Translations under genes and position numbers: made by a program | Assembly (NCBI GenBank): GCA_965248265.1 | Contig: CBDFJF010000002.1 | Span: 928,001-992,000 of the forward strand | Reading direction: 5' to 3' | From: Candidatus Latescibacterota bacterium | GTDB taxonomy: Bacteria > Latescibacterota > UBA2968 > UBA8231 | Length of the DNA stretch: 64,000 nucleotides | Part shown: positions 1-64,000 of the stretch, piece by piece | How the letters are laid out: every line of letters begins with the position of its first letter | How positions within the stretch are numbered: position 1 is the stretch's first letter | Notes under the pieces: model-generated | Databases searched by the model: none | Seen by the model: only the letters and a program-made list of their open reading frames with translations | What the model was told of the DNA's origin: nothing

Positions 1-409
1 GTTGCAGCTCGACGGAAGGACGGACACCAAATTCGTCGCGCATCTGGTCGACGATGGCATCCTTGACCTTGAGTGAAGCGAAGTGGGTATGATCGATTTG
101 GGAATCGGCAGAGAAGCAGTCCACGGCAAGGGTGCCATGGGGGGACAGGTGCTGGCTCCAGTCGACGGCGAGGGTGCCGTCGTAGAGTTCTTCTGGTGTG
201 GTTGCCGGGAAACGGCTCACAGGAAGCAGCACGCGGTTGGCGAAGCGCGACCACAGACAGATGCGGTAGGCTACCTCCATCCCACCATCGAAGGAGACCC
301 CGGAGCGGCCGGTCTCGACGTTCCCGGCCTGCATCGACGTCAGTTCGGTGGCGAGGAGTGGTTCCATGCCTCTGGAGACGGTCGCGAACAGGGACTGGTC
401 AGCAGGCAT
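1..409 (-). CDS. rlmL: 23S rRNA guanine methyltransferase RlmL/RlmKL, N-terminal THUMP region (partial, runs off the window)
   Basis: Manual translation from ATG 409: MPADQSLFATVSRGMEPLLATEL...VAYRICLWSRFANRVLLPV...ELYDGTLAVDWSQHL...HTHFASLKVKDAIVDQMR, the typical RlmL N-terminus. Absent from the ORF track because there is no stop in the window. Confidence 0.85.
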   Translation of the reverse strand, partial: MPADQSLFATVSRGMEPLLATELTSMQAGNVETGRSGVSFDGGMEVAYRICLWSRFANRVLLPVSRFPATTPEELYDGTLAVDWSQHLSPHGTLAVDCFSADSQIDHTHFASLKVKDAIVDQMRDEFGVRPSVELQ

Positions 410-816
410 CAGGGTGGATTCTCCAAGGGGCTGAGCGTGGCAAGCTGCGCCAGTGAGCCCGCCAGACGCTCTTTCAGTGAACTGGGACACATCCGAGATC
501 AGCAGTGGGCAGCCGTCGCAGGGTGTGGGTTCTGTTTTACGTAATTGAGCCAACGAGTTGGACCCCAATTACGGGCCACGAATGTACGCCAGTGAGAACA
601 TCGGCTGCAATCTGAGCAAAGATGTCCAAACGCCTTTCGCCAGGCGGTGGGCGCACTTAGAGCCGCTGTGGTCACAACGGCCGAGCCGGTTTCCGGCGGC
701 ATGCCCTGAAGGGTTCTGACACCCGGGCCACTTTGCGGGTAGCCGTTGTTACACCGGGGAAGATGCGTCATCAGCGCTGGCGAGTCTGACCTGCACACCC
801 CGCTTGAGACCGACCC

Positions 817-1700
817 GACGAGGTTCTGCCGCGGGTACCGGTGCGGCAGTGGGTGCTGAGCCGCCGCTATCGCCTGGCCTGGGACAAAGAGCTGGTCGGG
901 CAGTGCTTGCCGTCTTCCTGCGTGTCGTCGACGGTGAGGACGGTCCGGAATTCGTGCTGGCGCCACCACTGAGCGACGACGACGTGCAACAAATCGTCGA
1001 GACCACAGCCCAACGCGTGGTCCGCCTGCTGCCACGGCGCGGCCTGCTGGAAGAGGGCAATACCGATCCGCTCATGGAGCAGGAGCCACTGCTTGCCACG
1101 ATCAGGGCGGCTTCGATCCAGGGCCAGGTGGCCCCGGCGAGCGTGCCGGCTAACCCGTGAGCAGGCGCCTGCTCGATCCCCAGGGCATCCGCACCGGCCC
1201 CCTGTGCTTTCGCCGCGCGCGGCTTCTCCCTGCATGCAGCCACCCGCGTGACGGCCGCCGACCGCACCCGCCTGGAAAGGCTGTGCCGCTACGTCAATCG
1301 CCCCCCGCTGGCAGCGGGCCGACTGCAAATCCTGGATGACGATAGAGTGGCCTTCGACCTGAAAACAGTCTGGTCGGACGGCACCTATCGAATTGAGCTC
1401 TCGCCACAAGAGTTGATAGAGAAACTGGCCGCCCTGGTACCGCCACTGCGCCTCAACCTGTTGTGCTATCACGGCGTCCTGGCGTCCAACGCCGCCGACC
1501 GGGCACGGATCGTACCAGGCCCGAAAGAAGAGGCCTGCGAAGCGGACCCCTGTGCGCATGCGGTGCCCATCCCCGCCCAACGTCGGCACCGCCTGGCCTG
1601 GGCTGACCTCCTCCGGAGAGTTTTTCGAATAGACGTTACCGTGTGCCCGCCTGCGGTGGTCACATGAGAATAGTCGCCGCCCTTCGCCCCAGCACGGCCC
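817..1700 (+). pseudogene. IS91/ISCR-like (Y2 HUH) transposase remnant, frameshifted and internally deleted
   Basis: Fragments in several frames: DEVLPRVPVRQWVLS, RLERLCRYVNRPPLA, WSDGT...ELIEKLAALVPP..NLLCYHGVLA, WADLLRRVFRIDVTVCP/CGGHMRIVAAL. No HUH segment is visible between LAVFLRVV and DGEDGPEF. Confidence 0.85.
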
Positions 1701-1819
1701 GATCCCCAGCGCTGCGTCCCCATCTCCCGCTGGCAGCTGCCGTTCCGTCCGCAGGCGCTGATCCGGGCACCCTATCCGCTTGCCCATCGTTCATCGCACC
1801 ACGATACACGCAAAAGCAC

Positions 1820-1877
1820 GGCCCTCAACACCCTCGAAAAACCTCAAACGCGCTTGACGGACGCCCGATAACGCCCT
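1820..1877 (+). repeat. 58-bp dispersed repeat, copy 1 (putative right/oriIS end of the IS91-like element, interrupted by the IS110 element)
   Basis: 57/58 identical to 16524-16581. The continuation AACCACTACACATT appears on the far side of the IS110 element (~3466-3478). Confidence 0.85.
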
Positions 1878-2079
1878 GCTATGAGAAAGCCTTCTTTGTC
1901 AAATCAGGCCGACTTGTCGGCCGCGGCGGTGCGGTTTGCGCCTGATCTGCTGTGCCGGAGCTCATCTGCCATGCTGCTGCTATGAGAAAGCCTTCTTTGT
2001 CAAATCAGGCCGACTTGTCGGCCGCGGCGGTGCGGTTTGCGCCTGATCTGCTGTGCCGGAGCTCATCTGCCATGCTGCT
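1876..2079. repeat. Tandem duplication with 101-bp period covering the IS110 right end
   Basis: 1876-1978 is identical to 1977-2079. Confidence 0.95.
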
Positions 2080-2205
2080 ATGCGCACTCTGAATGGCCGT
2101 CGTTACGGCCGGTGCAAGTTTGGGTCCATCTGGTCACAGTGCTGCAATCTTTATATCGACCTTGCATGCAGGTCAGGGCATTATGCGCAGTCACCTGGGC
2201 CAGGG
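2060..2205 (-). ncRNA. Putative bridge/seek RNA of the IS110 element
   Basis: The non-coding region downstream of the transposase contains segments matching the target (2175-2184, 2149-2155) and the donor junction (2117-2125, 2075-2082), each pair flanking a stem. Boundaries are approximate. Confidence 0.7.
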
Positions 2206-2298
2206 CATGGAGCTCTCAGTGCAGAGAGGTCACTCGTTCACAATTGTTTGTCGCGATCGCCTTCTCCGTGTTCATGTTCCTGGTAACAGGGTCCTTGT

Positions 2299-3342
2299 TC
2301 AAGCGGCCTGTCGCGTGTCCTGTCGTAGCGGTTGATACTCGGCGCCGCTGATCCACAGAGTGTGCAGCAGCACCGCCAGCTTGCGGGCCACCGCCACGGC
2401 CGCACGCTTCTTCCCCTTCTTGCCACCCCGCTGCGCCAGCTGCAGTCCCCAATGCCGTAGATCACAATCGGGACCCAGCGGTCCCAACAGGTAGTGACCA
2501 CATTGCACCAGCAACTTGCGCAGCAGCTCATCACCCCGTTTGGAGATGCGCATCTGCGGTTGGCCATCGCCCGACTCGTGCTGGCGTGGCTTCAGGCCGA
2601 TGTAAGCACCGACCGAGCGACTGCTACGAAACCGATGCGGATCCTCCAATACCAACACGAAAGCCAACGCCGTCACCGGACCGACCCCCTTCACCTGGGT
2701 CAACCGCGCCGTGTCCGGATACCGGTCTCGGCAGTGACGCACCAGCGTCCGTTCGTACGCACGCAGGGTGCGCGTCAACGTCGCGATGGTCCGTAGCACC
2801 GGCCCCAGAGCCGGTCTTAGACTGCTGGGCACATGCATCACCGCCCGGGTATGGAAGACCTCGGCCGAGCACTTGGGAATGCGTGCCCCCATCGACTTTA
2901 CCGCACCGCGCACATGGTTGATCAGTTTCGTCCGCGTCCCCATCAGCCGATCACGTGCACGCAGAAACGCCAGGTCGACCTGGGCGTCCTCACTGCGATG
3001 CTGGACCGGGCGCAACAAGCGCGGATCGGAACGGCCCCAACGAGCCAACGATTCGGCATCGATCGCATCGTTTTTGTCTTCACCACGCCGGTGGATCGCC
3101 CGAGGATTGGCCACCAACACCGCATGGCCCAGCTCGGTCAGCAGACGACTCATCCACGGCGAGTGCGTACCGACCTCCAGCACAATGCGGGCTCGGTCCA
3201 TGCCCGTGAAACGACGCCGCAGCGCCGTCTCCGTGGTAGGCAATCGACCTTCCTCAATCACCTCTCCCGCTTCGTCCACTCCAAACACCTGAGAGTAGCG
3301 GTCGCTCACGTCCAAGCCTATCGTTACCTGTGGGAATGTCAT
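2299..3342 (-). CDS. IS110-family transposase/recombinase
   Basis: IGLDVSD, VLEVGTHS, KNDAIDAESLAR, GVGPVTALAF, AYIGLKPRQHESG, ISKRGDELLRKLL. An AGGAGG RBS precedes ATG 3342. Confidence 0.95.
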   Translation of the reverse strand: MTFPQVTIGLDVSDRYSQVFGVDEAGEVIEEGRLPTTETALRRRFTGMDRARIVLEVGTHSPWMSRLLTELGHAVLVANPRAIHRRGEDKNDAIDAESLARWGRSDPRLLRPVQHRSEDAQVDLAFLRARDRLMGTRTKLINHVRGAVKSMGARIPKCSAEVFHTRAVMHVPSSLRPALGPVLRTIATLTRTLRAYERTLVRHCRDRYPDTARLTQVKGVGPVTALAFVLVLEDPHRFRSSRSVGAYIGLKPRQHESGDGQPQMRISKRGDELLRKLLVQCGHYLLGPLGPDCDLRHWGLQLAQRGGKKGKKRAAVAVARKLAVLLHTLWISGAEYQPLRQDTRQAA

Positions 3343-3478
3343 TAGGCCAGCCTCCTTTGTTTGGGCCTCGAGCCCGGTAAACCCATGTTTGGAGACCAAA
3401 GTAGGTACTCCGTGCAAGGGGGGCTGGCTTTCTCATCCAATCTTTATAACAATCGCTCTCATAGAACCACTACACATT

Positions 3479-3514
3479 GGCGAATCGGACTCCAACGGCG
3501 AATCGGACTCCAAC
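3479..3514. repeat. 18-bp tandem duplication GGCGAATCGGACTCCAAC x2
   Basis: Read directly from the sequence. Confidence 0.9.
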
Positions 3515-3697
3515 GAGAAGTCCAGTTTTCTGGTAGGCCCTCGTTGTCGCCGACAAACGGATCAGTATTTCTTCGTCGAATGGAATCGCGAATCGATAGA
3601 CGTTCCTGCCACGTATCTTTCATTGGACGGTAACGGTGACTTCAAACATGGCTTGCATCCGACTTACTTCACTCGCGTGCGTTGACTGGAGGTAGCA

Positions 3698-4324
3698 ATG
3701 AATACCGAAACGAAGGTTGCTTTGATCGAGAAGTCGCCGGCCCTCATCGGTTTTCTAGTTCTCGTATCCTTCTTGTTCATATACTCCGGGAACATTGACA
3801 TGTACGTGGATCGCATCACTCGCTTCGAAATTGCCGGAATCTCATTGGAATTCTCTAAGAAGCAAGTCCCTGCGGCCTTTTCGGATGAAGTCGCGAACTT
3901 TAACCCGGGAAAAGCTCTGCGCAGTCGCATCGGGTACCTGTCAGCGCCCCTAAAAAGATCCACGATGCTTGTCCTTCACGACGAACCGTCAGTGGCCAAT
4001 TGGCTGGCTAACGTGTTCCGAGGAATGGGCATGACGGTGGATGTGGGCATCTGTTCCGATGGGGCAGCACCACTTCTCAACCACCACTACGATGTAATTC
4101 TCTCTGACATGAATTGGTCAAATTGCTCTATCGGTGCAAAAGACGCTGTCGATTTCCTTGACCAAGTGGATCCCTCTGGCGCGCGCGTTGTTTTCTACAT
4201 TAGCAATCTCATGGGTAACAGAAAGCATATTCCTTTTTACGCCCATGAACTGACCAATTCCTTCGAGGGAATGCTGAATGGTGTCTTGGATGTCATTAGC
4301 CGTAGCGAGAGACTCACCAACTAA
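3698..4324 (+). CDS. Membrane-anchored protein with an atypical response-regulator receiver-like domain
   Basis: GGAGG RBS; N-terminal TM helix; LVLHDEP...YDVILSDM...VVFY receiver pattern; no output domain. Confidence 0.65.
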   Translation: MNTETKVALIEKSPALIGFLVLVSFLFIYSGNIDMYVDRITRFEIAGISLEFSKKQVPAAFSDEVANFNPGKALRSRIGYLSAPLKRSTMLVLHDEPSVANWLANVFRGMGMTVDVGICSDGAAPLLNHHYDVILSDMNWSNCSIGAKDAVDFLDQVDPSGARVVFYISNLMGNRKHIPFYAHELTNSFEGMLNGVLDVISRSERLTN

Positions 4325-4396
4325 CAAAGGGCTCGAGTGCGACAATCGCACAGACAGGGTTTGAGTTGGCAAACGTCCAATAGTCTGTCTTGATGC

Positions 4397-4517
4397 CAAC
4401 TACTGGCGCGCGTGCATTGACATTACACAGTGCCCCGACTGCGGACGGCAGACGAAGGTTATTGCGGCTCTGACGGACCCTATCGAGATTCGGTCCTACC
4501 CCGGGGCGTCGGTCTGA
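4397..4517 (+). pseudogene. IS91-like transposase C-terminal tail, fragment 2
   Basis: QLLARV/IDITQCPDCGRQTKVIAALTDPIEIRSY, frameshifted. Confidence 0.7.
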
Positions 4518-4839
4518 TCGCAGCAACGCTTGATCCCAGAGGGTCGATGCGCCTGACATCCTTATGGGTCTGCAAAGGCGCCAAGAAAACCAGTCCGGTG
4601 ATGAATTTTCTGCCCGGGGCCTGCCGAACCCGACGAAACACCCATCCCCGCTCTCACAGAGTCCCGAGTTCCACTCGACACCAGGGCCATCCTTAGTCGT
4701 CGCCATCGCCATCGGGCGCTAATACACAGCGCGCGAATCAAGTCACATCTGCTCCAGTGCGGTCCCTCAGTTTGTAGGCGCGACGGGCGTTATAGGTAAC
4801 GGTAGAATTGGCGGCATTTGCGTGATTGCCCGTCAATCT

Positions 4840-5814
4840 CTAGCCCACAGATCCGGGCACATCGAATCCGTTTGTCGCCTCTCCGCCTGGGGCCGGCGGG
4901 TCGTCCTTGAGGGCGCTCTGATTGCCCATCAGATACTGCTCGGGGATCATGCGACAACCTTGCGACATCAGGCTCTTGATCAGCTCGTTGTTGCCGGTCC
5001 CGGATTGATTGAGGAACTGCTGTATCGCGTTGCGGTACTGGGCAGTATCGCCGCCGCGCCGCCGCCAGCGCATACCGGTGAATCCTGCCAGAAGGGTTGT
5101 CAGAGTGGCTCCACCGCCCAACACGTTTCTCAACATACCGGTAGCTGATAGATCGTCGTTGGTTTGCCGCAACTCCTGCTCTAGTTTTACCTTGAGCTTT
5201 CCCTTTGCGATCACTTCATCTTCAGCGCGTTTGGTTTCCTGGGTCAGCGTCTTGTCTTTCCTGGCGAGGCTGTCCGTCAGGACGTCTTCACGCTCCAACA
5301 AATCAACTCTCTCTTGCTTTGTCGCAGCCAACTGATGTTCGAGTTGCTTGATTTTGTTTGCCTGCTCGTCCAATAGCGCCTTGTCAAAAGCGGCCGCTTT
5401 TTCCTGTTCATTGACGGCATCATTGCCGAAAAGCTGGTTGACACTACGTGCGAAGTTGCGATGGTCGAGGTGCAGCTCGTCGCGGTATTCATCGCGAAGG
5501 ACTTCAGCCTGGGCTGTGACTTGATTGACCGTTGTTCCCAACGCGACCAGTTTCTCATTTTTTTTTTCTATCTCTTTCTCGAAATTTGCAGACTTCTCGT
5601 GTATGACCGAATCTTTGGCGGCCGTCAAAGCAATTCGCTCCTGTTCCAATTTTCTGATCTTGAAAACCGATGAATCGATTACCGCCTCTTTTTCTGCCTT
5701 CTCGGCTTCCAGTATTTGTATGTCGCCGCGTTGTTCGATGTTCTTCTGCACCGAGATGGTCGTCAGTAATAGTGACACCCCCCAGGATAAAACTTCCGAA
5801 AGCGTGAAAGACAT
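4840..5814 (-). CDS. Hypothetical coiled-coil protein with N- and C-terminal hydrophobic segments
   Basis: 324-aa ORF, E/K/Q/L heptad-rich, TM-like VLGGGATLTTLLAGFTGM followed by RWRRR; 14 bp downstream of the peptidase gene. Confidence 0.7.
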   Translation of the reverse strand: MSFTLSEVLSWGVSLLLTTISVQKNIEQRGDIQILEAEKAEKEAVIDSSVFKIRKLEQERIALTAAKDSVIHEKSANFEKEIEKKNEKLVALGTTVNQVTAQAEVLRDEYRDELHLDHRNFARSVNQLFGNDAVNEQEKAAAFDKALLDEQANKIKQLEHQLAATKQERVDLLEREDVLTDSLARKDKTLTQETKRAEDEVIAKGKLKVKLEQELRQTNDDLSATGMLRNVLGGGATLTTLLAGFTGMRWRRRGGDTAQYRNAIQQFLNQSGTGNNELIKSLMSQGCRMIPEQYLMGNQSALKDDPPAPGGEATNGFDVPGSVG

Positions 5815-5828
5815 GCGAGTATCTCCCG

Positions 5829-6707
5829 TTAAAATTCCCTAACATACTGGCTGCTGACCCAACCACTATTTACGTATTCCACCTTGCTCCAACCGTCTTT
5901 TCTCTCCACTACCCTCACTCGTGTGTCCCTGCGTAGTGGCCGCGCGACCAGTTCAGCACTGGGTGCGGCGCGGACCCTGAGGTTGTCGACGGTTACCTCG
6001 CCCTCTGCTCTGAATCCGTAGCTGTCGGGCTGGCCCGCCGCGGGGGATAACGGCGGGACCGTCCTCGTCCCGCCGAGGACAATTTCTTCGCCATCCGCCA
6101 TGCCCTCGGCCAACGCCTCGGTAGCACTGCGGTACTTGAGGTACTTTCTGTTGGTATAGCTGCCGACGAATAAGATCTGGCGCTTGTCCTGCCGGTCGGC
6201 AGCCGAGACGTGGATCCAACTGGGCCGGCCGAAATCCTCGCCGTACTCGTGGATGACTTGGTCGATGTCCAGATCGTGCAAGTGCAGGCAAATATAGGCG
6301 AAGAGATAGAAATTTTCGTTCACTTTGCCTCTGGGTGGTTTGCCCGTAGCTCTGAAAATTTCCGCATCAATGTCCTTGCGGATCTTGCTCGTCCCGTCGT
6401 CGAGGAGAAAGTTCGGTGACAGCTCGCAATCCGCTGCCTCCCCAAGGCAGTGCTGGGATGTGGCACTGCCGCCAACTAGCTTGTTTACCATGGGACACCG
6501 ATAGCCCGAATTGATTCTTATGGGATAGCCGATGCCGTGCCTTATAGGCTGGAGCACCTTTCTGACCAGATAGGCGACGCTGTTAAGGACCGACTCAGGC
6601 GGATCTTCTTGCTCCGCCTTCAGGCGATCGTCGCGTTCAGCAACATTAGAGCGGAGAAACTCCCCAAGGTTAAAATTCTTGCCCAAAGGCGTTGAATGGT
6701 CGACCAT
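5829..6707 (-). CDS. Peptidase M15A (D-Ala-D-Ala carboxypeptidase/endolysin-like) with C-terminal bacterial SH3 domain
   Basis: INSGYRC...SQHCLGEAAD...DQVIHEY...WIHVS Zn-peptidase motifs; NLRVRAAPS...DGWSKVEY..GWVSSQYV SH3b. Confidence 0.85.
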   Translation of the reverse strand: MVDHSTPLGKNFNLGEFLRSNVAERDDRLKAEQEDPPESVLNSVAYLVRKVLQPIRHGIGYPIRINSGYRCPMVNKLVGGSATSQHCLGEAADCELSPNFLLDDGTSKIRKDIDAEIFRATGKPPRGKVNENFYLFAYICLHLHDLDIDQVIHEYGEDFGRPSWIHVSAADRQDKRQILFVGSYTNRKYLKYRSATEALAEGMADGEEIVLGGTRTVPPLSPAAGQPDSYGFRAEGEVTVDNLRVRAAPSAELVARPLRRDTRVRVVERKDGWSKVEYVNSGWVSSQYVREF

Positions 6708-7271
6708 TTTATCCCCCTGATTATTGAGCTTTCCGACAGTTGTTTAGTTGGCATATACCAGATAGGCGATACATCCCTGCGGCACATCGCGGGAAAAACG
6801 ATTTGGCGAAGTATGCGAATGGGTGTTAGGCGCTGCAAGAAGATGCTGTAGCTGAATCAAAGAGCCTGAGAAGGTCAGGTCGAACCGCCTAAGCAAAAAC
6901 CGCATCCGCCCAAGCGTGTAGCCATAGGTTCGTGAAATGCCGTATCGTCATGGTTGCGAGCTTGACAAAAACTTAAGGAGCGACGGTAGAGCTCCAACGA
7001 TATGCGAATCATGTGAAGTTTACAACTGCCCAAACGATCCTCAGTACTTATACGGAGGGTACTTTGACTTCGATGCGGTGGCATGCTGAACGGGTGAAGC
7101 GATGCTCGCAGCGAGGCGAGCATCAACTCTGGCAAGTTGTTTGGCGGTGGGATTTCGGGCAAGCACAGCGTGACTGTCGGGTTGATCACGTCGGCGGTGT
7201 ACCTCGCTCCGTCAACGCTTCGAACGCAGTCCGAGCCGATCCACCAGCCACGTTCCCAAAGTCTGTCGCGG

Positions 7272-7365
7272 TGGCAATTGCTGTCGCGTGTGTTTTCCGT
7301 TGACGTTACAGAGTGCCCCGACTGCGGCGGGCAAAAGAGAATCATCGCTGCCTGACGGACCCGGC
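7272..7365 (+). pseudogene. IS91-like transposase C-terminal tail, fragment 3
   Basis: WQLLSRVFSVDVTECPDCGGQKRIIAA(L)TDP. The downstream non-coding DNA 7457-7590 resembles 4527-4660. Confidence 0.75.
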
Positions 7366-8016
7366 TGGGCGTTGGCCTACCGGCTCGGCCACGACCCATC
7401 GAACAGGAAAGGACATTCCAGCAATCCGAGTTCGATACGCGGCTTGATCACACCACCGCTTGATCTCACAGGATCGATGCGCCTGAATCGATCATATGGG
7501 TCTGCAAACCGCAATCCAGCCCAGCCCTGAATCCACCCTGGCCGTGCCCGGCAAGCCCCAATATACCCATGCCGCCCTCACAAATGCCTCAAGTTTTCAT
7601 TCAACACCAAGCCGCAAACGATCTTGACAATCTATGACGGGCCCTTATCGTTCTTCGTTCCACCCCGGGTATGGTTGAATAACAGCTTCTGTTGCTGAGG
7701 ATGGTAAATGGGTGCAGGAGTGTGACAATGACCTCATAGACAAAATCACGCTTCAGACCGACAGTACCTCCGATCGTCGTCTTCATCCGGCTACACCACT
7801 TGAAAACCTGTGTCCCGTACATGTCGAGTATGAGCCCCAGGCACTCGTTAAGCGGCAAGAGACAGGATGGATGGCCCGCACCTTCACACCTGGGATTGAG
7901 CCTGGTGAAAAACTGGTAGTGCAGCTTCAATGCGGTCCCCTGAAGGTCACTGATACTTCCCCAAGAGAGTGGACACCTCGAAGCGCCAAGTTAAATTTCT
8001 GGCAGGAGGTGTTCTT

Positions 8017-8304
8017 ATGTCACGCAAGTATGATCGTGAGTTTAAGCTCGAGGCCATTCGCCTGGCCGCAGAAGAAGGGGTATCGGCCCGAGGGGTCGAG
8101 CAACGATTGGGTTTAAGTGCAGGCATTATCAGTCGTTGGAAGAGAGAATTGAAGGTCCAAGGAGATGAAGCCTTCCCAGGTACCGGCCATTTAGGTGATC
8201 ACGACGAGGAGGTCCGCCGTTTGCGGCGTGAGCTGGCGCGGGTGTCCCAGGAACGAGATATCCTAAAAAAGGCGGCGGCCTTCTTCGCCAACGAGTCCAG
8301 ATGA
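8017..8304 (+). CDS. IS3-family transposase OrfA (HTH)
   Basis: MSRKYDREFKLEAIRL...ELARVSQERDILKKAAAFFA; AGGAGG RBS; A6G slippery site at 8265-8271. Confidence 0.92.
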   Translation: MSRKYDREFKLEAIRLAAEEGVSARGVEQRLGLSAGIISRWKRELKVQGDEAFPGTGHLGDHDEEVRRLRRELARVSQERDILKKAAAFFANESR

Positions 8305-9170
8305 GGTATCGCTTCATCGAGGTGGAGAAGGCGATGTACCCGGTCACTATGTTGTGTCGCGTGCTGCGGGTGTCGCGTAGCGGTTTCTACGCCTGGCAGC
8401 AGCGCCCGATCAGTCCTCGAGCTGAGCAGACTCGGCGACTGGATGTCGAGATCAACAAGTTGTTTGAAGCCAGCAAGCGGCGCTCCGGTAGCCCAAAGAT
8501 CACCCGCGCCCTGATAGACGGAGGCTGGCAGGTGGGCGAGAATCGCGTTGCACGGCGCATGCGTGTGTTGGGTCTGCGTTCGATTGTGCGACGCCGTTTC
8601 AAGGTGACGACCAACTCGCAACATCGATTTGCGGTGGCGCCGAACCGTTTGCAGCGCGATTTCACCGCACAGCGCCCCAATCAAGTGTGGGTCAGCGACC
8701 TGACCTACCTCAGCGTCGGTCGCGGCTGGTTGTATTTGGTCGTCGTCATCGACCTGTACTCCAGGCGCGTGGTGGGTTGGGCGTTGAGCTCGGCACTGGA
8801 TCACCGCGTGGCGCTGGTCGCGCTGCAGCGGGCTGTAGCTCAACGTCGTCCGCCGAGGGGTCTGATCATCCATTCCGATCGCGGCGTTCAATACGCCTGC
8901 ACCGCGTTCACTAACTGGGTCAGCAAACACGGCTTTGTGCAGAGTATGAGCCGTAAGGGCGACTGCTGGGATAACGCCGTGGCTGAGTCCTTCTTCCATC
9001 TGCTCAAGACCGAGTTGACCTACCACGAACACTGGCTCAACTACCGGGCCGCGTATCGCAGCCTGTTCGACTACATCGAGATTTTTTACAATCGAGAAAG
9101 GAGTCATTCCACCCTGGATTACGCAACACCCGCAGCATTCGAGCAGCATTCAACCAAACTTGCTGCTTGA
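8301..9170 (+). CDS. IS3-family transposase OrfB (DDE integrase core)
   Basis: WVSDLTY, IDLYSRRVVGW, HSDRGVQY, CWDNAVAESFF. Confidence 0.95.
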   Translation: MRYRFIEVEKAMYPVTMLCRVLRVSRSGFYAWQQRPISPRAEQTRRLDVEINKLFEASKRRSGSPKITRALIDGGWQVGENRVARRMRVLGLRSIVRRRFKVTTNSQHRFAVAPNRLQRDFTAQRPNQVWVSDLTYLSVGRGWLYLVVVIDLYSRRVVGWALSSALDHRVALVALQRAVAQRRPPRGLIIHSDRGVQYACTAFTNWVSKHGFVQSMSRKGDCWDNAVAESFFHLLKTELTYHEHWLNYRAAYRSLFDYIEIFYNRERSHSTLDYATPAAFEQHSTKLAA

Positions 9171-9789
9171 CGGTGTCCATTTTTCCGGGGGAGTATCACT
9201 CCTATCGACCTGTGTCGATGGAACATATTCGGAGATACGTATTACCAACTCAAGGGGGATTCAAAGTCCATTGGCCGATACAACAGAGTGGACCCGAATT
9301 CCTTGATTTAACGCATGTCCGAAAGAGTGCTACCAGGCCGGTCCGAGCCCTCGAAACACGTCGTACTCTGCATACCTTGGAAATGGAATAGAGGAGCAGA
9401 TTTGCCTCGTACGCAATGGGGATACCGAACTACGCCGCCGTTGTTGGACCCGAGGAATTGCCTCGGATCAACGCTCGTCCGCAGCTTTAGATCCTAACCA
9501 AGACATCGTCCGCACTGTTCTGATGCTGTACAGTGGCCATTGTCATGACCTTTCAAGGTGCCAAGAAGTAAGCCAATTCTGGGCACCAACAAAGGCACAA
9601 GTCACACCCACAATAATGCTGTGTGCTTTGCCAGCGCCTGGGACGAAATGGACGTACGCTGGGTCGTCCACCATGGGGTTAATAATTCCTGTTGACATAG
9701 TCTCCACAAAGCTGTTAATAACACCACCACATAAGAGTTGCCCACGGACGAACCAGTCCGGTCTCGCTCTAAATGATATCGAGGGTGAT

Positions 9790-12669
9790 ATGTCGCTTAA
9801 GATTATTATGCTCATGGCTGTCAGCGGAATCGCAGTAATCGGTTCCGCTCACGCTAAGGAGGATGGTGCGTTGAACGGGCGCGTGACTGATCATACTGGC
9901 GAGCCGATTCACGGAGCTAACGTCGTCGTTCATGGCCCCTCACTGACCGCGCCGATGGGGACCTATAGCGTCGGTGATGGAGCTTTCGCAATCGGCGCGA
10001 TCCCCCCAGGCATTTACCAGGTTGAAGTCACGCATATCGGCTATCGGACGGCGCTACGACGAGAAGTGCTGATCGAAGCCGGAGGTTCTCGCGACATCGA
10101 TTTCACCCTCGTATCGACCGTCATCTATCTAGACCAGAATGTCGTCTCCGCCTCGCGAATCCAGCAGAAGGCGATCGATGCACCAGCTTCCGTGGCGGTT
10201 GTGGAGGCGCCGGAGATTCGGGACAATCCCGTCTTAACCGTTTCCGATCATGTCAAGGATCTCGCCGGTATCGACTTTGCGCAGACGGGACTGGCAACGA
10301 CCAATGTCGTCGCCAGAGGATTCAACAACGTTTTCTCGGGAACCCTGCTAATTCTAACTGACAACCGCATCGCGCGGGTGCCGTCTCTGAGGATCAACGC
10401 CAGCAACTTCATCCCAGTCACGAACGACGATATCGAAAGAATCGAAGTCGTCCTGGGACCGGGATCTGCGCTCTACGGACCAAACAGCGCCAACGGAGTC
10501 ATGCACGTGATCACACGCTCACCCTTCGTTTCCTCAGGGACCGATGTGAGCATCGGTTTCGGGGAGAGAAGTCTGCGCAAGGGTTCCATTCGGCACGCGG
10601 GTACATTAACACCCAATTTAGGTTACAAGGTATCGGCTCAGTCCTATGTTGGCACCGACTGGAAACTCACGGACCCTGTGGAGGAAGCCGCCCGTTCAAA
10701 GGAGGCAGCTAACGTCATTGATCCCGCGCAACGAAAACTGAAAGCGCGTGACTTTGGTCTTGGGCGGCAGAGCGTTGAAGCACGCGTTGACTACAGGCTG
10801 GCAAAGGAAGCGAACGCCACGCTGTCCTACGGCCACAACAAGGGAGATCACATCGAACTGACCGGGATAGGCGCCGCTCAGGTGCTCGATTGGACCTACA
10901 ATTACGTACAGGCGCGTTTCACCTACGACGATCTTTTCGCACAGTATTTCCACAACTGGAGCGACGCGGGAGATACATTTTTGCTGGCCAATGGTGATCA
11001 AATCGTTGACAAATCGAGCCTGGATGTGTTCCAGATCCGGCATTCCACTCGGCTAGGTGTTAGAGAGCGTCTGACCTACGGAGTCGACGCCTTGCTGACG
11101 AGGCCGGCTACTGATGGTACGATAAATGGGCAGAACGAAGATGACGATGGTATTAACGAGTTCGGTGTGTACGTCCAGAGCGAGACCGACCTGACAGAGC
11201 AGTTTGATCTGGTTTTGGCAATGCGGTTAGACGACCACAACCGGGTCGACGGTTCGGTGCTTTCACCACGGGCTGCGTTACTCTACAAACCCAGAGAAAG
11301 CCAGACACTGCGACTAACCTATAACCGTGCCTTCAGCACGCCTTCTACAAACAACCTTTTTCTGGACAGAGTAGCGCAGCGCGATCCTTACGGTATGGCG
11401 CAATTCGGGGTCGGTCCAATCAACGTCACCGCGCAGGGTACCTACCGTGAAGACAACGTGGGCATGACCTTCGTCCGCGACGACGAGACCGGACTGCCGA
11501 AGTTCCGGTCTCCGTTTCATGCGCTTGCCGGACTTTCGGCCGACGCTTACATCGACATGCACGATCCAAACTTCACCAACGTGATGTGGGGTGTGGGGCG
11601 CGGCGCGGTACTACAGCAGGCAGATCAATTCGTCGGTCTGCTCATGCTTCAGGGAATGGACGAGACAACCGCGCAAGGCACAATCGACCAGTTAACTCAG
11701 ATCCTACCTGCAGTTATTCCGGAGAGTCTCAACGACCTGAGGAACACCACACTCAAGCTCAACCTGGAGAAAGCCCAGGCCGGCGATCCAAACCCATTCG
11801 ACCCCGTGGCGCTTACAGACGTTGTGGATGTGAGATTGACTGAACCCACAATCACGAGGACGCTCGAGGTCGGTTACAAGGGTATCGCGAACGGAAACAT
11901 CGTTCTGTCCGTTGACATGTACCGCACGGAAACCGAGGACTTTTCAGGACTGTTGGCTGTCGAGACGCCGAATGTTTTTCTCGACCCAAGCAGCATCACG
12001 GAGAGCCTGGGACCCGTTGTCGAAGCGGCTGTTAACGACAATCCGGCCCTTGCAGACGGTCTACAGGCACTGGACGGTCTGAGCGCGCCCGGTCTCATCG
12101 GCGGTGAAGCGAACGACTCCGGAGCAGATGAATTGACATCCGCCTTCGCCCTTGGCGCAGCTCGAATCCCCTTCGGCACTGTTTCTCCGTTTCAGGCATA
12201 TGATCCGCACGCAGTGATTCTCACCTACCGAAATTTCGGGGATGTGACGGTCTACGGGATAGACCTCAGCGCCGGCTACTACCCGAACGATATTTGGAAC
12301 GTCACGGGGTCCTATTCATACGTGGATGACAATTTCTTCGCCAACCTCGGCGGAATCGCCGACGTTGCCCTGAACGCACCCAAGCACAAGTTCCGTATCG
12401 GTGGCCAGTATCGTATGCCTGCGCACAATCTGCGTCTGGGAGGGAGGATGAGACACAACGGCTCTTTTCAGATGAAGTCCGGCGTGTATGAAGGCAAGGT
12501 GCAGTCCTATTCTGTGTTCGACCTGAATGCAACCTATGATCTGCCGTACGGCGAGAACCTCTCTCTCATCCTCAACGTGGATAACGTCCTGAACAAGGAA
12601 TTTCGTGCCTTCGTGGGAGCTCCAGACGTGGGCCGGTTGGTCTACGCTGAGTTGGGGGTGTCTTTCTGA
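9790..12669 (+). CDS. TonB-dependent receptor with N-terminal carboxypeptidase-regulatory-like domain
   Basis: Signal peptide MSLKIIMLMAVSG...AHA; plug motif DIERIEVVLGPGSALYGPNSANGVMHVIT; C-terminal Phe (ELGVSF). Confidence 0.92.
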   Translation: MSLKIIMLMAVSGIAVIGSAHAKEDGALNGRVTDHTGEPIHGANVVVHGPSLTAPMGTYSVGDGAFAIGAIPPGIYQVEVTHIGYRTALRREVLIEAGGSRDIDFTLVSTVIYLDQNVVSASRIQQKAIDAPASVAVVEAPEIRDNPVLTVSDHVKDLAGIDFAQTGLATTNVVARGFNNVFSGTLLILTDNRIARVPSLRINASNFIPVTNDDIERIEVVLGPGSALYGPNSANGVMHVITRSPFVSSGTDVSIGFGERSLRKGSIRHAGTLTPNLGYKVSAQSYVGTDWKLTDPVEEAARSKEAANVIDPAQRKLKARDFGLGRQSVEARVDYRLAKEANATLSYGHNKGDHIELTGIGAAQVLDWTYNYVQARFTYDDLFAQYFHNWSDAGDTFLLANGDQIVDKSSLDVFQIRHSTRLGVRERLTYGVDALLTRPATDGTINGQNEDDDGINEFGVYVQSETDLTEQFDLVLAMRLDDHNRVDGSVLSPRAALLYKPRESQTLRLTYNRAFSTPSTNNLFLDRVAQRDPYGMAQFGVGPINVTAQGTYREDNVGMTFVRDDETGLPKFRSPFHALAGLSADAYIDMHDPNFTNVMWGVGRGAVLQQADQFVGLLMLQGMDETTAQGTIDQLTQILPAVIPESLNDLRNTTLKLNLEKAQAGDPNPFDPVALTDVVDVRLTEPTITRTLEVGYKGIANGNIVLSVDMYRTETEDFSGLLAVETPNVFLDPSSITESLGPVVEAAVNDNPALADGLQALDGLSAPGLIGGEANDSGADELTSAFALGAARIPFGTVSPFQAYDPHAVILTYRNFGDVTVYGIDLSAGYYPNDIWNVTGSYSYVDDNFFANLGGIADVALNAPKHKFRIGGQYRMPAHNLRLGGRMRHNGSFQMKSGVYEGKVQSYSVFDLNATYDLPYGENLSLILNVDNVLNKEFRAFVGAPDVGRLVYAELGVSF

Positions 12670-12716
12670 ACGGTATAAGGGTTCCTCGAGCCTCAATTGC
12701 ACCGGGAACGGTTGGA

Positions 12717-14681
12717 TTGGGACTGCTGGTCGTGCTGGTGATATTCGGTGAAAGCCATGCCGCTCCAGATCTCTTGGTGCTCAGCGATGATGAAGGGCGC
12801 TATCCGCTCGGTGTGGGTCTCGAGGTCCTGGACGATAGCGACGCGCCAGTTGGCATCGATCTCGTCTCGCACTCCTCTTTCGATACGCGGTTCACGGCAA
12901 GCCCTTCAAGCGATACTCGACTTGGCACCGGTCGCTCGGCCTGGGTGAGATTTGCCCTCGTCGACAGCAGCTCAGATAACCAACGTGACTGGCTGCTTGA
13001 GGTTGCACTAACCTATCACGAAACCATCGAATTGTATGTGCCAACTTCCGCTGGAGGTTGGCAGGTCTGGACCGCGGGTTGTCTGCTTCCTTTTACAGCC
13101 CGTGAGATTCCTCATCGTAACTACCTGTTCGACCTTCCGCTTCAACGTGGCACGGGCAGCGTAATCTATATGCGTTTCGCATACGAAGACAGAGGGGTGC
13201 TGGCGTTCCCGATTACAGTGTGGGACCGCGACGAGTTCGTGGACCACGACCGCTCGGCACTGATCGCCCTGGGAGCTTTTTATGGATTAATTCTAGTGAT
13301 GGCGGCATACCATTCCTTGATGTTCATCCCTCTACGTGACTCCTCATATCTGTACTATGTCGCCTTCCTGTTGGTGACCGCTTTGCTTTTTTCTTTCCAG
13401 AATGGTCTCGCTGCCGAGTACCTGTGGCCGAATTCCGCTTTCGGCTGGGGTCTTCCCGATCTCGTTCTGCTTGGACTACTGTACATTTCTGGTGCCAGGT
13501 TTGTGCAAAGCTTTCTCCTGACGGCTGATAATGCCCGCTTCTTCCACCGGCTACTGTGGGTAATGGTTTTGGCATGGGGGTTTGTCATCATCGTGGGACT
13601 CGCGGGGTATCCGGGAGCATTTCGCCCCCTAGCACGGCTGTCTATTGCCAGTCTCATCGTAATGCTACTCGCCGGCGGCATTTGCTGGCTGCGGGGATTC
13701 AGACCAGCGCGTTTCTTTCTCATCGGGTGGGCGGTCCCAGTCGCCGCAGGGTTGGTGATGAACCTTGTCGATATTCAGGTTTTCTCGGGAGGGTCTTCCA
13801 TGATTCATGTCACCCAGGCGGGAATTGCGTTTGGGGTGGTCATGTTCTCGTTGGGGTTAACGGACCGAATAACTCTTCTCCGCCTCGAGAAGGAAAGGCA
13901 TGCTTTACGGGAGCACGCGCTGGAGCATGAGTTGAACACAGCGCATGAGCTGCAGATGAGTCTGATGCCTACCGATCAGCTCCACACCGCCGGCATCGAT
14001 GTGTATGGCCGCTGTCAGCCAGCGACACACGTTGGCGGCGATCTTTTTTACTACTTCGTGGTCGAGAATTCTATTGGAGTATGCCTTGCAGACGTTACCG
14101 GTCACGCCATGGAGGCAGCTATACCTGTCGTTAAGTTCAGCGGCCTGCTCGAAGCCGAGTGCCAACGATATAACTCTCTTGAAGATACCTTCACGTCGTT
14201 GAATTCTACCCTCCATAAAACGCGAAAAGACCACAGTTTTGTTTGCTTCGAAATGGTCGAGGTGGATATTCCCTCAAGATCGTTTCGAGTGTGCAACGCA
14301 GGCTGTCCGTACGCATATCATTTCAGGGCGGCCGACAGTAAGGTGGTTGCCATTGAGCTCGACGCATACCCCCTTGGCATACGCGCAAGTACCGTCTACC
14401 CCACCACCATGTCGCAACTGAGTGCGGGCGACAGGATCATAATCTGCTCGGACGGGGTCAGCGAAACGCAAGGCGATGATGGTGAGCTGCTAGGCTACGA
14501 ACGTCTCCCAGAGCTTATTCTAAAGGCCTGCCTAAACCAGCAGCCCGCTGCTTCAGTCGTAGCCCAGATCCTGGATGAAACAGGAGAGTTTAGAGGCACG
14601 CAGGCACAGACGGACGACATTACCTGCGTTGTCTTAGGTGTGAGTGAAGGTGACTCGCTTGGCGACGGGGAAGAGCCGTGA
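12717..14681 (+). CDS. 7TM-DISM sensor fused to a PP2C/SpoIIE-type phosphatase
   Basis: Extracellular DISMED2-like region, about seven TM helices, then GGDLF, LADVTGH, NAGCP, SDGVSE, DDIT PP2C motifs. Confidence 0.88.
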   Translation: MGLLVVLVIFGESHAAPDLLVLSDDEGRYPLGVGLEVLDDSDAPVGIDLVSHSSFDTRFTASPSSDTRLGTGRSAWVRFALVDSSSDNQRDWLLEVALTYHETIELYVPTSAGGWQVWTAGCLLPFTAREIPHRNYLFDLPLQRGTGSVIYMRFAYEDRGVLAFPITVWDRDEFVDHDRSALIALGAFYGLILVMAAYHSLMFIPLRDSSYLYYVAFLLVTALLFSFQNGLAAEYLWPNSAFGWGLPDLVLLGLLYISGARFVQSFLLTADNARFFHRLLWVMVLAWGFVIIVGLAGYPGAFRPLARLSIASLIVMLLAGGICWLRGFRPARFFLIGWAVPVAAGLVMNLVDIQVFSGGSSMIHVTQAGIAFGVVMFSLGLTDRITLLRLEKERHALREHALEHELNTAHELQMSLMPTDQLHTAGIDVYGRCQPATHVGGDLFYYFVVENSIGVCLADVTGHAMEAAIPVVKFSGLLEAECQRYNSLEDTFTSLNSTLHKTRKDHSFVCFEMVEVDIPSRSFRVCNAGCPYAYHFRAADSKVVAIELDAYPLGIRASTVYPTTMSQLSAGDRIIICSDGVSETQGDDGELLGYERLPELILKACLNQQPAASVVAQILDETGEFRGTQAQTDDITCVVLGVSEGDSLGDGEEP

Positions 14682-14715
14682 AGAATGTCCTCAAGGCTGA
14701 GGACATGGACCATCG

Positions 14716-15060
14716 ATGAAAAATACGGAGTGGCACGTGGCCTGTTCCAGCAGCGGCGTGCTGACACCACAGGACGGCAACGATCCGCTGCACACCTTTC
14801 CCATCGTCGGCTTTATGCAGCACGAACTGGGCGGCGGCTGTATCGCTCACTCCCATCCGGGTCCCCAGTGCTTCTACGTGACCGAGGGTGAGGCGCTCTT
14901 CCAGGTGAGTGACGAGAGTCCTTCGTTGGCGAGGGGACGCTGATTGTTGTCCCCCCGGATGTCGCTCATCAGTACAAAAACGGTTGGCCAGAGCCGCATC
15001 GCCTGCATGATCATCGAAGCATCGCTGGAAGTTTCCACCAGGCGGCTCATACATGTTGCG
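14716..15060 (+). pseudogene. Cupin-domain protein, frameshifted
   Basis: Motif 1 AHSHPGPQCFYVTEGE in one frame; motif 2 TLIVVPPDVAHQYKN in another frame after ~14937. Confidence 0.6.
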
Positions 15061-15178
15061 CCTGATCGCGCCGATCGAGATTAGCAAGCCCAAGGCAATC
15101 TTGATAGGCCAGGACTGATTGTGCATTATTGCAACGTCACGACTCTACGATCGAATAATTCATGCGGAGATGTTACCG

Positions 15179-16297
15179 ATGCCACAAAGACATAACAGCA
15201 CGGACGACGTACCGGGAAAACTGGCAAGAATAGCCCGGACGGTCCGTGAAACTCAGTTCCTGGGAGCAAACAATGCCAATGTAATACCACATCCGCACTT
15301 CACCAAGAAGTGGAGTCATCAGTTCAATCACTTTCAAGGTGTACAGCGTCATGGAAATTACTTGCTGGTTTCGGGGGGGCACAAGCATGGGTCGCATGGA
15401 GGATCGCAATTGATCCTGGTCGAGATGGGGTCTCGAGCCAACCAGGCGTGGAGTGTTCCAAACTATTTCGATCGGAATGCAGCAAACAGTTACAAACGGC
15501 CGCACCCAGACGACAGAATCATGGCAATGGCCACCATCGACCATGCGAAGTGGCACGGCGGTGGATGTCAGATGATGGGAACCAGGATGGCGATTCCCAT
15601 CTACGGTGGCGGTAGCGGTTCTGAGGTGAGATTCTATGATTTCGGCGGCTTGTTCGCGGCGCTCGGAGGGGGACCGATGACGCATTCCGATATTCGGCAG
15701 TCCATAGAGAACGCTCCCTTCAGCAAGGTCGAAACGAAGCCGAAGGTCAAAGCCGTGGCGCTATCCTGTTTGCCGAACGGCACACCTGTGGCCGTTCTAT
15801 GGGATGACAAAGATCTGTTGTTCTACCACGAGTCGACCGCCGGAGTTTGGGAGCACAAAGGAACAGTGGACGCCAGCGACATCGCGGGCTTCGACCACCT
15901 AGACCCCTTGAGTGGGGTGTGGAAACGAGACTACCAGAATATCAATCTTTTCCTGGACACAACGCAGGGCGGCAGGCCAATGTTTTACCTGCTCTGCTTC
16001 CACAATACTTCACTCCTGAACGCGGGGAAGAACCGAGCGGACGTTTTTAAGTTTGCTCCCAACCTCGATCCGACTAGGCGCGTAGTGGATGCTGATCCCG
16101 CGCAGGATTCTCAGGGCATCAAACGCGTTCTGCGACTCGAAATGTCCAAAGCAGGCAAACAGGGGAAGCAGTACAACTTTTCTGCGGCAGCCGGTGCTTA
16201 CCTGGCCAGAGGCGGGAGTCTCTTCATTTATTCCACGCCACACTGGCTACGAAAGAAGGGGGCGCGGCTCAACTTCAACGAGTACGCCCCCAACTAA
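15179..16297 (+). CDS. Hypothetical protein, possibly a beta-propeller
   Basis: Long ORF (upstream starts at 15119/15170 are possible); HFQGVQR and HGGGCQMMG strand-like motifs; function not recognised. Confidence 0.7.
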   Translation: MPQRHNSTDDVPGKLARIARTVRETQFLGANNANVIPHPHFTKKWSHQFNHFQGVQRHGNYLLVSGGHKHGSHGGSQLILVEMGSRANQAWSVPNYFDRNAANSYKRPHPDDRIMAMATIDHAKWHGGGCQMMGTRMAIPIYGGGSGSEVRFYDFGGLFAALGGGPMTHSDIRQSIENAPFSKVETKPKVKAVALSCLPNGTPVAVLWDDKDLLFYHESTAGVWEHKGTVDASDIAGFDHLDPLSGVWKRDYQNINLFLDTTQGGRPMFYLLCFHNTSLLNAGKNRADVFKFAPNLDPTRRVVDADPAQDSQGIKRVLRLEMSKAGKQGKQYNFSAAAGAYLARGGSLFIYSTPHWLRKKGARLNFNEYAPN

Positions 16298-16320
16298 AGG
16301 AGATAGCGTTGGGACTATTT

Positions 16321-16356
16321 GATTTTCTGGATGATTTAGATTTTCTGGATGATTTT
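16321..16356. repeat. 18-bp tandem repeat GATTTTCTGGATGATTT(A/T) x2
   Basis: Read directly from the sequence. Confidence 0.85.
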
Positions 16357-16464
16357 GATGAGGTAAGGACCAATATACAGGGCGGCGAAGCGGGAAATCT
16401 GGAGCGGCCGGGATAGCACACGCCTGGAGAGGATTGCCCCAGAGAGGCGGCTCGTAGCAGAAGC

Positions 16465-16596
16465 GCATAGTGAGGATAAACGGCATTCTCGGGAGTCAGT
16501 CAAACGGTTTTTAGGCTTTTCGAGGCCCTCAACACCCTCGAAAAACCTCAAACGCGCTTGACTGACGCCCGATAACGCCCTTTGTAACCACTACAC
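16465..16596. repeat. 132-bp imperfect inverted repeat: two back-to-back copies of the IS91-like end; the right arm contains the empty IS110 target
   Basis: 16465-16525 is an imperfect reverse complement of 16536-16596; 16524-16581 matches 1820-1877. Confidence 0.8.
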
Positions 16597-16903
16597 ATTT
16601 TGCATGTTGGTGGCCGGTTTCGAATGTGGTACCAACTCGGCAACCTAGGTCGTAAGGAGTGCGGGGTTTGTCATGCGGTTAGCTCCGATGGTGTAAGGGG
16701 GCAGCAACAACATTCTCTTCTCTGTCGCCCGGACAGGCATGGAAAATCCCTGTGTAGTCTACGACCCTACGGTATGGTCCGGATGAGCGGTTCAAGATGA
16801 TCACCCGCAACAGGGAGGCGGTCCTGGCATACATGGGCATGTTTCGCCAGACGGCATGCTCTGGCGATTGGGTGACGCGGATCCGAACATCACTGCGCTT
16901 GGA

Positions 16904-16960
16904 AAAATAGTGGCCGCCCTCACCGAAGCCCGCTCGATCCAGCGCTACCTGGCTCGATGA
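16904..16960 (+). pseudogene. IS91-like transposase extreme C-terminal tail, fragment 4
   Basis: KIVAALTEARSIQRYLAR*, similar to the RIVAAL / VIAALTDPIEIRSY tails. Confidence 0.55.
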
Positions 16961-16992
16961 GAAAATCTTCTATGGCGATCGTACCCGTCCCA

Positions 16993-17985
16993 TCAATGGC
17001 GCAGCAGGTTGCGCGTAGAGACACTGGCTTTGACCACGAGGCTATTGGCGCGCTGAGCCGCAAAGTATGGGGTCAGTGCGCCACCGAACCCGCGTTTGAA
17101 AAGCGCAATTCCAGGCATGTTGGCCCCAACGAAGTCGAAGCTCGCACTGTCTGATTGCTCCAGGAACTTCCAGTAGAGCAGGGAGGTAGCCCCACTGTCG
17201 CGGATCGCTGGATCGGCCCCGGCCACCCAGGCGTGCATGCAATCGAAACCTTTGACGAACGTGACGATGGATGCGGGTTCGCCAGAGGCAGACTCCACCA
17301 GCTGCGTCTCGGTGAGTCCCTTCTTCTGGGCGGCTGCGGCAAAGCGCTCGACGACTTCTGGCGACACTGGCGCACGCTCAGGCTGGGCGGCATAGATCAA
17401 CTCGTATTGTCTACGCAGCAACCCCACATCCTCAACCTGTCGAAGCTGGCAACCTTCCCTCTCCGCTTTTCGTATTACGGTGCGGACCCGCCGCTCGACC
17501 CGGTTCCAGATGGCCTCGGGGTCACCCAAGTGTATGTGATAGGTATAGCGCGGCTGGACGTCCCATTTCGACCAGATGAGATCTCTCATATCGACAATGT
17601 CAGGGGCATGGGTGAGTTGGACCGAATCGTAGCGCTGGGTCAAAAACTCGGATAGGATCCTGGTCGCGGCGCTGTGTTCGGACTCGGTTCGGGCTGGGCT
17701 GTCACTGGCCACGGGGGCGTACAGAAAACCACCATGGGGACACAGGTCCGGGGTTGTGAAGAATCGGAAGGGACCGCGCTTGCGTTCGATACCAGTAACT
17801 CCGGCTACCAGATTACCTTTGTGGTAGCTGCCGAAGAGTCGCACGGGTCGGTCGATGGCCTCTTGGGCACACTCCAGCCAGGCGCTGGTAGAGAACACGG
17901 TCCCCCCGGTCGCCGTGCGGACAAACTCGTCCCACTGCCCGGTATCCGTGACCTCCACTACCTGCCGCGCCTCTTCCGCCATCAA
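16993..17985 (-). CDS. FemAB-like GNAT-family acyltransferase
   Basis: WDEFVR..GGTVFSTSAWL, RYTYHIHL, RTVIRKAE, GATSLLYW, FDFVGANMPGIALFKRGFGG. Confidence 0.8.
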   Translation of the reverse strand: MMAEEARQVVEVTDTGQWDEFVRTATGGTVFSTSAWLECAQEAIDRPVRLFGSYHKGNLVAGVTGIERKRGPFRFFTTPDLCPHGGFLYAPVASDSPARTESEHSAATRILSEFLTQRYDSVQLTHAPDIVDMRDLIWSKWDVQPRYTYHIHLGDPEAIWNRVERRVRTVIRKAEREGCQLRQVEDVGLLRRQYELIYAAQPERAPVSPEVVERFAAAAQKKGLTETQLVESASGEPASIVTFVKGFDCMHAWVAGADPAIRDSGATSLLYWKFLEQSDSASFDFVGANMPGIALFKRGFGGALTPYFAAQRANSLVVKASVSTRNLLRH

Positions 17986-18043
17986 CGCCTACTCGAGTAA
18001 ACTACCTGCAAATTCATGCCGATGAACCCAATAGTGTTGTGTC

Positions 18044-18072
18044 TTGACACTGAAAAAACCGCGATCTATATT
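18044..18072 (+). promoter_or_regulatory. Sigma70-like promoter upstream of the ilvC-leu operon
   Basis: TTGACA-17 nt-TATATT. Confidence 0.6.
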
Positions 18073-18213
18073 AGCTAGACTTACGCAATGCGTAACTTGT
18101 TGGCACCGTTCGATTTGCCGCCGAAATCTGTTACTGAAATGAGCCCAGCGAATTCGACATCCTTCCGGACTTCGTCCTGCCTCAATCCCCTGGTACGCAC
18201 CGAGGGCGAGGTA

Positions 18214-18276
18214 TTGCTGCGCGCTCGTTCCTACCTCCCGCTGGTCAGCCTCCTTCTTATTCAGTTGATCCAGTAG
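18214..18276 (+). CDS. Putative branched-chain amino-acid leader peptide (attenuator)
   Basis: GAGGT, then TTG-started MLRARSYLPLVSLLLIQLIQ*; 9 of the last 13 codons are Leu/Ile/Val; hairpin AGGCTCCG/CGGAGCCT overlaps the stop. Confidence 0.55.
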   Translation: MLRARSYLPLVSLLLIQLIQ

Positions 18277-18396
18277 GCTCCGCTTTTTTTCTCACTAACA
18301 GGAAAATCGGACGGAGCCTCTGAAGAAATTCAAAGGCCATCACGCCGTTATGTCTAATCACCACCTTATGTCCAATTAGCCAGGAGAATCAAGAGG

Positions 18397-19389
18397 ATGC
18401 AGATGTTTTATGACGATGACGCCAATTTGGAGCTGTTGGGCGAAAAGACCGTGGCCGTCATCGGTTACGGCAGCCAGGGCCACGCGCACTCTCTCAATCT
18501 AAAGGAGAGTGGCGTCAGTGTCGTCGTCGGTCTCCGGGAAGGCAGCGCCAGGCGGGCCGAGGCGGAGGCCGCAGGGTTGAAGGTCATGTCGGTTGCCGAG
18601 GCCTCCAAGGCCGGTGACATCATCATGATTCTGATCAACGACGAGATCCAGGGCAAGGTCTTCGAAACCGACATCAAGCCCAACCTGGAGGAGGGCAACG
18701 CCCTGGCCTTCGCCCATGGGTTCAACATCCATTTCGGGCAGGTGGTTCCCCCGGACAATGTCGACGTCTTCATGGTGGCGCCCAAGGGTCCGGGACACCT
18801 GGTGCGTCGCGTCTACGAAGAGGGCGGTGGTGTGCCGGGGTTGCTGGCGGTGGAGCAGGATGCCACGGGGCGCGCCCACGAGATCGGCCTGGCTTATGCC
18901 AAGGGGATCGGTTGTACCCGCGGTGGTGTGATCACGACGACCTTCCGTGAAGAGACCGAGACCGACTTGTTCGGTGAGCAGGTGGTGTTGTGTGGTGGTC
19001 TGACCGAATTGATCCGCGCCGGCTTTGACACTCTGGTTGAAGCGGGGTATCAGCCCGAAGTCGCCTATTTCGAATGCTTGCACGAAGTGAAACTGATAGT
19101 CGATCTGATCTACGAGGGCGGTATCGCCAACATGCGCTCGTCCATTTCCGATACGGCTGAGTTCGGGGATCTGACGCGCGGCAGGCGGCTGATCACGGAC
19201 GAGTCGCGCCAGATCATGAAGGGGATTCTCAGCGACATCCAGACTGGTCGGTTCGCCAAGGAATGGATGTCTGAGAACCAGGTCGGGCGTCCGGTCTACA
19301 ACGCGATCAAGAAGCAGGATGAAGAGCATCTCATCGAGACAGTGGGTGCCAAGCTGCGCGGTATGATGAGCTGGTTGGACAAGAAATAG
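18397..19389 (+). CDS. ilvC: Ketol-acid reductoisomerase
   Basis: [31 protein letters not shown]. Confidence 0.97.
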
Positions 19390-19670
19390 CAGAACACGGC
19401 AGGCGCTGTATCGAAGACACGCGACTCAGGGCGCCAACCGGACGCTTACAGGTAACACGGAAAGGGGGTGATGAAGATGGAACCTACTCTGTCAGGGCTG
19501 GACGATACCATCGAGCCAGAGCTTAGGTGGTCCGCGAAGCGGACTGACCAGCAGGCGCATGGAATCATGGCCGGCAGGTTTCATCTCACCCCGAGTTGCA
19601 ACCTCCCCGGCCTCACCCGAATGTCGAACGCGCTAAGGCGCGCGATTTAGGCTTTTCAGGAGACCGACCG

Positions 19671-21233
19671 ATGGCCAAGGATAGCGACAAGAACAAGGTA
19701 TTCATCTTCGACACGACGTTGCGTGACGCCGAGCAGACGCCGGGCGCCACGCTGACGATTCCGGACAAGTTCAAGATCGCGGAGCAACTGGCGCGGCTGA
19801 ACGTCGACATCATCGAGGCGGGGTTTCCCATCTCTTCGAACGAGGACTTCGAGGCGGTCAAGCGCATCGCCCACGAGGTCGAGGGTCCACGCATTTGCGC
19901 ATTGGCCAGGGCAGTAGCTCTGGATATCAACCGCGGCTGCGACGCCCTCGAGGGTGGCATGAGCACCCGTCTGCACACCTTCGTCGGCACCTCGCCGAAT
20001 CATCAAGAGATGATGAACAAGACGCCGGAGCAGGTGCTGACGATGGCGGTGGAGGCGGTCGAACTGGCTGCTTCGCGCTGCGAGGACGTCGAGTTTTCAC
20101 CGATGGACGCGACGCGGACGGATCCGGCGTACCTGAACGAAGTGGTTGAGGCGACGATCGCCGCTGGTGCGACCACCATAAACATCCCCGATACGGTCGG
20201 TTATGGTGTGCCCGAGCAGTTCGGCGAGTTGATCCGCGGGATCATGGAGAATGTCTCCAACGTCGACGACGCCATCATCGCTGTGCATTGTCACGATGAT
20301 CTGGGGATGGCGGTATCGAATACGCTGTCCGCCTTGATGGATGGCGCCCGCCAGGTCGAGTGCACGGTCAATGGTCTGGGGGAACGGGCTGGCAATGCCT
20401 CGCTGGAAGAAGTGGTGATGGCGCTGGCGACTCGTGAGGACTACTACCACCTGTTCACGGATGTCGTCACGAAGGAGATCATTTCGACCAGTCGCCTGGT
20501 GACTCGCCTGATGGGGATCGCGGTGGCGCCGAACAAGGCGATCGTCGGCGCCAATGCCTTCGCCCACAGCTCGGGCATTCATCAGGATGGCGTGCTCAAG
20601 AATCGGAGAAACTTCGAGATCATGTCGCCACGCGACGTCGGCCTGGACGACACGGCGATCGTGCTGACGGCCCGGTCCGGACGTCATGCATTGAGTTTCC
20701 GCCTGCAGGAACTGGGCTACCACCTCTCGGCGGAAGAGCTCAACAAGGCCTATGAGCGCTTCCTGGAAGTGGCGGACAAGAAGAAGGAGGTCTTCGACGA
20801 GGACCTGATGGCTATCGTCGGTGACGAGATCCGCGACGCTCCAGAGCGCTACAAGCTCGAGTACCTGCACACGGTCAGCGGCTCGGGCACGGTGCCCTCG
20901 GCGACGGTTCGTATCGCGATTGAGGGGGAAGAGCCGATACAGAAATCAGCCTGGGGGGATGGCCCGGTCGATGCGACCTATGAGGCGATCAACCTAGCGA
21001 CGGGATCCAGGTCTACGGTAAACGTCGACGAGTACGCCATCCAGGCGATCACCAGCGGCAGCCAGGCGATGGGTGAGGTGACCGTGCGCATTTCAGAGGG
21101 TGACAAGAAGACGACCGGCCACGGCGCCTCGACGGATGTCATTGAGGCCAGCGCGAAGGCCTACATCGACGCATTGAACCGGATGCACACGCTCAAGGGG
21201 CGCCAACTACAGCCGAAACAGCAGGCTGTTTGA
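19671..21233 (+). CDS. leuA: 2-isopropylmalate synthase
   Basis: FDTTLRDAEQ, HCHDDLG, GLGERAGN, AHSSGIHQDG, C-terminal regulatory domain; AGGAG RBS. Confidence 0.96.
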   Translation: MAKDSDKNKVFIFDTTLRDAEQTPGATLTIPDKFKIAEQLARLNVDIIEAGFPISSNEDFEAVKRIAHEVEGPRICALARAVALDINRGCDALEGGMSTRLHTFVGTSPNHQEMMNKTPEQVLTMAVEAVELAASRCEDVEFSPMDATRTDPAYLNEVVEATIAAGATTINIPDTVGYGVPEQFGELIRGIMENVSNVDDAIIAVHCHDDLGMAVSNTLSALMDGARQVECTVNGLGERAGNASLEEVVMALATREDYYHLFTDVVTKEIISTSRLVTRLMGIAVAPNKAIVGANAFAHSSGIHQDGVLKNRRNFEIMSPRDVGLDDTAIVLTARSGRHALSFRLQELGYHLSAEELNKAYERFLEVADKKKEVFDEDLMAIVGDEIRDAPERYKLEYLHTVSGSGTVPSATVRIAIEGEEPIQKSAWGDGPVDATYEAINLATGSRSTVNVDEYAIQAITSGSQAMGEVTVRISEGDKKTTGHGASTDVIEASAKAYIDALNRMHTLKGRQLQPKQQAV

Positions 21234-21245
21234 GAGGGCAGATAA

Positions 21246-22649
<1,404 letters not shown>

Positions 22650-22742
22650 AGAAACAGAAAGAACAATCAGACAAACAGAAAGAACCGTACGCCGGGCACG
22701 CTGGGGATCCTCCCGCGTCTGGCGCTGTAATAACAAAAGGGC

Positions 22743-23357
22743 ATGACGATGACGAACGCAGTTTCAGATTCAGCAGTAAGCGAGGTCACCGGAACCGCCG
22801 TCCCGGTTCGCGGCGACGAAATGGACACGGACCGCATCATCCCCGCGCGCTTCCTGAAAGCGGTCACCTTCGACGGACTCGAGGAGCACGTCTTCGAAGA
22901 CGACCGTTCCAGTGGTGGGCATACGTTTGACGATGAGCGCTATCAACAGGCCTCGATCCTGGTCGCCAACAAGAACTTCGGCTGTGGCTCGTCGCGAGAG
23001 CACGCCCCACAGGCGCTGACCCGCTGGGGTATCAAGGCCTTTGTGGCGGAGTCGTTCGCGGAGATCTTTTTCGGCAACTGCCTGTCACTCGGACTGCCCT
23101 GCGTCACGGTTTCGGCAGAGGATGCGCAGCGCATCATGGAGGCGGTTGAGGCAGACTCGTCGCTGGCAGTGGCTGTGGATGTCAACGGCAGGGAAGTTCG
23201 CTTCGGCAGCGAGTCGGTGCCGGCCGGCATTCCCGATGGTACCCGCGATCAGTTCGTGAAGGGCACCTGGGATGCTCTGGGGCAGTTGTTGGAGGGGCGC
23301 GAGGATATCGAGAAGACGGCAGCCTCGCTGCCGTACCTGTCAGGGTTTAAGGGCTGA
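22743..23357 (+). CDS. leuD: 3-isopropylmalate dehydratase small subunit
   Basis: DTDRIIPARFLK, NFGCGSSREHAP. Confidence 0.96.
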   Translation: MTMTNAVSDSAVSEVTGTAVPVRGDEMDTDRIIPARFLKAVTFDGLEEHVFEDDRSSGGHTFDDERYQQASILVANKNFGCGSSREHAPQALTRWGIKAFVAESFAEIFFGNCLSLGLPCVTVSAEDAQRIMEAVEADSSLAVAVDVNGREVRFGSESVPAGIPDGTRDQFVKGTWDALGQLLEGREDIEKTAASLPYLSGFKG

Positions 23358-23392
23358 CCGAGTCAGGTCCTCAGCCAACATCTGCAGTTGCG

Positions 23393-23644
23393 ATGAATGA
23401 CACACCGGAACATATAGAGCGCCGTTTCCGCGAGCTGATGATGGCCCGTTCGCCGGTCGATCGATTAAAGATGGCCTGTGATATGTTCACGACGGCGAAG
23501 ACTCTGGCGCTAGCTGGAATTGCGCAAGAAGCAAGAGATGCGACACCAGCCGAGGTTCGTAAGTTGTTGTTTCTTAGGACGTACGGGCAGGATTTCAGCC
23601 CACAACAACGAGCAAAGATCGTGGCTCATATTGAAGCAACGTAG
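23393..23644 (+). CDS. Small hypothetical protein (antitoxin-like, MNDTP family)
   Basis: 83-aa ORF MNDTPEHIERRFRELMMARSPVDRLKMACDMF...LFLRTYG between leuD and leuB. Confidence 0.65.
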   Translation: MNDTPEHIERRFRELMMARSPVDRLKMACDMFTTAKTLALAGIAQEARDATPAEVRKLLFLRTYGQDFSPQQRAKIVAHIEAT

Positions 23645-23716
23645 CATCTTGGAACTCAGTTCACGGCGATCGCAGCAAAGGCGTTAGCTCAACAACATTT
23701 AGAAAGGATTTCATCA

Positions 23717-24775
23717 GTGTACAAGATCGCGGTTATAGGGGGTGACGGGACCGGACCCGAGGTAGTAGACGAAGGTCTCAAGGTGTTGCAGGTGGTGAGT
23801 GAAAAAGTCGGTTTCAAGTACGAGCCCACGGAGTTCGATTTCGGTGGCGACCGTTATCTGCGCACCGACGAGGTGTTGCCTGCATCTGCCGTCGAGGATC
23901 TGCGTCAGTTCGACACCATTTATCTGGGCGCCATCGGCCATCCGGATGTGAAGCCGGGGATTCTGGAGAAGGGCATTCTCCTGCACCTGCGCTTCGAGCT
24001 GGACCAGTACATCAACCTGCGCCCGGTGAAGCTCTACCCGAATGTGCCGACGCCGCTCAAGGACAAGGGGCCCGAGCACATCGATTTCGTCGTGGTGCGC
24101 GAGAACACGGAGGGCATTTACACCGGTGCCGGCGGTTTTCTGAAGAAGGGGACCCCCGACGAGATCGCCGTGCAGGAGTCGATCAACACTCGTAAGGGCG
24201 TCGAGCGTTGTGTGCGCTACGCCTACGAGTACACCCGCAAGCGCAATCGCGAAAACACACTGACCCTGTGCGGCAAGACCAACGTGCTGACCTTCGCCTT
24301 CGATCTGTGGGAGCGAACCTTCAACGAAGTCGGCGAACAAGACTACGCCGACATCAAGCGCGACTACGCCCACGTCGATGCCATCTGCATGTGGATGGTC
24401 AAGAATCCGGAGTGGTTCGATGTCATCGTTACCGACAACATTTTCGGCGACATCATCACTGACCTGGGTGCGATGATCCAGGGCGGCATGGGGATCGCGG
24501 CCGGAGGCAACATCAATCCCGAGGGCGTGTCAATGTTCGAGCCGATTGGTGGCTCAGCGCCCAAGTACACGGGTCAGGGCGTTATCAATCCTCTGGCCGC
24601 CATAGGCGCCATGCAGCTGATGATCGCGACGCTGGGAGAAGACAAGGCGGCGGCGATTGTCGAGGACGCCATCGTCGAAACGCTCGGCAAACTGAAGGAC
24701 ATGGGCGCCGGCAAGATGGGTTACACCACGTCCGAGGTTGGCGACCTGGTGGCGCAATCTGTGGCGGACGCCTGA
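23717..24775 (+). CDS. leuB: 3-isopropylmalate dehydrogenase
   Basis: [39 protein letters not shown]; located in the leu operon. Confidence 0.93.
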
Positions 24776-24797
24776 GATACGGCAGCAAGCGACGTGA

Positions 24798-25004
24798 ATG
24801 AGAACCCCGTCGGCCGATGAGGCTCTAAAAGGATCTTTTCAGACCGGTGAGATTCGGACCATCAGTCGCAAAGAAGACGGTACCGACGCACCGGAAAATG
24901 TCATCGAGGCGAGCTGGCTGGCACTGCTGGACAGCCTCCATTTCAAACTGATGCGGGACGCGGTTGTCGCCTCGCAGGTCAAGGGTGGTACAGGAACATA
25001 CTGA
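24798..25004 (+). pseudogene. C-terminal remnant of citramalate synthase (CimA-like)
   Basis: ENVIEASWLALLDSLHFKL resembles the CimA C-terminal helix; the rest of the gene is absent. Confidence 0.6.
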
Positions 25005-26218
25005 TGCAGGAGATCGAAAACGGCAGCATTACCTCTCCCGAGGGCATCCAGGCAGCCGGCATGCATGCTGGGGTCAAGTCGGACAGCAGCATCAAGGACC
25101 TGGCCCTGGTTTACTCGACGGCTCCGGCAACCGCGGCTGCCGTGTACACCAAAAACCTGGTGCAGGCGGCGCCCATTCACGTTGACCGCGAACATCTGCA
25201 GGACGGGTTGGCCCGGGCCGTCATCCTGAACAGCGGCAATGCCAACGCCTGCACCGGCGAGGCCGGCATGGATCATGCCCGCCGCATGTGCGCGGCCACG
25301 GCCGCGGCGCTGGGTCTGGTGAACAGCGATGTCCTCGTCTGCTCCACCGGGTTGATCGGGTCACAACTGCCAATCGAGAAGATCGAAACGGGTATACCCA
25401 TCGTGGCCGGCAGTCTGTCGGATCAAGGTGGTCCAGATGCCGCGCTCGGCATCATGACAACGGATACCTTCGCCAAACACTGCGCCGTGCAGGTCGAGCT
25501 TGAAGCAGGCCTGGTCACGGTTGGCGCTATTGCCAAGGGGGCAGCCATGATCGCACCGAACATGGCGACGATGCTGGCACTGGTGTCCATGGACGCCCGG
25601 GTGTCCAGCGCCGATCTGCAGACGCTACTCTCCGCGGCGGTGAGCCGGACCTTCAACTGTATCACCGTCGACGGCGACATGAGCACGAACGACACCGTCA
25701 TCGCCATGGCCAATGGCGCGGCTCTCGCAGACGGGGTCCAGGTTGTCGCCAACAGCGCTGACGGACGGAAGCTTGGAGATGCTATCGAAGCGGTGTGCAG
25801 CGAGATGGCAAAGGCGATCGCCCGTGACGCTGAAGGGTCGACGAAGCTGATTACTATCCAGGTAAACGGCGCCCGGGTTGAAAGTGATGCCCGGCGGGTC
25901 GGGCTTTCCGTGGCAAACTCCAACCTGGTGAAGACGGCCATGTTCGGCTGCGACCCCAACTGGGGACGGATCTTATGCGCGGTGGGCTACTCAGGGGTCG
26001 ACCTCGATCCTGATCGGGTAGAAGTGCAGCTGTGCGGGACCTCCATTTATACCGACGGCGCCGGGACCGCATTCGATGAGGCGGCCTTGAGTACTGCCAT
26101 GCAGGCGGAGGACATTCCCATAGACATCGATCTGGGTGCGGGATCGGAATCCGCGCAGATCTTCACCTGCGACCTGACCTACGACTATGTTCGGTTGAAC
26201 GCGGAATACACTACCTAG
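25004..26218 (+). CDS. argJ: Glutamate N-acetyltransferase/ornithine acetyltransferase
   Basis: NSGNANACTG, IMTTDT, KGAAMIAPNMATML, DGDMSTND, DPNWGR, YVRLNAEYTT. Confidence 0.96.
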   Translation: MQEIENGSITSPEGIQAAGMHAGVKSDSSIKDLALVYSTAPATAAAVYTKNLVQAAPIHVDREHLQDGLARAVILNSGNANACTGEAGMDHARRMCAATAAALGLVNSDVLVCSTGLIGSQLPIEKIETGIPIVAGSLSDQGGPDAALGIMTTDTFAKHCAVQVELEAGLVTVGAIAKGAAMIAPNMATMLALVSMDARVSSADLQTLLSAAVSRTFNCITVDGDMSTNDTVIAMANGAALADGVQVVANSADGRKLGDAIEAVCSEMAKAIARDAEGSTKLITIQVNGARVESDARRVGLSVANSNLVKTAMFGCDPNWGRILCAVGYSGVDLDPDRVEVQLCGTSIYTDGAGTAFDEAALSTAMQAEDIPIDIDLGAGSESAQIFTCDLTYDYVRLNAEYTT

Positions 26219-26278
26219 CTGGATCTCCAAATGCCGTGTCTCTAAACCCGTGTCTCTAAACCCCGGTTCACCGTAACC

Positions 26279-27496
26279 ATGGCCCTGTCCGAATACGTCC
26301 TGTCCGAATACGTCCAGCGCATCGAGCCGTCCCCGACGATGGCGATCGATGCCAAAGCCAAGCAGATGCAACGGGATGGCATCGATGTCATCTCTCTGGC
26401 AGCCGGGGAGCCGGACTTCGACACGCCCGACCACATCAAAGAGGCCGGCATTCAGGCCATCAGGGACGGCCACACCAAGTACACGCAGGCGGCCGGCATT
26501 CCGGAACTCAAAAAGGCGATCCTGCAGCGACTGGTCACTGACGACGGGCTGGAATACACCCAGGACCAGGTGATCGTCAACTGCGGTGGCAAGCATACCC
26601 TCTACCTGGCGGGAGCGACTCTGGTCAGTCCCGGGGATGAAGTCATCGTGCCGGCGCCGTATTGGGTCTCCTCTTCCGAACAGCCGAAACTGGTCGGTGG
26701 CAACACCGTCATCGTTCAGACCAGTGAGGCGGACGGGCTGAAGCTGACGGCCAAAGGCTTTCGCGAGGCTATCACGGCGAAAACGAAGATGGTCGTCTTG
26801 AATACTCCATCAAACCCAAGCGGCGTGGTTTATACGAGACAGGAACTGGAGGCCGTGGCCGAGGTGGCCGTCGAGCATGGCATCCACATCCTCAGCGACG
26901 AGATCTATGACAAGCTGATCTACGACGGCGTCGAGCATGTGTCGGTCGCCAGTCTCAGCGAGCAGGTTAAGGAGCTCACGATCGTCGTCAAAGGGGTATC
27001 CAAGAGCTACGCCATGACGGGTTGGCGCGTCGGCTACGCAGCCGGTCCAACCGAGGTCATCGCCGGCATGATCAAGGCGCAGATGCAGATTCTGTCGCAC
27101 ACCAGCTCGATTTCTCAGCGAGCTGCGGTCACGGCCCTGACCGGTTCGCAGGAGTGCGTGGAAGAGATGCGGCAGGAATATGATCGTAGACGCAAGCGTA
27201 TGGTCGAAGGGTTCAATCAGATTGAAGGGCTGAAGTGCCCGATGCCGCAGGGAGCATTTTACGCCTATCCCGATATTTCCGCGTATTTTGGCCGTTCGCG
27301 GCCGGGGGGCGGAGAGCGAATTGAAGATGGCACAGGGCTATGCGATTATCTGTTGGACGAGGCCCGGGTGGCCTGCGTGCCGGGGGTCAGTTTCGGCACC
27401 CAGGAACACATGCGGGTCTCTTACGCCACGTCGATGGAGATCATCGAGGGGGCGATTGATCGTATAGGGACGGCGCTGGACAAGCTTGAAGCGTAA
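26279..27496 (+). CDS. PLP-dependent class I/II aminotransferase (aspartate aminotransferase-like)
   Basis: GEPDFDTP, NTPSNPSG, SDEIY, SKSYAMTGWRVGY. Confidence 0.92.
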   Translation: MALSEYVLSEYVQRIEPSPTMAIDAKAKQMQRDGIDVISLAAGEPDFDTPDHIKEAGIQAIRDGHTKYTQAAGIPELKKAILQRLVTDDGLEYTQDQVIVNCGGKHTLYLAGATLVSPGDEVIVPAPYWVSSSEQPKLVGGNTVIVQTSEADGLKLTAKGFREAITAKTKMVVLNTPSNPSGVVYTRQELEAVAEVAVEHGIHILSDEIYDKLIYDGVEHVSVASLSEQVKELTIVVKGVSKSYAMTGWRVGYAAGPTEVIAGMIKAQMQILSHTSSISQRAAVTALTGSQECVEEMRQEYDRRRKRMVEGFNQIEGLKCPMPQGAFYAYPDISAYFGRSRPGGGERIEDGTGLCDYLLDEARVACVPGVSFGTQEHMRVSYATSMEIIEGAIDRIGTALDKLEA

Positions 27497-27700
27497 GTCG
27501 GTGCGTGCCTGGCCGTTTCTAGGCGCAGGGCGTCGAGCCTTATTTCGGACAATCAGTGGCAGCGATTACTGCGAGGCGATGAAGGGTGCATGGCCTGCAG
27601 GCATCTTTCCCGGTACAATGCTCGTCGCGCAGTGACCAGGCAGGGAGAAATCAGGTTTCTGTGACGAAGCAACCGAGTACACTTGGTGTCTATATAGTCA

Positions 27701-28711
27701 ATGACCGAATCCAGCAATAACAACAAGGCCGGCAATAGCAGTACTGCCAACAACAAGCGCGGCTTCTACCTGGATTTCGAGCGCCCGATCGTGGAGCTCG
27801 AGAAGCGCATTTACGAGATGCAGTCGCAGGCGCGCGAGGATGGTCTCGATGTCAGTCGCGAGCTGCAGAGTCTCGACGCCAAGGTCGAAAAGCTGCGCCA
27901 GGAGATCTACACCAAGCTGACGCGCTGGCAGCGGGTGCAGATCTCACGGCATCCGCATCGGCCCTACGCCCTCGACTACATTGAGCGCATGCTGACCGAT
28001 TTCACCGAGTTGCACGGGGACAGGCACTACGGTGACGATCGTGCCATCGTCGGTGGACCGGCACGGCTGGACGGTGAACCGGTCATCGTCGTCGGTATTC
28101 AGAACGGGCGGGATGTGAAGGAGCGCCAGCTGCGCAACTTCGGCATGCCCCACCCGGAAGGTTATCGCAAGGCTCTGCGGTTGATGCAGATGGCGGAGAA
28201 GTTCAGGCGGCCGATCCTGACGCTCGTCGACACATCCGGAGCCTACCCCGGGATCGAGGCGGAGGAGCGGGGGCAGGCAGAGGCCATCGCCCGCAACATG
28301 TACGAGATGTCGCACATGACGGTGCCGATCGTCGTCGCCATCATCGGCCAGGCTTTCAGCGGCGGGGCTATCGGTATCACGGTCGGGGATCGCATCCTGA
28401 TGCTGGAGCACGCCTGCTATTCCGTCATCGTGCCCGAGAGTTGTTCCACCATTCTGTTCCGCACCCGCGACCGCAAGGAGGAAGCTGCCGAGGCACTAAA
28501 ACTATCGGCCGCGGATCTCGAGGAATACGGTATCATCGACCGCATCGTGCCCGAGCCTTTCGGCGGAGCCCACCGCGACTACGATGAAGCGGCTGCCAAT
28601 CTGAAGCGCCACGTCCTCGAGGCCATGGAGGAGTTGCGCAACATTCCGGCTCCCGAACTGGTCGACAAGCGGGTGGAGAAGTTTTCTTCGATGGGAGTGT
28701 GGCAGGAGTAG
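27701..28711 (+). CDS. accA: Acetyl-CoA carboxylase carboxyltransferase alpha subunit
   Basis: [44 protein letters not shown]. Confidence 0.96.
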
Positions 28712-28738
28712 AGCGTTCGTTGAGTCGGTGAATGAGAA

Positions 28739-28773
28739 AAAGGCCCTCCCTTGATGAATCAGGGAGGGCCTTT
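28739..28773. terminator. Hairpin between convergent genes, probably a bidirectional intrinsic terminator
   Basis: AAAGGCCCTCCCT / AGGGAGGGCCTTT stem with A/T-rich flanks. Confidence 0.75.
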
Positions 28774-28805
28774 CCGTTTTTCCGGCCCGACGGCCGCTTT
28801 TCACC

Positions 28806-29651
28806 TCAACCGCGGCGAACGCGGTCGAACAGTCGTTCCAGCCTGTCGAAGGCCAGCTTGATCATATCGTCGTCCCAGTCGCCGTCGATGTTGACGCTGA
28901 GTACGGACTTGAGCGTATCCAGGTAGGCGCGTTGTGCTTCCGACAATGTGCGCGAGGGGGGAGCACCGCGCTCCGTGCGCTCGATACGGTCACCACCGCG
29001 TTCGGGGCGGTCAACGCTGCGCTCGGAGCGGCTGGATTCGGCCTCCCGCGCCTGCCGTGCCGGCCTGGCCGCGCGCTGCTGTGTCGGCCGGCGCTCTGCT
29101 GCCGGCTCGGCCTGCTCTACCTCTTCCTCCGATTCCACTGCTGCCGCTGGGGCCGCGCCGTTGAGGTCAGACTCGCTCAGCAGGTACTTGAAGAACATCT
29201 TCATCTTGTTGGCTGAGTCATTGCCCATGCCGGTCTCGCGACGGAAGAAGGTGACGACCTCGCGGTCTACCATGCTGCCGCTGGAGCGGTACTGGGTGAG
29301 TAACTCAGGGTACAGGTCCTGCAGAATCTCAGTGATGGTTCCCTGGCGCGATGATTCGTTGACCAGGTTGGTGAGCCTGTCGGTCGGTTTCTGGTCGCGG
29401 TCGATCAGCTTCATGGCCTCGATGCCCCGAAGAAAACGGTAAATCATCGAGGGCGTGCGGATGATCGCACGGATGTAGTCGCGATCGATTTCGTCAGGGA
29501 TCTTGGTCTGCAACCGCGAGAGGAACTTCTCGAACTGCGCCTTGGTGATGTAGGGGAACCAGGTCTTCTCTTCCTTGCCTTCCCCGTCGCCCTCGGCTCC
29601 GTCTTCTGTTACTTCCTCTGCCACTTCATCCTGAACTTCGGTGTCCTCCAT
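28806..29651 (-). CDS. Hypothetical protein, DUF5343-like N-terminal domain
   Basis: FPYITKAQFEKFLSRLQ..IPDEIDRDY..KLIDRDQKPTDRL..LQDLYPEL; low-complexity linker; short C-terminal domain. Confidence 0.65.
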   Translation of the reverse strand: MEDTEVQDEVAEEVTEDGAEGDGEGKEEKTWFPYITKAQFEKFLSRLQTKIPDEIDRDYIRAIIRTPSMIYRFLRGIEAMKLIDRDQKPTDRLTNLVNESSRQGTITEILQDLYPELLTQYRSSGSMVDREVVTFFRRETGMGNDSANKMKMFFKYLLSESDLNGAAPAAAVESEEEVEQAEPAAERRPTQQRAARPARQAREAESSRSERSVDRPERGGDRIERTERGAPPSRTLSEAQRAYLDTLKSVLSVNIDGDWDDDMIKLAFDRLERLFDRVRRG

Positions 29652-29766
29652 GGATCAACTCCCATTACGGTTACGGCAGCGACACGGCGGGAATGATTCG
29701 TGTGCCGAATCCAGAATCCTGTCGACGCGCGCATTGCGCGTGACGGGATGCCCACTCATGCGGGGT

Positions 29767-30114
29767 TCACGGATGTTCCGCTGTGACGACTGTGCCGATT
29801 CCACCGCGCACGTTGAAGTCGCCGATGACCGTCATGCGCCGGGGCGCACAGGCCGTCACCAGATCGTCCAGAATCTCGTTCGTCACATCTTCGTAGAAGA
29901 TGCCGCGCTGCCTAAATGACTGTAAATACAGTTTCAGTGCTTTGAGCTCTATGCATGTCTTGTCGGCGACGTAGCGAATCCGGATGGTGCCGAAATCTGG
30001 TTGCCCCGTCTTGGGACACACCGCAGTAAACTCCGGACACTCGATCTCTATGGTGTAGTCGCGTTCCGGCTTCGGATTCGGAAAGGTCTCTAAGTGCTTG
30101 GGTTCTGCCGACAT
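29767..30114 (-). CDS. queF: 7-cyano-7-deazaguanine reductase
   Basis: [32 protein letters not shown]. Confidence 0.95.
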
Positions 30115-30256
30115 ACTCTCCGACAAATTGTCTGATCGAACACCTTGATCACCGCGAAAAAACTACACAGCAGAAAGTAGACGATTTCGCCTATCGAGCA
30201 AGAAAGACGGGCCTTTTCAGACAGAAAAAAGTGCCATTTTGTGCAGTAATCCCGAC

Positions 30257-30931
30257 TCATGAGCTCAGGAGTGGGTCAGGGATCCCGGCCTTATCGAAAC
30301 CGATCCGGCGAGCATGGCAGCTGTGGCAGGTCCCACACGGGTGATTTTCTGCAATGTAGCATGACCAGGTGAGGTGGAATGGGGCGCCCAGCTCGACGCC
30401 GCGAGCGACGATGCCGGCCTTGTCCATCGCCAGTAGCGGGGTCAGGACCTCGAGACGGGTATCCGGCCGGGTCCCCAACGACACCAGGGCATTGAAGGAC
30501 TCGAAGAACCCGCTCTGGCAGTCCGGGTAGGGGGCTCCGACCTCATGGGCGCCGAGGTAGACGGAAATCGCCCCTATGACCTCGGCCCAGCTGACGGCGA
30601 TGGCCAGCAGATTGGCGTTGCGGAAGGGGACGTAGGTGGAGGGCACGGCCGCTTGGTCGGCCGGGTAGTCGCCGCGCTCAACCTCAAGAGCCGGATCGGT
30701 CAGGCTGGAACCGCCGATGTCGCGCAGGTAGGCCACATCGACGACGCGACGCTCGTCGACGCCGTAATGGTCGGCTATCTGGGTGAAGGCCAGGTGCTCG
30801 CGGGCCTGGGTCCGCTGTCCGTAGGCCACATGGAGGAAGCAGAGCCGGTGTTTCTGGGCGGCAATGCCGGCGGTGACACAGCTGTCGAGACCACCGCTGA
30901 CCAGGACGACGGCATGGGGGAGGTCGCTCAT
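30257..30931 (-). CDS. queC: 7-cyano-7-deazaguanine synthase
   Basis: SGGLDS, YVPFRN, YPDC, TWSCY...CGTCHSC. Confidence 0.95.
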   Translation of the reverse strand: MSDLPHAVVLVSGGLDSCVTAGIAAQKHRLCFLHVAYGQRTQAREHLAFTQIADHYGVDERRVVDVAYLRDIGGSSLTDPALEVERGDYPADQAAVPSTYVPFRNANLLAIAVSWAEVIGAISVYLGAHEVGAPYPDCQSGFFESFNALVSLGTRPDTRLEVLTPLLAMDKAGIVARGVELGAPFHLTWSCYIAENHPCGTCHSCHARRIGFDKAGIPDPLLSS

Positions 30932-31058
30932 GGTGGCCAATGTACGAAATGCTACCGCCGCGGACATTGACAGTTGACCGGGAGTGCTTATGATAACCGT
31001 CAGTAGTTTATGAACTTATAGAAGGGAAACGGATCGCTGGAAAGGAAGCGGATCGCTG

Positions 31059-32327
31059 ATGGCGTTCTCCCAGTTCGATCAAGTCCCCAATCACTACGCG
31101 GGGCCGATCATACAGCGCATCAAGGAATTTCGCCTCGAGACGGGCAAGAGGTTGCTCAACCCGACGCGGCTGGCCATTGGCGATCTGGAGGTTCTGGTTC
31201 CGCGCCACTTCGGGTTCTGCTTCGGCGTCGAGCGAGCCATTCACATGGCTTTCTCCACGCTGGAACGCCATCCCGATCGCCGCATCAGCCTGGTCAGTGA
31301 GATCATCCACAACCCCCTGGTCAACGAGGAGTTGGAGGAACGAGGTGTCGAGTTCCTCTACGACAGGAACGGGGAGCGCCAGATCGCCGAAGACGAAATC
31401 ACCGGCGACGACATTGTCTTGATTCCGGCTTTCGGGACCACGCTGGAAATCGAAGACTCCCTGCAGCGCAGCGGTCTGGACACTGCTTCCGAAGAGTTTC
31501 GCGAACTCTACGACACCACCTGCCCCTTCGTGTCAAAGGTGTGGGACCGGGGAGAGGAGCTGGGACGCGAAGGCTACACCATCGTCATCCATGGCAAGTT
31601 CAAGCACGAGGAGACGCAAGCGACCCATTCTCATACCAAAGAGCATACCAAGACCCTGGTCGTCCTGGACAAGGATGAGGCATCACAGGTGCACGACTTC
31701 ATCGTCGGCGATATGTCAGGGGCAGATTTCGAAGCCCGTTTCGCGGACAAGTGGTCGGAGGGGTTCGACCCCTCCCGCGACCTGGAGCGGGTGGCCGTGG
31801 TCAATCAGACGACCATGCTGGCCGAGGAAACCAAAGAGGTTGGCGGCGTGCTGCGGGCGGCGATGGTGAAGAAATACGGCGAGGACGACCTGGAGCATCA
31901 TTTCGCCGACACCAGCGATACCCTGTGTTACGCCACGAACTGGAATCAATCGGCCAGCAAGGCCTTGCTCGAAGCGCGCCCTGATCTTGGTATCATCGTC
32001 GGCGGCTACAACAGCTCCAACACCTCTCACCTGGTGGAGATCTGCTCGCAGGTGATGCCCAGCTACCTGATCGGTGGCCCTGAAGAGCTGCTGTCGCGCG
32101 ATCGCATCCGCCATTTCGACATTCACGAGAAGAAGCTCGTGGTTGCCGATGATTGGCTGCCGAGCCAGTTACCGGCGACGATTGCCGTAACTTCGGGCGC
32201 CTCGTGCCCGGACGTGCTGATGAACGGAGTGGTGCAGACGATTGCCGGCTATTTCGGCTACGGCGCCGATGACATCGAGACCGGTCTGGATCAGCTCAGC
32301 CTGTACGGAGACGCGGCGCCGGCCTGA
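31059..32327 (+). CDS. ispH: 4-hydroxy-3-methylbut-2-enyl diphosphate reductase
   Basis: GFCFGVERAI, IIHNP, DTTCPFV, NQTT, TLCYAT, SSNTSHL, TSGASCP. Confidence 0.95.
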   Translation: MAFSQFDQVPNHYAGPIIQRIKEFRLETGKRLLNPTRLAIGDLEVLVPRHFGFCFGVERAIHMAFSTLERHPDRRISLVSEIIHNPLVNEELEERGVEFLYDRNGERQIAEDEITGDDIVLIPAFGTTLEIEDSLQRSGLDTASEEFRELYDTTCPFVSKVWDRGEELGREGYTIVIHGKFKHEETQATHSHTKEHTKTLVVLDKDEASQVHDFIVGDMSGADFEARFADKWSEGFDPSRDLERVAVVNQTTMLAEETKEVGGVLRAAMVKKYGEDDLEHHFADTSDTLCYATNWNQSASKALLEARPDLGIIVGGYNSSNTSHLVEICSQVMPSYLIGGPEELLSRDRIRHFDIHEKKLVVADDWLPSQLPATIAVTSGASCPDVLMNGVVQTIAGYFGYGADDIETGLDQLSLYGDAAPA

Positions 32328-32347
32328 CCAGGTGTCTCTACCGGAAC

Positions 32348-33151
32348 TCAATCCGCCGCAATCACCGGGTTTACCAGCCGCCCGATACTCTCAATCTCGA
32401 TCACGACCTCGTCACCAGCCTGAAGAAAGACCGGCGGTTTGCGGGCGAAACCGACGCCCTGGGGTGTGCCGGTCAGAATGACCGTTCCGGCCAGCAGGGT
32501 CGTGTCCTGGCTCAGGAAGTGGATTAGATAGGCGACGGAGAAGATCATGTCACCGGTGGTATGCTCCTGCATGGTCTGGCCGTTGAGGATTGTCTTGATC
32601 GCCAGGCTCTGAGGATCAGGGATCTCGTCGGGCGTCACCAGCACCGGACCGAGCGGGCAAAACGTGTCGAAGCCCTTGCCGCGGATCCACTGACCACCAC
32701 CCCCGTGAAGCTGCCAGTGACGGGCCGACACATCGTGACCACAGGTATAGCCGGCCACGTACTGCAGGGCATCGGATTCGGCTACGTCGCGACAGTCCTT
32801 GCCGATGACGACGGCCAGCTCACATTCGTAATCCACTTCCGAATCATGCTGGCAGGCCGGCAGTCGAATCGACTCGCCGGGTCCGAGCAACGTGCTGGTC
32901 GGTTTCATGAAGACGACGGGATTCTCCGGCGCCGCCATGCCGGATTCGGCCGCATGTTCGCGGTAGTTGAGGCCGATGCAGAAGATGTTGGTGGGTTCCA
33001 GCGGGGCGAGTAGCTTGTGCACTGTCGCGCGATCGTCCGTGGATTGCAGTCCGCCGTACAGGCTGCCGGAGAGAATTCGGGCTTGACCGTCGTCCGTCTC
33101 CTCTCCCAGCAGGATGTTGCCGTTTTCGTCTTCGAATCGTATTACACGCAT
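32348..33151 (-). CDS. Fumarylacetoacetate hydrolase family protein
   Basis: CIGLNYREH, DYECEL, DVSAR, GKGFDTFCPLGP, ILTGTP. Confidence 0.92.
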   Translation of the reverse strand: MRVIRFEDENGNILLGEETDDGQARILSGSLYGGLQSTDDRATVHKLLAPLEPTNIFCIGLNYREHAAESGMAAPENPVVFMKPTSTLLGPGESIRLPACQHDSEVDYECELAVVIGKDCRDVAESDALQYVAGYTCGHDVSARHWQLHGGGGQWIRGKGFDTFCPLGPVLVTPDEIPDPQSLAIKTILNGQTMQEHTTGDMIFSVAYLIHFLSQDTTLLAGTVILTGTPQGVGFARKPPVFLQAGDEVVIEIESIGRLVNPVIAAD

Positions 33152-33440
33152 GCCGCGCTCCTTATCGGGTATAGACTATAGTGTCGCGTCTCAGGAATAC
33201 GTCGACATTCTTCCGCCGATCCATCCCTGCTCGCGGCGTTGCCTTCGCTCGTCGTATCCCACTGATACGACTCGCTCAGGCGCCTTGCGAGCAGGGCGCC
33301 TCGGCGGCCGAATTTTGTCAACCTATTCCTGAGACGCGACACTAGTCTCTGAAAGTTGCAGATGAGGAAACTAATGAGAAATCTTTCGAGCGCACGATCG
33401 GAGCGGGAGTCGGCTGCCGCGAGGACGTGGTGATTCGGCC

Positions 33441-34547
33441 ATGACAGGTCCCAGTTTGCTGGTAGTCGGAGCTGGAATCGTGGGCCGCTCAGTCGCCTAC
33501 TACGCCTCCCGTGCGGGCGCTGAAGTCCATCTGGTTGACGCCGATGCCGATCCTTCGCCAACCACACGCGCGTCGCTGGGGGTTCTGACCCATTTCAACG
33601 GCGGCGACGACGCTTATGGCCTGCTGTATCGCGACGGTCATGTGCTGCATGAACACCTGGCCGCACAGCTGATGGAGGAAACCGGAGTGGATGTCGGTTG
33701 GCGCGCCCTCGGTGGCATCGATGTCGCCTTCAGCGAGGCGGACCTGCAGGCGCTGGTTGAGATGTGCGAGTTCAACAAGGCGCGAGGCTGCGTCGCACAG
33801 CTGCTGGATGGCGAGGGTGTGCGTGAGCTTGAACCGTTGTTGCGAGAGGACGCGCTTGGCGGGTTGTACTTCCCTGGTGATCATCGTGTCGATCCCGCGG
33901 CACTGGCTGACGCACTGCTGGCAGCAGCTCGCCGCCGAGGGATTCACATTTCATTCGATACGCCGCTCAGTCGCCTCGAGGGCAACGGCACCGGTGTGCG
34001 GGCCGTGTTCGCGGGTGATGCATCGGGCAACTTATCGAAGGAGTTCGACTGTGCCGTGGTAGCGGCCGGAGCCTGGACGGGCAAGCTACTGGCAGCCAGC
34101 GCTGGCGCGGAAGAGGTGGCGGTCCGTCCGGTGCGGGGGCAGCATTGCGTCTATGGGGCGGGAGGAGGCAGTCTGCGCCGTGTGCTGAGGTACGACGGCC
34201 ACCATCTGCTTCCGACCACTGAGGGAATCACGGTGGCGGCGACGGTCGAAGAGGTCGGCTTCGATCTCGGTACCACCGAAGCGGCAGCGACCCAGTTCGG
34301 GCTGACCCTGGAGCGGGTGTTGGGCATCCGTGACCGGCCCATACACCAGCGTGCGGGGCTGCGTCCCAAACCGCGCAAGGGTCGCCCGGTCATCGCGCCC
34401 CTGGATGACATGCCCGGCGTCTTCGTGGCCAGCGGTCACTACAAGAACGGGGTGCTTCTGGGTCCGATCACGGGACAGATCGTGGCTGCCTGGGTACTGG
34501 AAGGTCAGCCACCGCGCGACATGAGCCATTTCGCGATCGCGCGCTAG
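33441..34547 (+). CDS. FAD-dependent oxidoreductase (glycine oxidase/DAO family)
   Basis: VVGAGIVG, AAGAW, RPVRGQ, AGLRP, GHYKNGVLLGP. Confidence 0.85.
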   Translation: MTGPSLLVVGAGIVGRSVAYYASRAGAEVHLVDADADPSPTTRASLGVLTHFNGGDDAYGLLYRDGHVLHEHLAAQLMEETGVDVGWRALGGIDVAFSEADLQALVEMCEFNKARGCVAQLLDGEGVRELEPLLREDALGGLYFPGDHRVDPAALADALLAAARRRGIHISFDTPLSRLEGNGTGVRAVFAGDASGNLSKEFDCAVVAAGAWTGKLLAASAGAEEVAVRPVRGQHCVYGAGGGSLRRVLRYDGHHLLPTTEGITVAATVEEVGFDLGTTEAAATQFGLTLERVLGIRDRPIHQRAGLRPKPRKGRPVIAPLDDMPGVFVASGHYKNGVLLGPITGQIVAAWVLEGQPPRDMSHFAIAR

Positions 34548-34701
34548 TGGCTTTCAGCTTTCCATTTCGTTGACAGCTGCTGGTTATTCCGATAACGTTG
34601 GGTAACCGGCACGAGACGATACTCGTGGCGTGCCGGCACCTGCAACCCTCCCTGACAATGATCCCGGTAGCACCTCTGACTCTCTCGACCGGAGCCCCTG
34701 A

Positions 34702-35643
34702 ATGCCACTGAGTAACGAAGAACTGATTGACGCCCTGGATTCTGTCACCTCCGTCATCATCCTGCCCTACCGAGACGGTGGACTCGACTTCGAGGGGATC
34801 GGCAAGAACGTCGATTACCTGATCCAGAACAACCATCTGGACGACGATCGACAGCGGGTGGTGGCGGTTGCCGGGACCAGCCTGATCCATCACGTGTCGC
34901 GCGCAGAGCAGACGCGGATCATGGATTTCATCGGCACCCGCATCGGTGGCAAAGGTGTGTTGATGTCGGGAATCGCGCCCAATCCGCTGGTGGATGCGGG
35001 AGAGTTGATCGAGACCCAAGCCCGATTGAGTCGTCCTCCCGATTGTTATTTGATCATGCCGGTGACCGGGGTCGCCGATCCCGCCGGTTTCTACGATACC
35101 TACATGCAGTTCGCCGAGCGCTACGCTGCCAGCTCGGGAGCACGTCTGCTCTATTATATGAGGGAATCGAGTCAAGCAGAGGGAGCCGTGCGCTTGGTCA
35201 ACGACTCGCCGCACTTTGTCGGCATCAAGGTCGGTACCAGCCAAGAGGATGTCAGCGCCATCGTCGAGGGGGTCAATGATGGTAGCGGCATCGTGATGTG
35301 GGGGATCGGGGACCGTTCCACGGGGCCTGCAACCAAGGGTACCAAGGGACATACTTCAGGCATCAATCTGGGCTTCGTCAAGGCTTCCGATGCGATCAAC
35401 AATGCCCAGCGAAAAGGGGATTACGAGACCGGGTTCAAGGTCGAGAGGGAGCTCACGCCCCTGGAAGAAATCCGTTTTCGCGATGCCAGAAGATACAATT
35501 ACTCCGCCGTAGTTGAAGTGATTCGCCACGCCGGTTGGGACGATGTAGTGGGAGGGGAAGGGGGCCCGTTCAATCCGCCGGTTCCGCCAGAGGTCTCCGC
35601 CGAAGTCGAGACGGCAATCTCGGGGATCCTGCACTACCACTGA
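34702..35643 (+). CDS. Dihydrodipicolinate synthase (DHDPS/NAL) family aldolase-like protein
   Basis: TIM-barrel layout, GLDFEG, LLYY, VGIKVG (Schiff-base Lys); divergent AGTS in place of GTTGE. Confidence 0.75.
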   Translation: MPLSNEELIDALDSVTSVIILPYRDGGLDFEGIGKNVDYLIQNNHLDDDRQRVVAVAGTSLIHHVSRAEQTRIMDFIGTRIGGKGVLMSGIAPNPLVDAGELIETQARLSRPPDCYLIMPVTGVADPAGFYDTYMQFAERYAASSGARLLYYMRESSQAEGAVRLVNDSPHFVGIKVGTSQEDVSAIVEGVNDGSGIVMWGIGDRSTGPATKGTKGHTSGINLGFVKASDAINNAQRKGDYETGFKVERELTPLEEIRFRDARRYNYSAVVEVIRHAGWDDVVGGEGGPFNPPVPPEVSAEVETAISGILHYH

Positions 35644-35650
35644 GGTCGAC

Positions 35651-35863
35651 ATGCGCGGTATGCCCGGTAGGCGCAGTAACAGCAACTTCAGGATGTACGC
35701 ATTGATAACGGCCGTGTGCGGCCTTCTGGCCGTAATCGCCCATTTTCTCTTCGAGGCTCCGGATATGGTGCGTCAGTACGCCGAGGAAACCGTCGACAAC
35801 GCCGTTCAGGACGCCGTCAAGAAAGAGGTTCAGCGAGCGGCGGCCACACAACGGCGTCCATAG
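35651..35863 (+). CDS. Small membrane protein, hypothetical
   Basis: 70 aa, one TM helix, GAGGT RBS, follows the DHDPS-like gene. Confidence 0.55.
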   Translation: MRGMPGRRSNSNFRMYALITAVCGLLAVIAHFLFEAPDMVRQYAEETVDNAVQDAVKKEVQRAAATQRRP

Positions 35864-35896
35864 CGCAATGGGATTGAGTCGACACGAGGAATCCGC

Positions 35897-36193
35897 TCAG
35901 GCCTCGCTGTTCAGGCGGTTGAGGTACTCCTGCCATTCGACGGGGACCAGGTCGCGCTTGTTGGTGTTGCATTCTTTGCAGCAGGCAACCACGTTCGATT
36001 TCGTCGAGCGGCCGCCCCGCACGATCGGCACGATGTGGTCCATGGTAAGTTCTCGCACCGGAATCGAACGGTCGCAGTAATGGCACTTGCCGACACTCAA
36101 TCGGTTCTTCCACCACTGCGATCGCCGCAGCTCTCGGGCTTTGGCCTTCTCTCGGGTGATGTGCTCTTCGGAGGCTGGAGTGTAATAATCCAT
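35897..36193 (-). CDS. HNH endonuclease (small housekeeping-type)
   Basis: REKAKARELRRSQWWK, CHYC, TMDHIVPIVRGG, CKECN. Confidence 0.9.
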   Translation of the reverse strand: MDYYTPASEEHITREKAKARELRRSQWWKNRLSVGKCHYCDRSIPVRELTMDHIVPIVRGGRSTKSNVVACCKECNTNKRDLVPVEWQEYLNRLNSEA

Positions 36194-36235
36194 GACAACT
36201 CTATGGTAGACTTCAGCTCCTAGGCGAGCAACCGC

Positions 36236-36931
36236 ATGTCGCAGCAGACCATCATTCCGTTGTTTCCGTTGCCGCTGGTCGTCTTCCCCGGACAAATTCT
36301 GCCGCTGCACATTTTCGAAGACCGCTACAAACAGATGATCGGTGACTGTGGCGTCGAGGCGGATGACACCATCGCCGAACCTTCCAGGCCCTTCGGCATT
36401 TCGTTCACGCATGACCAGGCGAGTGCCGAACTGTCCTCGCTGACGGAGCAGCCGATCGAAGAGGTGGGCTGCAGCGTCGTCGTCGCCCGCGTCGCCAGGC
36501 GCTATCCGGATGGCCGTCTGGATATCATCACCCGGGCCCAGCGACGCTACGATACGCTGGACGTGTTCGAGGACCGTCCGTACCTGACTGCTTCGGTGAA
36601 TTTCTTCAATGACGGGGACGTCACCGTCGATGCCGCCCTTTCACGGGCGGCTCGTGAGCGTTTCGCGCAACTGATGGAACTGGCTGGCGAAGGAGACCGG
36701 GAGGACGATACCAACAACGGGGGGGCCGAGGCCACGCCAGATCAGGGTTCCTTTGCCATGGCCGCGAATGCCGGGTTGGATCCACCCAAGAAGCAGCAAG
36801 TGCTCCAGATGCGTTCAGAGAACGAGCGGCTGCAGTTCCTGGTCGAGCACCTCGACGAGTTGCTGCCTGTCCTGCGCAACAAGGTGGAACTGCAGAAGCG
36901 GGTCAAGTCGAACGGACATCCCCGCGAGTGA
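36236..36931 (+). CDS. LON peptidase substrate-binding domain protein
   Basis: PLFPLPLVVFPGQILPLHIFEDRYKQMI, YPDGRLDI. Confidence 0.88.
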   Translation: MSQQTIIPLFPLPLVVFPGQILPLHIFEDRYKQMIGDCGVEADDTIAEPSRPFGISFTHDQASAELSSLTEQPIEEVGCSVVVARVARRYPDGRLDIITRAQRRYDTLDVFEDRPYLTASVNFFNDGDVTVDAALSRAARERFAQLMELAGEGDREDDTNNGGAEATPDQGSFAMAANAGLDPPKKQQVLQMRSENERLQFLVEHLDELLPVLRNKVELQKRVKSNGHPRE

Positions 36932-36958
36932 TCGGTCGTCCGACTTCAGTCGGACGAC

Positions 36959-37672
36959 TCAGTCGCCGTCGACAAACACGCTCTCGGCAACTTCGATTCC
37001 GATGTGGTGGCGGTGCTGGCCATCGATGCTGACCAGAATAGGACCTCGGAAGGGTGCTTTTTCCTCGACCATGACGAGGGCTCCCAGACGCAGTTGTTTT
37101 TCGTCCAGGTAGCGCAACAACTCAGCATTGCGGTCGCTCACCTGCCGGATGCGTGCCGCCTGACCCTCGTCCAGATCGGCCAGCCGCCTGAACTCGTGGG
37201 TGGCGATTGCCCCATCCTTGGTCGGAATGGGCTCGCCGTGGGCTCCGACGGTCGGGTATCCCAGCGCCGCGTCCATGCGCTCCTCGAAGTCTTCAGAGAT
37301 AGCATGCTCCAGCCGGTCGGCCTCAGCGTCGACTTCGTCCCAACCGAATCCCAATGCCTGTGACAGGTACAACTCCAGCAGCCGATGATGGCGGATGATC
37401 TCGAGGGCGATCTTCTCGCCCGATGAGGTCAGCGTCACCCCCTGGTACGGGGTGTGGTCGACCAGATTCATCTCCGCCAGCTTCTTGATCATGTTGGTTG
37501 CCGAGGCCGCTGATACCTTCATGCGTTCGGCAATCAAGGACGTCGTGACCGATCCCGGGGTCTCCCCCGCCGCCAGCTTGTAAATCGACTTGAGGTAATC
37601 CTGGACCGATTCACTGAGGACACTGTCCTGGCCGACGGTCGTCGTCTTCGACGGATCGTTGTGTTCACTCAT
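36959..37672 (-). CDS. DtxR/MntR-family metal-dependent regulator with C-terminal FeoA-like domain
   Basis: QDYLKSIY, HRLLELYL, EADRLEHAIS, HGEPIP. Confidence 0.92.
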   Translation of the reverse strand: MSEHNDPSKTTTVGQDSVLSESVQDYLKSIYKLAAGETPGSVTTSLIAERMKVSAASATNMIKKLAEMNLVDHTPYQGVTLTSSGEKIALEIIRHHRLLELYLSQALGFGWDEVDAEADRLEHAISEDFEERMDAALGYPTVGAHGEPIPTKDGAIATHEFRRLADLDEGQAARIRQVSDRNAELLRYLDEKQLRLGALVMVEEKAPFRGPILVSIDGQHRHHIGIEVAESVFVDGD

Positions 37673-37679
37673 TGGATCA

Positions 37680-39107
37680 TCACCCCGCAACAAGATGCCA
37701 TACCTGAGTAACAAAGAAACAGAGTGCAAAGCCCATGGCAATGGGGAGCAATCCGGAAATCGCCGTCCATTTGATGCTCTTCGTTTCCCGGTAAATGGTG
37801 TAAAGGGTTGTCGAGCAGGGATTGTGGACCAGGCTGAAGAGCATCAGGTTCACGGCCGTGAGCAAGGTCCATCCGCCGGCCGTGAAGATGGCGGCGGTAT
37901 CCGTTTCTGAATCCAATTCGAACATCACGCCGGCGCCATCTCCAAAACCCGCCACCCGTGCGCTCAACACGGTCAGCATCAAAATCGTCGGGATGACGAT
38001 TTCGTTGGCGGGGATGGCGACGATGTAGGCGAGCAGGATGACGCCGTTCAACCCCACCAGAAGGGCGAAGGTGTCGGAGCCGGATATGAAGCGCTCGGCG
38101 ATGCTGACGTCGGCGATGGTGACGTTGGAGGCCAACCAGATCGCGGCGCCCGCGGGAATGGCGAAGACGACGGCCCTCCACAGCACGATCAAGGTGCGGT
38201 CGATGATGGAGGTGTAGATGGTCCGCAGAATTCGTGGCGGCCTGTAGGGGGGCAGTTCCAGGCTGAACGCCGAGGCTTCGCCCTTCAAAATAGTGTGAGA
38301 CAGACCCCAGGAGACGACGAAAGACAGCACAATGCCGAGCACGGCGATGGAGACGACGGCCCCGGCGGAGACCAGGCCGGCCCAGTGCGCCGGCACCAGC
38401 CCGCCGATGAAGATGCTGGCGATGAGGATCTGCGTCGGCCAGCGTCCATTACACAGGGCAAAGTTGTTGGTGATGATGGCGATCAAGCGCTCTCTGGGGC
38501 TGTCGATGACACGCGTGGAAACTATGGCGGCGGCGTTGCAGCCGAATCCCATGGCCATGGTCAGGGCCTGCTTGCCGTGAGCGCCGCTTTTCTTGAACAG
38601 GTTGTCGAGGTTGAAGGCGACCCGTGGCAGGTAACCGAAATCCTCTAGGAGTGTGAACAGAGGGAAGAAAATGGCCATCGGTGGCAGCATGACCGCGATC
38701 ACCCAGGCCATGGCCAGGTACATGCCATCGATCAGCAGACCGTCCACCCACCAGGGCAGACCCACCGTCGCAGCCAGACCTTTGAGCAGCGGGTGAGTGT
38801 CATCGATCAGCAGCGTCGCCAGCATACTGGAAGGCGTGTTGGCCCCTTCGATGGTCAACCAGAATACGACCGCCAGCATCAGCAGCATCAGCGGAAATCC
38901 CAGCCAGCGGCTGGTGACGAGACGATCGATGGTGCGATCAAGGTGGAATCGGGGTTTTTTGTCCCTGCGTGTCACGGTGCGGTCGGCGATGCGTCCGGCA
39001 TCGGCGTAGATTGATTCCATCAGCGTGTCGTGCAGGTTGGCACCAGCCTCCCAGCGCAGGGTGTCTGCCGCGGCCAGGACGCTCTCGGGTGTGGTTTTCT
39101 CCGTCAT
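37680..39107 (-). CDS. FeoB membrane (Gate) domain protein, C-terminal half of a split FeoB
   Basis: [40 protein letters not shown]. Confidence 0.9.
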
Positions 39108-39931
39108 GACGCGGTCTCCACAAGTTCGGGTGGCGCTGCTGTTGCCTCATTCAGATCGCCGAGTTCACCAGAGCGCACCGCCTCGACGATGCGACGGTCC
39201 CCCTCCAGCAGACGCATCGCTACCCAGCGGGCGTTGTCGAGCCCCGGAAAGGCGCGTCCGATTTCTCCTGAAAGCTTCTCGATGGCCTGCGTGAGTGGCT
39301 CTGATTCACGGGATTCTATTCGATGGGGCTTGCAGGCAACCTGCCCGCTGGCGACTTCGCTGATGGCCTGGATGAGTTCGGGAATGCCTTCGTTCTGGCG
39401 GGCCGCCGTGGGCACGACCGGAACCCCGAGGTCGCGTGCCAGGGTGCGCTCGTCCAGCGAAAAGCCGTGACGTTTGGCTTCGTCGATCAGGTTGAGGCAG
39501 ACGACCGCCCGGTCGGTGATTTCCAACACCTGCAGCACCAGGTTCAGGTTGCGCTCTAGACGAGTGCTGTCGACGACGACGACGGTGACGTCAGGTCGAC
39601 CGAAAAGGATGAAATCCCGTGCCACCTCCTCGTCGACGCTGGTCGAAAGCAGGGAGTAGGTGCCCGGCAGGTCAACGAGCTTATAGCGTTGGTCCTGATA
39701 GGCGAAGCCGCCCTCGGCGCGCACGACGGTTTTGCCGGGCCAGTTGCCGGTGTGCTGACGCAGTCCGGTGAGGGCGTTGAAGACGGTGCTCTTGCCCGTG
39801 TTCGGATTACCAGCCAGGGCGACGACATAGTCCCAGTTGGCCATGTTGACGCCCAGCTTGATCAGGTTGCCAGTGTGGTGGGCTGGACACGCCTCGCAGG
39901 CGCTGCCCGCAGGGTGCGATTGAGTTGCCAT
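39104..39931 (-). CDS. FeoB small GTPase domain protein, N-terminal half of a split FeoB
   Basis: [28 protein letters not shown]. Confidence 0.92.
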
Positions 39932-40968
39932 TACGCGGCCTCCATTGATCTTGTTATCAGCACGTGATCCGACTGCTCTCGACGCAGGGCGATCATGGCG
40001 CCGCGCACCCGGTAGGCGGTCGGATCGCCAACCGGACTGCGGAGCTCAGCTTCGACGACCGTACCGGGGATGATCCCCAGGTCCATGAGGCGCCTTCGTT
40101 CCAGGCCTCGGCAGGCCGGCGAGATGCGGACAACTCGGCCGCTTTCGCTCAGTCCCAGCGTCGACAGGGTTTCGTAGGGACCTTCCATTTCCTGGGTTGT
40201 CTGAATCGGCACAATGAAGACGTTGGCCGCCAGCGTAGGCGAGAGCTCGAGGACCTGTCCATCGGCGAGAAAGCGGATGATCTCGTCCGTGCTCTCGTGT
40301 ACCTCGACCTGTGTTCCCAAATGCAGACCGGCGTCGACGAGTTGGACATAGACTTCCTCCGGCTCATCCTCCATGTGGGCGATCGTGGCCAGGCGTCCAG
40401 GTTGCAGTTTGGTGATCGGAAGGCCCTGACGCGGGCCCACGTCTCCCGAGGCCGTCGGAATCGGATCGCCGTGAGGATCGTAGACCGGATAGCCCATCCG
40501 CTGGTCGAGTTGATCGACCTCGTCCGCCGAAAGGCGATGTTCCTCGCGCTCGGCCTCGCCGTGCCAGCTGGCATGACCCAATCCGGTTTCCTCAGCCAGA
40601 TGCTGTTCCCACAACCGGTGTACGCGCACGATTCGCAGGGCATAGTCACGGCCCGTCGAGGTGAGGCTCAACTCGCCTTCAGCCCGCGTCGTCAGGGCCT
40701 GTCTCTCGAGGTGGATGAGCAGTTCGGCCGCTTTGTTGCCCGAGATTTGCAAAGCGCCGGAGAGGCTCTCCACTGTGACGGGTTGCTTCCCGTACTCGCA
40801 GTGATAAAGGTGCTTGAGGGCATCTTCGATTACGGCGCGATCACCGACCCGGCGCAGCTGGCTCCAGCGAGAGAGTAGTCCGCGTTCGGGCCAAACGATA
40901 AAGAGGGCCACAGCCGTGAGCAGGGCAGCGACGATCAGCGCTGACAGTGGGTCTACAGGAGGGTTCAC
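39931..40968 (-). CDS. Membrane-anchored DtxR-like protein with tandem FeoA domains
   Basis: N-terminal TM helix; EDALKHLY; HRLWEQHL; EAEREEH; DPHGDPIP; C-terminal [28 protein letters not shown] FeoA. Confidence 0.88.
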
Positions 40969-41006
40969 GTCATGCTCTCCAGAGATGATAAACCGTGTGA
41001 AACTTT

Positions 41007-41028
41007 ATTTTTAGTCATGGCTAAAAAT
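41007..41028. promoter_or_regulatory. Palindromic DtxR/MntR-type operator upstream of the feo operon
   Basis: ATTTTTAGTCATGGCTAAAAAT, 20/22 self-complementary, about 40 bp upstream of the first gene. Confidence 0.7.
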
Positions 41029-41091
41029 TATGGTTTGGGGGGGATCTGTCAAGATCTGGGGGGCCCGAAGGTGATGCATCGAAAAACGGGG

Positions 41092-41130
41092 AAACCAAAC
41101 ACCAAAACCAAACACCAAAACCAAGTACCA
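41092..41130. repeat. 13-bp tandem repeat AAACCAAACACCA x3 (third copy degenerate)
   Basis: Read directly from the sequence. Confidence 0.8.
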
Positions 41131-41290
41131 AAAATCGAAACCGAAGACCAACCAACACCAGACTTACCAGAACTCCATGGCATGCATGTTGCATAGGGCT
41201 GTGTGACAGAGCGGTCACCATGCGAACACGATCGACCCAAGAGGAAAGCGAACATGACGAAGATGACGGCACATCAAGTCCCCATCGCTG

Positions 41291-42898
41291 CTACGGAGAT
41301 TGCATGACAGATCGCGGGTTGGCGTCAGTGTTTCCACCAATAGGCCATCCGAAGCCGGCGATGACCTCGAGCAGGGCCGGGTTGTCCGCTGACAGGGGTG
41401 GCAGGTAGGACCCAAGTTTTTGGCGTTTCCACCATCCGCCGGTGGCGAAGTCGGTGAATTCGTACTGGTAGAGGTCAGCACGGACGTAGGTCGGCTGTTC
41501 ACCTTGGAAGGGATCGGCTGCCAGCTGGCTGAGAACGCCCTGGTCCGCCAGCAGCAGCTTGTAGACCAGGTGCACGAGCCACGGTTGGCGAGAATAGTCG
41601 GACATAGCAGCAAACCAGATCTGCCAGTCAAGGCGATAGTGGTAAGGCGAAACGATACCGGGGCGTCGATCCGGGTTTCCGGGTTTGCCCTTGAATTCGT
41701 ACTCATGCCAATCGGACTCGCTGTCCGGAGCCGGGTCGGTCGTGCCAAGCAGAATGACCTCGCGGCGCACCTTGCCGACGCTGCCGAATGCGCCATATGA
41801 ATTGACCAGGTTGAGCGGGTCGAACGATGTATTCATGCGTTGTCGACTGGACCACATGTTGGCGATGGGGTCGATACTGAGCACGGCGATCACGGCGACG
41901 AGGGCGACTACAGTGACGCGCCGCGCATCCGAAGCCGGGACGGATGGCAGTGGACGATGACGTAGCGCTTGTGGTGCGATTCGCAGCAACAGGCCGTCGC
42001 TAAGACAGGGGATGCACAACACCAGCGTGATGTAGTTGAGCCACGAGAGATTGCCGCTGACGATGAGCATCAGCTGAAAGGCGATGATGAGGAGAGCGCC
42101 AGTGTGGCGGATATTTCTGGGGCCGAACAAGAGCCAGGGTGCGACCAATTCGACCATATGATTGAACAAGGCGCCTGCCTGGTGAAACAATTCCGGTGCT
42201 TGGTGCAGGTACCAGCTGAGCGGATTGGGGATGGGCTGGGTCTCGTAGTGGTAGAGCAGGCAGGTCAGATCGGTCCAGCAGGGATCGCCGCGGAGTTTGA
42301 TGAGGCCGGCCCCGAGCATGACCCGGAACAGGACCCAGCGCAGCAGCAGCAGGACCCAGCGGTCAGTCGTGCGGTTTTCCAGGCGCCATCCGCCCCTCAG
42401 CGGCGGGCACAGGAACAGTGCCAGGAAGCCGGTCTCCAGCAGTAGGGTCTCCCACCCGTAGGAATAGAACAGCTGGCCGGTGTGGACGAAGGAGGAGTAC
42501 AGCACCCATAGAGCGAACACCTGCAGGACGTTGGCGTGCCCGCACAGCAACAGCAGCGACAGCGCTAACCCGACCCAGGCCAGCGCCAGCATGAAGGCGT
42601 CACCGGAGTCGATCCACAGCAGGGTGGGGACCTGCAGGTAGGAAGGCCATCCACTGCCGACGCTGGTTTCCACCCGGCTCAAGAACAGGTGGACGGGCAG
42701 CAGGCCGTTGTGGCCCAGCAGTGGCCGCAGTTGCAGCACCAATCCGAGAAAGGCGACGCAGTAGACGAGACCGAGGGCGCGCAGAAAGGTGTAGCGCGTC
42801 AACACGTAGCTGGGCTGCGAGCCGTACCCGGGGATGTGGTCGCGTCGCAGGGATAGCTCACGCATGGTGCCGCCGAAATCAGGTCGTGGTGCCATCAC
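41291..42898 (-). CDS. Lipase maturation factor family membrane protein
   Basis: GWETLLLETGF, GAGLIKLRGD, YHYETQPIPNP, GNLSWLN, PYHYRLDWQIWFAA. Confidence 0.92.
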   Translation of the reverse strand: MMAPRPDFGGTMRELSLRRDHIPGYGSQPSYVLTRYTFLRALGLVYCVAFLGLVLQLRPLLGHNGLLPVHLFLSRVETSVGSGWPSYLQVPTLLWIDSGDAFMLALAWVGLALSLLLLCGHANVLQVFALWVLYSSFVHTGQLFYSYGWETLLLETGFLALFLCPPLRGGWRLENRTTDRWVLLLLRWVLFRVMLGAGLIKLRGDPCWTDLTCLLYHYETQPIPNPLSWYLHQAPELFHQAGALFNHMVELVAPWLLFGPRNIRHTGALLIIAFQLMLIVSGNLSWLNYITLVLCIPCLSDGLLLRIAPQALRHRPLPSVPASDARRVTVVALVAVIAVLSIDPIANMWSSRQRMNTSFDPLNLVNSYGAFGSVGKVRREVILLGTTDPAPDSESDWHEYEFKGKPGNPDRRPGIVSPYHYRLDWQIWFAAMSDYSRQPWLVHLVYKLLLADQGVLSQLAADPFQGEQPTYVRADLYQYEFTDFATGGWWKRQKLGSYLPPLSADNPALLEVIAGFGWPIGGNTDANPRSVMQSP

Positions 42899-42956
42899 TC
42901 CACCTTGGAACGGCTCATGCTGTGTAACAGGGTTGTCACCAGGTGGCCAACGGTTG

Positions 42957-43328
42957 TCAGGGCGCCTTGGGGTCGAGTTCCATCATGCCGAACTCGTTGC
43001 CTTCGGGATCGCGGCAATAGGCCAGGAAGCCGATGCCGGGAACGCTGGCACGCGAGCGGAATACCTGGCCGCCGTTGTCGGTGACGCGGATGAGGGCCTC
43101 GTCGAGGGAAGGGACTTCCACTATGTTGACCGGGCTGGAGGTAGCGGCGCTCTCCCGGTGAACCATGCCGCCATTGATCCCGGGTTGATCATCTTCCCCG
43201 GTGATGATTATCCAGTACTCCTGCGGACCGTCCCACCTTCTGAACTCCCAGCCGAAGGTGCTCTGGTAGAAGTTCACGGCGCGTTCGGGGTCGTCTGCGC
43301 ATATCTCGAAGTGCACGACTCGGGGCAT
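42957..43328 (-). CDS. VOC/glyoxalase family protein
   Basis: MPRVVHFEI..DPERAVNFY..FGW, GINGG, DPEGNEFG. Confidence 0.9.
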   Translation of the reverse strand: MPRVVHFEICADDPERAVNFYQSTFGWEFRRWDGPQEYWIIITGEDDQPGINGGMVHRESAATSSPVNIVEVPSLDEALIRVTDNGGQVFRSRASVPGIGFLAYCRDPEGNEFGMMELDPKAP

Positions 43329-43362
43329 CGTCGGCTCCAATCAACATCAAACGATTCTGCCA

Positions 43363-44721
43363 ATGACCTGTACGACGACAACGGGCGGCTGGCTGCGCCT
43401 TCTACTAGCGCGGGCAAGCCGACGAGCAACAACAGTACGACGATCACGGCCGAACCGCTACCAGAACAGGTGGGACACACTACCAGAATACCTCAAACTG
43501 CCACAGCAGTTGGCTGGAGTTGCGGCGGTGGCGTGCGGTGCCACGCACAGCATCATGGAAAAGTGCAACTTCGCCTGTACCAGCTGTTATCTGAGCGATG
43601 TGGCCAACTACACCAGGCCGCTGCCCTTCGAACAGGCGCAGGGGCAACTCGATGCACTTCGTGACCACCTCGGTCCCGGCGGCAAGTGTCAGATCACCTC
43701 GGGCGAAGTCACCTTGCTGGATCCGCATGAACTGGGTCGCATCATCGCCTACGCCAAACAGATCGGCCTCGACCCGATGGTGATGACGAACGGCCAGCGG
43801 CTTCTGCAGATTCCAGACTACCTGCCGACCCTGGTGGGTCGCTACGGACTCGAGAAGATCGGTTTCCACGTCGACGTGACCCAGAAGGGGCGTCCTGGAC
43901 TCACTGAGTCGACGCGCGAAGCAGATCTGCACGAGGTTCGCGACCGCTTCGCCGAGCTGATCCGGTCAACGAGAAGACAAACCGGCAAGCCGTTGCACGC
44001 CGGCAGCACGGTAACGGTGACGGAGCGCAACTATCGAGACATTCCAGATGTAGTCCGGTGGGTTCTCGACAACGCGGACAGCGTCAGGATCATCAGCTTT
44101 CTTCCGGCAGCGGAAGTGGGCCGCACCCAGGATCGCCGGATTCAACACCTTTCAATGGATGACGTGTGGGACAAGGTCTGCGAAGGTGTCGGCGTGAGGC
44201 TGAATCGCAACGCCATGCACTACGGTCATACCGAGTGCAACATAACTGTGCCCATCCTGCTGGTGACCGCCGGCGACCGGCATCGCGTGGTTGAAGTGGT
44301 GCGTGCGAGCAAGCGATGGGATCTGCGGGTGTTCAGCAGGGCGCTGAGAGAATTCAGCGAATGCGTCGATCTCAATCACAAGAATTGGCGCAACGTGGTA
44401 GCGGTGGTCATGCAGTTGATGGGGAAGCCATCGGCATTGGGCGAACTCATGCTGTACTCGCTGTACCGACTGTGGTCTGCCCGCAGTGCCGTGGCATCCT
44501 TCGTCTGGCACACTGTAACGCTCAGGCGCACGAGGGTGCGACCGCTATTGCTGGTCGTTCACCGCTTCATGAGCCCGGACGAACTGGACACGCCCCTGGG
44601 CAAGGAGCGCCTGCAAGCCTGCGTATTCAAGTTGCCCGTTGACGGCGAGATGGTGTCGATGTGCGAGATGAATGCGAAGCATCGTCTGAGTCTGAATCTG
44701 CGCTACACTTCCGATGAATGA
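43363..44721 (+). CDS. Radical SAM protein of unknown function
   Basis: CNFACTSC (CxxxCxxC), QITSGEVT, MTNG; C-terminal ACVFKLP..SMCEMN. Confidence 0.85.
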   Translation: MTCTTTTGGWLRLLLARASRRATTVRRSRPNRYQNRWDTLPEYLKLPQQLAGVAAVACGATHSIMEKCNFACTSCYLSDVANYTRPLPFEQAQGQLDALRDHLGPGGKCQITSGEVTLLDPHELGRIIAYAKQIGLDPMVMTNGQRLLQIPDYLPTLVGRYGLEKIGFHVDVTQKGRPGLTESTREADLHEVRDRFAELIRSTRRQTGKPLHAGSTVTVTERNYRDIPDVVRWVLDNADSVRIISFLPAAEVGRTQDRRIQHLSMDDVWDKVCEGVGVRLNRNAMHYGHTECNITVPILLVTAGDRHRVVEVVRASKRWDLRVFSRALREFSECVDLNHKNWRNVVAVVMQLMGKPSALGELMLYSLYRLWSARSAVASFVWHTVTLRRTRVRPLLLVVHRFMSPDELDTPLGKERLQACVFKLPVDGEMVSMCEMNAKHRLSLNLRYTSDE

Positions 44722-44904
44722 GCAGGGCTTCTGTCTAACAGATAGCTAACAAACAGTGAGAAACGACGCCGACATCGAGAGCAAGCTGTAGGTTCTTCCC
44801 ATATGGGCAAAAAGTGTCAGAAATGGTTTCAGTCAGTAGTGACACGGGTACATCAATGAGGTGTCAACTGAATGCAATTCGTTCTCCTCCGGGTCTATAG
44901 ATAA

Positions 44905-45315
44905 TTGTACAGCGGAACAGCGGTGGTGAAGAGGGTTCGGATACGCCTCAACTACGTTGCTCCAGAGCGACAGGACGCCTTTCTCCGCCATCTCCGGGCA
45001 TCACGGCTGAACGTCACTGCGGCTTGCAGAGCGACCGGTCTGGCCGGTACAGCAGGGATCTATCTACAGCGAAAATTTGACCTGTCGTTTCGTCAGCGCT
45101 GGGGAGAAGTAGAGGCGGAAGTTCTTGATCACCTCGAAGAACATCAGTTCAAAGCCGCCCAGAACGATTCTACGGACCGCCGATTCACCCTGACCCGTAG
45201 ACGCGGTGAGCGCTGGTCACGCCCTCAGGTGGTCAATTTGGAAGCCAGAGCAGAATCCTCGGTCAGGCACATGAGTGACCAGGAACTGAAAGCGATCATC
45301 GAAGGGCAGAAATAG
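44905..45315 (+). CDS. Phage terminase small subunit-like HTH protein (orphan)
   Basis: AFLRHLRASRLNVTAACRATG...Y...F...W.EVE....D.LE pattern and C-terminal MSDQELKAII; start uncertain. Confidence 0.6.
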   Translation: MYSGTAVVKRVRIRLNYVAPERQDAFLRHLRASRLNVTAACRATGLAGTAGIYLQRKFDLSFRQRWGEVEAEVLDHLEEHQFKAAQNDSTDRRFTLTRRRGERWSRPQVVNLEARAESSVRHMSDQELKAIIEGQK

Positions 45316-45898
45316 AGTGAAAGCCGAACGAAATTGAGGCAGGGCTTGAATCGGGGATGGGGAAGGGTCTCTGAGGTAGGGAGGCCGTCCCCACTCCCGC
45401 AGCCAAACTACCGGTAATCTGATTTATCGGTACTCAACCATCCTGTGTATCCAATCCGGGGTGGCCCCCTTTGAGAGTCCCTGGTCGGCAGGCGGAAAGG
45501 CTCCTATCGAAATTCAGGCGGCAAAAAGTACTGGCGCGCACTGCAGGAAAGGAAGAGCGACGCTCCGGCTTCGCTAGTCTTATAATTCCAACCTCGCCTA
45601 GGTATCCAGATGTTTGTACCGGTACCGTTTTGCCAATCACCCGTTATAGGTAGTCAAAGCCTCCTGTGGTCCGGGGTCTGCCCCCCCTCCAGGAGTCCCG
45701 GCGGATTATGCGGGAGACACTCCCCGCCGAGCAGTTCCCCCGTAAAAATCACCGTCAGACTACCGGTAATTGCTCCTTATCGTGCCCAACCGTTCCCGCA
45801 GTTTCCCCGCTCCAGTGTGATCACGTGAGCATCAGCGTCGACTGAACCAGCGAGATATCACGCCCGCTAACCGTCACAGTCACGACGTCCGCGGCGAC

Positions 45899-47254
45899 TC
45901 ACTTGCGCGTGTTGGCGAAGCGTCGCTCCGGTGTGGTGGGGGCCAGGTCGACGAGTCGGTTTGGGCCGTCAGCCTGTTTCAGTAGCTCGAAGGCGTCGTA
46001 GAGTTCTCCCGTGGCGGTGACGGCCCGGTAGCGCAATGTGTCGGTGTCGATGGTGACCAGCTGATAGAGCTGCGTGTTCTCGGCGCCCCGGTCCATCCAG
46101 CGATCCTCGGTCAGTTCATACATCTTGGGACCGCTGACGGAGACGACGTACATGGTGCCGCTCGAATCGTGCACAGCGGCTCCCGTGGGCAGATTGCGGC
46201 CGCGGCCGTAGGAGTGGTCGTGCCCCTGTAGTACGAGGTCAACGCCGTATTCGTCGTAGCGCGGCTTGAAGAGCTCTCGCAGGGCTTGGTTGTCGCGGCC
46301 CTTCGCCGAGGAGAACAGCGGGTAATGGTGCGTTACCACCGTCCACCGGTTCGGATTCGTTTGGAGTACGCCGTCCAGCCATTTCGCCTGTTCACCGAGA
46401 CGTTCGTTCGAGTTGAGGACGACGAAACGCACGCCTTGCACATCCAGCCAGTAGACGGATTCCTCGAGTCCGGGTGGGCCGTTTTCCGGCAGGGCGAACG
46501 TCGGCCGCCAGTGATGGGAAAGCCGCCGTTCATCGTCGACCGTCGAGTACTCGTGATTGCCGGCCACGGGAATGGCCGGCATCATGGCGTGGATGAAGCT
46601 CCCCGCGGCGAACCATTCGCCCCACTCCCGGTCGCTCTCGGCGCGGTTGACGAGGTCACCGGCGTGCAGCATTAGGTGGGCCCGTGGAGCCTCGCTGTAC
46701 GCCGCGCGGATCGTTCGTGACCAAAGCGAGAGAATCGAGTTCTGCGCGTCCCCGAAGTAGATGAAGGTGAAGGGTTCGGCCTGCCGACTTGCGGAGCGGA
46801 AGTGGAACCACTCGCTCCACGTCGAGTAGCCGTCGCCGACGCGGTAGGCGTATAGAGTCGCTGGCTCGAGGTCTGTGAATTCGACTTCGTGATAGCGCGC
46901 GGGACCGCTGTCAGCCCTCAGGATGTGGGAGGCGGAGGGCAAACGCCGCGCCGAATTGGCAAACTCTGGCGAGGCATCGGCCAGGGCGATTTCGGCGAAT
47001 CCACTGTCAGCGGCCGCGGCCGTGCGCCAGCTGACGGCCTGCGTCGTGGCCGGATCGGAGCGCCAGGTCAGACAGATGCGGTCCGGGCGCGTGCCGGGAG
47101 CACTCTCGGCGTCGATACCCGAGTCGCAGCCTGCCCAGCACACGCCCATGCAGACGAGTGCGGCCAAGAGTAGATGTGCCCGTAAGGGCTTTGAATCGCT
47201 CGTTTCCCGGCTTTCAAGATTCAGCGTTCGCGCAATTCTCAGGACCTGTATCAT
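45899..47254 (-). CDS. Purple acid phosphatase-like metallophosphoesterase with FN3-like domain, probable lipoprotein
   Basis: GDAQ, AGDLVN, GNHE, HHYP, GHDHSY; lipobox-like CWAGC; start uncertain. Confidence 0.88.
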   Translation of the reverse strand: MIQVLRIARTLNLESRETSDSKPLRAHLLLAALVCMGVCWAGCDSGIDAESAPGTRPDRICLTWRSDPATTQAVSWRTAAAADSGFAEIALADASPEFANSARRLPSASHILRADSGPARYHEVEFTDLEPATLYAYRVGDGYSTWSEWFHFRSASRQAEPFTFIYFGDAQNSILSLWSRTIRAAYSEAPRAHLMLHAGDLVNRAESDREWGEWFAAGSFIHAMMPAIPVAGNHEYSTVDDERRLSHHWRPTFALPENGPPGLEESVYWLDVQGVRFVVLNSNERLGEQAKWLDGVLQTNPNRWTVVTHHYPLFSSAKGRDNQALRELFKPRYDEYGVDLVLQGHDHSYGRGRNLPTGAAVHDSSGTMYVVSVSGPKMYELTEDRWMDRGAENTQLYQLVTIDTDTLRYRAVTATGELYDAFELLKQADGPNRLVDLAPTTPERRFANTRK

Positions 47255-47784
47255 ACTGCTCAGCCTCCGAATATTGAGTCGGACATCTGCCGCCGAATCT
47301 TCAGCACCTCGCATCGTTTTCTGCTCGACCGCACCCCGAATAGTACTCCAAGAAGCCCTTACAAACACGTTCTGCTACACAATCGCCCCACCGGTCGGCC
47401 TCGCGGCGGAACTCACTCGGGTCACAGTCGTCGTCACCCTGGGACAGACCTCTGTCGGCGCCGCACGGCGCGTGCCCGCTTTGCCTCACCGATTCACAGA
47501 ATTCTCCCTGGATTCTTGTACCGGCTGTGATGTTCTATCAGTTAGGGTTATCCGAAAGGTTTCTTCATGACAGCTCAGTCTGACAGTAGGAGACCAAATT
47601 TCCTCATCATCATGTCGGACCAGCATGCTCCGGAAACCCAGCGAATAAAACAATCGCTTGAGTATCGGCGTGGGTTGCCGCGGTGACCACGACGCTCCGA
47701 GTGTCGACAACGAGGTGATTGCCCCAGTTTTTTCTGCTGCGTGCATGATGCAGAAGATCATCGAGGCCATTCGAGACAGCGGTT

Positions 47785-48642
47785 CTAGTCCGCCACTCCC
47801 AGAGCCTGGTCGTTCAACCCCCAATCATACGGCATGGCGTTGATCTCGTAGTCGACAGCCCGGTCGAGCTCCGCGACCCGATCCTCTGCCAGGTACAGCC
47901 GCAGGTAGTTCACAAGAGTGGGGTTCTCCTCAGGGTATTTTCCCCGGTACCACGCCAGGTAGTCCTCTTCATACCAGGTAAAAATGGACGACAGGTGCAG
48001 AACCTGCTGCTCATGGTCAAAGCGCAGGTTGCGCGGCTCGTTGACGAATTTACGGGCCTCTGTCTCCAGCTGTTGTTCGAGGTCGTCGCCGGAGAAGGCG
48101 CGTCGTGGCAGTCGGGGGCAGCCGTTGGAGGCGCAGTTGATGGCAAAGTGGATCCGCGGCTCCGGGAAGCGTCCGCGGATGACGTCCTCTTCGAGGTCGT
48201 AGAGATTGTAAGATTCACCGCCGAACACGAGCTTGCGGAAGTAGAAGAAGCCGCTCTTATCTGGCGCGAAAAAGAGGACTCGGGGGGCTTTGACCTCACT
48301 GACGCTGGTGATCGGGTACTCCGAGAGGATGGCCGTCAGCGTCGCGGCGTTGTAGGCGTTGATCCAGTAGGCGAGTCGCTCGTGCTCGCTCGGGAAAAGT
48401 TCAGGGTGACTGTCCGGGCTGTAGGTTGCTACCAGCCGGTAGTAGGTATCCAGCTTGACGGGATCGGCCTGCAGCCCTTTGTAATCCACTCGGCCGTTGT
48501 CGTCGACATACTGGTGCTGTACCTGGTCAAGTAACTCATGGGAGAACGGGTCGGGTGTTTCGGCGGCAGGGACATCGCTCGCAGGTTCGATGGTCTTGAA
48601 AATCGTCAGGAAGGCGATGCCGAGGGTCATGAGCATGGGCAT
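47785..48642 (-). CDS. DUF547 domain protein
   Basis: GRVDYKGL, LAYWINAYNA, EPRIHFAINCASNGCP, LSSIFTWY, YDWGLN. Confidence 0.9.
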   Translation of the reverse strand: MPMLMTLGIAFLTIFKTIEPASDVPAAETPDPFSHELLDQVQHQYVDDNGRVDYKGLQADPVKLDTYYRLVATYSPDSHPELFPSEHERLAYWINAYNAATLTAILSEYPITSVSEVKAPRVLFFAPDKSGFFYFRKLVFGGESYNLYDLEEDVIRGRFPEPRIHFAINCASNGCPRLPRRAFSGDDLEQQLETEARKFVNEPRNLRFDHEQQVLHLSSIFTWYEEDYLAWYRGKYPEENPTLVNYLRLYLAEDRVAELDRAVDYEINAMPYDWGLNDQALGVAD

Positions 48643-48679
48643 GGTTGTTCAGTTTGATGCCGGCGCCGGAACGTTGGAT

Positions 48680-49453
48680 TCAGTCCATCGGGTATAGGCT
48701 GCATCCGCCATCCACGACGAGGACGGAGCCGGTCATATAATCGGCCATGGACGAGCACAGAAAGACGAAGGCGTCGGCGACGGACTCGGGCGGTTGCATG
48801 TCACCGAGTGGGATCGCCTTTGAGGCTCGAGCTCGATAGGAGGGATCGGTGTCCCACTGGCGCTTGGCGAGGCCGACGGCGACAATGCCCGGAGCCACCG
48901 CATTGGCGCGAATTTTTGGTGCCAGCTCGCGGGCGAAGCCGCGCATCATCGTTTTCAGAGCCGCCTTACTCGATGTGTAGGGAGTGATCTCTGGCCAGGG
49001 CACGTCCTGGACCCATGAGGTGGTGAATATGAGATGGCCCGGTATGCCACGGTTGATCCACCGTTTACAGGCTTCCTGGGCTACCACGAAGGCGCTGCGG
49101 ACGTTGACGTTGTAGAGCTTGTCGAAGCCTTCGATCGGGTAGTCCTCCACCGGATGAGCATCAACCATGCCGGCGTGGCAGCAGACGATATCGGGAATGC
49201 GGAGCTCGTCCTCAACTTTGTCAAACAGCCGTTTCACCTCCTCCGGCTCAGAAGCGTCGGCCTGGAAATAGCCGGTGTGATCGCCCGTTGCCTCGGCAAA
49301 GAGCAGGCTCAGGGCCGCCTCTTGCTGGCTGACGATGTCGTTGACGGCGACGCGGGCGCCGTGACGCAGCAGATGGTGGACGATTACCCGGCCGATGGCG
49401 CCGGCTCCGCCAGTGATGAGGACGGTCTTCTGACTCAGGTCCAGGGGGTCCAT
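48680..49453 (-). CDS. SDR family oxidoreductase
   Basis: ITGGAGAIG, YTSSK (YxxxK), NAVAPG, VDGG. Confidence 0.9.
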   Translation of the reverse strand: MDPLDLSQKTVLITGGAGAIGRVIVHHLLRHGARVAVNDIVSQQEAALSLLFAEATGDHTGYFQADASEPEEVKRLFDKVEDELRIPDIVCCHAGMVDAHPVEDYPIEGFDKLYNVNVRSAFVVAQEACKRWINRGIPGHLIFTTSWVQDVPWPEITPYTSSKAALKTMMRGFARELAPKIRANAVAPGIVAVGLAKRQWDTDPSYRARASKAIPLGDMQPPESVADAFVFLCSSMADYMTGSVLVVDGGCSLYPMD

Positions 49454-49567
49454 GGTGCCTTCTCCTTTCGCGAGTCGAGGGAGGTAACACGTTGCGTCGG
49501 CGCCTGAAAAGATATTACTTCGGCGACTCTCAAGCACACCAAATTCTCAAGCACGGAACGGACCGAC

Positions 49568-49969
49568 ATGATCATCCGAACGCAAAAAGAAGCGCCGCGG
49601 TTTCAGGGGGATGGCACGATCTCCTATCTGCTGGTGTCGCCATGGACCGGCGGCTCCAGCCAGTTGACAACGTCTTTGGTTGAAATGGAGCCGGGGGGAT
49701 CGCAACGAGCTCATCGGCATGAGCCGGAGCAGATATACTACTTCATCTCGGGTACCGGCATGATGAGCGTGGAGGACGAAACGTGGGAGGTGACGGAGGG
49801 AGATTGCGTCCTGGTACCTGCCAATAGCACACACAGCATCCGCAATGATTCCGACGATGTCGGCCTGCGCTACTTTGGCGCTGCTGCTCCCGCTTTTTCC
49901 GTCGATCAGCTCAAGGTGCTGTGGCCGTTGCCGAGCGAGGAGCAAGCTGGCGAGGATCAGGCACCGTAG
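49568..49969 (+). CDS. Cupin domain protein
   Basis: [30 protein letters not shown]. Confidence 0.88.
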
Positions 49970-50028
49970 ACGACCTTGACCCTGGCGGCGAGGGGTGCGA
50001 AGGTACCTCCCAGGAGGATGACTCGGTT

Positions 50029-50685
50029 ATGAGCAAGAAAGCGCTCATCGTGTGGGGCGGTTGGGACGGCCATGAGCCCGAAGCCTGCACGAAGATTTTC
50101 GCCCCGATTCTGGAGCAGGACGGGTTCGAGGTCACGGTTTCCGATTCGATGGACAGCTACACGGACGAGGACTTGATGGCGTCCCTGGACGTGGTGGTGC
50201 CGATCTGGACCATGGGCACCATCGAGAACGAACAGGCGGACGGGTTGTTGAAGGCGATCGAGAGCGGGGTCGGTGTAGCCGGCTGGCACGGGGGCATGGC
50301 CGACTCGTTTCGCAACAACACACAATACCAGTTCATGGTAGGCGGGCAATGGGTGGCGCATCCGGACGGGGTCATCGACTACCGCGTCAACATCGCCGCG
50401 CACGACGACCCGATTGTTCTAGGATTGAACGACTTCGACATGCATTCGGAACAGTACTACATGCATGTCGATCCGGGCAACGAGGTGCTGGTGACGACGA
50501 CCTTCGAAGGCCGGCAAAGTGCGCCGTGGATCAACGGGGCCGTGATGCCGGTTGTGTGGAAGCGGGTATGGGGCAAGGGACGGGTATTCTACTCGTCGCT
50601 GGGCCATGTGGCTGCCGATTTCGATGTTCCGGAAGCTCGGGAGATTCAACGACGCGGTACGCTCTGGGCGGCCGGTGTCGCCTGA
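50029..50685 (+). CDS. ThuA-like (trehalose utilisation) domain protein
   Basis: [44 protein letters not shown]. Confidence 0.88.
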
Positions 50686-50737
50686 GATGACGGTGCTGGA
50701 CGGTGCTGGGCGATTTCACCATGGATGACTAGGGCCT

Positions 50738-50956
50738 ATGGATTTCACACACACCATCAAAAAACTGCAAGACGAAGGGGTCCACCGGGTCAGTGATGCG
50801 GTCGGCGACCTGAACGCACCGTGGATGACCCGCCGTAAGCGGCGTTCGCGCAAATTGAAAAGGGGTCTCATCGTCGCCGGTTTTCTGTTCGGGCTGGCGA
50901 CGATTGCCGCCCTGCTGGTCTACGCCATCGTCAACGAATCGTGGCGCACGGACTGA
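50738..50956 (+). CDS. Small membrane protein, hypothetical
   Basis: 72 aa; basic stretch followed by a TM helix; fills the operon gap. Confidence 0.55.
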   Translation: MDFTHTIKKLQDEGVHRVSDAVGDLNAPWMTRRKRRSRKLKRGLIVAGFLFGLATIAALLVYAIVNESWRTD

Positions 50957-50966
50957 TTGAGCGGGG

Positions 50967-51689
50967 ATGTCGAGGAAGCGCGTACTGATTACCGGTGCCG
51001 CGGGCAGGATCGGTAAAGCCTGTGCACGCGATCTGCGGGAACGCTATGATCTGCGCCTGATGTACCACCGCACCCCTCTTGAAGAGGATTTCGGCCATGA
51101 GGTCGTTCAGGGGGCAGCGAGCGATCTGGCGCGCATGGAGGAGATCGTCGATGGCATGGACGCCATCGTTCACATGGCCGGCGATCCCCGCGTCGGCGCG
51201 CCATGGGAGTCGATCCTGGAATCAAACATCGTCGGTCTGTACTGCCTGTACGAGGCAGCGCGCCGTCGACAGGTTCCCCGCATCGTCTTCGCCAGTTCCA
51301 ACCATGCAACCGGGTTTTACGAACAGGAGGGCACTTTCACGACGGTGGCCATGCCGGCGCGGCCGGACAGCTATTACGGTGTAAGCAAGGCGTTCGGCGA
51401 GGACCTGGGCCGCTACTACCACGACCAGCACGGCATGGAGATCATTTGTCTGCGCATCGGATCGTTTCAACCGGACGAGGCTGTGACCACACGCGACAAT
51501 GATCGCATCCTGTCCACATGGCTCAGCCACCGGGACTGCGTGCAACTGGTATGGCGCAGCATCGAATCGACGACGAAATACGGCATCTACTACGGCATAT
51601 CTGGGAACAAGCGCGCTTACTGGGACATCAGCAATGCCCGTGCGGAGCTTGGTTACGAGCCGGAGGATGATGCCGAGCGTCTGGTGTGA
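50967..51689 (+). CDS. NAD-dependent epimerase/dehydrogenase (uronate dehydrogenase-like)
   Basis: ITGAAGRIG, ASSNHA, YGVSK, LRIGS, WLSHRD. Confidence 0.85.
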   Translation: MSRKRVLITGAAGRIGKACARDLRERYDLRLMYHRTPLEEDFGHEVVQGAASDLARMEEIVDGMDAIVHMAGDPRVGAPWESILESNIVGLYCLYEAARRRQVPRIVFASSNHATGFYEQEGTFTTVAMPARPDSYYGVSKAFGEDLGRYYHDQHGMEIICLRIGSFQPDEAVTTRDNDRILSTWLSHRDCVQLVWRSIESTTKYGIYYGISGNKRAYWDISNARAELGYEPEDDAERLV

Positions 51690-51837
51690 GCATCTGCGGC
51701 TTGACGCCGCGATGACCCTTCTTAGGGACCTATTTTTTTAACAGTTGAATTGCCGGCGTCGCCGCCTATCTTACTAAAGCTCCCGTAGATCGAAACACCC
51801 TACACAACCTCAAATACATGCAAAAACCGGACTAAAC

Positions 51838-53169
51838 GTGACAGAGAAAGAAACCGTGAACCAGGAATTCGGTCTGATCGTCCTCGAACAAGGCAAGCCG
51901 CAGCAGGCCCTGGCCAAGTTTTTGAACCTGCTGCTCAACTACCAGTACGGCCTGTCGATCATGGTGGCGCCCGACTTGAAGAAAGCCGCTTCCCTGCTTT
52001 CAGAGAACGGCGGACGCATCCGTTGTGTGTGTTCGATTCAGAGCGATGTCATCAATAGTGAGATCACCATCAAGGGTTTGAGCCTGATGGGGAAGATTCC
52101 GCTGTTCCTGGTGCTGCCCACCAACAAGCTGGGTCTGCAGCGCATGGCCTGCGCCAAAGCCGAGTCCGTGTTCTTCTGCGCCTGGGAGCGCGCCTTCACC
52201 CAGACGGATGCATCTCTGCAGCATGTCGTCGGCCAGGCGCTGGAGCAGCGCGGCATCGGCAACCTGTTCGCCGACCTGGACACCGTGCCCTACCCGGTGC
52301 TACAGCAACAGGTCGATCGCCGCCTGCGCAGCCTGAATACCCTGCCGACCCTGCCCGAAATCGTCATGCGCATCATGCGCCTGGTGAATGACCCGAAGAC
52401 AACGCCGGATGAGTTGGAGAGGGTCCTCTGTATGGATCCGGCCATCGTCATGAAGTTGCTGCAGGTCATGCGCTCGCCCGTGTTCACTGGAACGGGTGGC
52501 CGCTCGGCGAAGTGGACGTTGAAGGAGATCATCACTCGATTGGGCGTGAAGAAGGTTGGAGCCATCGCCCAACAGGTGAAGATGATCAACAGTCTGGTCA
52601 AACCAGAAGAAAGCAAGTTCGACATGAAGCGGTTCTGGGAGCATTCGGTCGGCTGCGCCATCATCGCCGACAAGCTCTACACGGAACGTCATGTCAAGCT
52701 CAGGACCGATATCGAGTTCAACGACTACTGGATCGGCTCCCTCCTGCACGACGTCGGCAAGCTGGTGATCGGCTTCTTCTTCTGGGAATGGTTCGTCCGG
52801 GTCGAAGAGCATCGCAAGGAGACGGGCGGCAGTTTTCGCACGGCTGAGCAGGATCTGGGTGACGTGGCGAGCCACGAACGCATAGGCCAGTTGATGCTGT
52901 TGAACAACGACATGGGGGAAGATTCCGTGTCAGCCGTTGCCAAGCACCACGAAGCGGCTGAGGAGGCTGACCTGGTGCGCCTCGTCCACGTTGCCAACAA
53001 CCTGAGCAAGGATCTCGGTTTGGGGTACTTACCCGGAGAGGAGCCAGAGTACGATGCCGATGTGCTGAAGGCGTTGGCGATCGATGAGGGGAAACTCCAG
53101 GCTCTGCGAGACCAGTTGGCTGCAGAGGTGGTCGACGAGATCAAGGCGATGGTCGATCAGTGCTTGTAA
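51838..53169 (+). CDS. HDOD domain protein with degenerate N-terminal receiver-like region
   Basis: LPTLPEI, DPAIVMKLL, FWEHS, LLHDVGKL, HH. Confidence 0.88.
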   Translation: MTEKETVNQEFGLIVLEQGKPQQALAKFLNLLLNYQYGLSIMVAPDLKKAASLLSENGGRIRCVCSIQSDVINSEITIKGLSLMGKIPLFLVLPTNKLGLQRMACAKAESVFFCAWERAFTQTDASLQHVVGQALEQRGIGNLFADLDTVPYPVLQQQVDRRLRSLNTLPTLPEIVMRIMRLVNDPKTTPDELERVLCMDPAIVMKLLQVMRSPVFTGTGGRSAKWTLKEIITRLGVKKVGAIAQQVKMINSLVKPEESKFDMKRFWEHSVGCAIIADKLYTERHVKLRTDIEFNDYWIGSLLHDVGKLVIGFFFWEWFVRVEEHRKETGGSFRTAEQDLGDVASHERIGQLMLLNNDMGEDSVSAVAKHHEAAEEADLVRLVHVANNLSKDLGLGYLPGEEPEYDADVLKALAIDEGKLQALRDQLAAEVVDEIKAMVDQCL

Positions 53170-53345
53170 GCGGCCGTCACTAGGAGCCTGTCCGAGTATC
53201 CCATTTGGGCTGCGGGGGCGTCATTGCCGCCGCTGCCAGCGTTCCGTTTCTCTCTCTGAATTCATCAATTCAGATCGATCACGCGCCTTGCCATCGACGA
53301 CAATGACGCCCCCTCGCCTATCAAAGCGAATACTCGGACAGGCTC

Positions 53346-54608
53346 CTAGCGTTTTTCCGCCCGTTCATTCAGGAACGCCTTCTTGAAGCGATAATCGCGC
53401 GAGGTGTCAACGGACACCAGTCCGGAACGGATCAGATGCCTGTTGACTGGGGTCCGGTTGCGCAAGTACACGTAGGCCAGCAGCGCTCCGTCCTCTTCCT
53501 GTTCCTCGTCCATTCGCAAGTACACGCGTTTTCCCCCCACGATCGACAGCAATTGTTGCACAGCGCGTCGGTTATGGCGCTTGATCGGCTTTACCCCAAG
53601 CAGGCGTACCCGCTTCCCTGACGACAGCAGCAGTTCATTCGGCGCGACAATCTTCTCAACTGAGAACAGCTCCTCGGGGCGGGTTTCGCCGCCGTCGACC
53701 TTGGAACCGTAGCGGGATGAGCGTGGATCGACCTTGAGATCGACGCGCACCGGGTCGCGGAACAGGTAGGGCAGGTCGTCGAGTACCGTCCCGTTGGTGG
53801 GGTGACTGTGGGAATGCTGGTATTCAATTCCATCCACGACCAGCTTGGATTTGATCACGGCCGCGAAGTCGGGGTTGATCTCGTATCCGATCGAATCGCG
53901 CTGCAGCCGGTGCGCGGCCAGAGAGGTCGTGCCGCTTCCGAGGAAGGGGTCGAGGACGGTATCGCCGACGAATGAGAACATCTTGATCAGCCGCCGGGGC
54001 AACTCCTCGGGAAACATGGCCAGATGCTGCTGTTGTCGCTCACCCGGAAAGTTCCAATGGCCGTTAAAGTAGGTATTCCACTCAGCATTCGACAGCTTCG
54101 AACGCTCTTTGAGGCTGGGGGAAACGACGGGCGCCTTGCCGGTTTTGCGGAACAGCAGGATGAATTCGTAATCGAGTTTGACGACGCCATTGCGTGGATA
54201 GGGGTAGGAACCCATTACACTGCCCCCGCCGGTGGTGTTCGTCGTCGTCACCTTCTGCCAGATGATGGCGCCCATGTAGTCGAAGCCGACGGTTTCGCAG
54301 AAACGGATGATCTCGGTGCGGATGGGGATGACCTTGTAACGGCCGTAAAAAGACGAGCGGGCGAATTGGTCGCCGATGTTGACGCACAGGCGGCAACCGG
54401 GTTGGAGCACCCGGTGGCAGTTGTTCCACACCACGTTCAAATGATTGACGTAAGTCTCGTAGGAATCGCTGAATCCCAGCTGGCTGTCGTGGCCGTAGTC
54501 CTTGAGTTGCCAGTAGGGTGGTGAGGTTATGATCAGGTGGACCGAGCGATCGGCGACCTCGTCCATGCAACGAGCATCCCCGAAGATGACGCGATGCTTC
54601 ACTGACAC
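53346..54608 (-). CDS. N4/N6 DNA methyltransferase (beta class) fused to a degenerate thermonuclease (SNase)-like domain
   Basis: TSPPY precedes DPFLGSGTT; HLAMFPEEL; C-terminal RVRLLGV...LLAYVYL...VNRHLIRSGL. Confidence 0.88.
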   Translation of the reverse strand: MSVKHRVIFGDARCMDEVADRSVHLIITSPPYWQLKDYGHDSQLGFSDSYETYVNHLNVVWNNCHRVLQPGCRLCVNIGDQFARSSFYGRYKVIPIRTEIIRFCETVGFDYMGAIIWQKVTTTNTTGGGSVMGSYPYPRNGVVKLDYEFILLFRKTGKAPVVSPSLKERSKLSNAEWNTYFNGHWNFPGERQQQHLAMFPEELPRRLIKMFSFVGDTVLDPFLGSGTTSLAAHRLQRDSIGYEINPDFAAVIKSKLVVDGIEYQHSHSHPTNGTVLDDLPYLFRDPVRVDLKVDPRSSRYGSKVDGGETRPEELFSVEKIVAPNELLLSSGKRVRLLGVKPIKRHNRRAVQQLLSIVGGKRVYLRMDEEQEEDGALLAYVYLRNRTPVNRHLIRSGLVSVDTSRDYRFKKAFLNERAEKR

Positions 54609-54611
54609 CCC

Positions 54612-55013
54612 CTAGCGCTTGCGTTGGGCGCGCAGCGTGCGTGCGCGTGTCAGCATGGCATCGGCCGACGTCTGTTCCCCGAGTGCCTTGTGGGTACGAC
54701 TGAGTGCGAGCAGGGTCTGGACGAGCTCCTCGCCACGTGGGTCGAGGCGTTCCGCTTCTTGCAGAGCTTCATCGTACATGCGTTGAGCGTAGGCGTAGTT
54801 ACCGCGGCCGTAAGCGCGGTCGCCAGCGTCCTGGAAGGCTGACCAATGTCGATCCTGGAAGCCGGCATAGGCCAGCCACAGCAAGAGGCACATCGCGATG
54901 GCGATCGCCACCCCCCAAAGAGCCGGGCTTGCAGCCGTCTTGTTGCCGCTGCGGGCGCGTCCGGGACGCGGTTTGCGCTTGCGCCGCGGTTTCTTGGCCC
55001 TTGCTTTGCCCAC
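54612..55013 (-). CDS. Membrane-anchored TPR-like protein
   Basis: Basic N-terminus, TM helix, AGDRAYGRGNYAYAQRMYDEAL TPR-like helices. Confidence 0.65.
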   Translation of the reverse strand: MGKARAKKPRRKRKPRPGRARSGNKTAASPALWGVAIAIAMCLLLWLAYAGFQDRHWSAFQDAGDRAYGRGNYAYAQRMYDEALQEAERLDPRGEELVQTLLALSRTHKALGEQTSADAMLTRARTLRAQRKR

Positions 55014-55019
55014 GGGGTC

Positions 55020-55190
55020 TCATCCTCCCGGCGACCGCGCTTCGTAGCCTGGACACTCCCGCACAGGTAGAGCCGGATATCGGGGATACTCTGGGTCTGA
55101 CGCCGATCGCGAACACAGAAAGAAGAGGGAGCCTTTGGATGACTGGATCCGTCGCGCGTGGCGGCAGAGTTCACACAAACCGGGATCCAT
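55020..55190 (-). CDS. Small Cys-rich hypothetical protein
   Basis: GLCELCRHARRIQSSKGSLFFLC...DPEYPRYPALPVRECPGY; four Cys. Confidence 0.7.
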   Translation of the reverse strand: MDPGLCELCRHARRIQSSKGSLFFLCSRSASDPEYPRYPALPVRECPGYEARSPGG

Positions 55191-55273
55191 TTCTGAAGTC
55201 TGGGAAGTTTCTGGTGTACCCACTCAGGCTAATATACCACATCGCCCGCGACACCACATGCAGGAGAGAACCC

Positions 55274-58063
55274 GTGTTGCCGGCATTAGAGCGTGAGAGC
55301 TATCTTCCCGCCATGTCGAATATTCCAGAATATCCGAGTCAGGGCCATCCAGCCGACAGTGCATCAACGAGTGTCCGTGGCAAGATCGTGTGGCCGGCTA
55401 TCGTGGCCGCCGCCATCGCCGGTGCTGTGTGGGGCGTTGTCGGGATCATCCTCCTGCCGGCCGCTGGCTTCGGTCTGGCATGGACCCTGATAGCTGTCGC
55501 CACCACCGCTGGCCTCTCGATCGCGGTGACCAGCTGGCGGATCCGGCGGGTCGTCCTCGATCCCACTGCCGCGGTCGCCGCCGTCATGACTCAACGCATC
55601 GAGGGTGATTCTGGCGCCCTGGTGACGGTTGAGTCCAACGATGAGGTCGGCCGGCTCGCCGCCACCGTGAATGACTTGATCGCCTCGGCCTTCAACAGCG
55701 AGGCGCATACCCATGCGATTCTGGACACCGCTGCTGACGGCATCATAACCGTCGACGATCTCGGCCTGATCGAGATTTACAATCCGGCGGCTGAGCAGAT
55801 GTTCGGACACGCGTCTGATGAGATTGCCGGCCGCCACATCGGCACCCTGCTGCCGTCCTACGAGAAGCTGCCCATCATGTCGATGGGGCTGGATGATTTC
55901 AGTTTCGATGACGACGAAGGCGATCGACGCTACGAGACGGAAGGGTGTGATGCTGAGGGGAATATCATACCGCTCAGCGTGACCGTCGGCACCCTGCCTT
56001 CCGAAGAGTACACCCGATTCGTACTCGTTATGCGAGACATAACTGTACGTAAACAAGCCGAAGCCGCTCTGTTGGAAGCCAAGGAAGCAGCCGAGCAGAT
56101 GAGCCGGACGAAAAGCGAGTTTCTGGCCAACATGAGCCATGAGATTCGCACGCCGATGAACGGCATCATAGGTATGACTGAGTTGGCACTCGACTCCGAG
56201 CTCAACGCCGAGCAACGAGAGTACCTGGAAGCCGTAAAGATTTCAGCTGACTCGCTCCTGCAGATCATCAACGACATTCTCGACACCTCCAAGATCGAGG
56301 CTGGCAAACTCGAGCTGGAGGCCATCGACTTCGACACGGTCAGAAGCCTGAGAACGGCGCTGTTGCCACTGGAGCTCAAGGCCCGGCAGAAGGGCCTTCA
56401 GGTTCACTGCGATGTGGATTCTTCGGTACCCCGCATTCTGCGCGGTGATCCGACCCGGTTGCGTCAGGTCATCACCAACCTGGTCAGCAACGCGGTCAAG
56501 TTCACCCACGAGGGCAGCATCTCCGTTCATGTACGGGTGGAGGAGCGGGCGGATGACGAGGTGCTGCTGCAGTACAGTGTTCGCGACACAGGCATCGGCA
56601 TTCCCGCCGACAAGCAAGCCCAGGTCTTCGAGTCGTTCACCCAGGCGGACGGTTCCACGACACGGCAGTACGGTGGCACCGGCCTCGGTCTTTCCATCTG
56701 CGTGCAACTCGTCGATATGATGCACGGACGGATCTGGCTGGACAGCGCCGAGGGTGAGGGCAGCACCTTCCACTTCACAGCGCGCCTGGGTTGGACAGAA
56801 TCTGTTGAGACTGACCTCGTCGCTGAAGAATCCCTCGTGGGTCTGCGAGCGCTCATCGTGCGGGACGGAGAGTCTGAGACCGAACTGGGGCGTCGTCTCA
56901 CGACGACGTTGCAAGGCTGGGGACTCACGGTCGCCGAAGCAGCACTTCGTGATAAGCTTGGTGAATTGCTGGTACCCGCTGATGACCAGGCCGTTGCCCT
57001 GGTGTTGTTGGATATGGAAATCGACAAGGCGACGGAATCGGCCGACCGCATTCGTGCAACCACCGGAGATGGTGCTGGTGTCCTCCCCCACCTCGTGCTA
57101 CTGGCTCGGGCGGGACAGCGGGGCGACAGCTCAAGGTGCCGCGATCACGGTATCAATGCCTACCTCGCCTCAGGAGGAGACGACGTCGAGCTCCTCGAAA
57201 TGATCCGATTCCTGCGCAGTGGGGGTTCGGCGCATGGCGATGTCGTGACGCGCCATACCCTGGAAGAGCGACGACGACCATTGCGTCTGCTGCTGGCCGA
57301 GGACAATCCGGTCAACCAGCGCCTCGCCACCGTGCTGCTGCAGAAGGAGGGACACCAGGTCGTTCTGGCCGAGGATGGCGAACAGGCCGTTGCCCGCCTG
57401 GCAGACGACGAAGATTTCGATGCAGTTCTGATGGATGTGCAGATGCCGAACATGGACGGTCTGGAGGCCACTGCACAGATTCGCCGCCGTGAGCAGCAGG
57501 CCTCAACCGGTAAGCCGGGTATTCCGATCCTGGCGATGACGGCACACGCCATGGAAGGCGACCGCGAGATGTGTCTGAACGCCGGGATGGACGACTACAT
57601 CACCAAGCCGCTAAAGAAAGAGGAGTTGCTCGAGGCGCTTGCTCGTGCGGCAACGCGTCGAGCCGGACGTGTGCGGCCACCGATCGCGGACGGCGATTCC
57701 GTCGAGGAAGCTCCAGCGGCAGTGGTAGCGCGGGGAGAGAAACTAGATTTCGACAGCGCTATAACCCGCGTCGGTGGAGACATGGATCTGTTCCGCGAGA
57801 TCGCCGAGGTCTTTCTCGAAGATTGTCCGAATCAGCTGGCGCGTATCGAGTCAGCGATTGAGAAGGGCGACGCCGAGGCGTTGCGCAGCTCGGCGCATTC
57901 GCTAAAAGGCGCCGTAAGCAACTTCGGAGCTGACGCCGCACGGGAAACGGCCTTGCAGTTGGAAGAGATCGGCAAGGAAGGGCAGCTGGAGAAAGCCGCT
58001 GTCGTGCACGATGAGTTAAAGAAAAAGGTGGAGCAACTGGTAACGGCTCTGGGGGCGATGTAA
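55274..58063 (+). CDS. Hybrid sensor histidine kinase (2TM-HAMP-PAS-HisKA-HATPase-degenerate REC-REC-Hpt)
   Basis: FLANMSHEIRTPMN, NLVSNAVKFT, DTGIGI, GGTGLGL, LAEDNPVN..LMDVQMP, AHSLKG; start is GTG 55274 (AGGAG RBS) or ATG 55313. Confidence 0.93.
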   Translation: MLPALERESYLPAMSNIPEYPSQGHPADSASTSVRGKIVWPAIVAAAIAGAVWGVVGIILLPAAGFGLAWTLIAVATTAGLSIAVTSWRIRRVVLDPTAAVAAVMTQRIEGDSGALVTVESNDEVGRLAATVNDLIASAFNSEAHTHAILDTAADGIITVDDLGLIEIYNPAAEQMFGHASDEIAGRHIGTLLPSYEKLPIMSMGLDDFSFDDDEGDRRYETEGCDAEGNIIPLSVTVGTLPSEEYTRFVLVMRDITVRKQAEAALLEAKEAAEQMSRTKSEFLANMSHEIRTPMNGIIGMTELALDSELNAEQREYLEAVKISADSLLQIINDILDTSKIEAGKLELEAIDFDTVRSLRTALLPLELKARQKGLQVHCDVDSSVPRILRGDPTRLRQVITNLVSNAVKFTHEGSISVHVRVEERADDEVLLQYSVRDTGIGIPADKQAQVFESFTQADGSTTRQYGGTGLGLSICVQLVDMMHGRIWLDSAEGEGSTFHFTARLGWTESVETDLVAEESLVGLRALIVRDGESETELGRRLTTTLQGWGLTVAEAALRDKLGELLVPADDQAVALVLLDMEIDKATESADRIRATTGDGAGVLPHLVLLARAGQRGDSSRCRDHGINAYLASGGDDVELLEMIRFLRSGGSAHGDVVTRHTLEERRRPLRLLLAEDNPVNQRLATVLLQKEGHQVVLAEDGEQAVARLADDEDFDAVLMDVQMPNMDGLEATAQIRRREQQASTGKPGIPILAMTAHAMEGDREMCLNAGMDDYITKPLKKEELLEALARAATRRAGRVRPPIADGDSVEEAPAAVVARGEKLDFDSAITRVGGDMDLFREIAEVFLEDCPNQLARIESAIEKGDAEALRSSAHSLKGAVSNFGADAARETALQLEEIGKEGQLEKAAVVHDELKKKVEQLVTALGAM

Positions 58064-58082
58064 CGCCAAGAAGAAGCTGGCG

Positions 58083-60089
58083 CTACCCGCCCCCTTCGAG
58101 TTTACGCACCGTGAAGGTGCGGTCGTATTTCTCGCGGATATAGGCTGACAGGGTATCGCGAAGGCTCGCGAGGTCTTCGATCTGTTTGCGCAGGGGGGCC
58201 AGGCGTCTGACAGAGGCTTCGAGGTCGGCGTAGGTTTTCTTGTTGGCTTCTTCGAGTTCCGTCTTGGTGGCGGCGAGTTGGCGGATTCGGGTGCTGAGCA
58301 GTTCCAGTTGCTGGCGCTGCTGGGCAATGACGTCGCGAGTTTCTCCGCTGCTGGCGTCCGGTTTGTTTTCGGCCGCCTTATGCAACTCGCGCTCCTTCTC
58401 CAGTTCTTCCATCTCCTTCTGCAGAGACTCCATCTGTTCGGCCATCTGCTTCTGCTGCTCTTCGTACACCTTCTTGTTCTCTTCGAAGCTGTCCTTGATT
58501 GTATCAATGCCCTGGAGGCCTTCGTCCAGCGTCTGGCGTCGCACGTCCAGATCTTCAGCGACATCGCGGGCATAGTGCAACAGCTGGTTGGAATCCATCT
58601 GCTCGAGCTCTTCCGAGGGCCTGATCTCCACGTCGCCCGAGGTCAACTCCTTGAGTCTCTGTACCTCAGCCACCAACTGATCCCGCGCCCGGCTGAGATC
58701 CTCCTCGAATTGCTCCAATTGCCTCTTGAGTCCTTCGACGGTGTGCTCACTAGCCCGCAAATCCTTGCGCAGTTCCTGATTTTCCTTGAAGCGTTCGGCG
58801 GCTTCGGCAGCGGCATCTTCCCCTGAGTTCTCTGCCTGGGCCTTGATCGCGGACTCCAACCGCGTCTCGAGGCCTTCCTGGTCCTCTTTGAGTCCTTCGA
58901 TGGTGTGCTCGCGCGTCTTGACATCTTTCTGAAGCTGGTCGATCTGTTGCTGCGCCTCTTCCGCTGTCACTTCGGCCTGCCTCCGAACCTCTCGGAGTTC
59001 AGCAGCGGAGCTATCGGTCTGCTGGACCTGTTCCTCCAGACCGGCGACCGTGCGTTCCAGGACTTCGATGTTGTGTTCCTTGGCCTGGATCTCCCTTTTT
59101 AACTCCTCCAACTCCTGGGCCAATTCCACGGCGGCGGCGGAATCGTGGAGTCCAGGTTCACGGATCGATGAGGCTGCCTCTTCAGCGTCGGAGAACAATG
59201 CAGATTCGCCTCCGAGATCCTCGTCTACGAGATCCTCGACGCCGGCGTCCTCGAGGGTGGCTACCCCATCTTCGAAAAGGCTGTGGCCGTTGCCACTGTC
59301 CTCGGAGGTATCGAACAGACCTTCGGTGATATCACCCGAGTCGTCGTCGGTCTCGTACCCTGCCGGGATGTCGATACTTGCATCCCGTTCGCTTTCGCTC
59401 GGGCGCTGAGCAAGGGCGCGCTCCAACATGGCGATCTTTTTCTCGAGTCGCTGCATGCGCTCCAGCGCCTTCGAGCCACCTTTGCGAAATTTCTTGAGCT
59501 CGTGTCGCGCCTTTTCGAGTCGTTCGGCCTGGCGCCTGTAGGCGAGGCTGCTCTTGAGTTCCTCCTCCGTCGGGATGAACATCCCGGTGTCGGGATCGAA
59601 GCGTTGAACGAAGTCCTCGAAGATTTCGGGCTGGCTGGCCAACAATCGCTGAATGTCCTCATCGACGGCGGCTTCAATGTCGACGGACGAGATGCGGCCG
59701 TTGTTGCTGTTTGCCGAATGGTTGGAGTCGTCGGTCTCTTCCAGAAACTGGTCGACGAGTTTGCGAAAGGCCGGGAACCCGGTCGCCGTCAATCGCTCCC
59801 ATTTTTCGGTGCCGAAACCGCACACCTGGAGCATGTCAGAGACCGACTCGAGGTCCAGCTTGACGAATTCGTCAAGCTCCTGACGCATGTAGGACTCCCA
59901 GCCCGGTGTATAGCGGCGTGGCAGCTCCGGCAGATTGTCGAGCGAGGACTCGCGGAATTTGACGTAATAGCGGGCAAACACGCCGGAGACCAGAGAATGC
60001 CAACGCTGCTTCTTGGCAATAGCCTCTTTCAGCTGTTGCTGCGTAGACAGCCCCAGCATGCCCAAGAGGACATTTACACTGCTGGGCAT
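58083..60089 (-). CDS. Large acidic coiled-coil hypothetical protein
   Basis: 668-aa ORF; globular N-terminus, acidic linker, roughly 350 aa of heptad-rich coil. Confidence 0.8.
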   Translation of the reverse strand: MPSSVNVLLGMLGLSTQQQLKEAIAKKQRWHSLVSGVFARYYVKFRESSLDNLPELPRRYTPGWESYMRQELDEFVKLDLESVSDMLQVCGFGTEKWERLTATGFPAFRKLVDQFLEETDDSNHSANSNNGRISSVDIEAAVDEDIQRLLASQPEIFEDFVQRFDPDTGMFIPTEEELKSSLAYRRQAERLEKARHELKKFRKGGSKALERMQRLEKKIAMLERALAQRPSESERDASIDIPAGYETDDDSGDITEGLFDTSEDSGNGHSLFEDGVATLEDAGVEDLVDEDLGGESALFSDAEEAASSIREPGLHDSAAAVELAQELEELKREIQAKEHNIEVLERTVAGLEEQVQQTDSSAAELREVRRQAEVTAEEAQQQIDQLQKDVKTREHTIEGLKEDQEGLETRLESAIKAQAENSGEDAAAEAAERFKENQELRKDLRASEHTVEGLKRQLEQFEEDLSRARDQLVAEVQRLKELTSGDVEIRPSEELEQMDSNQLLHYARDVAEDLDVRRQTLDEGLQGIDTIKDSFEENKKVYEEQQKQMAEQMESLQKEMEELEKERELHKAAENKPDASSGETRDVIAQQRQQLELLSTRIRQLAATKTELEEANKKTYADLEASVRRLAPLRKQIEDLASLRDTLSAYIREKYDRTFTVRKLEGGG

Positions 60090-60278
60090 TGCCGCGAGGT
60101 CGAGGTCTTGAGGGGAGTCATTTCCACACCAATTGGCGGTCGGTCCGACAGGGCGTCCGAAAAACCATCATGTTTATCTATAGTATATCGACAGGAGCTG
60201 CAACCTCTTGGGGGTGGAGAATTTGAAGGCAGCAGGCGAATAACTTATAACTATTTAAAAATAAAACACTTGCGTAAG

Positions 60279-62093
60279 TTACTCCGGGCGCCAAATACCG
60301 TCGCGACCCTTCTCGACCACACGCTTGGCGCCACGTCTTTTGACAGGTTCAAGCTCTCCGGTTTCGGAGTCGCGTTGAGCGATTACACGGGCCTCCGGGT
60401 CATCCGGGTCGATGATGATCTTATAGGGAATGCGCCGCATTTGTCCGGCGACTCGAACCTCGACACGGCCGATGATGGCACCCTTGCCCTTTTCGTCTTC
60501 GGAGAGGTCGTCGGCAGCTGACAATTCGTCGTCTTCGGGCGCCGCCGCGGCGACGTCCTCGGAACTCTCCTCCTGCTGTTCCTGTCGCTCGGCGACCACT
60601 TTCTGTTCAATGGAGTCGATGATACTGCTGCCCCTCTCTTCGATCTCTTCCTTTTCGTCGCTCGTCAGATCCTTGAACACGCGCCGCAACCGTCGCTGAA
60701 GGAAATTCTCCGCCTGCTTTCGAGCCTCTTCCATGTCGTCAGTGGCATGGAAGAACTCCTCGACGGTCAGTTGAACCTTCAGCATCCGGATCTCTTTGCG
60801 CCACGGTGTCGGCTTGATCAGGTGGTTGATTATGGCGATCAGACAACGCATGTCGGCGGCGGGGCGCACGCGACTGGCGCTGTCCTCCCCATTCAATCTG
60901 TCCGACATCTCCTCAGAAGACTGTTCGCGTAACTGATCGACGAAATCTTCTTCGATGGTCAGGTTGCCGATGCGTTCGGCTCCGCGCTTGACGACGTAGC
61001 TGTAGGGAGGGAGGCCGACCGAAATCATGCGGACTTCCTGATCATTGCGGTCCATGATGTCGATGACCTCATGGAGCAGTTCCGAATCGGCGGCCAGGTC
61101 TGTCACCGCTCGAGTCATCGTTTCGCCACCCTTTTCCTCGTCCAGGAGGCCCTTGTTGAAGATCAGGAATCGAAGGGCTTCGTGGTTCGAGGGCGATATG
61201 CGTTTCATCGCCTCGAAGGTCTGGACGAAGCGCACGGCGTAGTCCACGGCGCTGGCCAGTTTGCGTTCGATCTCGTCCCTCGCATCCTGGCCCAGGACAG
61301 AGTTGCGCAGACGCTCTCCTTCGGCACGGTCGATCTCGCCACTGGCAACCCGTTCATCGATGTCGCTAAGCGCCCTGACCTTTTCACCCTCCTCGCTGGA
61401 TATGAAGCCCTGCTGGACATAGGAATCGACGTGTTTGCCGGCATTGGCGATCGCGCGTTCGGTGATGGCGGCTCGAGTCTGGTTCTCCGCTGACGAGCGC
61501 TCATCCACCTCGGTTTGGGACACGGTACCGTCGCTGACGGCCTCCTGGGCCTCCGGGCTCACAGGTAGCGGTGGCGCCTCCTCGGCACTCAGCGGTTCCG
61601 CTGGGTCGTGCGGCTGAATGAGTTCTTTGCTGCCGTTGACGACTTCGATGGCGTGACTGACGCAGATCTGAGAATCGATCATTGAGGGATCGACGCGGAC
61701 ATCCTCGAGAAACCCCTGCACCCATCCCCGAGTTTTGAAACGCTCGATGCTGTTTTCGCCGACCTGTTCTATCCTGATCGGGTCCCAGTCCAACTTGAAC
61801 ACACCGGACTGGAACGCCCTGGTGACACTATTCTGGACGCCGCGGGCGACGAGTCTATCGGGATGCTCAGTGTTGAAGCTCTGAATCGCCTGGCGGAACA
61901 GTTCCTTGAGGGTCTCCGTGGCACCGGATCCAGTTACGGCGAGGTACTCCGACTCGATGGCGAGTTGATAGTCCTGTGTCGTGATCAGCGAATCACCACG
62001 ATCCAGGCGTACAAAGATCCGCTCCCAGAGCTGGTCATGCACCTCGTCAGGGAGAATGGTGTAGGTGTCGGGTACGGTCGATCCGTTTATCAT
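60279..62093 (-). CDS. Hypothetical acidic protein
   Basis: 604-aa ORF with host-like codon usage; no family recognised. Confidence 0.8.
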   Translation of the reverse strand: MINGSTVPDTYTILPDEVHDQLWERIFVRLDRGDSLITTQDYQLAIESEYLAVTGSGATETLKELFRQAIQSFNTEHPDRLVARGVQNSVTRAFQSGVFKLDWDPIRIEQVGENSIERFKTRGWVQGFLEDVRVDPSMIDSQICVSHAIEVVNGSKELIQPHDPAEPLSAEEAPPLPVSPEAQEAVSDGTVSQTEVDERSSAENQTRAAITERAIANAGKHVDSYVQQGFISSEEGEKVRALSDIDERVASGEIDRAEGERLRNSVLGQDARDEIERKLASAVDYAVRFVQTFEAMKRISPSNHEALRFLIFNKGLLDEEKGGETMTRAVTDLAADSELLHEVIDIMDRNDQEVRMISVGLPPYSYVVKRGAERIGNLTIEEDFVDQLREQSSEEMSDRLNGEDSASRVRPAADMRCLIAIINHLIKPTPWRKEIRMLKVQLTVEEFFHATDDMEEARKQAENFLQRRLRRVFKDLTSDEKEEIEERGSSIIDSIEQKVVAERQEQQEESSEDVAAAAPEDDELSAADDLSEDEKGKGAIIGRVEVRVAGQMRRIPYKIIIDPDDPEARVIAQRDSETGELEPVKRRGAKRVVEKGRDGIWRPE

Positions 62094-62460
62094 GTCAATT
62101 TCAGCAAGTCGTACCGGGTGCCAGCGGCAAAACGCGCGCCGGAGAGCTACAAAATGGCATACCTGTACAATTAATGATTACAGTAGCGAATGCCAAGCCA
62201 GCTGGTTTTGATAACATGCAAAATTCTCTCAATTCAGATAAACAGCTCTCGACCGACATCCGTATGTTATGTAAATACAATGTGTTATAGATCTACGTGA
62301 AAGAGCAATCAAGACAAATTTGGGATCTCAGGTAAGGAAGTGGTCGCCCACTGAGCGATATAGTGGGGCAAGACGCACGACATAACAATGATCCAGGTCA
62401 CGTTTGGGGTGATATACCCAAAATAAGGTCAAATGGCCCACCCAGCTCGAGAGTACTCAA

Positions 62461-63165
62461 TCAGCATAGTGGAAGCTCCAGCTGGTTGCCACCCGAGAGT
62501 TCTGGAGGGCAGGGCAAAACGCATATCGGATCGTCGAATCCAGCCTTGTTGACCCCCACTCCGACTTCGTGAGCGGTAAGATCATCGTGGCCATATGGGT
62601 GCAGCAGGCTCTGCAGTACCGAGACATCGGAATGCGAGTCGAGCCATCGTTCGCCCTCCTCCCCGGTCAAAATCGCCGGCATGCGGTTGTGGATGGCCGC
62701 GGCAAACGAATTCGGCTCCGTCGTCAGGACGGCACAGGTGCGTACAACAGCGCCGCCGGGAGCGTTCCACTCCTCCCACAGGCCGGCCATGACGAACGGG
62801 TCCTCATCGGCACGGTAGATGTACTGTGGCAGGCTGCGCTCCCTGACTCGCTTCCACTCGTAATAACCGCTGGCCGGTATAAGGCAACGGTGCCGTCTGA
62901 AGGCGTCCCGGAAGGCCGGTTTCTCATTGGCGGATTCCGAGCGGGCGTTGATCATACCGTTGCCGACAGCCGGGTCCTGAGCCCAGGACGGGACGAGGCC
63001 CCATTTGAACTGCTCGAGGGTTCGGGATTCGCGCTGCACGATGGCGCTGACCGGTTGCGATGGCGCTATGTTGTAGCGCGGCACCAGGTCCATGAGGACC
63101 TGTTCAACCCCAAAACGTTCTGCTATATCTTCCGTGCTGTGATGAAGCGTGAACCGGCCACACAT
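62461..63165 (-). CDS. SOS response-associated peptidase (SRAP, abasic-site protection)
   Basis: MCGRF, RYNIAPSQ, WGLVPSW, INARSE, YYEW, IHNRMP. Confidence 0.95.
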   Translation of the reverse strand: MCGRFTLHHSTEDIAERFGVEQVLMDLVPRYNIAPSQPVSAIVQRESRTLEQFKWGLVPSWAQDPAVGNGMINARSESANEKPAFRDAFRRHRCLIPASGYYEWKRVRERSLPQYIYRADEDPFVMAGLWEEWNAPGGAVVRTCAVLTTEPNSFAAAIHNRMPAILTGEEGERWLDSHSDVSVLQSLLHPYGHDDLTAHEVGVGVNKAGFDDPICVLPCPPELSGGNQLELPLC

Positions 63166-63425
63166 TTGGAGGCTCTTTCCTCCTTACGTTTCGTCGGTGC
63201 GAGGTGCGTCTGTGCCTGCTTCGCTTAATCTTTTCGATCCATCCTTGGATCGAAAAGAATCGGCTGCTGGCTCGCTACGCAATCCTGCTGCGCGAGCCAG
63301 CAGGCGACGCTGCACAGGCACAGACGCACCTCGCATCAGGTAACATCAGATATGAGTACCATAATCATGCGGGGGTGCAGGTTCCAGACACGGTTAGATG
63401 ATAGGGCGACCTGGAGAGGCCACGT

Positions 63426-64000
63426 ATGATGGGGGGATCGGAAGGAAAGGCAGCGGAGGCACTCGATCCGGGGGTTAGGGACGGGTTGATTGAGCATCTC
63501 GCCGGTTTTGTCAGCGATGCCAGACGGGAGCGGATTGATTGGGTGTTGGAGCGGCGGACTCGGTGTGTGACCGTGTTGTTGGAGGATGTGTATCAGCCTC
63601 ACAATGCGAGTGCGGTGCTGCGTTCCTGCGAGTGTTTCGGGGTGCAGGATGTGCATGTGTTCGAAGGGCGCAATGCGTACAGTCCGAGTCCGGATGTGGC
63701 TATGGGGGCGGCGCAGTGGTTGGATTTGGTGAAATATGCGACGAACACGGGTGACACGATTGCCAGTTGCTGCGACGAGCTGCGCTCGAGGGGGTATCGT
63801 GTGGTGGCGGCGACGCCGAGGGAGAGCGCAACGGGGTTGGATGATCTCGAGTTGAGCGAGGATCTGGCGATCATGTTGGGGACGGAAGAGGCTGGGCTGT
63901 CGGCGGCGGCATTGGCAGCGGCGGACGAGCATGTTCGCATTCCGATGCAGGGCTTCACCGAGAGCTTCAATGTATCGGTGTGCGCGGCGCTGATGTTGCA
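63426..64000 (+). CDS. trmH: TrmH/SpoU family RNA 2'-O-methyltransferase (partial, runs off the window)
   Basis: Manual translation: VLLEDVYQPHNASAVLRSCECFGVQ...MLGTEEAGLS...VRIPMQGFTESFNVSV. Confidence 0.85.
   Translation, partial: MMGGSEGKAAEALDPGVRDGLIEHLAGFVSDARRERIDWVLERRTRCVTVLLEDVYQPHNASAVLRSCECFGVQDVHVFEGRNAYSPSPDVAMGAAQWLDLVKYATNTGDTIASCCDELRSRGYRVVAATPRESATGLDDLELSEDLAIMLGTEEAGLSAAALAAADEHVRIPMQGFTESFNVSVCAALML

What the first reader, a model, noticed from the sequence alone, without database searches (positions are those of the whole stretch)
1820..3478. The IS110 element targets the conserved end of an IS91/ISCR-like element; filled and empty sites are both in the window
Seen in sequence: the flanks of the IS110 element (1820-1877, then TTATAAC...AACCACTACACATT to 3478) re-join to match the uninterrupted GATAACGCC-CT-TTGTAACCACTACACATT at 16571-16599. 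The filled copy directly follows the IS91-like transposase remnant and carries some extra bases on the right side. Established knowledge: IS91/ISCR oriIS lies just downstream of the transposase, and IS1111-type elements are known to target attC sites, REPs and Tn21-family IRs. Inference: this one is guided to a rolling-circle transposon origin, so one element parasitises or inactivates another, or hitch-hikes on it.
Basis: partly seen in the sequence, partly recalled or inferred. Interest (0 to 1): 0.78.

Follow-up and report, generated by a model that had tools for sequence, protein, structure and literature searches.

The report
RNA-guided IS inside ISCR-like origin end
A small RNA-guided insertion sequence of the IS1111/IS110 type sits about 20 bases inside the replication-origin end of a decayed rolling-circle (ISCR/IS91-like) transposon, and its own guide RNA matches that site, so one mobile element is aimed at the end of another.

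Summary
Window 1878-3443 (minus strand) is a single-copy IS1111-type element. It has a 347-aa DEDD transposase, perfect 11-bp subterminal repeats, 7-bp and 3-bp terminal extensions, and a non-coding region 3' of the gene.

Its flanks rejoin at a CT to match the uninterrupted paralogous site at 16524-16599. The left side matches 57/58. The right side matches apart from one base and 17 extra bases.

The interrupted sequence is the transposase-distal end of an ISCR-like (IS91-family) element. I kept 23 places of this end in the genome. It aligns with the ends downstream of the ISCR1 and ISCR2 transposase genes.

New here: the 3' non-coding region encodes a two-loop bridge/seek RNA, supported by covariation across 37 relatives. 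Its target guides match the flanks at 9/10 and 6/8. Only 3 of 2024 guide-versus-other-locus comparisons score as high, and all three are between loci sharing a target.

The three best genomic matches to the guides are all ISCR-like ends. A relative about 80-85% identical in a marine metagenome sits at the equivalent position of another ISCR-type end.

So the aiming is well supported. Parasitism, inactivation and hitch-hiking remain inference. The element is a new member of a known family with an apparently unreported target class.

The parts
696..1877 (+). Decayed ISCR-like (IS91-family) element, the part left of the insertion. Left-end homology starts near 696. The transposase remnant in several frames covers about 926-1713. 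The conserved ~170-bp end region is 1707-1877.
   Evidence: BLASTN to paralogues at 80-90% identity. tblastn with the intact paralogue covers aa 102-136 and 182-432 at about 80%. Left-end alignment.
1248..1667 (+). Remnant ORF carrying the C-terminal half of a Y2 (HUH) transposase domain.
   Evidence: Pfam PF04986 Y2_Tnp, E 1.5e-15, profile positions 100-179 of 183.
1820..1877 (+). 58-bp left flank, the subterminal part of the ISCR-like oriIS-side end. It ends with the CT core (1876-1877).
   Evidence: 57/58 identical to 16524-16581. Member of the 23-place repeat family.
1878..3443 (-). IS1111-type insertion sequence, 1566 bp (1465 bp without the internal tandem duplication). In IS orientation the left end is at 3443 and the right end at 1878.
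   Evidence: Boundaries come from the filled/empty comparison and from the family rule of 7-bp and 3-bp extensions beyond the subterminal repeats (PMC11187229, Introduction). One full copy in the genome.
3426..3436 (-). Left subterminal inverted repeat (ATGAGAAAGCC in IS orientation), preceded by the 7-bp extension at 3437-3443, which starts with the AG core.
   Evidence: Direct reading. Script search for inverted 11-mers found 0 mismatches.
1881..1891 (-). Right subterminal inverted repeat, outer copy, followed by the 3-bp extension at 1878-1880. An identical inner copy lies at 1982-1992.
2299..3342 (-). Transposase (recombinase) gene, 347 aa, intact. Contains a GL-P----SG motif.
   Evidence: ORF list. 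Pfam DEDD_Tnp_IS110 and Transposase_20. NCBIfam 'IS110 family RNA-guided transposase', 215 bits against a cutoff of 140.
2133..2199 (-). Target-binding loop of the bridge/seek RNA: an outer stem, a large internal loop and an inner hairpin.
   Evidence: The minimum-free-energy fold gives this shape. Covariation over 37 family members: 90.5% of cells paired against at most 53.8% in slid controls, and 7 pairs with changes on both sides.
2175..2184 (-). 5' target guide (AUAAUGCCCU), complementary to the top strand of the right flank.
   Evidence: 9/10 to the filled site and to the empty site, 10/10 to three other ISCR-like ends. Family-wide, own-flank mean is 7.5/10 against 4.6 for other loci's flanks.
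2149..2155 (-). 3' target guide plus core (UAUAA+AG), the same sense as the left flank plus core.
   Evidence: 6/8 by the script's 8-nt measure. Family-wide, own-flank mean is 5.2/8 against 2.0.
2075..2127 (-). Donor-binding part of the RNA. A guide complementary to the left-end extension lies at about 2117-2123. A guide identical to the last 5 nt of the right end plus AG lies at 2075-2081.
   Evidence: The right-end guide equals the element's own right end in 44 of 45 family members, across 5 co-varying variants. The left-end guide does so in 26 of 45, against 23% in cross comparisons.
1876..2079 (.). Perfect tandem duplication (period 101, 2.0 copies) of the right end of the IS. It runs from the right-end guide of the RNA to the IS terminus.
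   Evidence: TRF. A 103-nt contig over 1977-2079 from the organism's own run has depth 12, against 5.08 for the neighbouring contig.
3444..3478 (+). Right flank: the terminal part of the ISCR-like end, cut off by the IS. It includes 17 extra bases (3450-3466) that the uninterrupted copy lacks.
   Evidence: The 17-mer occurs once more in the genome, as part of a 24-nt identity at C2:2197528-2197551.
16524..16599 (+). Uninterrupted paralogous ISCR-like end (CT at 16580-16581), a solo 5'-truncated copy. Together with 16468-16525 it forms an inverted pair of two ends.

Best explanation
Window 1878-3443 is an intact IS1111-family (IS110 superfamily) insertion sequence. It moves by a DEDD recombinase guided by a bridge/seek RNA made from its 3' non-coding region. 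The target loop of that RNA specifies a site of about 15 bp around a CT core. That site lies in the small subterminal palindrome of the oriIS-side end of ISCR-like (IS91-family) rolling-circle elements.

The copy in the window results from such a guided insertion, about 19 bp inside the terminus of a decayed ISCR-like copy when counted on the uninterrupted end. It has the fixed orientation and no target duplication.

Shown: the family features, the RNA structure and its four guides, the guide-to-flank matches, the identity of the target as an ISCR-like end, and a second insertion at the equivalent place elsewhere.

Inferred: that the RNA is made and used. Also that the multi-copy end serves as a harmless landing pad. 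Also that the insertion separates the terminal nick region from the rest of the origin and so disables that end.
For: 1. Family features.
- Pfam and NCBIfam hits.
- An 11/11 subterminal repeat with 7-bp and 3-bp extensions and a 3' non-coding region. These are as defined in PMC11187229 (Introduction and 'IS1111 and IS110 family features').

2. Relatives.
- I scanned 82 sources: 81 loci at 51-60% aa identity plus the window.
- 63 show the same ends, and 61 of those 63 have AG right after the right end.
- 47 show the same RNA scaffold.

3. Structure. In an alignment of 37 of those 47, 90.5% of cells are paired. Seven pairs have changes on both sides. The covariation score is 0.288 against 0.121 in shuffles, reached by 0 of 500 shuffles. 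The fold of the window's RNA alone gives the same shape.

4. Guides follow flanks.
- Mean own-flank matches are 7.5/10 and 5.2/8, against 4.6 and 2.0 for other loci's flanks.
- The window scores 9/10 and 6/8.
- Only 3 of 2024 cross pairs reach that, all between loci that share a target.
- The donor guide equals the right end in 44 of 45.

5. Target identity.
- An intact paralogue has Zn_Tnp_IS91 and Y2_Tnp domains. Its best NCBIfam hit is ISCR clade Ia. It is 41% and 38% identical to the ISVsa3/ISCR2 and ISCR1 transposases.
- The end aligns with the sequences downstream of those genes.
- 7 of the 23 end copies have a transposase remnant directly upstream.

6. Genome scan with the 15-mer read from the guides. 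All 3 hits at one mismatch are ISCR-like ends, as are 6 of the 11 hits at two or fewer mismatches.

7. Metagenome X2. A 3849-nt contig about 80-85% identical to the IS has loose ends on both sides. They read as the two halves of an ISCR-type end, split at the same place.
Against: - Only one full copy is in this genome. Three ends that match the 5' guide 10/10 are unoccupied, so activity here is low, recent or further constrained.
- The matches to the occupied site are imperfect (9/10 and 6/8).
- The right flank carries 17 unexplained extra bases, so left and right flank may not derive from one undisturbed end.
- In X2 the clipped alignment implies one more C before the core than in the window. 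The X2 guides could not be read, so that case shows the same place in the same kind of end, not the same guide.
- Of the 11 genomic hits at two or fewer mismatches, 5 are not members of this end family.
- A 41-nt remnant of a related left end at C2:2441079 is not in such an end.
- No RNA data were seen. No match to any Rfam family.
- The 60 related genomes searched hold no copy, so there is no population to count in.
Confidence: 0.85

Rival explanations
1. The target matters only as an abundant, neutral palindromic repeat, a landing pad like the REP sequences used by other family members. That it is a transposon origin is incidental. On this reading there is no parasitism, inactivation for advantage, or hitch-hiking.
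For: Many relatives sit in repeat-like, GC-rich palindromic flanks shared between loci. REP and attC targets are described for the family (PMC11187229 Introduction). Most of the 23 end copies here are solo, 5'-truncated fragments without a transposase gene (16 of 23). The occupied copy was already decayed.
Against: This reading does not conflict with the guided-insertion account. It only denies a functional relation. One of the 81 relatives (L048) lies directly upstream of another ISCR-like transposase gene, which hints at a wider link. The guide covers the most conserved motif of the end.
Confidence: 0.45
2. Hitch-hiking: the IS sits between the terminal nick site and the body of the ISCR-like element. 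It would then be copied and carried whenever the rolling-circle element moves.
For: The position is about 19 bp inside the terminus when counted on the uninterrupted end. The tetranucleotide next to oriIS is the mapped insertion site of IS91 (passages of PMC13181058). That replication starts at oriIS is recalled knowledge, not from a passage I read.
Against: No second copy of the composite (end plus IS) exists in the genome. The host copy has a broken transposase gene. Splitting the subterminal palindrome from the terminus would more likely destroy the origin.
Confidence: 0.08
3. The present arrangement is a rearrangement product. Left and right flanks come from two different ISCR-like ends, for example by recombination between two IS copies or two ends. 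The neat filled/empty picture would then be partly coincidental.
For: There are 17 extra bases in the right flank. Together with the following bases they recur as a 24-nt identity at another locus, where they follow a different upstream sequence. The right end of the IS is itself tandemly duplicated.
Against: Both flanks still match the guides next to the core. No second IS copy exists to recombine with. The extra bases lie beyond the guide-matched positions.
Confidence: 0.15
4. Off-target or chance insertion: the guides evolved for another sequence and the resemblance to the flanks is accidental.
For: Single copy. One mismatch in the 5' guide and two in the 8-nt measure of the 3' guide.
Against: Only 3 of 2024 guide-versus-other-locus comparisons score as high, and all three are between loci sharing a target. 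The three best genomic matches to the guides are the same kind of end. There is a second insertion at the equivalent place in X2.
Confidence: 0.04

Closest known systems
ISEc11, ISKpn4/ISPst6 and ISPa11 (IS1111 family; seekRNA shown experimentally, PMC11187229)
   Same: 347-aa DEDD transposase, 11-bp subterminal repeats, 7-bp and 3-bp extensions and a 3' non-coding region. The RNA's top-strand complement lies 5' of the bottom-strand match, and the two matches overlap at the insertion point. Insertion is orientation-specific with no duplication.
   Different: The target is the oriIS-side end of an ISCR/IS91-like element, not a short linear site, an attC site or a REP. Plasmid records hold only relatives at 36% aa identity or less. 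No experiment exists for this element.
IS4321/IS5075 (IS1111 family, inserted in the terminal inverted repeats of Tn21-type transposons; the target class is recalled knowledge, and IS4321 is only mentioned in PMC11187229 section 13)
   Same: An IS1111-type element aimed at the conserved terminal sequence of another transposon, at one position and in one orientation.
   Different: There the host is a DDE (Tn3-family) transposon with inverted repeats. Here it is an HUH/Y2 rolling-circle element, and the site is its origin-side subterminal palindrome.
IS621 bridge RNA (IS110 group; PMC11208160 seen as a search listing only, details recalled)
   Same: One RNA with two internal loops. One loop carries two guides for the target and the other carries two guides for the element's own ends. 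All are centred on a shared dinucleotide core.
   Different: Here the RNA lies 3' of the gene, not 5'. The order of strand matches is the IS1111 order. No Rfam family matched.
ISCR1 and ISCR2/ISVsa3 (IS91 family), for the target element
   Same: Transposase with Zn_Tnp_IS91 and Y2_Tnp domains. The conserved end lies about 200 bp downstream of the gene and shares a motif of the type GTTTAT..C..CTA..C.
   Different: Only 38-41% aa identity. The score is below the NCBIfam cutoffs for ISCR clade Ia (374 against 925) and IS91 (106 against 125). No resistance genes were seen next to the copies I looked at.

Membership tests
IS1111 family (within IS110 in ISfinder) | DEDD/RuvC-like N-terminal domain plus a PF02371 C-terminal domain | tested here: met
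   PF01548 at E 1.8e-17 and PF02371 at E 6.4e-21. NCBIfam NF033542 scores 215 bits against a cutoff of 140.
IS1111 family (within IS110 in ISfinder) | Subterminal inverted repeats of 11-13 bp | tested here: met
   11/11 at 1881-1891 and 3426-3436.
IS1111 family (within IS110 in ISfinder) | Terminal extensions of 7 bp (left) and 3 bp (right) beyond the repeats, with no target duplication | tested here: met
   With the CT/AG core assigned to the left end, the extensions are 3437-3443 (7 bp) and 1878-1880 (3 bp). No duplication is seen against the empty site.
IS1111 family (within IS110 in ISfinder) | Long non-coding region downstream of the transposase gene; transposase of 330-350 aa | tested here: met
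   The non-coding region is 1878-2298, 421 bp or 320 bp without the duplication. The protein is 347 aa.
IS1111 family (within IS110 in ISfinder) | GL-P----S(T)G motif in the C-terminal domain | tested here: met
   GLKPRQHESG is read in the translation of 2299-3417.
IS1111 family (within IS110 in ISfinder) | seekRNA with the top-strand complement 5' of the bottom-strand match, overlapping at the insertion point | tested here: met
   Guides at 2175-2184 and 2149-2155 lie on the two sides of one internal loop. Family-wide guide-to-flank agreement and covariation.
IS1111 family (within IS110 in ISfinder) | Circular intermediate, RNA bound to the transposase, transposition to the preferred target | not testable with these tools
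   No experiment and no RNA reads. The only related observation is a conserved TTGACA-like hexamer about 19-20 nt from the right terminus in the window and most relatives.
IS91 family / ISCR (the interrupted element) | Transposase with an N-terminal zinc-binding domain and a Y2 HUH domain | tested here: met
   The intact paralogue L085:858-2423 has PF14319 at 1.4e-19 and PF04986 at 2.9e-27. The copy in the window keeps only the Y2 remnant.
IS91 family / ISCR (the interrupted element) | Score above the curated NCBIfam cutoffs for ISCR clade Ia or IS91 | tested here: not met
   374 bits against a cutoff of 925, and 105.6 against 125. I therefore call it ISCR-like, not a member of those named groups.
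IS91 family / ISCR (the interrupted element) | Conserved origin-side end downstream of the transposase gene with a subterminal palindrome | tested here: met
   The end family has 23 places, 20 of them with the terminal motif. It aligns with the ends downstream of the ISCR1 and ISCR2 genes. A GATAA...TTATC palindrome is read in the copies. The oriIS position in IS91 is from passages of PMC13181058.
IS91 family / ISCR (the interrupted element) | Specific target tetranucleotide (GTTC/CTTG type) abutting the oriIS end | tested here: inconclusive
   Bases after the last conserved CACTA are mostly TGC. or CAC., not GTTC/CTTG. The exact terminus is not fixed.
IS91 family / ISCR (the interrupted element) | Rolling-circle transposition starting at oriIS | not testable with these tools
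   Indirect only: many copies are 5'-truncated fragments of 34-170 bp that all keep this end.

The most novel reading that the evidence does not exclude
A clade of bridge-RNA-guided IS1111 elements may be specialised on the ends of ISCR/IS91 rolling-circle transposons. On this reading their guides track the most conserved origin motif, and in one relative (L048) possibly the transposase-proximal end as well. They would then act as natural RNA-guided antagonists, or riders, of a transposon family known for moving resistance genes.
Probability: 0.2. Interest if true: 0.7.

Novelty: new member of a known kind. Interest (0 to 1): 0.5.

Why it matters
- It gives a fully readable natural example of the bridge/seek RNA code in an uncharacterised IS1111 clade. 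All four guides, two for the target and two for the donor, can be read from sequence and checked against flanks.
- It adds a target class I did not find in the papers searched: the origin-side end of ISCR/IS91-like elements.
- ISCR ends are poorly defined experimentally. A guide RNA that picks out their most conserved subterminal motif is an independent pointer to where the functional origin lies.
- It shows how one mobile element can use, and probably disable, another.
- It offers a simple pair of sequences for a transposition assay.

Tried and rejected
- Rfam scan of 1600-3700 at E up to 1: only two weak sRNA matches far below their gathering scores, rejected.
- DNA and protein searches of 60 related genomes: no copy found in those searched.
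- Genome-contig scan with the single protein: one relative at 57% (L004).
The 70-72% JGI relatives (P0008, P0009) were not recovered.
- Plasmid collection: only relatives of the IS transposase at 36% or less.
- Viral contigs pattern scan for the left end: 0 hits.
- One search used a guide offset wrong by one base, and I discarded its hit list. One search replaces it.
- One search placed the core of the empty site one base off, so its printed 8/10 and 3/8 for that site are wrong. One search gives 9/10 and 5/8.
- A few low 5'-guide scores (for example L024) are register artefacts of my fixed 14-nt window. I did not correct them.
- Runs X1 and X3 held small shares of the IS. X1 contigs stop at the IS ends or have flank letters that were not shown, so they add nothing on targets.
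- I considered that the repeat is a REP or MITE unrelated to IS91. I rejected this because it is contiguous with transposase remnants in 7 of 23 copies and aligns with ISCR1 and ISCR2 ends.
- A junction promoter was looked at by eye only and is not claimed.
- Literature: three searches gave no listed title or abstract reporting an IS110/IS1111 element aimed at an IS91/ISCR end.
  - 20 papers, 15 listed.
  - 69 papers, 15 listed.
  - 13 papers, 11 listed.
  I did not read those papers. Supplements are closed, and the supplementary target tables of PMC11187229 could hold such a case.
Full report
**What is in the sequence.**
The stretch 1878-3443 is foreign to its surroundings. To its left, 1820-1877 matches 16524-16581 at 57 of 58 positions (BLAST E 2e-22). 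To its right, the sequence resumes with TTATAAC, against TTGTAAC in the uninterrupted copy. It then carries 17 extra bases (3450-3466) and ends with the same CCACTACACATT. The two flanks meet at a CT (1876-1877 / 3442-3443; 16580-16581 in the uninterrupted copy).

Two details need correcting. First, the 'empty site' is a paralogous solo copy of the repeat, and it is one arm of a 58-nt inverted pair of two such ends. Second, the IS end next to the left flank is perfectly duplicated in tandem (1876-2079, period 101). In contigs of the organism's own sequencing run, the 103-nt piece over the repeat unit has depth 12 against 5.08 next to it. That fits a real two-copy repeat.

**The inserted element.**
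The minus strand encodes an intact 347-aa protein with the DEDD_Tnp_IS110 and Transposase_20 domains. It scores above the NCBIfam cutoff for 'IS110 family RNA-guided transposase'. The element has the following features:
- perfect 11-bp subterminal inverted repeats;
- a 7-bp extension at the end upstream of the gene and a 3-bp extension at the other end;
- a non-coding region of 320 bp (421 bp with the duplication) downstream of the gene;
- a GL-P----SG motif in the protein.

These are the features that define the IS1111 family in PMC11187229 (Introduction and family-features section). The genome holds one full copy and two short remnants of related left ends. None of the 60 related genomes searched holds it.

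**The guide RNA.**
I collected 81 relatives at 51-60% aa identity (L004; L005-L084).
- Of 82 sources scanned, including the window, 63 show the same subterminal repeats and extensions. In 61 of those 63 the base pair after the right end is AG. Many of the 19 without the repeats are contigs that end inside the IS.
- In 47 of the 63 my pattern found a conserved scaffold in the 3' non-coding region.
- I aligned 37 of those 47, leaving out 10 with long inner hairpins.
- The proposed outer stem and inner hairpin are paired in 90.5% of cells, against 26-54% when the partner is slid. Seven pairs have changes on both sides, and no shuffle out of 500 reaches the covariation score.
- Folding the window's RNA alone gives the same shape: a large internal loop with about ten free bases on each side.

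The 5' side of that loop is complementary to the top strand of the right flank. The 3' side repeats the left flank plus the AG core. This is the order reported for IS1111 seekRNAs (PMC11187229, 'A seekRNA finds the target').
- Across the family, own-flank matches average 7.5/10 and 5.2/8, against 4.6 and 2.0 for other loci's flanks.
- A second loop downstream carries a string identical to the last five bases of the element's own right end plus AG in 44 of 45 members, across five co-varying variants.
- It also carries a string complementary to the left-end extension in 26 of 45, against 23% in cross comparisons.

The RNA therefore has the two-loop bridge layout, with target guides and donor guides.

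**The window's guides and its flanks.**
The 5' target guide (2175-2184) matches the right flank at 9 of 10 positions. The 3' guide (2149-2155 and the bases before it) matches the left flank at 6 of 8. Only 3 of 2024 guide-versus-other-locus comparisons score as high on both. All three are pairs of loci that share one target.

I read the guides as a 15-nt site and scanned the genome with it.
- All 3 hits with one mismatch are members of the same end family, and all are unoccupied.
- So are 6 of the 11 hits with two or fewer mismatches, including the window's uninterrupted site. That site scores 9/10 and 5/8.

**What the target is.**
The left flank is the last part of a ~170-bp block. In the window this block follows a remnant ORF with a Y2_Tnp domain.
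- BLAST gave 30 hit groups. I merged 3 duplicates and dropped 4 that matched only the upstream part, which left 23 places. Twenty of these carry the terminal motif.
- Seven have a transposase remnant directly upstream on the same strand. The rest are 5'-truncated fragments of 34-170 bp that all keep this end.
- An intact paralogue encodes a protein with Zn_Tnp_IS91 and Y2_Tnp domains. Its best NCBIfam hit is ISCR clade Ia, at 374 bits and below the cutoff of 925. It is 41% identical to the ISVsa3/ISCR2 transposase and 38% to the ISCR1 transposase.
- In IS91 the end downstream of tnpA is oriIS, with one or two subterminal palindromes (passages of PMC13181058).
- The ends downstream of the ISCR1 and ISCR2 genes in two plasmid records align with the end found here over the last ~25 bases.

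The IS sits in the loop side of a short GATAA...TTATC palindrome. Counted on the uninterrupted copy, this is about 19 bp inside the last conserved bases. Only 5 of the 20 ends with the terminal motif have the CT core in the right place.

**An independent case.**
Public runs were searched with the IS. Four runs of one sample hold it fully and are probably its source. Three metagenomes hold small shares.

I laid X1-X4 on 1650-3650 at 80% likeness. A 3849-nt contig of marine metagenome X2 covers the IS at roughly 80-85% identity. It runs on unlike the window on both sides.
- The 26 letters before place 1874 read as the inner part of an ISCR-type end (a CTTGAC block, then CGATAATGC).
- The letters after place 3449 continue TTATAA with a TTCCTAT block. 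That block resembles the ISCR1 and ISCR2 termini.

The flanks differ from the window's, about 65% identical on the left by my reading and unrelated on the right beyond six bases. I therefore take this as a separate insertion at the equivalent position. There are two caveats. The clip implies one more C before the core than in the window. I also could not read X2's guides, because only part of the differences is listed.

**What remains inference.**
Nothing shows that the RNA is made or that the element is active. There is one copy, and better-matching ends stand empty.

Three arguments follow from position only:
- that the insertion disables the origin;
- that the element benefits from that;
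- that it rides along with the ISCR-like element.

The plainest reading is that a multi-copy, conserved, palindromic end is a safe landing pad, like the REP and attC targets of other family members.

One relative, L048 (55% aa), lies with its right end less than about 60 bp upstream of another ISCR-like transposase gene (50% aa to the paralogue here). It is the only one of 81 loci with such a neighbour. A short resemblance between its right flank and the region upstream of the intact paralogue is not enough to call it the other end.

**Unexplained.**
- The 17 extra bases in the right flank recur once, within a 24-nt identity at C2:2197528-2197551 after a different upstream sequence. They may be a variant of the terminus or a trace of a rearrangement.
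- The tandem duplication runs exactly from the RNA's right-end guide to the true right end. The guide is by design identical to the right end plus core. It may have arisen by slippage between these 8-nt repeats, or by the recombinase using the guide's DNA as a false end. Tandem duplication of IS110 modules is mentioned in a preprint (passages of 10.64898/2026.08.14.744561).

**Verdict.**
The finding is real, and the core of its interpretation, guidance to the origin-side end of an IS91/ISCR-like element, is well supported. The element is a new member of the known IS1111 family, with a target class I did not find reported in three literature searches.

Noticed in passing
window 1876-2079: A perfect 101-bp tandem duplication of the IS right end. 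Its inner boundary is the RNA's right-end guide (2075-2081), which is identical to the true right end plus core. The element therefore carries two right ends.
   Followed up: partly
window 16468-16593: The uninterrupted site is one arm of a 58-nt inverted pair (78% complementary, 10 nt between the arms). The pair is made of two 5'-truncated ISCR-like ends with their termini pointing outward, a MITE-like palindrome. I saw no second such pair in the genome hits.
   Followed up: partly
window 3450-3466 and G000 C2:2197528-2197551: 17 extra bases in the right flank recur once, within a 24-nt identity, at another locus. There they follow a CTTGA block instead of the usual palindrome. Origin unknown.
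   Followed up: partly
window 3479-3515: An 18-bp unit (GGCGAATCGGACTCCAAC) repeated 2.1 times, directly after the last conserved bases of the ISCR-like end.
   Followed up: no
L048 1-2858 (metagenome contig): A family member at 55% aa identity ends at about 1424. An ISCR-like transposase gene (50% aa to the paralogue here) starts within about 60 bp, on the same strand. It is the only one of 81 relatives with such a neighbour. Its guides match its own flanks.
   Followed up: partly
G000 C2:2441079-2441119 and C2:2224672-2224809: Two remnants of related IS left ends (93% over 41 nt; 82% over 138 nt, including the first codons of the gene). The flank of the first is not an ISCR-like end.
   Followed up: partly
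G000: The genome holds 24 loci with ISCR-like transposase similarity, mostly fragments and nearly all on contig C2. It also holds several further end families sharing the motif ..ACG ATAAT.CC.TTTAT.. (for example three copies on C1 near 28599, 676194 and 1594529).
   Followed up: no
L005-L084 flanks: Groups of relatives share targets. Examples are a ..CGCCTAACA|AGGC..TGCAGC.. site (L012, L018, L055, L061, L070 and others) and a ..GTCATCC.G|AG.GC.. site (L022, L034, L039). Each group has matching guides, which shows natural retargeting within one clade.
   Followed up: partly
window 2-568 (minus strand): An ORF open at the window's start carries RlmL ferredoxin-like and THUMP domains. It is an ordinary rRNA methyltransferase gene fragment bordering the mobile-element patch.
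   Followed up: no

Follow-up and report, generated by a model that had tools for sequence, protein, structure and literature searches.

A putative bridge RNA with target- and donor-matching segments in an IS1111-group insertion sequence lodged in an IS91-like transposon end

We describe an IS1111-group insertion sequence whose 3' non-coding region appears to encode a bridge RNA (seekRNA) of ~130 nt with two guide-bearing parts, and we put the probability of this whole reading at roughly 0.9. The reading is carried by the anatomy of the element, its family membership, guides that covary with flanks and ends, and RNA helices with compensatory changes, all of which come from comparing sequences. 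The element lies in a 64,000-nt stretch of DNA from a Latescibacterota bacterium; this whole stretch is called the window below, and all positions are counted from its first letter. RNA-guided choice of target and donor by IS110/IS1111 elements was described in 2024 (PMC11208160, PMC11187229), and the present element is a further member of that RNA class and brings no new principle. What it offers is a case in which the transposase, both ends, four guides, the occupied target and several free targets are all readable from one genome.

The element, its relatives and its target

Judged by its ends, its gene and its surroundings, the segment from 1876 to 3443 (Table 1) is an insertion sequence of the IS110 family and the IS1111 group that sits within the end of another transposon. 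The original prediction had bounded it by the plus-strand CT dinucleotides at 1876-77 and 3442-43, with a target that is rebuilt on its removal; the uninterrupted paralogous site and the ends of relatives bear this out, and all coordinates and matches given there proved correct when the sequence was re-read. On the plus strand the flanks read GATAACGCC (1867-75) and TTATAAC (3444-50), and the termini of the element read CTCATCCAAT (3433-41) and GCTATGAG (1878-85). The core is thus AG on the element strand and CT on the other strand; the IS621 core reads CT. The uninterrupted paralogous target lies within the window at 16572-16587 (minus strand) as left half, single AG and right half, and in the genome four uninterrupted target copies have the left half, one AG and a right half with GGC(G/A)TTAT. 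Since the uninterrupted copies hold a single AG, the termini are exactly where they had been placed. A loose contig end at 1877, considered as an empty site, turned out to be the paralogous end at window position 16581.

The features by which the IS1111 group is recognised, namely subterminal repeats and a long downstream non-coding region (PMC11187229, PMC11208160), are both present. A perfect 11-bp inverted repeat pairs 3426-3436 with 1881-1891, and also with 1982-1992, set back 5 nt from the core on the left and 3 nt on the right; repeats of the group range from ~7 to 17 bp and likewise carry short terminal extensions. The non-coding region upstream of the gene is short, with 100 nt between the left core and the ATG, and the downstream one is long, with 322 nt between the stop codon (2299) and the inner right end (1977). 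Insertion was site- and orientation-specific, with no duplication beyond the shared core, as judged from the one insertion here and from relatives, which are alike. The element is 1568 bp long with its duplicated right end and 1467 bp without it, and the 7.3-Mb genome holds one full copy only, plus two degenerate fragments of related elements.

The encoded protein has both of the domains that mark an IS110-family transposase, to which family we assign it: the N-terminal DEDD, RuvC-like domain (PF01548, E 1.8e-17, residues 33-175 of the longer ORF) and the C-terminal domain with its conserved S/T-G motif (PF02371, E 6.4e-21). In an alignment of 35 proteins, comprising this one and 34 relatives, the columns of D11, E56, D92 and D95 (own numbering) are invariant and those of S257 and G258 nearly so; the reading frame is open and of full length, and the catalytic columns are kept. 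Matches in the PDB were to the IS621 transposase (8wt6, E 5.6e-8) and to the ISCro4 transposase (E 5.8e-7), with the ESG of our protein aligned to the ESG of IS621 chain 8wt6_A.

Table 1. Positions of the element, the predicted RNA and their neighbours in the window
Feature	Position	Strand	Basis and details
Whole IS1111-group element, cores included	1876-3443	minus	AG cores at both junctions; uninterrupted paralogous site; end architecture common to relatives
Left-end core dinucleotide, AG on element strand	3442-3443	minus	junction reading and relatives
Left-end extension and subterminal inverted repeat	3426-3441	minus	ATTGG 3441-3437; ATGAGAAAGCC 3436-3426; repeat pairs; mostly ATGAGAAGGCC in relatives
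Transposase gene, 347 aa plus stop, ATG at 3342	2299-3342	minus	PF01548, PF02371, PDB 8wt6
Predicted bridge/seek RNA region, match of covariance model R1	2070-2199	minus	96.8 bits, E 5.8e-24; sequence itself in R1 training set
Predicted target-binding loop	2137-2196	minus	outer helix 2195-2187 with 2145-2138, two target segments, inner hairpin 2174-2158; helices 1 and 2
Target segment 1, pairs with element-sense strand of core and right flank	2175-2184	minus	AUAAUGCCCU, 9/10 to own flank
Target segment 2, same sense as left flank and core, pairs with opposite strand	2149-2155	minus	UAUAAAG; 5/5 flank bases plus core
Donor segment complementary to core and left-end extension (right donor half)	2117-2125	minus	ACCCAAACU, 7/9
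Predicted hairpin between donor segments	2083-2116	minus	UGCAC/GUGCG (2116-2112 with 2087-2083), inner GGCCG/CGGCC (2110-2106 with 2099-2095); helices 3 and 4
Donor segment identical to right-end extension and core (left donor half)	2075-2082	minus	CAUAGCAG, exact
Inner right-end copy	1977-2077	minus	TTGACA 2003-1998, subterminal repeat 1992-1982, extension and AG 1981-1977; tandem repeat
Outer right-end copy, abuts target	1876-1976	minus	TTGACA 1902-1897, subterminal repeat 1891-1881, core 1877-1876; tandem repeat
Right flank, IS91-like element end region, genome repeat	1780-1875	minus	12 other matching places in genome
Left flank, last bases of IS91-like end, 17 extra bases against paralogues	3444-3472	minus	paralogue comparison

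Relatives were found chiefly in metagenomes. A DNA search of 75 other genomes of the family gave no copy of the element, a protein search of 167 other genomes of the phylum gave no match at E<=1e-40, and a scan of genome contigs with the transposase protein returned one locus. A plasmid collection held five records, the best relatives there being 33-36% identical. At least 7959 metagenome proteins matched at E<=1e-40 among the 8000 candidates scored, the best non-self protein being 93% identical and the closest proteins, among the matches listed, 93-56% identical. Our comparison set consists of 81 relatives' loci, one from a genome MAG and 80 from metagenome contigs (50-59% protein identity), which together with the present locus make 82 sources. 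Both subterminal repeat motifs are present in 63 of the 82, the remainder being mostly contigs that end early. Relatives share one end architecture, with core, extension of 5-6 nt and repeat on the left and repeat, extension of 3 nt and core on the right. Where contigs are long enough, the repeat reads ATGAGAAGGCC, the left extension is mostly ATGGG or ATGAG, the right extension is GGA or AGA, the core is AG (GG in one locus), and TTGAC stands ~12 nt before the right repeat. The first alignment of the downstream region took in 60 of the 63 loci, three with non-coding regions >450 nt being left out.

The DNA into which the element is inserted belongs to an IS91-like transposon. Beside the right flank, an ORF at 1248-1667 (plus strand) matches Y2_Tnp (PF04986, E 1.5e-15, profile positions 100-179 of 183), a family with 16 matches in the genome. 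Both in the window and at the L010 end (Y2_Tnp match at C2:2800731-2801381), the sole other copy checked, the end repeat is found past the 3' end of the transposase gene, and in IS91 the 3' side of the transposase is described as the oriIS side (PMC13181058). The target specified by the guides described below is the transposase-distal end of the IS91-like elements in this genome. A genome-wide scan of AG sites points the same way: six free sites score at least 12/13, with IS91-like ends taking the first four places, and the score of the occupied site would equal that of the best free one. One near-perfect free target is 14.7 kb distant, and there are three others elsewhere in the genome. The 17 extra bases of the left flank were considered as the scar of an earlier insertion; this was rejected as unproven, since a 24-nt stretch containing them recurs elsewhere in the genome with a different continuation.

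Guide segments and the RNA that would carry them

The original prediction had placed four guides on the minus strand of the 3' non-coding region, two for the target and two for the donor, and held that guides, donor and target could all be specified from this window. On reading the four segments, the ends and the occupied target and checking them against relatives, we arrive at the same positions for all four (Table 1). At the occupied site the one difference between AUAAUGCCCU and its flank is a U opposite G, which is the only non-Watson-Crick position there. The same segment is exact to three other IS91-like ends, each of which is one base off on the left side. UAUAAAG is part of an exact 11-mer (2145-2155 = 3438-3448) that this region has in common with the left junction and that occurs twice in the window and in none of 100 shuffles. 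Its AUUG is conserved scaffold in relatives, so these bases beyond the core lend little support.

That the target segments follow their targets is argued by the flank test, for which 52 of the 60 aligned loci, in 26 target classes, could be used; eight loci with a flank of <6 or <8 nt, or with none, were left out. For segment 1, the loop that follows ACUGCG was scored against the core plus eight right-flank bases, taken as reverse complement; for segment 2, the last five left-flank bases were scored against the five that precede the core position upstream of GCAGC. Each locus's own flanks were then compared with flanks from other target classes. Segment 1 scored on average 7.58/10 against its own flank and 4.68 against unrelated flanks, and segment 2 scored 4.38/5 and 1.29, respectively. 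Own flanks outscored all flanks of other classes in 42 of the 52 loci, a count in which related loci are the units and relatedness is reduced by target class and not by a tree. In 20 of the 26 classes the median number of other-class flanks that equal or beat the own flank is zero. For the element in this window the scores are 9/10 and 5/5, which none of 51 unrelated flanks reaches. The ten exceptions include guides that start inside the anchor and a group whose targets are much alike. Where homologues have other targets, their guides differ, changing with flanks and ends, and by this comparison the RNA region contains segments that are complementary to both target strands around the core and that change with the target.

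The donor halves likewise change with the ends of the element, the right-donor half more weakly and more loosely, as far as comparison across relatives goes. For the left-donor half, five nucleotides of extension and core are exact in 59 of 60 loci, including all 13 with a minority extension. In the RNA, GUGCG is followed by xAU, after which come the right extension and core: AGA-AG goes with AUAGAAG (10/10), GGC-AG with AUGGCAG, GGA-GG with AUGGAGG and, in this window, AGC-AG with AUAGCAG. For the right-donor half, the RNA before UGCAC holds the complement of the left extension, with CCAA for TTGG in this window, CUCA for TGAG and CCCA for TGGG. Its central four nucleotides are exact to the left-end extension in 39 of 58 loci (two of the 60 left out, their left extension not being of 5-6 nt), a number that none of 5000 shuffles reached (mean 19.9, maximum 30); in the minority classes only 12 of 26 loci are exact. 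Two right-donor positions are mismatched to the end here and in several relatives alike, which looks like a conserved feature.

The scaffold between these segments appears to have a secondary structure that is conserved and in which the guide segments stay single-stranded. The alignment of the downstream regions shows a conserved scaffold interspersed with variable segments, and RNAalifold, run on a MAFFT alignment, independently gave the outer helix and a GCAC/GUGC helix. The original prediction had proposed a covariance model from homologous ends; the model built here after RNAalifold, R1, to which both inner hairpins were added, comprises 22 pairs over 141 positions. In the window and in the whole genome its sole match is 2070-2199. 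Across the 82 sources it has 76 matches, 16 of them outside the training set, and all lie on the transposase strand and downstream of the gene. Compensatory changes are found at 15 of the 22 pairs and in all four helices (73 distinct sequences). Helix 1, the outer helix of the target-binding loop, has nine pairs, six of them compensatory, with 97.7% of cells paired, and helix 2 has three pairs, two of them compensatory. In helices 3 and 4, 95.0% and 92.4% of cells are paired, and helix 4 is compensatory at 5/5 pairs. Both stems named in the original prediction, the outer one and GACCU/AGGUC (2174-70 with 2162-58), were correctly positioned, and the helices have the backing of compensatory changes. 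Overall, 94.5% of pair cells are standard, against 84.3% in shuffles (0/500 as high) and 30-42% with the partner slid by 1-3 columns; these counts use an alignment fitted to R1, which favours the structure, and it was the MAFFT alignment that independently gave the two main helices. The guide columns fall outside the helices with compensatory support, an outcome in favour of the original prediction.

Single-sequence folding gave no extra stability over shuffles (z -1.47 and -0.75), and at its energy minimum 2070-2200 lacks helices 1 and 3, the 3' strand of helix 1 being taken up by GUGCG. The fold of the single sequence is unremarkable, and the structure rests on the comparison of relatives. 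A candidate closing helix for the donor part scored -5.73 kcal/mol with a locus's own flanking segments and -5.03 with those of others (median rank 0.35). A search of 1500-3800 against Rfam with E up to 10 gave four chance-level matches, none of them on the RNA region, and hence there is no curated model for comparison. In ISfinder, bridge RNAs are predicted at the right end in 93.0% of IS1111 elements, according to PMC11208160.

The duplicated right end and the predicted circle junction

The last 101 nt of the element are present in a perfect tandem duplicate, which the original prediction did not mention. It had called the element intact, and this stands for the reading frame, the guides and the ends, with the caveat that the right end is tandemly duplicated. 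As a result of the duplication, CAUAGCAG is present three times. With a period of 101, the copies agree along 103 nt (1876-1978 and 1977-2079) in the form AG-X-AG-X-AG, with AG as the junction microhomology; the boundaries of the duplication are the terminal core of the element and an AG within the DNA that codes for the left-donor guide. The two copies are 100% identical, and the duplication is thus recent. In four DNA runs from one sample, the 103-nt unitig at 1977-2079 has 1.8-2.5 times the depth of the body of the insertion sequence, which argues that the duplication is not a slip of assembly, although these runs may be the assembly's own source. The contigs of these runs, from which rare forms are dropped, contain no joint.

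Whether the recombinase itself made the extra copy, by joining the terminal AG core to a cryptic AG three bases inside the DNA of the left-donor guide, is a tentative idea that we hold to be rather doubtful. In its favour, one boundary is exactly the terminus of the element and the microhomology is the core dinucleotide. If it were true, guide-coding DNA, which copies a donor half-site, would be a hotspot of self-recombination and would spawn spare right ends and end-bounded modules. Slippage between two 8-nt CATAGCAG repeats followed by gain of CAG would also give the duplication. We rejected a guide-directed event, as the flanks of the cryptic AG are unlike the guides, agreeing by eye at 1/5, 0/6, 1/8 and 0/7 positions with the four half-sites that the guides specify.

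Each right-end copy carries TTGACA ahead of its subterminal repeat. A simple scan of the integrated element for sigma-70-like promoters gave 0 sites, with 0.3 expected. When the ends were joined in silico, the right-end TTGACA came to lie 16-18 nt before a hexamer that spans the junction, and this held across relatives. The commonest joined-end form is TTGACA, 17 nt, GAAGAT (18 loci); for the element in this window it is TTGACA, 18 nt, CAGATT (9/12). This arrangement agrees with the promoter of the IS1111 group, the sole one, which according to PMC11187229 is formed at the circle junction.

Proposed mechanism, rival readings and known systems

Based on these observations and on what is described for the family, we propose the following model. 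The gene and the RNA would be transcribed from the joined-end promoter, in which the TTGACA of the right end and a -10-like hexamer across the junction would come together, by analogy with studied members of the group. The first part of the RNA would form an internal loop closed by the 9-bp helix, with ~10 nt on its 5' side able to pair with the element-sense strand at the core and right flank and 7 nt on its 3' side able to pair with the other strand at the left flank and core. In the second part, the donor segments on either side of the conserved hairpin would between them define the joined ends as found in the excised circle. By analogy, the DEDD transposase with its RNA would align the circle junction to an IS91-like end, and strand exchange at the AG core would give insertion in a single orientation with AG at both junctions. 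Transcription, binding of the RNA by the protein, formation of the circle and present activity are all expected by analogy with the family, and it is on family grounds, too, that the element would merit the label programmable.

Several other readings of the same data have to be weighed. That the matches arise by chance, or mark a DNA-level protein-binding site or a structure at the 3' end of the mRNA with no guide role, can hardly be credited. In its favour, any one match of 7-10 nt is a common event (with one mismatch allowed, the window contains ATAACGCCCT 11 times), and the fold of the single sequence is unremarkable; against it stand the covariation of guides and flanks across 26 unrelated target classes, the compensatory changes in all four helices, the position and strand relative to the gene, which are fixed in 76 of 76 matches, and the 11-mer shared with the junction, for which the chance expectation is 0. 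It is also improbable, though far less so, that only the target loop guides, the protein recognising the ends through the subterminal repeats and the donor-matching segments being scaffold that happens to resemble the ends. For ISEc11, a seekRNA of 70-100 nt with target matches is reported to have sufficed for transposition (PMC11187229), and this element, like many relatives, has an imperfect right-donor segment, with the two mismatched positions conserved. Against this, 59 of 60 left-donor segments track the right-end extension, those of the minority loci without exception (13/13), and the right-donor segment tracks the left-end extension in 39 loci, above the shuffle maximum of 30; donor-complementary loops were also found in IS1111 members by manual inspection, as PMC11208160 reports.

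A different objection accepts the architecture and takes this copy for a resting or dead relic, immobile in its host. We regard this as possible, on the unlikely side. The single full copy with its two degenerate fragments of related elements would suit a relic, as would the four good free targets that stand empty, the empty searches of 75 family genomes for DNA and of 167 other phylum genomes for protein at E<=1e-40, the duplicated right end and the absence of sigma-70-like promoters from the integrated form by simple scan. The last of these is the normal integrated state for the group (PMC11187229), and the identity of the right-end copies makes the duplication recent. The open, full-length frame with its catalytic columns, and four guides and two ends that are intact and mutually consistent, also speak for a working element.

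Among the known systems closest to the element are ISEc11, ISPa11, ISKpn4 and ISPst6 as described by Siddiquee et al. 2024 (PMC11187229), which likewise have a DEDD transposase of ~340 aa, subterminal inverted repeats and a long non-coding region downstream of the gene. As in the IS1111 seekRNAs of that source, the match to the top strand stands 5' of the match to the bottom strand and the two overlap at the insertion point; the promoter formed only in the circle, here predicted, and a repeated, possibly structured target are further likenesses (PMC11187229). Unlike these four elements, to which no close sequence relation was found, the present one has IS91-like ends as its target; on present comparisons it is not close to any studied IS1111 member. 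Its donor-matching half is explicit and covaries with the ends, and this covariation bears on the role of the long IS1111 RNA, which PMC11187229 leaves open.

With IS621 (Durrant et al. 2024, PMC11208160; 8wt6-8wt9) the element shares an RNA of two guide-bearing parts that reads both DNA strands around a shared core, and a transposase of the same protein family (E 5.6e-8). In IS621 the RNA precedes the gene and occupies the left end, and subterminal repeats measure only 2-3 bp, whereas here it is in the right end and the repeats are of 11 bp; the order of the strand matches is reversed with respect to IS621, as PMC11187229 sets out. The 76 related RNAs and 26 natural target classes assembled here are material for working out the rules of guide length, of wobble tolerance and of the conserved right-donor mismatches. 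Among the literature titles listed on IS1111 together with IS91 or oriIS, none concerned an IS1111-group element aimed at the ends of IS91-like rolling-circle transposons. Another IS1111-group element is said to target a transposon end specifically, its host transposon belonging to a family that is not IS91-like.

The duplicated right end, too, has a parallel. ISPpu9 of Pseudomonas putida, also of the IS110 family, carries extra end-bounded modules downstream of its gene and is described as forming several alternative circles (PMC12288879). Its module is an sRNA gene dispensable for transposition, according to the same source, whereas here the extra segment is a perfect 101-nt copy of the right end. 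By analogy with ISPpu9, the duplicated right end could give rise to alternative excision products.

The duplicated right end and the putative junction promoter

The right end of the element carries a perfect tandem duplication, in which 103 nt are identical at a period of 101 nt; it is bounded by the terminal AG core and by an AG inside the DNA coding for the left-donor guide. The hexamer TTGACA, which precedes the right subterminal repeat by about 12 nt and is kept across relatives, fits the -35 box of a putative promoter that would be complete only once the ends are joined. In the right-donor segment of the bridge RNA there are two mismatches to the left end, at the second and seventh base. 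The same two occur in the equivalent columns of relatives L060, L088 and L095; they look like a conserved non-pairing pattern.

Features of the window and related loci in the same genome
Feature	Position	Strand
Tandem duplication, right end	1876-2079	
TTGACA, putative -35 box	1998-2003 and 1897-1902	minus
Right-donor segment	2117-2125	
Adjoining IS91-like copy	1200-1945	plus
Unoccupied target	16572-16587	minus
Left-flank stretch with 17 extra bases	3449-3472	
Further copy of that stretch	G000:C2:2197528-2197551	
Left-flank tandem repeat	3479-3514	
Solo left-end fragment (L013)	G000:C2:2441077-2441119	
Degenerate piece (L002)	G000:C2:2224672-2224809	

Targets in the genome and among relatives

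A solo IS91-like end fragment of 58 nt, 14.7 kb away from the element, carries a near-perfect unoccupied target with one U-G position per side. The genome holds 16 matches to the IS91-like (Y2_Tnp) family, four of them covering the whole domain; the copy adjoining the element, apparently frameshifted near 1643-1667, is truncated and covers profile 84-179. Thirteen metagenome relatives (L021-L029, L037-L039, L042, L065, L066) have one target class in common, reading ...TTCTC(C/G)GA on the left, AG at the core and TTCGC... on the right, which suggests that they target a widespread repeat. The targets of a second group (L075, L087-L097) are ...TTAATC / GAGTTAG-like repeats.

The left flank and fragments of related elements

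Seventeen bases in the left flank of the element are absent from paralogous IS91-like ends. The 24-nt stretch containing them has one further copy in the genome, where the continuation differs, and bears a partial likeness to the element's own ends (CTATGAGA..., ...ATTG). The left flank also contains an 18-nt unit, GGCGAATCGGACTCCAAC, twice in tandem. Elsewhere in the genome, a 42-nt solo left-end fragment is 93% identical and differently flanked, and a degenerate 140-nt piece (82%) derives from the left end and gene start of a related element.
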